Shown: positions 1 to 32,000, counted from the first letter of the stretch. The stretch: 32,000 nucleotides of DNA from Trichodesmium erythraeum IMS101 (GCF_000014265.1 NC_008312.1:600001-632000), one strand, 5' to 3'. A program made the numbers and translations. The notes: generated by a model from the sequence alone, not told the origin.

Positions 1-83
1 TAACGATTAACTTTAATGACCTTTTTGATGGTAACAGCGGCAAAGATATCCTCCAAGATACCGTTGCTGCCTATCTTATATAA
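1..83 (+). CDS. 3' end of an upstream paralogue of the 305-3121 gene (cadherin-like/RTX junction) that terminates early; possibly a decaying copy
   Basis: nt 1-95 align by eye, in the same frame, with nt 2452-2546 (TINFNDLFDGNSGKDIL vs TINVNDLFDGNSGNDIL). TAA at 81-83 falls where the intact gene continues into RTX repeats. Weak residual similarity continues to about nt 130. Confidence 0.5.
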   Translation, partial: TINFNDLFDGNSGKDILQDTVAAYLI

Positions 84-304
84 GGTTTAGCTGAAGGCAG
101 AAAGCAAAAGGAGCAAGGCTTGGAGCTATTTTTCTTGAAAACTACTGGTTTTCACAAATGATTTAGGATGGCTATATAACCGGATTATATCTAACAATGG
201 AAAGCACTGTTGTATTTGTACTACAATAAGTGTCTTTGGGTAAGTCCTAATATTTCAATATCAGGCAAGCATTTATCTATTAACCTATTTCCTACAAAAA
301 AACT

Positions 305-3121
305 ATGAAACTAAACACAAAAAGTATAGTAATAATAGATGCTAGTGTAGAGAACTACCAGCAATTATTAAACGGAGTCATTCCCGGAGTTAAACCTTTT
401 CTCCTCGGCGGCGACACTGACGGTATCCAACAGATAGGGGATATCCTCCAAAAACATCCAGAAACGGATACTCTTCATATTATCTCCCACGGTTCTCCTG
501 GTTGTCTGTATCTGGGAAATAGCCAATTGAGTTTGGATACTCTCAAAGGCTATGAGCCCCAACTACAACAATGGCAACTGGACAACCTTCTGCTCTATGG
601 TTGTAACGTCGCTGCCGGGGATGGGGGAGAAGAGTTTATTGATAAGTTGCATCGGTTGACGGGGGCTGAGATAGCGGCTTCTAAGTCTTTGACTGGGGCG
701 GCAGTTAAAGGGGGGAACTGGGAGTTGGAGGTGAGGACGGGCCAAACCAAACCCTCTCTGGCATTGCAAGTAGAAGCGATGGCTAGCTACTCTGATACTC
801 TTGAACTGCAATTTGAATGGGCTAAACATATCGGCGGTCAAGGTTTGACCTATGTTTATCGCATAACCACAGATAGCATCGGCAATGTTTTGGTGGCGGG
901 TGTTTTTGATGACAATATTGATATCGATGGCGACGGGAACAATGATTTTACCTCTAATAAGGATAGCAGCACCCGGGATGCTTATGTAGCCAAGTTCGAC
1001 AGCAATGGCAATTGGATCTGGGCTAAACAGATCGGCGGTAGGGGTTCTGAGGATATTAAAACGATAACCACAGACAGCAGCGGCAATGTCTTGGTGGCGG
1101 GTGGTTTTGGTGGCAACATTGATATCGACGGCGATGGAAACAATGATTTTTCCTCTAATAATGATTCCTCTAATAATGATGCTTTTGCGGCTAAGTTAGA
1201 CAGCAATGGCAATTTGGTCTGGGCTAAACAGATCGGCGGTAGCGTCACTACAGGTAACTATATTTCTGGCATAATCACAGACAGCAGTGGCAATGCCTTG
1301 GTGGCGGGTACTTTTAAGGGCAACATTGACATCGACGGCGATGGGAACAATGATTTTACCTCTAATAATGATGGCAGCAACGATTCTTATGTAGCTAAGT
1401 TTGACAGCAATGGCAATTTGGTCTGGGCTAAACGTATTGGCGGTAGCAATGGTAACTCTTCTGGTGCCATAACCATAGACAGCAGTGACAATGTCTTGGT
1501 GGCGGGTGGTTTTAAGGGCAACATTGATATCGACGATGATGGGAACAATAATTTTACCTCTAATGGGGAGGCGGATAGTTATGTAGCCAAGTTCGACAGC
1601 AATGGCAATTTTGTCTGGGCTAAACAGTTCGGCAGTATCCGTGCTGACTATATTAATAGCATAACCACAGACAGCAACGGCAATGTCTTGGTGGGGGGTC
1701 TTTTTAATAGCTACATTGACATCGACGGCGATGGGAACAATGATTTTACCTCAATTAGCGACATCGATGGTTATGTAGCCAAGTTAGACAGCAATGGCAA
1801 TTTGGTCTGGGCTAAACAGTTCGGCAGTAGCCTTGGTGGGGTTGTTAGGAGCCTGACCACAGACAGCAGCGGCAATGTCTTGGTGGTGGGTAATTTTAGT
1901 GGTGACGTTGACATCGACGGCGATGGGAACAATGATTTTACCTCTAATGGTAATGGTAACCATACTTTTACAGCCAAGTACGACAGCAATGGCAATTTGG
2001 TCTGGGTTAAACATAATCTACACAACGCCTACACCATAACCACAGACAGCAGCGGCAATGTCTTGATGGTGAGTGATTTTAATGGCAACATTGACATTGA
2101 CGGCGATGGGGACAATGATTTTACCTCTAATGGGGACAGGAATGGTTTGGTGGTGAAGTTCTCGGACGATACTAACTCCCCTCCCACGGATATCGCCCTC
2201 AGCAACAACACCATCGACGAAAACGTAGCAGCGAATACCCCGATAGGCAATCTCTCCAGCACAGACCCCGATACTGGAGATACCTTTACCTACAGTTTAG
2301 TCTCAGGTGCCGGAGACACCGACAACGGAACCTTCAACATCAGCGGAGACGAACTAACAATTAAAAGTTCCCCCGACTACGAAAACAAACCGAGTTACAG
2401 CATCAGAGTTGAAACCACCGATGCAGCAGGAGAAACTTATCAGAAGGAATTAACGATTAACGTTAACGACCTTTTTGACGGTAACAGCGGCAACGACATC
2501 CTCCGAGGCACCGCTGCCGCTGATTCCATCTACGGTTTAGAAGGGCGCGACAAGTTGTACGGCAAAGGCGGTAACGATATCATATCTGGAGGAGCAGACA
2601 GCGATATCGTTAAAGGTGACAGCGGTGACGACCAACTCAACGGCGATGATGGTCGGGACAGGCTTTATGGTGGTACCGGTAACGATATCATATCTGGAGG
2701 AGAAGACAAAGACATCGTTAAAGGTGACAGCGGCGACGACCAACTTAACGGTGATGCTGGTCCAGACAGGCTTTACGGTGGCACCGGCAACGACATTTTA
2801 CTCGGAGGAGACGGCAACGACTTACTTTATGGTCAAGGCGGAGACGACGAGCTTAATGGCGGACCTGGCATGGACAGACTTTACGGCAGTGACGGTATTG
2901 ATACCTTTGTCTTAGGGGAGGGCCAGGAACGCGATAGCATCTACAATTTCGCGGTCGGTACAGATAAAATCAAGTTAGAGGGCAGTCTGAGTTTTGGCCA
3001 ATTGCAGATTTTCCCAAGGGGTTCTTCTAGTTTAATTGAAGTCACTGCTACTGGAGAAGAATTGGCTATTGTGTTGGGGGTTAATGCGGCGGATATTAAC
3101 GACGGCAGCGTATTTATCTAG
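305..3121 (+). CDS. Large secreted surface/adhesin-like protein: N-terminal DUF4347-like domain, seven SBBP-type beta-propeller repeats, one cadherin-like domain, RTX Ca-binding nonapeptides and a C-terminal non-repeat tail
   Basis: 938-aa ORF. The N-terminus (IVIIDASV..LHIISHGSPGCLYLG..YGCNVAAG..GGNWELE) matches my memory of DUF4347. Seven ~62-70-aa units follow (ITTDSSGNVLVAG.F.GNIDIDGDGNNDFTSN...YVAKFDSNGNLVWAKQ.GG). PPTDIALSNNTIDENVAANTPIGNLSSTDPDTGDTFTYSL.. is cadherin-like. GGxGxD repeats follow (GNDIISGG.D.DIVKGDSGDDQLNGD..). Confidence 0.9.
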   Translation: MKLNTKSIVIIDASVENYQQLLNGVIPGVKPFLLGGDTDGIQQIGDILQKHPETDTLHIISHGSPGCLYLGNSQLSLDTLKGYEPQLQQWQLDNLLLYGCNVAAGDGGEEFIDKLHRLTGAEIAASKSLTGAAVKGGNWELEVRTGQTKPSLALQVEAMASYSDTLELQFEWAKHIGGQGLTYVYRITTDSIGNVLVAGVFDDNIDIDGDGNNDFTSNKDSSTRDAYVAKFDSNGNWIWAKQIGGRGSEDIKTITTDSSGNVLVAGGFGGNIDIDGDGNNDFSSNNDSSNNDAFAAKLDSNGNLVWAKQIGGSVTTGNYISGIITDSSGNALVAGTFKGNIDIDGDGNNDFTSNNDGSNDSYVAKFDSNGNLVWAKRIGGSNGNSSGAITIDSSDNVLVAGGFKGNIDIDDDGNNNFTSNGEADSYVAKFDSNGNFVWAKQFGSIRADYINSITTDSNGNVLVGGLFNSYIDIDGDGNNDFTSISDIDGYVAKLDSNGNLVWAKQFGSSLGGVVRSLTTDSSGNVLVVGNFSGDVDIDGDGNNDFTSNGNGNHTFTAKYDSNGNLVWVKHNLHNAYTITTDSSGNVLMVSDFNGNIDIDGDGDNDFTSNGDRNGLVVKFSDDTNSPPTDIALSNNTIDENVAANTPIGNLSSTDPDTGDTFTYSLVSGAGDTDNGTFNISGDELTIKSSPDYENKPSYSIRVETTDAAGETYQKELTINVNDLFDGNSGNDILRGTAAADSIYGLEGRDKLYGKGGNDIISGGADSDIVKGDSGDDQLNGDDGRDRLYGGTGNDIISGGEDKDIVKGDSGDDQLNGDAGPDRLYGGTGNDILLGGDGNDLLYGQGGDDELNGGPGMDRLYGSDGIDTFVLGEGQERDSIYNFAVGTDKIKLEGSLSFGQLQIFPRGSSSLIEVTATGEELAIVLGVNAADINDGSVFI
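842..2170 (+). repeat. Seven tandem ~190-200-bp coding repeats (SBBP-like propeller blades) inside the 305-3121 CDS
   Basis: ITTDS/IITDS/ITIDS/LTTDS motifs recur seven times in the ORF translation. The repeats also generate several spurious antisense ORFs. Confidence 0.75.
2570..2785 (+). repeat. Two tandem 108-bp (36-aa) RTX repeat units
   Basis: ggtaacgatatcatatctggagga... starts at 2570 and again at 2678. The units are nearly identical at the nucleotide level. Confidence 0.8.
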
Positions 3122-3187
3122 TAGCTAGTGAACTGTTTTATCTCAAATATTTAGGGCCTGCTGAGAAAGTCTTTAATGCTAGGAAAT

Positions 3188-3217
3188 CCCGCGCTGTCTC
3201 CTAAGAGCAGCGCCGGG
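3188..3217 (+). terminator. GC-rich hairpin ~70 nt downstream of the 305-3121 stop; weak terminator candidate
   Basis: ccc-gcgctg / cagcgc-c-ggg stem with an 11-nt loop in an otherwise AT-rich spacer. No U-tract follows immediately. Confidence 0.3.
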
Positions 3218-3609
3218 AGGATGTCAAGAACACATTATTAACTAGTTAATTTTTTTGAGACATATTTGAACAGCCATTCAAAATTTTCTGGTGTCTGCCC
3301 ATATTGCTCCACTTTTTTGTACATCGTTGCAGCAAATATATCCTTGACTTAAAGATCCAAGTTTTTTGAATTTCTTCAGCCAGCCCTAATTATAACCAAT
3401 GCTACCAAAGCCTCATCTAGGATAATGAGCACCTTTTCCCAATTCACCCCTACCCTAACACTTAGCTATGCTATCATTTCCACTATTCTAACTACAGCAT
3501 ATTTAACTCCAGTATTAGCAGAAATTCCCAAATGGTCTACCTCAGCAACAGACCTCAAACCCCCATCAAAAAAATTAGCATCCGAAGCCAGCCCCACACC
3601 ACCTTCATT

Positions 3610-3618
3610 AAAAAAAAA
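3610..3618 (+). other. Homopolymeric A9 tract at the frameshift point (slippage-prone site)
   Basis: The sequence reads tta-aaaaaaaa-cg. Frame 2 reads LKKNEKF and runs to a stop at 3680-3682. Frame 0 has TAA at 3609-3611 and is then open to 5684. Confidence 0.8.
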
Positions 3619-5285
3619 CGAAAAATTCAACCACACCCTCAGACCCAAATTATATTATCCCGCCAAATATCGCTGCCGATAAAAAAATTAGCCCTATCAC
3701 TACAAGTTTACCCCTCAACGATATCCTTATCAGTCACCTCACAAAATGGCAGTTTAGTAGTTCCCAAGCTTTTGCCAATACTGCCAACAATGACATTATT
3801 TTAAATGGTATCTTTAAACTTAACGGTAGAGTTATGGAAAGCTTAACCCGCGATAATATTTATACCGTAGATCAAAAGGCCAGTTATTTACAACTGCGAA
3901 GTGTTTCCCTAGATAGAAAAGTTACTACCAGAACAATTGAACCCAAAAGTCTGACCGGGTTAGAAATTTCCATGAGTTTAACAGCAGATTGTATTTTTCC
4001 AGATACTCCCAACGACCAAAAATGTAGCTATACCCCTAGTATAATTACAGATCGCAATAGCATAGATTCAGATTTTTTAGTACCCACCCGCATCTCACAA
4101 ACTTCTCAAGCAGGGGAAATTGTGAAACCAGAAACCTTAGCCTTCATGGAGCGCCCCGGTTTTCAAGCAGGAACAAGCACTCAACCTATAGGACTAGAGT
4201 TGTATTTTCCCAATGCCGGTGCTTTTCCTGGAAACACTCAATCTCAAAAAACTCAAATTGAGCGGAAAGAAGAAAACAATTATACAGCTTTCACCATAAA
4301 CTCACGAATTCGTCAAGTTGTCAAAGCTAACGATACAGAAGCAGTTCTCGGGCGCACAATTCAGGGTTTTGTATTTTTTGACGATGAAAACCAGGGGTTA
4401 AATACAACCATTCAAGGGGTGGCGCAATTTTTACCCGATATCATTCCCGACTTAAAAGGCAGTGAAAATCCTGTCAACTCCAGGATCAACCGCCATTTAT
4501 TTTTAGCCCCTAACAATACTCGTTTACCCGGCAACAGTTATACCATCTATTCCGCTGGAGTAGGTAGAGCCAAAAGTTTAACACCTGATATCACCAGCTT
4601 AAGTCAAGTTCCCAAAGGAAGTTATCATAGTATTTGGTTAGGTCTTTCCCCCATTATTGACCGTAGTATTAACCAAGGCCGTACATTCTATGACCCCACA
4701 AGTCCACAAGTAGCGACCACCAGTTCTGGCAGTGAAGGTGGGGAAGGTAGTAATGTAGATTTCACCTCTGCAATTAATCAAGACACATTTTCCACAGTTA
4801 GTCAAGACACATTTTCCACTCCCAACCTCCGTAATTTCTATGTTCAAGTTTATCTCCAATTTTTAGAACAAGATGCTAACCTCGTTCAGGAAAGTATTTA
4901 TCAGGAGAAAACAAGTTACTATCCCCATCTGAGCTTTGCCGGAAACTGGACTGGTCCTCAAGATCTTTTCCGTTATTATACTGGTGCCATTGCCTCTGAA
5001 AAAATTAAGTTTTACCTGGGTTTTGACTATACTATTAGTACAGTAAATGGTTGGAAGTTTCGCACTGGTGGCATCGGTTATATTAATCCAGATCGGGATT
5101 ATTACAGCCAAATTTTTGGCAATGCTACCAAAACATTTCGGATTAGTAAAAATGCTAATTTTACCTTGTCAACATTCTTTAATTATGCTATTGATCGGGA
5201 TACTAAAATTGGTAGTGTTGTCAGCAATTCACCTGCTAGCGCACTTGCTGCCAGAGCTCGTTTGAATTGGATAAAAGGTTCTGTT

Positions 5286-5477
5286 GGTGTCACCTACTAT
5301 TTTGGTAATGTTATACCCAATTCTTTTGAAAACCGCTTATTGCTAGAGTTGAGTATTCGTCCGCTCAAAACAGTTACTTTTGGTGTTACCTACTCTTGGG
5401 CTAAAGTTATACCCAATTCTTTTGAAGATCGCTTATTGCTAAAGTTGAGTATTCGTCCGCTCCCAACAGTTACTTTC
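5286..5477 (+). repeat. Tandem 96-bp (32-aa) duplication inside the 3834-5684 ORF
   Basis: GVTYYFGNVIPNSFENRLLLELSIRPLKTVTF is followed by GVTYSWAKVIPNSFEDRLLLKLSIRPLPTVTF. gttatacccaattcttttgaa occurs at 5310 and 5406. Confidence 0.85.
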
Positions 5478-6211
5478 TCTAGCTTTGTTGCACCAATTGA
5501 TAAAACTTCTAATTCCTCTCCCTATGGTGCCAGTGTAACTTGGAAACTGAAAAATAAATATAACAGTCCGACCCTATCTTTGAATTGGCAAAATCAGAAA
5601 CATAATTATGCTGATGACCCTTTTGGAAATGAAATTATCGTAAATGATAATAATTTTACAGTCATGTTTCGCCTTAGTAAGTAGAGGCAATTTATGAATT
5701 TCCCCTAAAAAAGTTAAATTTTCAACTAACCCAAGTTTGTTATCGTACTAATTACTAATTCCATAGTTATACCAAGTTCAGCAATTAATAAATATTGACC
5801 AGTATTCATCGCATTCCGAGGAACAGTTAAACGTTATAAACAATAAAAAAACTTTACATTTTAGAATCCAAAAAAACTAAATTTGAGTAATTACTATCAT
5901 AATTAATAGTCAACTTTAAATTGCGACTTTTATCAGTAATTATAGCTGACTGTTTTGCCAAATTAATAAACGCCTAATCAATTTATTCAGAGTTAAAATC
6001 AAACCCTCAAAAAAAAAGTATTAACAGTTTTTTTTTCTTTGAAATTATACTTATTGGAAGGTAAATAAAACTCTAATTTACTCTTATCATTAACAGCAAA
6101 ATAACGGTGAATACCTGTAGAAAATGGCATAGTTTTTTGATAGAAATTTGTTTGATAAAATCCCATTTTCAGAATATTACCCCGCAATATATAGGTATAA
6201 TTAAATTCAAA

Positions 6212-6431
6212 CAGGACTTATGCAAAGGCGCTATGTAGTGCATGACAATTTTGACAATTTTCACTATAGCTTTAGGGCTTAGGGGAGATTAGCCTTAGCG
6301 ATCGCCTAACTATTTTTATTCAAAAAACCAATAGTAGTTCAAGTTAAATAACCTTTCTTAAAAAAACTAATTATAGTATTGATAATTCAGTATGACATTA
6401 AGCTACATATAGCGTACCCGTGTAAGTCCTG
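6212..6431. mobile_element. ~220-bp MITE-like element with ~30-bp imperfect terminal inverted repeats of the GGACTTAY family; contains a HIP1 site
   Basis: The left end is aggacttatgcaaaggcgctatgtag. The reverse complement of the right end is aggacttacacgggtacgctatatgtag. No coding capacity and no clear target-site duplication. Confidence 0.4.
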
Positions 6432-6628
6432 ATTAAATTAACCCGTTTACCTGTATCAATTTCACTACCTAAAATTGAAGCCGCCCGCACATTCGGAGCA
6501 AAAATATCAAGGGTATATCCTACCATCTCCGGTAATATTAAAGGCACTACTGCAAACATGACAACTTGAGATAAATTTGCTCTAGTAGAACATAAACTCT
6601 CATAAATACCAACCGTTGCCAGTTCCAT
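6398..6628 (-). pseudogene. Fragment of a PhnE-type (phosphonate) ABC transporter permease; only ~55 aa of homology, truncated on both sides
   Basis: ESLCSTRANLSQVVMFAVVPLILPEMVGYTLDIFAPNVRAASILG resembles the conserved PhnE segment EALRATGA..LQVI.YAV.PQ.LP....Y.LYRFE.NVR.ATILG as I recall it. The last ~12 codons come from the adjacent MITE end. Confidence 0.45.
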
Positions 6629-6873
6629 ACTCTGAGAAAAACTTACCTATTATACGATCGCTTTCGTTCTTTATAACATTCTTTTTTAAAATTGGTATAA
6701 GCAGCTTTTGTAACAGAAATTACTGAACTTTCTTGTAGAAACTTTTTTTGCTATTTTTGCTAGTATGATAAAAGTTATTGTAAAATCAATTTTAAGAAAC
6801 CTTCATAATAAGCATCCAATAAGTTAAGCTAGTCTATTAGAAAAATTATTGGGTGTAACAATGGAGGTAATAG

Positions 6874-7626
6874 GTGCAAATTACTAAACGTAACATTAAT
6901 TTAACAGTTGATGACAGTTTAATGCGTGTATATGTGGCAACCCCTAAACCACCAGGAACTTACCCAGGTATTATATTTTACAGCGACATCTATCAGCTAG
7001 GAGGCCCAATAATTCGTCTAGCTAACTATTTAGCAGGATATGGTTATGTAGTTGCTGCCCCAGAAATATTTCATCGAACAGAGTCAATAGGTCTTGTTAT
7101 TGAGCCAGATGACTTAGGGCGGATGCGGGGTAATGATAATGCACGTCGAACAGCAGTATCTGAGTATGATGCAGATACCCAAGCTGTTATTGAATTTCTC
7201 AAAGCAGAAAGTTCTGTTGCCGCGGATCAAATAGGAGCTATGGGTTTTTGTATTGGTGGCCATTTAGCCTTCCGGGCTGCTTTTGAAAAAGAGATTAAAG
7301 CTACAGTGTGTTGTTATCCCACCGGCATTCCTAGTGGCAAGTTAGGTAAAGGAGTTGCTGATACTATTAAACGAGTCAGTGAAATTAAAGGTGAGATACT
7401 TATTGTTTTTGGTAGTAAAGATCCTCATACACCAGAAAGCGATCGCCAAACTATGATTCAAACTCTAGAGCAAACTGGTGTAACTCACAAAATTTTCTTA
7501 TATGAAGCAGAGCATACTTTCATGCGTGATGATGGTTATCGTTATGACTCTGTTGCAACGACTAAAGCTTGGTCTGAAATCACACCTTTTTTTAATAGTG
7601 TGTTTAAAAATAATGGTAATAAATAG
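6874..7626 (+). CDS. Dienelactone hydrolase family protein
   Basis: 250-aa ORF with a GTG start preceded by ggagg (6863-6867). It has a GFCIGG nucleophile-elbow-like motif and alpha/beta-hydrolase layout with a C-terminal AEHTF. Confidence 0.8.
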   Translation: MQITKRNINLTVDDSLMRVYVATPKPPGTYPGIIFYSDIYQLGGPIIRLANYLAGYGYVVAAPEIFHRTESIGLVIEPDDLGRMRGNDNARRTAVSEYDADTQAVIEFLKAESSVAADQIGAMGFCIGGHLAFRAAFEKEIKATVCCYPTGIPSGKLGKGVADTIKRVSEIKGEILIVFGSKDPHTPESDRQTMIQTLEQTGVTHKIFLYEAEHTFMRDDGYRYDSVATTKAWSEITPFFNSVFKNNGNK

Positions 7627-8019
7627 ATTAGGAGTTACCCCCGGGAGCCCTCAGTTTTTAGGATAAATCCTTATTTTTAAGAATAGACACCTAGGAAAAA
7701 ACTAAGTTTCAGGGCTCATGTGGGTGGTTTTTGGAGATATCTCCAGAATTATATTAGTTAAGACTTACGCAGAATAAAGTAATTCTTTCATTGCCAGGGA
7801 GAGTCTTTGGGTTTCATCTGGGTAGCAAAGTAGTCTGTCAGGATAGTAGTCTCGAACATTTAACTGAACTTCAGCCCTAATAAAAATCGCAAAATCTCCA
7901 GCCGAAGGTAGTTAAACGGTTTTTTTCAACTATTCTGACTGTGGGTACAATAGCTAGCAATACTTAATCCATGGAGTCTTTTGATCTACTGTATCTATGT
8001 AAATGAGGACTTACCCACC

Positions 8020-8757
8020 AAGCGCCATTTTTAGTAAAGTTTAATGGTATTTTTCCCCTACAAAACGGAAAAACAACGGATAGAGTCTACGTAGTAGAAA
8101 GAATAAATTTAGAGATTGATAGATTAGTTGCTCTAGCTACAAATAAGCCTGGTGTCAAACCACTGCTTGTGAATGGGAAGCCACTAAAAAGTGTCAATTA
8201 ACTATAAAACACAAGGGTAAAGCTAAGTACCAAAGTGTGCTCAAAGACCAGAAAAAAACTAGCCATAAGATTGAAGGGTTAACCTATCACCGAAATCGTT
8301 TTGTGGAGAATTATCTGCATAATACCAGTTTCTTAGTGGTTGAGTATTTAAGCACAAATAATATTGGTACTGTAGTCATAGGCAAAAATGATAATTGGAA
8401 ACAAGATGCAAACATCGGTAAAAAAAAACATCAAAACTTTACCCAAATACCCCCCTATAAGCTAATTCAACAGATAACTTATAAATGTCAACTAGCTGGG
8501 ATAAAAGTCATTGAAACGGATATTGTTACACCAGTCAAACTTCTGCACTTGACCAACAGCCACCAATTAAATATGAAACTTATGGAAGTAAACGAGTCAA
8601 ACGTTGTTTATTCAGGAGTGCAACTGGTATAGTCATTAATGCCGATATCAATGGCAGTCTTCAAATTTAAGACAATAAATTCCCAGAGGCATTTACTGCC
8701 GAGGGAATAGTGAGTTATGCGGTAGAGCCTGTATTGGTTAATCTAATATCAAGATAA
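8020..8757 (+). pseudogene. tnpB: TnpB (IS200/IS605-family RNA-guided nuclease) relic: 5'-truncated, frameshifted, internal stops, RuvC-I motif degraded
   Basis: YVVERINLEIDRLVALATNKPGVKPLLVNGKPLKSVN reads in one frame. ORF 8237-8632 follows (NNIGTVVIGKNDNWKQDANIGKKKHQNFTQIPPYKLIQQITYKCQLAGIKVIE). After a shifted frame comes YTSQTSALDQQPPIKYETYGSKRVKRCLFRSATGIVINADINGSLQI*, then ..EGIVSYAVEPVLVNLISR*. INLE stands where IDLG is expected. Confidence 0.7.
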
Positions 8758-8965
8758 AAGCTGTTAGGATTTTCTACAGTTTTTTTTCGTACAGTTAAGA
8801 GCAAATTGAGAACACACTTCTTTGAACAAAAACTCTTCTAGGAAGACCCTTACAGTTGTCTACCATGAGAAAACTGCTATAAGTCCTGTTAGACTTTTCT
8901 CAAAGCTTTGTAGTAATCGTTTTTCCCTAAGATGAAATAACTATAATAATCCTAAATGATTTGTG

Positions 8966-9034
8966 AAAAAAACTCTAGGGGTTTGGTCATATCAATCCTA
9001 TTTTTGGTTAGGTAATGAGAGCAAACCCCCTTAG
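8966..9034 (-). terminator. Candidate intrinsic terminator of msrA
   Basis: The minus-strand RNA has a ~11-bp stem (cuaaggggguuug / caaaccccuag, one bulge) with a ~37-nt loop. It is followed by ag + U7 (A-run 8966-8972 on the plus strand) and lies 37-105 nt past the msrA stop. Confidence 0.45.
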
Positions 9035-9070
9035 ATAAAACATTACAACCTATTAGGCGAATAGCTGTAT

Positions 9071-9619
9071 TTAGGCAGATACTTGATCTGGGAAATATTT
9101 CTTGAGTTTTTGTAATTTTGGCGGAATTGAAAATACACAATAAGGTTGATAAGGATTCTTGTTAAAATAGTTTTGATGATATTCCTCAGCTCTATAATAA
9201 TCCTTCAAATCAACTACTTCAGTTACAATGGGATTTTCAAATGTTCCATTATTACCCAAGGTCGAAATTACTTCTTGAGCAATGTCTTTTTGTTCTTGGG
9301 AATGACACATAACAACTGAACGATACTGAGTACCAACATCATTTCCTTGTCTATTGGGTGTTGTGGGGTCGTGAGTTGCAAAAAATATTTCTAAGATTTG
9401 ACTCAGTGATATTTTCTCAGTGTCAAAGGAAACTTTGACAACCTCAGCATGACCAGTTTTTCCAGAACATATAGACCTATAGTCAGGATTTTTAGTATTT
9501 CCTCCAGCATAACCAGATTCTACTTCTTTTACTCCCACCACAGATAAAAAGACAGATTCTACGCACCAGAAGCATCCACCACCTAATACTATTGTATCTA
9601 ACATTATTGTCATCTCCAA
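9071..9619 (-). CDS. msrA: Peptide-methionine (S)-S-oxide reductase MsrA
   Basis: 182-aa ORF with the GGGCFWCVE active-site motif and SGYAGG..NPDY..ICSGKTGHAEVVKVSFD, YHQNYF. Confidence 0.9.
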   Translation of the reverse strand: MEMTIMLDTIVLGGGCFWCVESVFLSVVGVKEVESGYAGGNTKNPDYRSICSGKTGHAEVVKVSFDTEKISLSQILEIFFATHDPTTPNRQGNDVGTQYRSVVMCHSQEQKDIAQEVISTLGNNGTFENPIVTEVVDLKDYYRAEEYHQNYFNKNPYQPYCVFSIPPKLQKLKKYFPDQVSA

Positions 9620-9720
9620 ACTTTGGTATTAAACTCTATTCAATATTCATTGTAAACTGATTACAGAGCAATAGGTTTTAGATCAAGATAGTTATCAGCC
9701 TTTGTTGAAAAAATTGTTAG

Positions 9721-11096
9721 TGGGACTTACACAACTTCATGAGTTAAATTAGGCTATAATGTTTGTTAAATAAGAGTTTTACCTCAAAGCTTTCTGAAGA
9801 TAAGACAAACAACCCCTAATGATATGCCTCCTTACTTTTAAAGGAGGTGCCAACAGTTTGATAATTGTTAGAAAAATCCACCTCAAAAAATAGGATTCCG
9901 CCATTATCTAGGTGAATGACTAGGAGAGAATTAAAGGAAAAATATATGGCAAATGGCCAATAACTCTATTGGAGTAGTTTATAATTGGCTAAATCATTTC
10001 ACTCCATATTCTCCTTGGGAGAGTACTCAAATAAATCAACCTCTCCTAAAAAGAATGAATAAACCTTCTCAAACTAAATTCAAGAAAGGATTTAGCCTAA
10101 TTTTAGACGATTCTGGACACTGAAAAAGTGGTAATTTTACACCTGGAGTAGGGCGACAATACATTGGAGAAATGAGTAAAAAAGATAATGGGATGGCAAC
10201 CGTAACAACCCATTATGGCTGATGACAAAAAAAGTTTCCTTAATAACATTAAATTAGATCAACATTCAAGCTTTTTACCACAGGTCAAAGATAACAAATT
10301 ATTTCAGAAAAAGCAGGATTAAGGAATAGTATAAATAGACTCTACTTTGACCAGAGCTTATTGTTTAGTAATAGTCTTAATTGATTCTGCCTTTAGCAAT
10401 AATACAAGATTTTTGAAAAAACTCAAAGACTGGGAATTAAAATATGCGCGGAGGTATGGTCAAAAATCGAAAAATAGTAGTTAAACAAAAATCATCTCAA
10501 GAAATAGAAACTAGAAGAGATGAATGATGAATTAGGTAAAACCATACCAAAATAGGACTTTGAGCGAGTGATATTAAGTGTAGAAAAACTAAAAAAAGTT
10601 TGGTTTAGCACATTTAAAGGTTCAGTTTCACCCCTTCAAGGAGAAAGAACTTTCCCTATCGCTATGAATGCTAGTTCTATAGAAAAGGCAACATAAATTG
10701 ATTATTTTATTACCAATGTTGACAGGTCAAAAATGACATCTGAATGGATAGTAAATACCTACTTAAACAGAAACTGGATAGAGGTTTTTTACTGAGAGAC
10801 GCTTATGATAGTTGGGATTAAAAGAATATCAAGTAAGAGATAAATAGATACAAGATAGCGATTTTATCTTAGTATGCAAGTGCTTATACTTTTATCACTT
10901 AGCATAAGCTAACTGGAGAAAGACAAAGGCAATAGGGGAATAAATCTTTGAAAACATTTACTGATGCTGATAAAGCTTTTTGTACAGCTATGTATGCACC
11001 GTTTTTTTTGATTGGTTGAATAATAATACTATTGGTTTTTGCCTCTCACAGAAAAAGTTTGGGCTATATTTTGGTTTAAAAGTTGTATAAGTTCCA
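9721..11096 (+). mobile_element. IS4/IS701-like insertion sequence relic (1376 bp) whose DDE transposase gene is riddled with stops and frameshifts
   Basis: Terminal inverted repeats are tgggacttacacaac (9721-9735) and the reverse complement of gttgtataagttcca (11082-11096). Flanking tetranucleotides are TTAG and CTAG. Translated fragments: DDSGH*KSGNFTPGVGRQYIGEMSKKDNGMATV (~10106) and YFITNVDRSKMTSEWIVNTYLNRNWIEVFY*E (~10700). Confidence 0.7.
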
Positions 11097-11559
11097 CTAG
11101 GTTCAAAAAGTGCTTCCCACTAGCTGTGACCTACCTAACTTAACTAGTGTTTGAAGTTCTCTATCATATATTGTTGGTATGCCTAATGGGCATGTTTCTT
11201 TTCGTCTTGGTTTTGCTATCGGTGACTTTGCAGGTAGGGCTTGCTTTCATAAAATGCGATTTTAGAAGATATACCAAGTTAAATCTTGGCATGAGGGGCA
11301 AATTCTTAATGCCATCAATTCCAGCAGTTTTCTTACCTTGGTTGTCTTGGGTCACACCTCTAATAGCTAGAAATCTTGCATAATAACTCTTGCTCAGAAG
11401 TTTTTGGTAATTATGCACGCTGGGGATATCGCCACGGCTGGATCCTATGTAAATTAACTTTTGCAACTTAAATACATATTTTTCTACCCTCTTCCAGTTA
11501 ATGTCTCTCCATTTAATGTTTGGGTTGACACTGGCTTGACTGGATATATCATAAGTATC
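11097..11559 (-). pseudogene. Group II intron reverse transcriptase/maturase, N-terminal fragment with an internal stop
   Basis: NIKWRDINWKRVEKYVFKLQKLIYIGSSRGDIPSVHNYQKLLSKSYYARFLAIRGVTQDNQGKKTAGIDGIKNL...RNMPIRHTNNI*YDRELQTLVKL matches the conserved N-terminus of cyanobacterial intron RTs (..VTQDNQGKKTAG.DG..). Confidence 0.7.
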
Positions 11560-12204
11560 TCATACTACACTTAGAAAGAGTTTTGTGTTATTCAATTTTA
11601 TTTTAAGTTTTTAGCTTTATTAATTCCTAATAGTTACCATTAATTGCGTCTAATACTGATTACCTCAGCATTACTGCTTTTTAGCCAATCCTACTCCTTC
11701 TAAAACCTACAACCATTGTTTAGATTGATCAACAATTGCGCACTTTTGTTCTCGATCAATATATTTAGGTGTCGAGGGAGGCGTTTCCTCGTTCCTTTAT
11801 TCTTTTATTGCGACTGGTGGGCGTGGGGTAAATTCTCCGAGAGGGTTCGGTATGAATCTCTAGCACATAAGATTATTCATTGACCCTTTTCGCCCTACAC
11901 TCCATAGCTACCTTTGGAATATTTCCACATGACAGAAGTTTGATTACCTTTCTGTTTATCAACTTGTCAGTCTCTGCTATCATTATCGTTTCTGATAACT
12001 GTTACTGTCCTGTATTTAGAACAGCTTTGGGGGTTAATATTCAGTTTCTACCCCGTGGCCTACGCTGTCAACCTGACAACAAGGCGATAGGAATTGCAGT
12101 TATAAGGTAATAAGGGTTATTCTCCAGTTGAGGTTGTCCTCATGTGTTGATTTGGAACAGTCATTTATATCCTAATTAAAGGCTTAGTGGCCAGCGAGTC
12201 ACAC
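11097..12204 (-). mobile_element. Group II intron relic: 5' end, ~640 nt of ribozyme domains and the N-terminal part of the RT/maturase ORF; 3' part (rest of RT, domains V-VI) missing
   Basis: The minus strand from 12204 reads GTGTGACTCGCTGGCC. An RT frame follows. Homology stops exactly at the IS boundary (11096). No domain V-like sequence was found anywhere in the window. Confidence 0.7.
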
Positions 12205-12335
12205 GAGATCAAGTCAATAAGCAAAGTTTTTAGATTTACTTTAGATAAATTAGCAATGGTAATTGATTTTAAATTCACTACACATATAATCCTTCTAACA
12301 ATTTACAGAAATTGAATAAAATGCCAATTTTTTAG

Positions 12336-12392
12336 CTAAACATTTAACCTTGCAAGTTTTAGTAACCTGCAAGGTTAAATGTTTAGTTTTTT
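12336..12392. terminator. Near-perfect 20-bp-stem hairpin ~100 nt downstream of the collagen-like gene stop; the T6 tract is on the plus-strand side only
   Basis: ctaaacatttaaccttgcaag (12336-12356), loop ttttagtaac, ctgcaaggttaaatgtttag (12367-12386), then tttttt (12387-12392). On the minus strand (gene sense) an A-rich stretch follows the hairpin instead. Confidence 0.4.
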
Positions 12393-12481
12393 GTGATCAG
12401 TAATAGATTTAAATTACTTATCAGATTTTAGCTATTGAATTTCGTGTCATACCAGTTTTACCTTCCCAGTAAGGTTAAGAA

Positions 12482-15400
12482 TTAAGCTGGTACAACAATG
12501 TTGTTATTTAAATTCTGACCCAAAGGAGTATTTCCTCCAGCTATTCCTGGAAAATCGTCCGCGTTTATGAATTGACCGCTACCGCTAGGGAATTCAACAA
12601 AAAGTTGACCTGTAACCGAATCTTCTATTTGATTCAACTGACGACCTACTGGACTAATTCCAACTAAATTAGGCAGTACGAAGTTGTTAACTCCATCTCC
12701 TCCATACTGATTACCCACGATATTAAACAACTCATTATTACCAGTAATTGGCAATACTTGACCTTCAAGAGAGAAGAAACCAGGTGGCACAGATAGGCCA
12801 GGCCACAAAACTATTTCTCCAGTTATAAAGTCTGTGGGAGAGTTGTCTCCAGCAATTATATACCCGATAGGCAATGTTGGGATTCCAGGACCGATAGGAC
12901 CAGTTGGACCTACAGGACCAGCTGGACCTACGGGACCAGTTGGACCTACAGGACCAGTGGCACCAATAGGACCAGCCGGACCTACAGGACCTACAGGACC
13001 AGTAAAACCAGGAGCACCATCAGCTCCAGCCGGACCTACAGGACCAGTGGCACCAATAGGACCAGCCGGACCTACAGGACCTACAGGACCAGTAAAACCA
13101 GGAGCACCATCAGCTCCAGCCGGACCTACAGGACCTACAGGACCAGGGGCACCACTTGGGCCTATAGGACCTACAGGACCTATTGGACCAGCGGGACCAG
13201 GAGCTCCAGCAGGACCTACAGGACCTATTGGACCAGCGGGACCAGGAGCTCCAGCAGGACCAGCAAGACCAGGAACACCATCAGCTCCAGCCGGACCCAC
13301 AGGACCTATTGGACCTACAGGACCAGGAGCTCCAGTTGGACCTACAGGACCTACAGGACCTACAGGACCAGGGGCACCACTTGGACCTATAGGACCAATG
13401 GGACCAGTAAGACCAGGAACACCATCAGCTCCAGCAGGACCTACAGGACCTATTGGACCAGCGGGACCAGGAGCTCCAGCAGGACCAGCAAGACCAGGAA
13501 CACCATCAGCTCCAGCCGGACCCACAGGACCTATTGGACCTACAGGACCAGGGGCACCACTTGGACCTATAGGACCAATGGGACCAGGAGCTCCAGTTGG
13601 ACCTACAGGACCTACAGGACCTACAGGACCAGCAAGACCAGGAATACCATCAGCTCCAGCCGGACCCACAGGACCTATGGGACCTACAGGACCAGGGGCA
13701 CCACTTGGACCTATAGGACCAATGGGACCAGGAGCTCCAGTTGGACCTACAGGACCTATTGGACCAGCAGGACCAGCAAGACCAGGAACACCATCAGCTC
13801 CAGCCGGACCTACAGGACCTATTGGACCTACAGGACCAGCAGGACCAGCAAGACCAGGAACACCATCAGCTCCAGCAGAACCTACAGGACCTACAGGACC
13901 TACAGGACCTATTGGACCTACAGGACCAGCAAGACCAGGAACACCATCAGCTCCAGCCGGACCCACAGGACCTATCGGACCTACAGGACCAGCGGGACCA
14001 GGAGCTCCAGCAGGACCAGCAAGACCAGGAACACCATCAGCTCCAGCGGGACCTACAGGACCTATTGGACCAGCTGGACCAGGAGCTCCAGCAGGACCTA
14101 CAGGACCTACAGGACCAGCAAGACCAGGAACACCATCAGCTCCAGCCGGACCCACAGGACCTATTGGACCAGCTGGACCAGGGGCTCCACTTGGACCTAT
14201 AGGACCAATGGGACCAGTAAGACCAGGAACACCATCAGCTCCAGCCGGACCCACAGGACCTATTGGACCAGCCGGACCAGGGGCTCCAGTTAGACCTATA
14301 GGACCTACAGGACCTACAGGACCCACAGGACCAGGAGCACCAGTTGGACCTACAGGACCTACAGGACCAGCAAGACCAGGAACACCATCAGCTCCAGCCG
14401 GACCCACAGGACCTATTGGACCTACAGGACCAGCGGGACCAGGGGCACCACTTGGACCTATAGGACCAATGGGACCAGTAAGACCAGGAACACCATCAGC
14501 TCCAGCTGGACCTACAGGACCTATTGGACCAGCCGGACCAGCGGGACCAGGAGCTCCAGTAGGACCTACAGGACCTACAGGACCTACAGGACCTACAGGA
14601 CCTACAGGACCAGCAAGACCAGGAACACCATCAGCTCCAGCCGGACCCACAGGACCTATTGGACCTACAGGACCAGGGGCACCACTTGGACCTATAGGAC
14701 CAATGGGACCAGTAAGACCAGGAACACCATCAGCTCCAGCCGGACCTACAGGACCTATTGGACCAGCCGGACCAGCGGGACCAGGAGCTCCAGTAGGACC
14801 TACAGGACCTACAGGACCTACAGGACCAGCAAGACCAGGAACACCATCAGCTCCAGCTGGACCTACAGGACCTATTGGACCAGCCGGACCAGGGGCTCCA
14901 GTTAGACCTATAGGACCTACAGGACCTACAGGACCCACAGGACCAGGAGCACCAGTTGGACCTACAGGACCTACAGGACCAGCAAGACCAGGAACACCAT
15001 CAGCTCCAGCCGGACCCACAGGACCTATTGGACCTACAGGACCAGCGGGACCAGGGGCACCACTTGGACCTATAGGACCAATGGGACCAGTAAGACCAGG
15101 AACACCATCAGCTCCAGCTGGACCTACAGGACCTATTGGACCAGCCGGACCAGCGGGACCAGGAGCTCCAGTAGGACCTACAGGACCTACAGGACCTACA
15201 GGACCTACAGGACCAGCAAGACCAGGAACACCATCAGCTCCAGCCGGACCCACAGGACCTATTGGACCTACAGGACCAGGGGCACCACTTGGACCTATAG
15301 GACCAATGGGACCAGTAAGACCAGGAACACCATCAGCTCCAGCCGGACCTACAGGACCTATTGGACCAGCCGGACCAGCGGGACCAGGAGCTCCAGTAGG

Positions 15401-18091
15401 ACCTACAGGACCTACAGGACCTACAGGACCAGCAAGACCAGGAACACCATCAGCTCCAGCTGGACCTACAGGGCCTATTGGACCAGCCGGACCAGGGGCT
15501 CCAGTTAGACCTATAGGACCTACAGGACCTACAGGACCCACAGGACCAGGAGCACCAGTTGGACCTACAGGACCTACAGGACCTACAGGACCAGGGGCAC
15601 CACTTGGACCTATAGGACCAATGGGACCAGTAAGACCAGGAACACCATCAGCTCCAGCCGGACCTACAGGACCTATTGGACCAGCGGGACCAGGAGCTCC
15701 AGCAGGACCAGCAAGACCAGGAACACCATCAGCTCCAGCCGAACCTACAGGACCTATTGGACCTACAGGACCAGGGGCACCACTTGGACCTATAGGACCA
15801 ATGGGACCAGTAAGACCAGGAACACCATCAGATCCAGCCGGACCCACAGGACCTATTGGACCAGCGGGACCAGCGGGACCTACAGGACCTATTGGACCAG
15901 CGGGACCAGCGGGACCACCAGCGGGACCAGCGGGACCTACAGGACCTATTGGACCAGCGGGACCAGGAGCTCCAGTTGGACCCACAGGACCTATTGGACC
16001 AGCCGGACCAGGGGCTCCACTTGGACCTACAGGACCTACAGGACCAGCAAGACCAGGAACACCATCAGTTCCAGCCGGACCCACAGGACCTATTGGACCA
16101 GCGGGACCAGGAGCTCCAGCAGGACCAGCAAGACCAGGAACACCATCAGCTCCAGCCGGACCCACAGGACCTATTGGACCTACAGGACCAGGAGCTCCAG
16201 TTGGACCTACAGGACCTACAGGACCAGCAAGACCAGGAACACCATCAGCTCCAGCTGGACCTACAGGACCTATTGGACCTACAGGACCAGCGGGACCAGA
16301 AGCTCCAGCAGGACCAGCAAGACCAGGAACACCATCAGCTCCAGCCGGACCTACAGGACCTATTGGACCAGCCGGACCAGGGGCACCACTTGGACCTATA
16401 GGACCAATAGGACCAGTAAGACCAGGAACACCATCAGCTCCAGCCGAACCCACAGGACCTATTGGACCAGCGGGACCAGCGGGACCAGGAGCTCCAGTTG
16501 GACCTACAGGACCTACAGGACCAGCGGGACCAGGAGCTCCAGCAGGACCAGCAAGACCAGGAACACCATCAGCTCCAGCCGGACCCACAGGACCTATTGG
16601 ACCTACAGGACCAGCGGGACCAGGAGCTCCAGTTGGACCTACAGGACCTACAGGACCAGCAAGACCAGGAACACCATCAGCTCCAGCTGGACCTACAGGA
16701 CCTATTGGACCTACAGGACCAGCGGGACCAGGAGCTCCAGTTGGACCTACAGGACCTACAGGACCTATAGGACCTACAGGACCAGCAAGACCAGGAACAC
16801 CATCAGCTCCAGCCGGACCTACAGGACCTACAGGACCTACAGGACCAGCAAGGCCAGGAACACCATCAGCTCCAGCCGGACCCACAGGACCTATTGGACC
16901 AGCCGGACCAGGGGCACCACTTGGACCTATAGGACCAATGGGACCAGTAAGACCAGGAACACCATCAGCTCCAGCCGGACCCACAGGACCTATTGGACCA
17001 GCCGGACCAGGGGCTCCAGTTAGACCTATAGGACCTACAGGACCTACAGGACCTACAGGACCTACAGGACCTACAGGACCTACAGGACCAGCAAGACCAG
17101 GAACACCATCAGCTCCAGCTGGACCTACAGGACCTATTGGACCAGCGGGACCAGGGGCTCCACTTGGACCTATAGGACCAATGGGACCAGTAAGACCAGG
17201 AACACCATCAGCTCCAGCCGGACCTACAGGACCTATTGGACCAGCTGGACCAGCAAGACCAGCGGGACCAGGAGCTCCAGTTGGACCTACAGGACCTACA
17301 GGACCTACAGGACCAGCAAGACCAGGAACACCATCAGCTCCAGCCGGACCTACAGGACCTACAGGACCTACAGGACCAGCGGGACCAGGAGCTCCAGTTG
17401 GACCTACAGGACCTACAGGACCTACAGGACCAGCAAGACCAGGAACACCATCAGCTCCAGCCGGACCTACAGGACCTATTGGACCTACAGGACCAGGGGC
17501 ACCACTTGGACCTATAGGACCAATGGGACCAGTAAGACCAGGAACACCATCAGCTCCAGCCGGACCTACAGGACCTATTGGACCAGCTGGACCAGCAAGA
17601 CCAGGAACACCATCAGCTCCAGCTGGACCTACAGGACCAGCGGGACCAGGAGCTCCAGTTGGACCTACAGGACCTACAGGACCAGGGGCACCACTTGGAC
17701 CAATAGGACCAATAGGACCAGTGAGACCAGGAACACCATCAGCTCCAGCTGGACCTACAGGACCAGCAAGACCAGGAACACCATCAGCTCCAGCCGGACC
17801 CACAGGACCTATTGGACCTACAGGACCCACAGGACCAGGGGCACCACTTGGACCGATAGGACCCACAGGACCAGGGGCACCACTTGGACCTGCAGGACCA
17901 ACAGGACCAGGTGAACCTGGTATTATTGGAATTGGGACTTCTATAAATAGAGAGGGATCAGCAATTGGGGGCCCATTAACTAACTCAAAACCTGGTACAG
18001 TTATTGATTCTCCAGGTACAAGAGTGTTAATAGGAGTGCTTTGGAAAGAAGAAGTATCTGGAAAAACAATTTGATCTAAAAAATCTTCCAT
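12482..18091 (-). CDS. Giant collagen-like (Gly-X-Y) protein with a short non-repeat N-terminus and a ~134-aa C-terminal phage tail-collar-like domain
   Basis: The ORF track gives 1873 aa from a TTG at 18103. The first ATG is at 18091 (MEDFLDQ..). Gly occurs at every third residue for ~1675 residues. The C-terminus [54 protein letters not shown] matches the tail-collar consensus (GEI..F.G...P.GW..CDGQ.L.I..N.ALF.L.G..YGGDG...F.LPDLRG) as I recall it. Confidence 0.9.
12887..17917 (-). repeat. ~5-kb 9-bp-periodic Gly-Pro-X / Gly-X-Pro coding repeat; markedly GC-richer than the flanks
   Basis: The plus strand is essentially (ggacc[a/t]nnn)n. The motif [11 protein letters not shown](A/T)GP recurs every ~14-20 triplets. 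Confidence 0.95.
14280..15494 (-). repeat. Two near-identical higher-order tandem units (612 bp and 603 bp) within the collagen repeat, followed by a partial third copy
   Basis: ggggctccagttagacctataggacc starts at 14280, 14892 and 15495, and again near 17001. By eye, copies 1 and 2 differ by one 9-bp ggacctaca unit and very few substitutions. Confidence 0.85.
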
Positions 18092-18121
18092 TTCTTTTCT
18101 CAAAAAAGTAATTTTTACAAG

Positions 18122-18150
18122 ATTATAAGTGAGAACTTCAGTTTTGAGAA
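18122..18150 (-). promoter_or_regulatory. Candidate sigma70-type promoter of the collagen-like gene
   Basis: The gene-sense strand reads TTCTCA (18150-18145), a 17-nt spacer, then TATAAT (18127-18122). The -10 hexamer ends ~30 nt upstream of the ATG at 18091. Confidence 0.3.
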
Positions 18151-19133
18151 TAAAAATTTTGTGATCTATCTATTCAAGTACTATGCAAATCTAATGAGTT
18201 ACAACAAATTTTAGTGGCCCAATACTTTTTATCTGTACACCTAAATTTTTTTTGTTAAGTAAAACCTTTAAATTATTCCAACTTAACTGAAATTAAAATA
18301 GATGCTCTATCTAGAAACTCAAAAACTAATTATGCTTTACAACCAACTTTATATAGCAGTATCCTGAATATAAAAACATCAGCTTTCATTCCATATTCTT
18401 ATTATTCTTACTCCTAATAGTTTATTTACTATTTACATCAACCCCATTCAATACTCTTAACTTTTCTTGATATAAAAAAATTCAAAATACAAAACTGAAA
18501 GGTATAAAAAAATAACCGTAAAAAAAATATTTAACTAGTAAATTAGATAATAAAAATTATTACAGAGACGTTCAACTTTTTATAAAGTTCCCTAGTTAGG
18601 AAATAAAAAGATTTAATTGAAAATTTGATTTTGAACTTGAAACCCTGAATTTACACTAATGATCAAGAAATAAGCTCTCAAGTTAATCGTTGAATGTGCT
18701 ACAGTTTTTTGCGCTATCAGGGAGGGGACTAAAATAAAATTATGGTTTCCCGGCCTCTGACTTGACTGGCCAGTACTGAGATGCCACTACTTGCTCAGGT
18801 ATTTACAATTTTCAACTCAAAGTATAGTCTATAAAAAAAGATGTACAGAAAATAATATGTCAATATGCCAGAGCGCATTACTTTAACTGAAATGACTCAC
18901 TCATTGGACATTACTACCTTGGCACCTTTTTGGTTAATCACCAACTTCAGTAACCAACAACAAGCTTTTGAGAATCTACCCCTTTTTTTCCTATATTTGT
19001 GTCTGTATCCGTCCACTTACACATCAACTACTTAATGAACTTAGCCTAAATTTTATTAAGTCCGAATCCTGAAATTACTTCCTTGAGAAGACCATATACA
19101 TATTGAAAACTACCCTGTTGAAAACTACTTTAT

Positions 19134-19440
19134 ATGAATGAAGAAAAAAAATTAGCAGGTTCTATCACACCTCAATGACTAGAAGAACTAAAAACAGAAC
19201 AAGTTAAAAAGTTACAAAATAGACAGGTAATAGTTTTAGAGGTAAGGCGGAACCAGGAAAAGGCTCTAGAGTATTCTCTTTAGGGACTAATACCTATCTC
19301 AACACTCACTTTCAGATAGATGAACAGATAAACAGAAATTTATTAACCATGACACAGCGTCTGACCCTGAAATAGATAAATAGCTATGGTAAGTTATTGC
19401 ACTAGTTTTTCATTTGTTCCTTGGACTAGCTTTACTGATG
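19134..19440 (+). pseudogene. Rhodanese-like single-domain gene relic with several in-frame stops
   Basis: MNEEKKLAGSITPQ*LEELKTEQ..RQVIVLEVRRNQEKALEYSL*GLIPISTL.. resembles the rhodanese pattern I.P.EL....LIDVRE..E...G.I.GA.LIPL. A later MVSYCTS resembles the active-site loop region. Confidence 0.35.
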
Positions 19441-20039
19441 AACTTACCATTTGACTAATAAATAAAGTTAATAGCTTAACATTTAAAGGGGAGAAAAAAG
19501 GAAATTTTGTATTTTCTGGCCTCTGACTTCAGTTGTAGATCATGCTTTCCATAAAGGAGACAAAAAATAAAGCTACGACCCTAGAGGCTAACCAATAAAT
19601 TAAAAGACATTTCCTTGTCATGTTACTATACATGGCCCAAAAATTGAAATGTCGATTGGATAAGATGTTGCTACATTAAGTTTTTTTGTCGGTGATAGCA
19701 AAACTTTTAGTGGAGTGACACGTCTAAAAATATAGGCCATTGTCAAGTAAGTGTGATTCGTGATTGCAAACAAACTCCTATATAAGTCAGGCAAGTCTTC
19801 AACTGAGGATAACTAAGCATAGTTATACAGGTTAAATTTCTATATTAAAGGATGCAGAGTAACTTTCATCGCTTAGGTTTAGTCTGAAGGTCCATGGGCT
19901 ATTAGTTCCCAGCTCTTAATGTCTAACCTTTGATACGCAACAAGCCCTTGATTTAACCGGAGAGTATCAAGATAAGTTTAATAAAATGTCAAAAAATATA
20001 GGCAAATATCTTCAGATAATTTAATAATATGTACATGAT

Positions 20040-20490
20040 CAAATTATCTGATGCAATGCAACACAAAAAGGTGTCAGTTATTGCACTGTTCAGAGGATGT
20101 GGAAATATGGAGAATTAAAATATCAACAACTTCCGTCGGGGACAATAATTATTGATACCTCTGATGTATTAGATGGTATTTCTTTTCCCCACGACGGTTT
20201 GATTTGTCAATTGAAATACAAATGCGAATTAAAGCTTCAAGGTGACCATCACTAGGAGAGTTAAACTACAAAAGTGTTCTTTTCTTTCTTAGGGATCATG
20301 AAAAACATGAGACCTATGTGGGTAGACAAGTCAAACGCAGTTTATTCAAATCATCCTAAGACATCAAATACAATTCAGATTTAAATAGTGCATTGAAAAT
20401 TTTACCCAAGGATGCGCTGGTAACTCCGTCTTTGATGGAAAGCTGGTCAAGAGGCTTGTAGTTATTTCTATAAGGTTCAAACCTGACAAA
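20040..20490 (+). pseudogene. tnpB: Second TnpB relic (C-terminal half, multiple stops and frameshifts), ending ~100 bp upstream of sqdB; may extend back to ~19850
   Basis: ISFPHDGLICQLKYKCELKLQG is followed, after frame changes, by KCSFL and HETYVGRQVKRSLFKSS*DIKYNSDLNSALKILPKDA. It is the same subfamily as the 8020-8757 relic. Confidence 0.6.
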
Positions 20491-20545
20491 GCTTGAGTAG
20501 ATTTATCGACAAAATTAGTAACTATCAAAAAGTGCTAATACCTGA

Positions 20546-21860
<1,315 letters not shown>

Positions 21861-22276
21861 ACAAATCTATCTTCAATAGGTTTATACTCAATTGTTTTAT
21901 TAGGGATGTTTTATGTAACGTCCCTATATATTAGTATTTGGAAATAGACAATAGAACAGAATCAAAATAACTGTACCTCAGTAACTTGGGAAACGCTATA
22001 TAATAATTGTTTTCATACTTGAACCTGAATTTTATAGCCATCTACTCATAGGTCGTAACAATAAAAAAAATAGAAATAAACTCCATAAATATTACCTATC
22101 ACCTAGAGTATTATCCCTTATTCCTAAAAAGTGGCAAGATTTTGGAAAACGTAAAAATAGACTTGCTATATCTACATTCACCACACTCTACTTAAACCTA
22201 TTGCTAAATCAAAAAATTAATGAATTAATATTTTTTATAGTATTTTTCCAGCCAATAAATTTATACTTATTAATCT

Positions 22277-23410
22277 ATGAAGATAGCTCTATTTACCGAA
22301 ACCTTTTTACCCAAAATAGATGGTATAGTTACGCGTCTATGTCATACTGTCGAGAATCTACAACGTTTTGGCGATCGAGTCCTAATATTTTCTCCCGCAG
22401 GAGGGCTAAAAGAATATCAGGGATCACCAATTTGTGGCATTGAAGGTTTTCCTCTACCCCTATACCCAGAATTAAAATTAGCTATACCAACTCCCACTAT
22501 TGGAGAAAAACTAGAACAGTTTCAGCCAGACATAATTCACGTTGCTAATCCTGCAGTATTAGGATTGGGTGGGTTATTCTATGCCAAAAAACTAAATATT
22601 CCACTTGTCGCATCGTACCATACCCACTTACCTCAATACTTACATCACTATGGTTTAGGAATGCTTGAAGGCTTACTTTGGGAATTACTTAAATCCGGTC
22701 ATAATCAAGCAGACCTCAATCTTTGTACCTCTACAGTAATGGTAGAAGAATTGAGAAACCATGGCATTGAGAGAGTAGATTTATGGCAGCGGGGAGTTGA
22801 TACAGAATTATTTCAGCCCCATTATGCAAATCTTGAAATGCGCAATTACCTTAGTCAAGGTAAACCTAATAATAAGATTATACTATATGTTGGGCGATTA
22901 GGGGTAGAAAAAGAAATTGATCGTATTAAACCAATCGTAGAAGCTATCCCCAATACTTGCATAGCTATTGTAGGTGATGGCCCTAACCGACAAAACCTAG
23001 AACAATATTTTGCTAACACCCCCACACATTTTGTAGGCTATTTGCGGGGCCAAAAACTTGCCTCTGCTTATGCTTCTGCCGATGCTTTCATATTTCCCTC
23101 TCGCACGGAAACTTTAGGATTGGTACTTTTAGAAGCAATGGCTGCAGGCACCCCAGTAGTGGCGGCCAATTCAGGAGGTATTCCTGATATTGTTACTAAT
23201 GGAATAAATGGTTATTTATTCGATCCAGATGATGAGAAAGGAGCCATTACAGCTACTCAAAAACTTTTTGCCCACTCAGAAGAACGAGAAACCTTGCGCA
23301 AAAATGCTAGAGCTGAAGCGGAACGTTGGGGATGGTCAGCAGCAACTCAGCAATTAAGAAACTATTATCAAAAAATTATCTCTGCCCATTCCATAGCATT
23401 AGCTGCATAA
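22277..23410 (+). CDS. sqdX: Sulfoquinovosyl-diacylglycerol synthase (GT4 glycosyltransferase)
   Basis: 377-aa ORF: MKIALFTETFLPKIDGIV N-terminus and a GT4 C-terminal EX7E-type region (PSRTETLGLVLLEAMAAGTPVVA). It is adjacent to sqdB. Confidence 0.85.
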   Translation: MKIALFTETFLPKIDGIVTRLCHTVENLQRFGDRVLIFSPAGGLKEYQGSPICGIEGFPLPLYPELKLAIPTPTIGEKLEQFQPDIIHVANPAVLGLGGLFYAKKLNIPLVASYHTHLPQYLHHYGLGMLEGLLWELLKSGHNQADLNLCTSTVMVEELRNHGIERVDLWQRGVDTELFQPHYANLEMRNYLSQGKPNNKIILYVGRLGVEKEIDRIKPIVEAIPNTCIAIVGDGPNRQNLEQYFANTPTHFVGYLRGQKLASAYASADAFIFPSRTETLGLVLLEAMAAGTPVVAANSGGIPDIVTNGINGYLFDPDDEKGAITATQKLFAHSEERETLRKNARAEAERWGWSAATQQLRNYYQKIISAHSIALAA

Positions 23411-23705
23411 TGGGACTTACACAACATTAGGCTTATAATGCTTGAAAGACAAGGATTATAGCTCAAGGACGTTTTGACTCTAGTGTGCAAGTATCTATAC
23501 TTTTATCCAGTCGGATAGGTTAATAAGAGGCTAACAAAGGCAATGCTCTAAGAAACCTTTGAATACCTTTACAGCAAAGAATGGGTGTTTTTCATAGAGT
23601 GATGTCTTTATATTTTTTTAGTTGCTTGACATTAAATATGAAGGTATTTGCCTATCAGAGAAGGGGTTTAGGCTAAATTTTTGCTGAAAATTGCTGTAAG
23701 CTCCA
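23411..23705 (+). mobile_element. 295-bp MITE: internal-deletion derivative of the 9721-11096 IS, inserted at the sqdX stop codon with a perfect 4-bp ATAA target duplication
   Basis: The left ~70 nt and right ~225 nt align by eye with the IS ends (tgggacttacacaac..attaggct.ataatg ; tagt.tgcaagt..tacttttatc ... tttgcct.tca.ag.a..gttt.ggcta.att ... ttg.t.taag.tcca). ATAA occurs at 23407-23410 and at 23706-23709. Confidence 0.7.
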
Positions 23706-23996
23706 ATAATAACATTACCTGGAGATTTTATAGATTTTTGTCTAAAATAGTTGGCAATATTTGAATTTATCCAGAAAAATCTTCAATCTTCTGAGAAAGT
23801 AGCCAAAATGATTTGGCCGTATCCACATTTTAAAAACATTTGTATTATGTTACTATACGATTAGTTATAGTTTGCTGCCTAGCTTTCTCTAGTTTACATA
23901 ATCAAGTTTTTTTGATCATTGAACTTTATACAGTACTATCAGGCCAGTATTGAAAAAGGGTTCAGCAATCACTAAGCATTAGACAAACCAGTCCAA

Positions 23997-26591
23997 ATGA
24001 AATTCTCGAACCCTGCTGGCAGTATTCTGGCAACATTGACTCAAGTTGAGCGTATGGGTCTACTTGTAACTCGTGTCAAGGATTTGCCGGTAGAACATTT
24101 TGTTTGTCTGCTGGACTTCATAACTGCAGAATTTTATCAGTATCTACAGGCTATAGACTTAATTAATAATGAAGGTATTGAAACTGTATTTGAACAACTA
24201 TTAAATGCTTTTACCTTAAAAATTGGCCAAGTCCTGAAAGCAGATCAAACAACTATTTTTCTGGTTAACCAGGAAAAAAAACAACTTTGGTACAAGAAAA
24301 TTTTAGAAAGTACAGGTAAATCTCAAGAGTATCACTTACCAATTAATGTTGGTATTTTAGGCCATGTGGCTACTACAGGAGAAGCACTTAATATTGCGGA
24401 TGCTAAGAGTCACCCACTCTTCAACGAAGAGGTAGACCAACCTCAAGGTTATGAGACTCGTACTATCCTCTGTATTCCAATTTTTAGTACTATTAATTTT
24501 CTCCAACCAGTGGCAGTGGTACGATTACTGAATAAAGTAAGTGATGTCCCTTTTGATGAAGAAGATGAAAAACTATTCCGGTCTTTTGCGGACTCAATGG
24601 GGATTATTCTTGAAAGTTGTCAATCTTTTTATGTTGCGGCTCGGAATCAGCAAGGAGTATCAGCATTACTGAACGCTACCACAACTTTAGGACAAAGTCT
24701 AGACTTGGAAACAACTTTAAGAGCTGTAATGGACCAAGCTCGTAATCTGATGCAAGCAGATCGTAGCACTTTGTTTCTACTTAGCAAAGAAACAAATGAA
24801 CTTTGGACTAAGGTAGCAACAGTAGATCAAACAAGAATGGTAGAAATTAGAATTCCGGCCCATCGTGGTATAGCTGGTTATGTTGCTTCTACTGGGCAAA
24901 CTTTGAATATTCCTGATGCTTATCTAGATCCTCGTTTTGACCCCAGTACAGACAAAAAAACAGGTTATCAAACAAGAAATGTTCTTTGTATGCCTGTGTA
25001 TAATGCTAAAGGTGAATTGATCGGAGTAACTCAGTTAATTAATAAAAATCAAGGTAGTTTTACTACTTCAGATGAACAATTTCTACTGGCTTTTAACGCT
25101 CAAGCAGGTATTGCTCTGCAAAATTCCCAGTTGTTTGAAAATGTTTTAGTCGAAAAACAATATCAGAAAGATATTCTACGAAGTTTGTCTGATGTTGTAA
25201 TTTCAACGGATATGCAAGGCCGAATTGTGACTATTAATGAAGCAGCTTTAGAAATGTTAGGATGTCCAATTAATCAAGAGGTAAAAGGTCAAACAAATAG
25301 AAAAGTTTGGGAGGAAAAACTTATTGGTAGATATCTATGGGAAGTCATACCAATTGAAAACTTGAGGTTCCGTTTAGAAGACAGTCTCGATCATGGTACT
25401 AGACAATATGTTCCAGAACAAAATTTACGAGTAGGGTTGTTTGTAGAAAAACAGGATCAATTTGAATCAACTTATATTTTAGCAATTCCAGATAATAAAA
25501 ATCCTAATATTTATTTGGCTTGGGGAGAAAAAATAGCAACAAATATTCAGACAAATCTCATGGATAATAATCACAAAAATCTTAGCAAATCCATAGATTC
25601 GTCAAAAATAGATAAAGTATTTGAACGGAGTCTAAATTTAACAATTAATCCCCTAACTAATCCTGAAGGTGGCGTGCGTGGTGGGTTGGTAGTTTTAGAA
25701 GATATTAGTCAAGAAAAGCGAATGAAAAATGCTATGTATCGCTATATGACTCCTGGGGTAGCAGAACAAGTAATGGCTTTAGGTGAAGATGCTTTACTTG
25801 AAGGAGAACGTAAAGAAGTTACTATTTTATTTTCTGATATTCGCGGTTATACAACTATTACAGAAAATTTAGAAGCCTCTGAAGTAGTTAAGCTTCTGAA
25901 TCAATATTTTGAGACAATGGTAGAGGCAGTATTTAACCATCAAGGAACTCTGGATAAATTTATTGGGGATGCTTTGATGGCGGTTTTTGGCGCACCATTA
26001 TCGATAGAAGATCATGCTTTAATGGCTGTAAAAACTGCTTTGGATATGCGTTACCGTCTCCGGGAATTTAATTTGTCTCGTCCTCATGAAACACAATTTA
26101 AAATTGGTGTTGGTATTAGTTCAGGAGGAGTGGTTTCTGGTAATATTGGTTCCCAAAAAAGAATGGATTATACAGTAATTGGTGATGGTGTAAATTTGAG
26201 TTCCCGTTTAGAAGCAATTACTAAACAATATGGCTGTGATATTATTTTGAGTGAGTTTACTTATCAACTTTGTAGTGATTATATTTTGGTCAGGGAGTTA
26301 GATAAAGTTAGGGTTAAAGGAAAACAAAAAGCGGTGAGTATATATGAACTAATTAGTGCTAGTTCGGAACCTATTACTCTGGAAACAGAAAAGTTTTTAG
26401 AACTTTATATTAAAGCTAGACAAGCTTATATGAAAAAGAAATTTTCTCAGGCACTAATGTATTTTGAGCTGGCGCAAAAAATTAGACCTGAAGATAAAGC
26501 TGTTGCTATACATATTGAGCGATCTCTTGATTATATAAAAATTCCACCACCTAATGATTGGGATGGTATTCATACTATAACAACTAAATAG
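23997..26591 (+). CDS. cyaB: Class III adenylate cyclase with tandem GAF domains, a PAS domain, a CHD catalytic domain and a short TPR-like tail (CyaB1/CyaB2 architecture)
   Basis: 864-aa ORF. Both GAFs have NKFDE-type motifs (LLNKVSDVPFDEEDE; LINKNQGSFTTSDEQ). CHD motifs are ILFSDIRGYT, DKFIGDALMAVFGAP and VIGDGVNLSSRLE. Confidence 0.9.
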   Translation: MKFSNPAGSILATLTQVERMGLLVTRVKDLPVEHFVCLLDFITAEFYQYLQAIDLINNEGIETVFEQLLNAFTLKIGQVLKADQTTIFLVNQEKKQLWYKKILESTGKSQEYHLPINVGILGHVATTGEALNIADAKSHPLFNEEVDQPQGYETRTILCIPIFSTINFLQPVAVVRLLNKVSDVPFDEEDEKLFRSFADSMGIILESCQSFYVAARNQQGVSALLNATTTLGQSLDLETTLRAVMDQARNLMQADRSTLFLLSKETNELWTKVATVDQTRMVEIRIPAHRGIAGYVASTGQTLNIPDAYLDPRFDPSTDKKTGYQTRNVLCMPVYNAKGELIGVTQLINKNQGSFTTSDEQFLLAFNAQAGIALQNSQLFENVLVEKQYQKDILRSLSDVVISTDMQGRIVTINEAALEMLGCPINQEVKGQTNRKVWEEKLIGRYLWEVIPIENLRFRLEDSLDHGTRQYVPEQNLRVGLFVEKQDQFESTYILAIPDNKNPNIYLAWGEKIATNIQTNLMDNNHKNLSKSIDSSKIDKVFERSLNLTINPLTNPEGGVRGGLVVLEDISQEKRMKNAMYRYMTPGVAEQVMALGEDALLEGERKEVTILFSDIRGYTTITENLEASEVVKLLNQYFETMVEAVFNHQGTLDKFIGDALMAVFGAPLSIEDHALMAVKTALDMRYRLREFNLSRPHETQFKIGVGISSGGVVSGNIGSQKRMDYTVIGDGVNLSSRLEAITKQYGCDIILSEFTYQLCSDYILVRELDKVRVKGKQKAVSIYELISASSEPITLETEKFLELYIKARQAYMKKKFSQALMYFELAQKIRPEDKAVAIHIERSLDYIKIPPPNDWDGIHTITTK

Positions 26592-26829
26592 ATATAGTTG
26601 CAAAGAGTAATACTTAATATATAATTTCTACCTTCTACCACATATATAAAATTTTAGTCTATTATAAGTTATGGGGCTTTTTATAATTAGTAAAGGAGAT
26701 AGAGAGAAACGCTATATACAAGGCCCCAAAGCTGGTGATTATTTTATTTGATATGGTTCATTGGACTGAAAACTGTTGTTAAAAATTATCTATTATCTAT
26801 TAGATGAGATTTACTGGCTTCAGTGTATT

Positions 26830-26899
26830 ATAGGAAACCGGGTTTGTAGCAGATAAATATCAGTATTGTAGCCTATCTAAATACAAACTCGGTTTCTAT
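26830..26899. repeat. Long imperfect hairpin (18-19-bp arms, 33-nt spacer) in the cyaB-pentapeptide intergenic region
   Basis: ataggaaaccgggtttgta (26830-26848) pairs with tacaaactcggtttctat (26882-26899), with one mismatch or indel. Confidence 0.6.
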
Positions 26900-27136
26900 G
26901 GTTTATTTGTACTTATTAGTTTGTTAGTTTTTCAATTTTCATGCTGATCGGTTAAAACTAAATTGAGAAGACAAGGGGAAAAAGTAGACATGGGGTAGAT
27001 TTTATATAGATTACTTATAAAGTCAATCTGGAGAGACCACTATGCTACCGATTTTGTTATATAACTATGAGATAATAAAAATAAATATTTTTATGTTGAC
27101 TAATAGTTGATAAGTGAATTACTTCAAATACTAAAG

Positions 27137-27862
27137 ATGAAACTACTAATATTGGCAATTATAATTATTGTCTCCCAAGGTGGTTGGATAAATTTAGCAA
27201 AGGCAGCCAACCCAGGAGCTATTAGAAGACTATTAGAGACTAATGAATGTTCAGGATGCGACCTTACTCAAGCGAACCTATCTAATGCTAACTTGATCGG
27301 AGCTGACTTAGAAGGTGCTAACCTCCGAGGAGCAAATTTGTCTGGCGCTAACCTAGGGGTAACAATTCTTTCTAATGCTAATCTTTCTAATGCTAACCTT
27401 TCTAGAGCAATAATGAATGATGCAGATCTTCGAGGTGCAAATTTAACAGATGCTTACTTAAGTAATGCTAATTTATCCAGAGCTTATCTCACAAAAGCCA
27501 ATTTAGAAAATGCTAATTTATTTGAAGCAAATTTGATTGAATCTCTTGCTAGTGGAGCTAATTTATCTAATGCAAATTTACGTCATTCATATTGGTTTCG
27601 AGCCAATTTAGAAAATGCTGATTTGAGAGAATCTGATCTTTTCAATGCTAATATGCATCAAGCAAATTTGAAGAATGCAGACTTCTCTAATGCTAACCTT
27701 ACTACAGCCAAATTGATGGAAACAAATATAACGCTTGCTAATCTAAGTGGAGCAACTTTAGAAGGGGTTAACCTTCGTGGTACAAGTATAGGTTCAAGTG
27801 TATGTTTAATTACCAATTATATAGGTTGTGCGCCACCAAAAGTAATTCCTGAAGTTAAATAA
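27137..27862 (+). CDS. Secreted pentapeptide-repeat protein
   Basis: MKLLILAIIIIVSQGGWINLAKA is a signal-peptide-like N-terminus, followed by ~35 A(D/N)Lxx pentapeptides. The track ORF starts at a TTG (27107); the ATG at 27137 is preferred. Confidence 0.85.
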   Translation: MKLLILAIIIIVSQGGWINLAKAANPGAIRRLLETNECSGCDLTQANLSNANLIGADLEGANLRGANLSGANLGVTILSNANLSNANLSRAIMNDADLRGANLTDAYLSNANLSRAYLTKANLENANLFEANLIESLASGANLSNANLRHSYWFRANLENADLRESDLFNANMHQANLKNADFSNANLTTAKLMETNITLANLSGATLEGVNLRGTSIGSSVCLITNYIGCAPPKVIPEVK

Positions 27863-28070
27863 AAAGTCTATAAATAGAATAAAATTTTGAGTAACCAGGT
27901 GTCGTCTCATATTCAGACAATTAATTATCAAGAAAATATTTTTGTAGCGACGTTTTATGAATCTTTCCTGATACCGCAGATTTCATATCAGTGAGGTACA
28001 GCTATCGTAGGCAAGATGCCTATGCTACAAAGGTTTTATTATTAATACTCGAATCTTAATTAAAGAAGCA

Positions 28071-28838
28071 ATGGAAACTGAAACTATCGTTTTATTATCG
28101 AAAAGAGAAATAGAAAAAATGCGTCAAGCAGGACGTTTGGCAGCAAGGTTGTTAAATCATCTTGAGCCTCTTGTCAAACCAGGAGTAACTACTTTGGAAT
28201 TAGATGAGGAAGCCGAACGTTGGACACAAGCTCATGGCGCCCGTAGTGCACCCCTTGGTTATCGTGGTTTTCCTAAGTCTATTTGTACTAGCATTAATGA
28301 AGTAATTTGTCACGGTATTCCTAGTGAAAAACAGGTCTTAAAAGAGGGCGATATTATTAATATTGATGTGACACCCATTCTTGATGGTTATCATGGAGAT
28401 ACTTCTAAAACTTTTTTCGTTGGTACACCTTCTCCACTGGCAAAAAAACTAGTTGAAGTGACGGAAAAATGTATGTATTTAGGTATTGCTGAAGTTAAGC
28501 CTGGAAATAAAATTGGGGATATTGGAGCTGCTATTCAAGAGTATGCTGAAGCACAAGGTTTTTCTGTGGTTAGAGATTTTGTAGGTCATGGTGTGAGTAA
28601 AATTTTTCATACTGCACCACAAATTCCTCATTATGGCACTAGGGGAAAAGGAAAAAAGTTACGAGCTGGAATGGTATTTACTATTGAACCGATGATTAAT
28701 GAAGGTACTTGGGAAGGTCTAGTACTTGAGGACGGTTGGACTGCTATTACTATAGATCGTAAGCTATCAGCACAATTTGAACATACTGTGGCGGTAACAG
28801 AAACAGGGGTAGAAATATTGACTCAGTATGAGGGGTAA
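28071..28838 (+). CDS. map: Type I methionine aminopeptidase
   Basis: 255-aa ORF with the metal-ligand context: ICHGIP, DIINIDV, GYHGDTSKTF, VGHGV, FTIEPM, QFEHTV. Confidence 0.9.
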   Translation: METETIVLLSKREIEKMRQAGRLAARLLNHLEPLVKPGVTTLELDEEAERWTQAHGARSAPLGYRGFPKSICTSINEVICHGIPSEKQVLKEGDIINIDVTPILDGYHGDTSKTFFVGTPSPLAKKLVEVTEKCMYLGIAEVKPGNKIGDIGAAIQEYAEAQGFSVVRDFVGHGVSKIFHTAPQIPHYGTRGKGKKLRAGMVFTIEPMINEGTWEGLVLEDGWTAITIDRKLSAQFEHTVAVTETGVEILTQYEG

Positions 28839-29225
28839 TTACTGAGGTCAAAAGTTGGATCAAAATTTACATCATTGTGTATAGATGTCTAATTTCTTAG
28901 AAGGAAATCAATATTGCACAAAAAAATGCCATTAAACCTGAAAAATTACAAATGTAAATGTTGGAATGGGTAGTTTTGAGGTGTCAGACAACTAAAGCTA
29001 TTTTTATCAGTGGCTTTAGTTGCAGGGAATTTAAGCCTGCTATTGAAGATGAATTACAGGCTGCAGTTAGTGTTTTTTTTATGAAACAGGGACTGATATG
29101 CGAAAGCTGATAGTATTATATCTGGGTGATTTTGGGCAGGTTTAGTGCAAGAGTTATTAGCTCTTGACTTGAAAGCTAAGAAACTTGGAGAATATGCTTG
29201 ATATTCACAAGAGTATATAAGTCTG

Positions 29226-29364
29226 ACGGGGTGACAAGCTAGTTGAAAGCTATATATAGAAATGGATTTGCCTTGGGGGGCTGAGGAATCATTCAATTAA
29301 AAGAAAACTATTATTGAGAAATGTTGGGGTGTAGTGGGAGGGCAGAGCCCTCCTAGTACACCCC
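29226..29364. repeat. Left copy of a 139-bp inverted repeat whose inner end forms a 15-17-bp hairpin (29326-29364)
   Basis: acggggtgacaagctagttgaaagctatatatagaaa...gagaaatgttggggtgtagtgggagggcagagccctcctagtacacccc. It is about 80% identical (manual alignment, no gaps) to the reverse complement of 30597-30735. Confidence 0.85.
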
Positions 29365-29779
29365 CCACTTTAAGTTGATTATTTATTCATTTTAAAAAAG
29401 TTGGAGATAGTTAAAAATATGATGAAAAAGGGTTATTAATTACAAATAAAAATCAATAAAAGTGAATATATTAGACTTTTATCAAGACCATATTAAGCTA
29501 AGATTGAGTCAATCTCAAGTAGTAACATTACAAATATTATTATAGTTAATATCAGTACATAAAAGTGTACAAATATAAAAATTAAGTAGTTATTTTCTCC
29601 TTCCAATAAAATTATAAAGTAAAGGAAAAAATATACAAATATTTTTAACTTTAAAATAGTTGAGACTGCATTAATTTTGGTTTTCTTTGGTAAAAAAACA
29701 ATTGAAATTTTATTTAGTTTTTCCTCAGATTTAGTATTAATTTTAGATAATACTTAGTGGCAAAATACTAATATATTAA

Positions 29780-30500
29780 TGATTAGTTAACGTTGGAAAA
29801 AGAGGGCTTTACCTATACATTAGAAAATTTTAACTTATAAAAAAGCTAGTAATTTAATCGAAGAAAAAGCAGTAATTCGTCTAGTTATAAGATTATTAAA
29901 AATCCAGAAAATTATTCTGACAGCAGATAGAGAGTTCTATAGTATTTTTATATCTCACTGGTTGAAAAAATATTAGAAGCAAGATGTATATTTTGTTTTG
30001 AGACCAAAAAAAATTGATGATGATTAAACGAGGTACAAAATATTGTCATCTCTCAGAATTAAAAGTAAATATCGGTGAAACTAAACGATTATTGAACTAT
30101 ATATTTCCCATGGAAAGATTAAAAAAATATATAGTCAGAGAATGGGAATTAAAGCAATGTTTAAAGACTATAAAACTGGTGGTTACAATTTAGAATCAGC
30201 CAAGGCTAATGAAACGAGATTGAGTAATTGAATTTTATTAATAGTTATTTCATACACACTTAGTTAATTTAAAGTTCAAAAAATTAAAAATAAAGGGGTT
30301 CAATAAGATATATCAATAACTAATGGAAAAAGTAGAAAATAAAGAAGACACAGTAGTTTTTTTTGTAGGATTATCTAGGATTTATTGGGCAATAAATGAT
30401 GATTTTATCTAGGAATTAGTAGAAAATTTGATAAGCCTTAATCCTCATTAATTACTATATTATCGAAGGGGAGTTAAAGGGATAAATATAGTGGTTAATT
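29780..30500 (+). pseudogene. IS4-family (ISY203-like) transposase relic with many stops, lying between the 139-bp inverted repeats
   Basis: IILTADREFYSIFISHWLKKY*KQDVYFVLRPKK.. ; MGIKAMFKDYKTGGYNLESAKANETRLSN*ILLIVISYT ; NKGVQ*..RRHSSF. These match conserved blocks of cyanobacterial IS4 transposases as I recall them (DREF..., GIE.MF.D.K.GGYNLE, LLIAIAYT). Confidence 0.6.
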
Positions 30501-30596
30501 AGACTGTAATTTTTAATTAACAATCAATTAATTCATGTGAGTTTTTTCATAATATTATTCTCTCATACAGCTTGAATAATGATTCAATACAGTTAA

Positions 30597-30735
30597 GGGG
30601 TGTAGTGCGAGCGCTCTGCCCTCGCATTGCACCCCAACATTTCTTAATAAGCGTTTTGTTTTTGTTGAAATATTCTTCAGTCCCCGAAGATAAATTCCTT
30701 TCTATATATAGCTTTCAATTAGCTTTTCACCCCGT
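30597..30735. repeat. Right copy of the 139-bp inverted repeat; the hairpin (30597-30635) is at its inner end
   Basis: ggggtgtagtgcgagcgctctgccctcgcattgcaccccaacatttcttaataag...tttctatatatagctttcaattagcttttcaccccgt. Confidence 0.85.
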
Positions 30736-31425
30736 AATATAAGTAATACTATATTCCCTAAAATAATGCGATCGCATATATGTCAAAAAAAAATTACTCA
30801 TGTATGTAATTGGGGATAGTTGCCTCAGCAAGGTCACAAAAACTATGGGAGGCATAATTCAAGGGCAGTTAAAAAGGCTTATATATGATCATCAAGTATA
30901 GCTGCTTTTCGGTTGTTCTTAAAGTATAAACTCCCATCCTATTAATGAAGCTACAAAATTATGGTTAATATTTAGTAGTATTAGGTTTTTGGGCTTTGCT
31001 GATGCTTGGGTATGATTTGTATTTTTGGTAATTGCTAAATTATTGAATAAAAAATATTTCAGATTGTTCAATTTTTATTATAATACAGCAAATTTCGAGC
31101 AAATGATGTACATGGTAAATGATAAAAACTATTTAGTGCGAACATCTTGCCCGTGTGGGTGTACCTCATTAGTAAAAGAAGGTGCTGTAAGACCTTGAGT
31201 AACAAAACTGTAATAATAAGCAACAATTATTAAGCGCATTGTTACAGAGAAATGGTATTAGTAAAAGCAGTAGAAGATGTCTTAAGAAATTTTGGTTCAA
31301 AATATACTATTAATTTTGCCTAAGTACTTAGTATCTAAGATTAAATTTATATAAAAATTAGGACAAACACAAATTTATATCTAGTATTTTTTAAAGAAAA
31401 AACTATTTTTTTGAGAAAATAAATT

Positions 31426-32000
31426 ATGTTACCCAAACCAAACAAAATCTGGAACCCAAAAATATGGGCAAGCTGGAAACCCTTCGGTATAGGGGAACAA
31501 TACCCCAATAACTACTGGGAACTTATCCGCGCTGGAATAGAAAATATCGACCAACTTCCTTATGCCTGGAACATACTCAACAAAGGGGTTTGCGATGGTT
31601 GTTCCTTAGGTACAACTGGCATGAAAGACTGGACTCTTGATGGTTTTCATTTATGTAATGTCCGCCTCCGACTATTGCGCCTGAATACTATGCCAGCATT
31701 TAACCCAGAAATATTGGCGAATATTTCTCAACTCCAAAATAAAAGCAGTGGAGACCTTCTCCAAATGGGGCGACTACCTTACCCCATGCGCCGCGATAAA
31801 GGTGACAAAGGGTTTCGACGAATTAGTTGGGATGAAGCAATGGCAGTAATTAGCGATCGCCTTAAAACTACCCACCCAGACCGTATAGGTTTCTACCTTA
31901 CCAGTCGTGGTACTGTTAATGAAACTTATTATGCTACTCAAAAAGCTGCACGGGCGATCGGTACTAATAATATTGATAACGCTGCGCGCATTTGTCATTC
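31426..32000 (+). CDS. FdhF/YdeP-family molybdopterin oxidoreductase, N-terminal 191 codons (continues beyond the window)
   Basis: Not in the ORF track because there is no stop in the window. My translation from the ATG at 31426: [89 protein letters not shown]...[38 protein letters not shown]. The CDGCSLG Fe-S-type motif and the YdeP-like N-terminus are recognisable. Confidence 0.8.
   Translation, partial: [191 protein letters not shown]

What the first reader, a model, noticed from the sequence alone, without database searches (positions are those of the whole stretch)
12482..18103. Giant prokaryotic collagen fused to a phage tail-collar-like C-terminal domain
A single ~5.6-kb gene encodes roughly 560 consecutive Gly-X-Y triplets. 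It has a ~58-aa non-repeat N-terminus with no obvious signal peptide. The ~134-aa C-terminal domain carries the hallmark of the phage tail fibre 'collar' fold (GEI.L.PG...P.GF....GQ.L.I..N..LF...GN.YGGDG...F.LPNL.G). In phage fibres and in C1q-like or Bcl-type bacterial collagens, a globular C-terminal domain nucleates trimerisation and confers binding. This protein could therefore be a very long trimeric stalk (my estimate is several hundred nm) tipped by a receptor-binding-like head. No adjacent secretion, glycosylation or prolyl-hydroxylase genes are visible; its neighbours are only mobile-element relics and 2.5 kb of gene-free DNA. A collagen-like sheath protein has been reported experimentally in Trichodesmium erythraeum (I recall the name TrpA). 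I cannot tell from sequence alone whether this ORF is that gene or whether its tail-collar head has been analysed.
Basis: partly seen in the sequence, partly recalled or inferred. Interest (0 to 1): 0.7.

Follow-up and report, generated by a model that had tools for sequence, protein, structure and literature searches.

The report
Giant cyanobacterial collagen with tail-fibre head
A 5.6-kb gene of the ocean cyanobacterium Trichodesmium erythraeum encodes a collagen rod about half a micrometre long, capped by a domain otherwise typical of phage tail fibres; it is real but is very probably the collagen-like sheath protein already published for this strain, and its make-up shows a bacterial origin rather than the claimed transfer from animals.

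Summary
Window 12482-18091 (minus strand, ATG start) is one 1869-aa ORF. It has a 58-aa N-terminal module, then 1678 residues of Gly-X-Y (559 triplets plus one extra Gly), then a 133-aa C-terminal unit. That unit matches Pfam PF07484 (Phage Tail Collar) at 65 bits against a cut-off of 24.

The window is the Trichodesmium erythraeum IMS101 chromosome. By elimination the gene is probably Tery_0395. A collagen-like gene and protein of this strain are already published (Layton 2008; TrpA, Price & Anandan 2013/2014). I could not obtain the TrpA sequence to prove identity.

What I add:
- The head is one complete Collar unit. Of the 148 best-scoring bacterial relatives of the head examined, 146 carry Collar units in multiples of three per chain, which fits a trimeric head on a triple helix.
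- Third-codon-position GC (GC3) of the array is 8.6%. The msrA and dienelactone-hydrolase neighbours are conserved in Dapis, Okeania and other Trichodesmium, and no animal collagen domains are present. These three points argue against the published animal-to-cyanobacterium transfer.
- The protein has no Lys and one Arg, so it is nearly invisible to tryptic proteomics.
- Short-read assemblies break inside the array, and its interior rests on the IMS101 assembly alone.

Verdict: real, correctly read, largely already known. Interest is modest.

The parts
12482..18091 (-). Coding sequence of the collagen-Collar protein (1869 aa from the ATG; an in-frame TTG at 18103 is the longest possible start). 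Probably locus Tery_0395 of T. erythraeum IMS101.
   Evidence: ORF list and translation. Flanking proteins exactly match IMS101 accessions ABG49855, ABG49857, ABG49860, ABG49861 and ABG49864, which leaves one accession (ABG49863) for this gene.
17918..18091 (-). N-terminal 58-aa acidic, Pro-rich module with no signal peptide and no Lys or Arg. Conserved motifs: FPD, TLxPG, TVPGxELxxGPPI, [11 protein letters not shown].
   Evidence: 61% identical to the N-terminus of the complete orthologue on metagenome contig L023. No hit in Pfam, PHROGs or NCBIfam. No homologue by word-indexed protein search.
12884..17917 (-). Collagen domain of 1678 residues: 559 Gly-X-Y triplets plus one extra Gly. X is 66% Pro; Y is mostly Val, Ala, Pro or Ile. 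There are 43 regularly recurring G-A-D-G-V-P-G-L-type acidic motifs. Predicted triple-helix length is about 480 nm.
   Evidence: Pfam PF01391 at E 3e-231. GC3 is 8.6%.
15914..15919 (-). GGT-GGT: the single break of the Gly-X-Y register (one extra Gly), about 40% of the way along the rod.
14253..15472 (-). Recent tandem duplication of about 0.6 kb inside the array. Exact repeats of 350 and 300 nt lie at offsets of 612 and 603 nt.
   Evidence: Exact-repeat map. 92% of the array is covered by exact repeats of 40 nt or more.
12485..12883 (-). C-terminal 133-aa Collar unit. It has a leading strand ([11 protein letters not shown]), the Collar core, a variable 55-aa tail, and a closing segment that aligns with the inter-unit strand of multi-Collar proteins.
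   Evidence: Alignment A3. AF2 model with pLDDT 72-93 over residues 1-78 and low confidence beyond.
12656..12820 (-). Core match to Pfam PF07484 (Phage Tail Collar), residues 22-76 of the head.
   Evidence: Pfam at 65.4 bits, E 4.3e-18. PHROG tail proteins. Profile hits to solved tail fibres: 9cuy 1.4e-8, 8kec 4e-8, T4 gp12 1ocy 4e-5. The Foldseek top five are all phage fibres, though with weak E-values.
12336..12386 (-). Perfect 23-bp-stem hairpin about 100 nt after the stop codon. Likely a 3' end or transcript-stabilising structure. It has no U tract.
   Evidence: RNA fold gives -38.3 kcal/mol, z = -8.3. The surrounding 3' flank 12208-12441 is 76-80% identical in Dapis, Okeania and metagenome orthologues.
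18122..18150 (-). Promoter-like site (TTCTCA-17-TATAAT), with the -10 hexamer about 30 nt upstream of the ATG.
   Evidence: Consensus scan. The hexamers and the whole stretch down to the ATG are nearly invariant in the orthologous contig L023.
18104..18662 (-). Upstream non-coding DNA. It is more conserved (roughly 60-90% identity per 50-nt block, 89% over the proximal 250 nt) than the N-terminal coding sequence it precedes.
   Evidence: Alignments with L023.

Best explanation
This is the giant collagen-like surface protein gene of Trichodesmium erythraeum IMS101. It is very probably the published 'collagen-like gene'/trpA. It belongs to a small family confined, so far as these searches show, to the Trichodesmium-Okeania-Dapis group of marine filamentous cyanobacteria.

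Shown:
- Each chain has a conserved 58-aa N-terminal module, 559 Gly-X-Y triplets with one register break, and one complete phage-type Collar unit.
- The gene is chromosomal and sits next to the same neighbours in several genera.
- Its codon usage is like the host's.
- The array has grown by repeat duplication in place.

Inferred:
- Three Collar units associate, as in trimeric phage fibres and as imitated by bacterial proteins with three Collar units in one chain.
- This sets the register of the three chains and nucleates a C-to-N zipper into a triple helix of about 480 nm.
- The helix needs no hydroxyproline. It is stabilised by Pro in X and by Val, Ile, Ala, Thr or Pro in Y.
- It is uncharged except for about 43 Asp per chain, spaced about 11 nm apart.
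- The rod is exported by an unknown route that is not Sec. It forms part of the sheath or inter-trichome matrix, with the N-terminal module as anchor and the Collar head as the distal, possibly glycan-binding, tip.
For: - Architecture.
- Organism and locus.
- Homology of the head to tail fibres: Pfam at 65 bits; PHROG tail families; profile hits to solved short and long tail fibres, including T4 gp12; the Foldseek top five are all phage fibres; actinophage and Pelagibacter-phage tail proteins are 35-41% identical.
- Trimer logic: 146 of the 148 best-scoring Collar relatives examined have 3, 6 or 9 units, with unit spacing of 120-150 aa, the size of this head. The head begins and ends with the inter-unit strand.
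- Native origin: array GC3 is 8.6%, against 20-31% in seven of the nine neighbouring genes tested, with GGT, CCT, GCT, ACT and GAT codons dominant. Orthologous heads lie directly upstream of msrA and, in six of the eight orthologous loci, a dienelactone hydrolase, in Dapis, Okeania, Trichodesmium MAGs and an unnamed cyanobacterial MAG. There are no phage, prolyl-hydroxylase or secretion genes in 32 kb.
- A complete orthologue with the same three modules exists on L023.
- Growth in place: exact internal repeats of 350 and 300 nt.
- Surface location and expression come from the literature: Layton 2008 (PMC2443231) and the TrpA work summarised in PMC8441504.
- Residue propensities for Hyp-free stability come from my own knowledge of host-guest peptide studies (Persikov et al. 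2000) and were not computed here.
Against: - Identity with TrpA is not proven. The TrpA papers are not held. The exact protein is absent from the protein collection under every start tried on either strand. The 2008 paper used a draft entry of 1340 aa with 383 uninterrupted triplets, which does not match the 223 + 336 seen here.
- The interior of the array is supported only by the IMS101 assembly. Every short-read assembly examined except the short contig L023 breaks within a few hundred bases of either end of the array. The one complete orthologue, on L023, has only about 89 triplets and may be collapsed.
- No signal peptide and no secretion genes were found, so the export route is unknown.
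- The structure model is a monomer, and its last 55 residues are unreliable. Foldseek E-values are weak, 0.13-3.
- Trimerisation, folding direction, orientation and ligand binding are all untested.
Confidence: 0.7

Rival explanations
1. The head is only a folding device (a registration and trimerisation knob like the T4 foldon or a collagen C-propeptide) and binds nothing. The protein is a purely structural, hydrophobic matrix fibre.
For: Pfam's own description of PF07484 (from memory) stresses a structural role. This head lacks the LPxHxH motif present in many multi-Collar relatives (alignment A3). That motif resembles the metal site of the T4 gp12 receptor-binding head (my knowledge). The 55-aa tail is poorly conserved and varies in length between genera.
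Against: The head evolves faster than its neighbours: 70-78% aa identity against 88-94% for MsrA and the dienelactone hydrolase. This is more typical of an exposed, interacting surface than of a buried folding core. Related domains sit in receptor-binding fibres.
Confidence: 0.2
2. The gene was acquired from an animal, possibly through a virus, as proposed by Layton et al. 2008 and repeated in a 2012 Trichodesmium review.
For: The array is long and nearly uninterrupted, similar in scale to fibrillar collagens. Animal collagens are the best full-length database hits at 35-44% identity.
Against: - That identity is what Gly plus Pro composition alone gives.
- The non-collagen ends are a cyanobacteria-specific N-module and a bacterial/phage Collar unit. 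There is no COLFI propeptide.
- There is no Lys at all, so no animal-type cross-link or glycosylation sites.
- GC3 is 8.6%, more AT-biased than the host's own genes.
- Orthologues occupy the same chromosomal position in three genera.
- The array shows recent internal duplication.
Confidence: 0.02
3. It is a working or recently decayed part of a prophage or tailocin (a tail fibre gene), not a cellular protein.
For: Collar domains and collagen-like motifs both occur in tail fibres. NCBI names the truncated orthologues 'phage tail protein' or 'tail fiber protein'. Mobile-element relics lie nearby.
Against: - No other phage gene lies in 32 kb.
- The same msrA-linked position recurs in several genera.
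- No relative was found in 2.9 million viral contigs.
- The nearby relics are a TnpB fragment and a group II intron RT fragment. They are absent from the short collagen-msrA spacer of the other genera.
- A 480-nm rod is far longer than the tail fibres I know of (my knowledge, not measured here).
Confidence: 0.04
4. The long ORF is an artefact: mis-assembled or non-functional repeat DNA that stays open only because GGN-CCN repeats lack stop codons.
For: The antisense frame is also open for 1746 codons. 92% of the array is exact repeat. The draft and finished versions of the gene differ in length. The full protein is absent from the protein collection.
Against: - The sense frame alone keeps Gly in register for 1678 residues.
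- It joins two conserved non-repeat modules in frame.
- Both ends are reproduced base for base in independent assemblies.
- Promoter and 3' hairpin flanks are conserved.
- The longest exact repeat (350 nt) is, from my knowledge of read lengths, probably shorter than a typical Sanger read.
- Expression and surface location are reported in the literature.
Confidence: 0.04

Closest known systems
T. erythraeum IMS101 collagen-like protein / TrpA (Layton et al. 2008, PMC2443231; Price & Anandan 2013; Price et al. 2014)
   Same: Same strain. Both are anomalously long, intron-free Gly-X-Y genes. The published protein is reported as expressed and on the trichome surface or outer sheath, and as non-fibril-forming. 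From memory, the 2014 paper notes a single Gly interruption, which this ORF has.
   Different: The 2008 paper analysed a draft entry of 1340 aa with 383 triplets starting at residue 2. The finished sequence gives 1869 aa and 559 triplets. The Layton 2008 paper, the one source I could read, does not mention the Collar head, codon usage or orthologues, and it argues for animal origin. I could not read the TrpA papers, so sequence identity is unverified.
Phage tail fibres with a Collar domain (T4 gp12 short tail fibre, PDB 1OCY/5IV5; cyanophage A-1(L) tail fibre 8KEC) and phage fibres with collagen-like motifs (Smith et al. 1998, cited in PMC4621102)
   Same: The Collar core is homologous. Both are trimeric fibrous proteins with a distal globular part. 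Collagen-like stretches are known in fibres.
   Different: There is no phage context and no viral-contig relative. The stalk is collagen over 1678 residues rather than beta-helical. The head lacks the HxH motif. The N-terminal module is unrelated to baseplate attachment domains.
BclA of Bacillus anthracis (exosporium nap; PDB 1WCK) and Pasteuria collagen-like fibres
   Same: The working principle is the same: N-terminal anchor, collagen stalk of variable repeat number, and a C-terminal trimeric globular head that nucleates folding and faces outward. Repeat number is strain-variable.
   Different: The BclA head is a C1q/TNF-like jelly roll, not a Collar. From my knowledge, the BclA stalk is far shorter (tens of triplets), Thr-rich and glycosylated. 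Here there are 559 triplets, only 42 Thr in the collagen array, and no adjacent glycosyltransferase for it.
Streptococcal Scl1/Scl2 and Legionella Lcl collagen-like adhesins
   Same: They are bacterial Hyp-free triple helices attached to a trimerising globular domain and used for adhesion. NCBIfam models for them match the repeats here.
   Different: Those matches are compositional. Scl proteins have an N-terminal V domain, a signal peptide and an LPXTG anchor, and rely on charged residues. This protein has no signal peptide, no anchor motif, no Lys and one Arg.
Single-chain bacterial proteins with three tandem Collar units (COG4675/'MdpB'-like, often with RTX repeats)
   Same: They are the closest sequence relatives of the head outside the family, at about 30-47% identity. 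Their unit length is about the size of this head.
   Different: They place three units in one polypeptide and have no collagen. This protein supplies one unit per chain and would need three chains.

Membership tests
Collagen triple-helix repeat proteins (Pfam PF01391; bacterial collagen-like proteins) | Long uninterrupted Gly-X-Y repeats matching the family model | tested here: met
   559 triplets with one extra Gly. PF01391 at E 3.2e-231, 748 bits.
Collagen triple-helix repeat proteins (Pfam PF01391; bacterial collagen-like proteins) | Composition able to support a stable helix without hydroxyproline (high Pro and/or charge pairs) | tested here: inconclusive
   The collagen domain is 27.5% Pro, with Pro in 66% of X positions; GPV, GPA and GPI are the commonest triplets. 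No charge pairs are possible, because there is no Lys or Arg. Stability was not computed or measured.
Collagen triple-helix repeat proteins (Pfam PF01391; bacterial collagen-like proteins) | An adjacent non-collagen domain that trimerises, and an actual triple helix | not testable with these tools
   Only a monomer could be modelled. Trimerisation is inferred from the three-unit rule.
Phage Tail Collar domain (Pfam PF07484) | HMM match above the curated cut-off | tested here: met
   65.4 bits against 24, E 4.3e-18, covering model positions 1-55 of 57. The match is not reported when the full 1869-aa protein is scanned.
Phage Tail Collar domain (Pfam PF07484) | Fold and sequence relation to the collar of solved tail fibres (T4 gp12) | tested here: met
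   Profile against PDB sequences: 9cuy 1.4e-8, 8kec 4e-8, 1ocy 4e-5. The Foldseek top five hits are all phage fibres, but E is 0.13-3 and TM 0.3-0.4, so the structural part alone is weak.
Functional phage or tailocin tail fibre | Encoded within a phage or tailocin structural gene cluster | tested here: not met
   The neighbours are msrA, a dienelactone hydrolase, sqdB/sqdX, an adenylate cyclase and similar genes. The same position is kept across genera. No viral-contig relatives were found.
Animal fibrillar collagen (the proposed donor class) | C-propeptide (COLFI, PF01410), Lys/Hyl cross-link sites, charged D-periodic pattern | tested here: not met
   The only non-collagen Pfam domain is Collar. 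There are 0 Lys, 1 Arg and 0 His. GC3 is 8.6%.
BclA/C1q-type exosporium collagens | C-terminal C1q/TNF-like head | tested here: not met
   BclA (1wck) matched the profile only through the collagen columns (profile positions 8-68), not through the head. The head is a Collar.
TrpA of T. erythraeum IMS101 | Same strain and a collagen-like ORF | tested here: met
   Exact IMS101 flanking proteins. No other Trichodesmium collagen-like protein appeared among the 120 best hits listed (of 2017 significant) for the full-length query.
TrpA of T. erythraeum IMS101 | Sequence or locus-tag identity with the published gene | not testable with these tools
   The TrpA papers are not held. No paper in the library mentions Tery_0392-0395 or the matching accessions.

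The most novel reading that the evidence does not exclude
The family is a domesticated, vertically inherited descendant of a fibre-type adhesin. The Collar head would be a specific ligand-binding tip held about 0.5 micrometre from the cell on a Lys-free, hydrophobic, Asp-studded rod. Rapid repeat expansion and contraction would tune its reach between strains. On this reading it is the physical tether that sets trichome-trichome (and perhaps dust or epibiont) adhesion, and hence colony architecture, in Trichodesmium. It would be controlled by the unusually conserved upstream non-coding region and exported by a route not yet described for collagens.
Probability: 0.2. Interest if true: 0.6.

Novelty: already known. 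Interest (0 to 1): 0.3.

Why it matters
Trichodesmium supplies a large share of new nitrogen to the tropical ocean, and its ecology depends on forming colonies. A half-micrometre surface collagen is a plausible part of that glue.

The practical gains here are corrections and handles rather than a discovery.

1. The textbook-style example of eukaryote-to-Trichodesmium gene transfer is not supported by the gene's own end domains, codon usage or position next to the same neighbours.
2. The head is a defined, expressible 133-aa Collar unit. This gives a concrete hypothesis for trimerisation and for binding assays.
3. With no Lys and one Arg, the protein escapes tryptic proteomics. Its absence from proteomes therefore says nothing about expression.
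4. Short-read assemblies and MAGs systematically truncate the gene and mislabel the stump as 'phage tail protein'. Surveys will undercount this family and overcount prophage remnants.

Tried and rejected
- **Exact look-ups.** I looked up the protein with ATG and TTG starts and five antisense starts. None is in the protein collection, so the annotated form could not be recovered. Look-up of MsrA from the TTG start also failed.
- **Full-length homologue search.** It returned only compositional collagen hits, mostly animal type VII. This was useless for orthology, but it showed no close paralogue.
- **N-terminal module.** The word-indexed protein search found nothing. The JGI metagenome scan found nothing. 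Pfam, PHROGs and NCBIfam found nothing. The module's conservation was found only through contig L023, which came from the second metagenome scan with the head.
- **Viral contigs.** No relatives of the head.
- **First AF2 run.** A 6-sequence alignment failed, with pLDDT 33. A 33-sequence alignment of Collar units rescued residues 1-78.
- **First deep alignment (A2).** It still contained collagen columns, so its PDB search was cluttered with collagen chains.
- **Self-BLAST of the array.** It was uninformative. I replaced it with an exact k-mer map.
- **Rfam on the window.** No hits.
- **Literature.** The TrpA papers and the Layton supplement are not held. Locus-tag and accession searches were empty.
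- **Readings considered and rejected.** These were antisense coding, animal origin, a prophage fibre, and an assembly artefact. Reasons are given under the rival explanations.

Full report
**Observation.** The window has a single ORF at 12482-18103 on the minus strand. Its translation starts with a TTG. The only ATG of the N-terminal region is at 18091, preceded by GAGAAAAGAA, giving 1869 aa. A register walk finds Gly at every third residue in two runs of 223 and 336 triplets. The runs are separated by one extra Gly, encoded by the GGT GGT pair at 15914-15919. That makes 1678 residues, or 559 triplets plus one residue. The flanks are 58 aa (from the ATG) and 133 aa.

The opposite strand also has a 1746-codon ORF (12834-18074). 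It lacks a regular Gly register and has no Pfam match, whereas the sense protein scores E 3e-231 for PF01391. The antisense ORF is a by-product of GGN-CCN repeats.

**The head.** On its own, the last 133 aa match PF07484 (Phage Tail Collar) at 65.4 bits (cut-off 24, E 4.3e-18), covering nearly the whole model. They also match PHROG tail-protein families.
- A direct search of PDB sequences finds a short tail fibre (9cuy).
- A profile built from Collar units finds 9cuy (1.4e-8), the cyanophage A-1(L) tail fibre 8kec (4e-8) and T4 gp12 1ocy (4e-5).
- An AlphaFold2 monomer built on a 33-sequence alignment is confident for residues 1-78 (pLDDT 72-93) and poor for the last 55.
- Its five best Foldseek matches in the PDB are all phage fibres (8kec chains A and B, 1ocy, 5iv5, 2xgf). 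E-values are only 0.13-3.
- Phage proteins with this domain (Microbacterium, Arthrobacter and Pelagibacter phages) are 35-41% identical. The two I opened are 188 and 456 aa by their annotated coordinates; I did not inspect their sequences for collagen repeats.
- Scanning the full 1869-aa protein reports only Collagen, not Collar. Automated annotation of the intact protein may therefore miss the head.

**Why a Collar head suits a collagen.** An exhaustive HMMER search of 1.84 billion representatives finds 7357 relatives of the head. Of the 148 best I could examine, 146 carry Collar units in multiples of three: 142 with three, two with six and two with nine. Unit spacing is mostly 120-150 residues, the size of this head. 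None of the best 150 contains a collagen tract.

In the alignment, the head begins with [11 protein letters not shown], which aligns with the QPSLxLNYIIA strand that joins successive units in those proteins. It ends with [18 protein letters not shown], which aligns with the same strand of the next junction. So the 133 aa are one complete unit, strand to strand. Three units appear to be the working assembly, and a collagen triple helix delivers exactly three. This is inference. It also carries a ranking bias, because multi-unit proteins score higher, but that bias does not explain why counts of four or five are missing. The head lacks the LPxHxH motif common in the multi-unit relatives.

**Organism and locus.** Flanking proteins are exact matches to T. 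erythraeum IMS101:
- Tery_0387 (ABG49855)
- Tery_0389 (ABG49857)
- a dienelactone hydrolase (ABG49860)
- a TnpB relic labelled Tery_0393 (ABG49861)
- sqdB (ABG49864)
- an adenylate cyclase (ABG49866)

Counting accessions leaves ABG49862 for msrA and ABG49863 (which would be Tery_0395) for the collagen gene. This is by elimination and is not verified. The exact protein is not in the collection with any start I tried on either strand, and it did not surface in the full-length search.

**What is already published.** Layton et al. 2008 (PMC2443231) described 'the' collagen-like gene of this strain from a draft entry (gi 71671489). That entry has 1340 aa and 383 uninterrupted triplets starting at residue 2. 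They showed antibody labelling on the cell surface and argued for transfer from a Devonian or Silurian animal. They mention neither a tail-type domain nor codon usage. A 2012 review repeats the transfer as an example of HGT. Price & Anandan 2013 and Price et al. 2014 named the protein TrpA, reported expression through growth, a role in trichome integrity and a location in the outer sheath, as summarised in PMC8441504. I could not read them. The draft numbers do not match the finished sequence. Either the draft collapsed the repeats or, less likely, there is a second gene. No close paralogue appeared among the 120 best hits listed.

**Origin.** Four lines of evidence contradict an animal source.
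1. The array is 59% GC in a roughly 34% GC context, but its GC3 is 8.6%. That is lower than the 20-31% of seven of the nine neighbouring genes tested. GGT, CCT, GCT, ACT and GAT dominate. The high GC is forced by Gly, Pro and Ala codons, and the free positions look like the host's.
2. Both end modules are prokaryotic. There is no COLFI propeptide and no Lys at all.
3. Orthologous heads (70-82% identical over the aligned parts, and 98% in a Trichodesmium MAG) occur in Dapis (three strains), Okeania (two MAGs), other Trichodesmium MAGs and an unnamed cyanobacterial MAG. Where the contig extends far enough, the head is followed within about 0.4-0.8 kb by msrA (seven of eight loci) and then, in six of them, the dienelactone hydrolase. 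In IMS101 that spacer has grown to 2.9 kb by insertion of a group II intron RT fragment and other DNA.
4. The array carries exact internal repeats of 350 and 300 nt at offsets of about 0.6 kb, and 92% of it is exact repeat of 40 nt or more. It has grown in place.

The head is less conserved (70-78%) than MsrA (91-94%) or the hydrolase (88-91%).

**A complete orthologue.** Metagenome contig L023 (2676 nt) holds an entire gene of 426 codons. It has the same N-terminal module (61% identity, with motifs FPD, TLxPG, TVPGxELxxGPPI and [11 protein letters not shown]), about 89 triplets, a Collar core and a shorter tail. Its short array may be real or a short-read collapse. An acidic residue next to G-x-P-G recurs in most of the orthologues: GADGVPGL here, GEPGVPG in L023, and GLDGAPG or GADGSPG in several Dapis, Okeania and Trichodesmium orthologues.

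**Assembly status.** Independent assemblies match the window base for base at 11834-13410 and 17822-18457. Every short-read assembly examined except L023 stops inside the array. The truncated stumps are annotated 'phage tail protein'. The interior therefore rests on the finished IMS101 genome alone. From my knowledge of read lengths, the longest exact repeat (350 nt) is probably within reach of Sanger reads, which is reassuring but not proof.

**Physical properties.**
- Each chain is 158 kDa with pI about 4.05.
- It has 0 Lys, 1 Arg (residue 1817), 0 His, 0 Cys, and 62 Asp + Glu.
- The commonest triplets are GPV 147, GPA 98, GPI 83, GAP 51, GAD 41 and GVP 40.
- At 0.286 nm per residue the helix would be about 480 nm long.
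- From my knowledge of host-guest peptide work, Pro in X and Ile, Ala, Val or Thr in Y are among the more stabilising choices without Hyp. This was not computed here.
- One Arg and no Lys mean trypsin yields one fragment of about 1800 residues and one 52-residue peptide. Standard proteomics is effectively blind to the protein.

**Regulation and context.**
- A TTCTCA-17-TATAAT site lies about 30 nt upstream of the ATG.
- The 250 nt upstream are 89% identical to L023, and the sequences diverge immediately after the ATG.
- Similarity of roughly 60-90% extends to 18662. It is interrupted by an IMS101-specific insertion of about 200 nt and resumes at mostly about 60-80% up to about 19450.
- Downstream, a perfect 23-bp hairpin (-38 kcal/mol, z -8.3) sits at 12336-12386 within a flank conserved in all genera.
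- Rfam finds nothing.
- The 32-kb window holds no phage, prolyl-hydroxylase, collagen-glycosylation or secretion genes.
- The N-terminus has no signal peptide, so export, if the published surface location is right, is unexplained.

**Verdict.** The object is a known one, a gene already in the literature as the Trichodesmium collagen-like or TrpA protein. Its architecture (collagen plus Collar) is one that, from memory, Pfam already records as occurring.

The additions here are:
- the explicit definition of the head as one complete Collar unit
- the three-unit argument for trimerisation
- a family with a conserved N-module and conserved neighbours in three genera
- evidence against the animal-transfer story
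- the practical warnings about proteomics and assemblies

I rate it 'already known', with interest about 0.3.

Noticed in passing
window 18104-19450: The 'gene-free' DNA upstream of the collagen gene is conserved with the orthologous metagenome contig L023. It is 89% identical over the proximal 250 nt and roughly 60-90% per 50-nt block out to 18662, more conserved than the N-terminal coding sequence (61% aa). An IMS101-specific insertion lies at about 18663-18870. This could be a long regulatory region or an unannotated RNA.
   Followed up: partly
window 12336-12386 (within the conserved flank 12208-12441): A perfect 23-bp-stem hairpin lies about 100 nt after the stop codon (-38.3 kcal/mol, z -8.3). 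It is conserved in Dapis, Okeania and metagenome orthologues, and it has no U tract.
   Followed up: partly
window 12834-18074 (+): A 1746-codon antisense ORF covers the whole array. It has no Pfam hit and no regular Gly register. It is a compositional artefact that gene callers could pick by mistake.
   Followed up: yes
proteins P0006-P0153 (relatives of the head); loci L009-L012: 146 of the 148 top Collar-domain proteins carry exactly 3, 6 or 9 Collar units per chain. Many have an LPxHxH motif in each unit, and some lie next to or are fused with RTX repeats. This looks like a pseudo-trimer rule that I have not seen stated.
   Followed up: partly
window 12485-18091 (protein level): hmmscan of the full-length protein reports only Collagen. 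The Collar match (65 bits on the isolated C-terminus) disappears. Domain annotation of intact giant collagens may systematically miss their heads.
   Followed up: no
window 305-3121 (Tery_0387): A DUF4347-SBBP-cadherin-RTX protein has GC 47% and GC3 50%, far above its neighbours (GC3 20-31%). It is compositionally foreign-looking. It varies between Trichodesmium populations (93-100% identity, with internal repeats).
   Followed up: no
window 8237-8632 and 11164-11466: A TnpB/IS605 OrfB fragment (Tery_0393) and a group II intron reverse-transcriptase N-terminal fragment lie near msrA. The intron RT fragment lies between the collagen gene and msrA, and the TnpB fragment lies between msrA and the dienelactone hydrolase. 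The collagen-msrA spacer is 2.9 kb in IMS101, against about 0.4-0.8 kb in the other genera, where these insertions are absent.
   Followed up: partly
loci L001-L005, L022 (Dapis/Okeania orthologues): The C-terminal tails after the Collar core are longer than in Trichodesmium. Five of the six (all but L002) end in a shared short motif (..LAFAGE, LVFAGE, MFADE or LAFADS) that Trichodesmium lacks (..NNNIVVPA). This could be a sorting or secretion signal that differs between genera.
   Followed up: no
window 3834-5684 (Tery_0389): A 616-aa conserved protein has no Pfam-A hit in my scan. It is listed with DUF8396 in the precomputed table. JGI metagenome versions are 717 aa, so the IMS101 start may be miscalled.
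   Followed up: no
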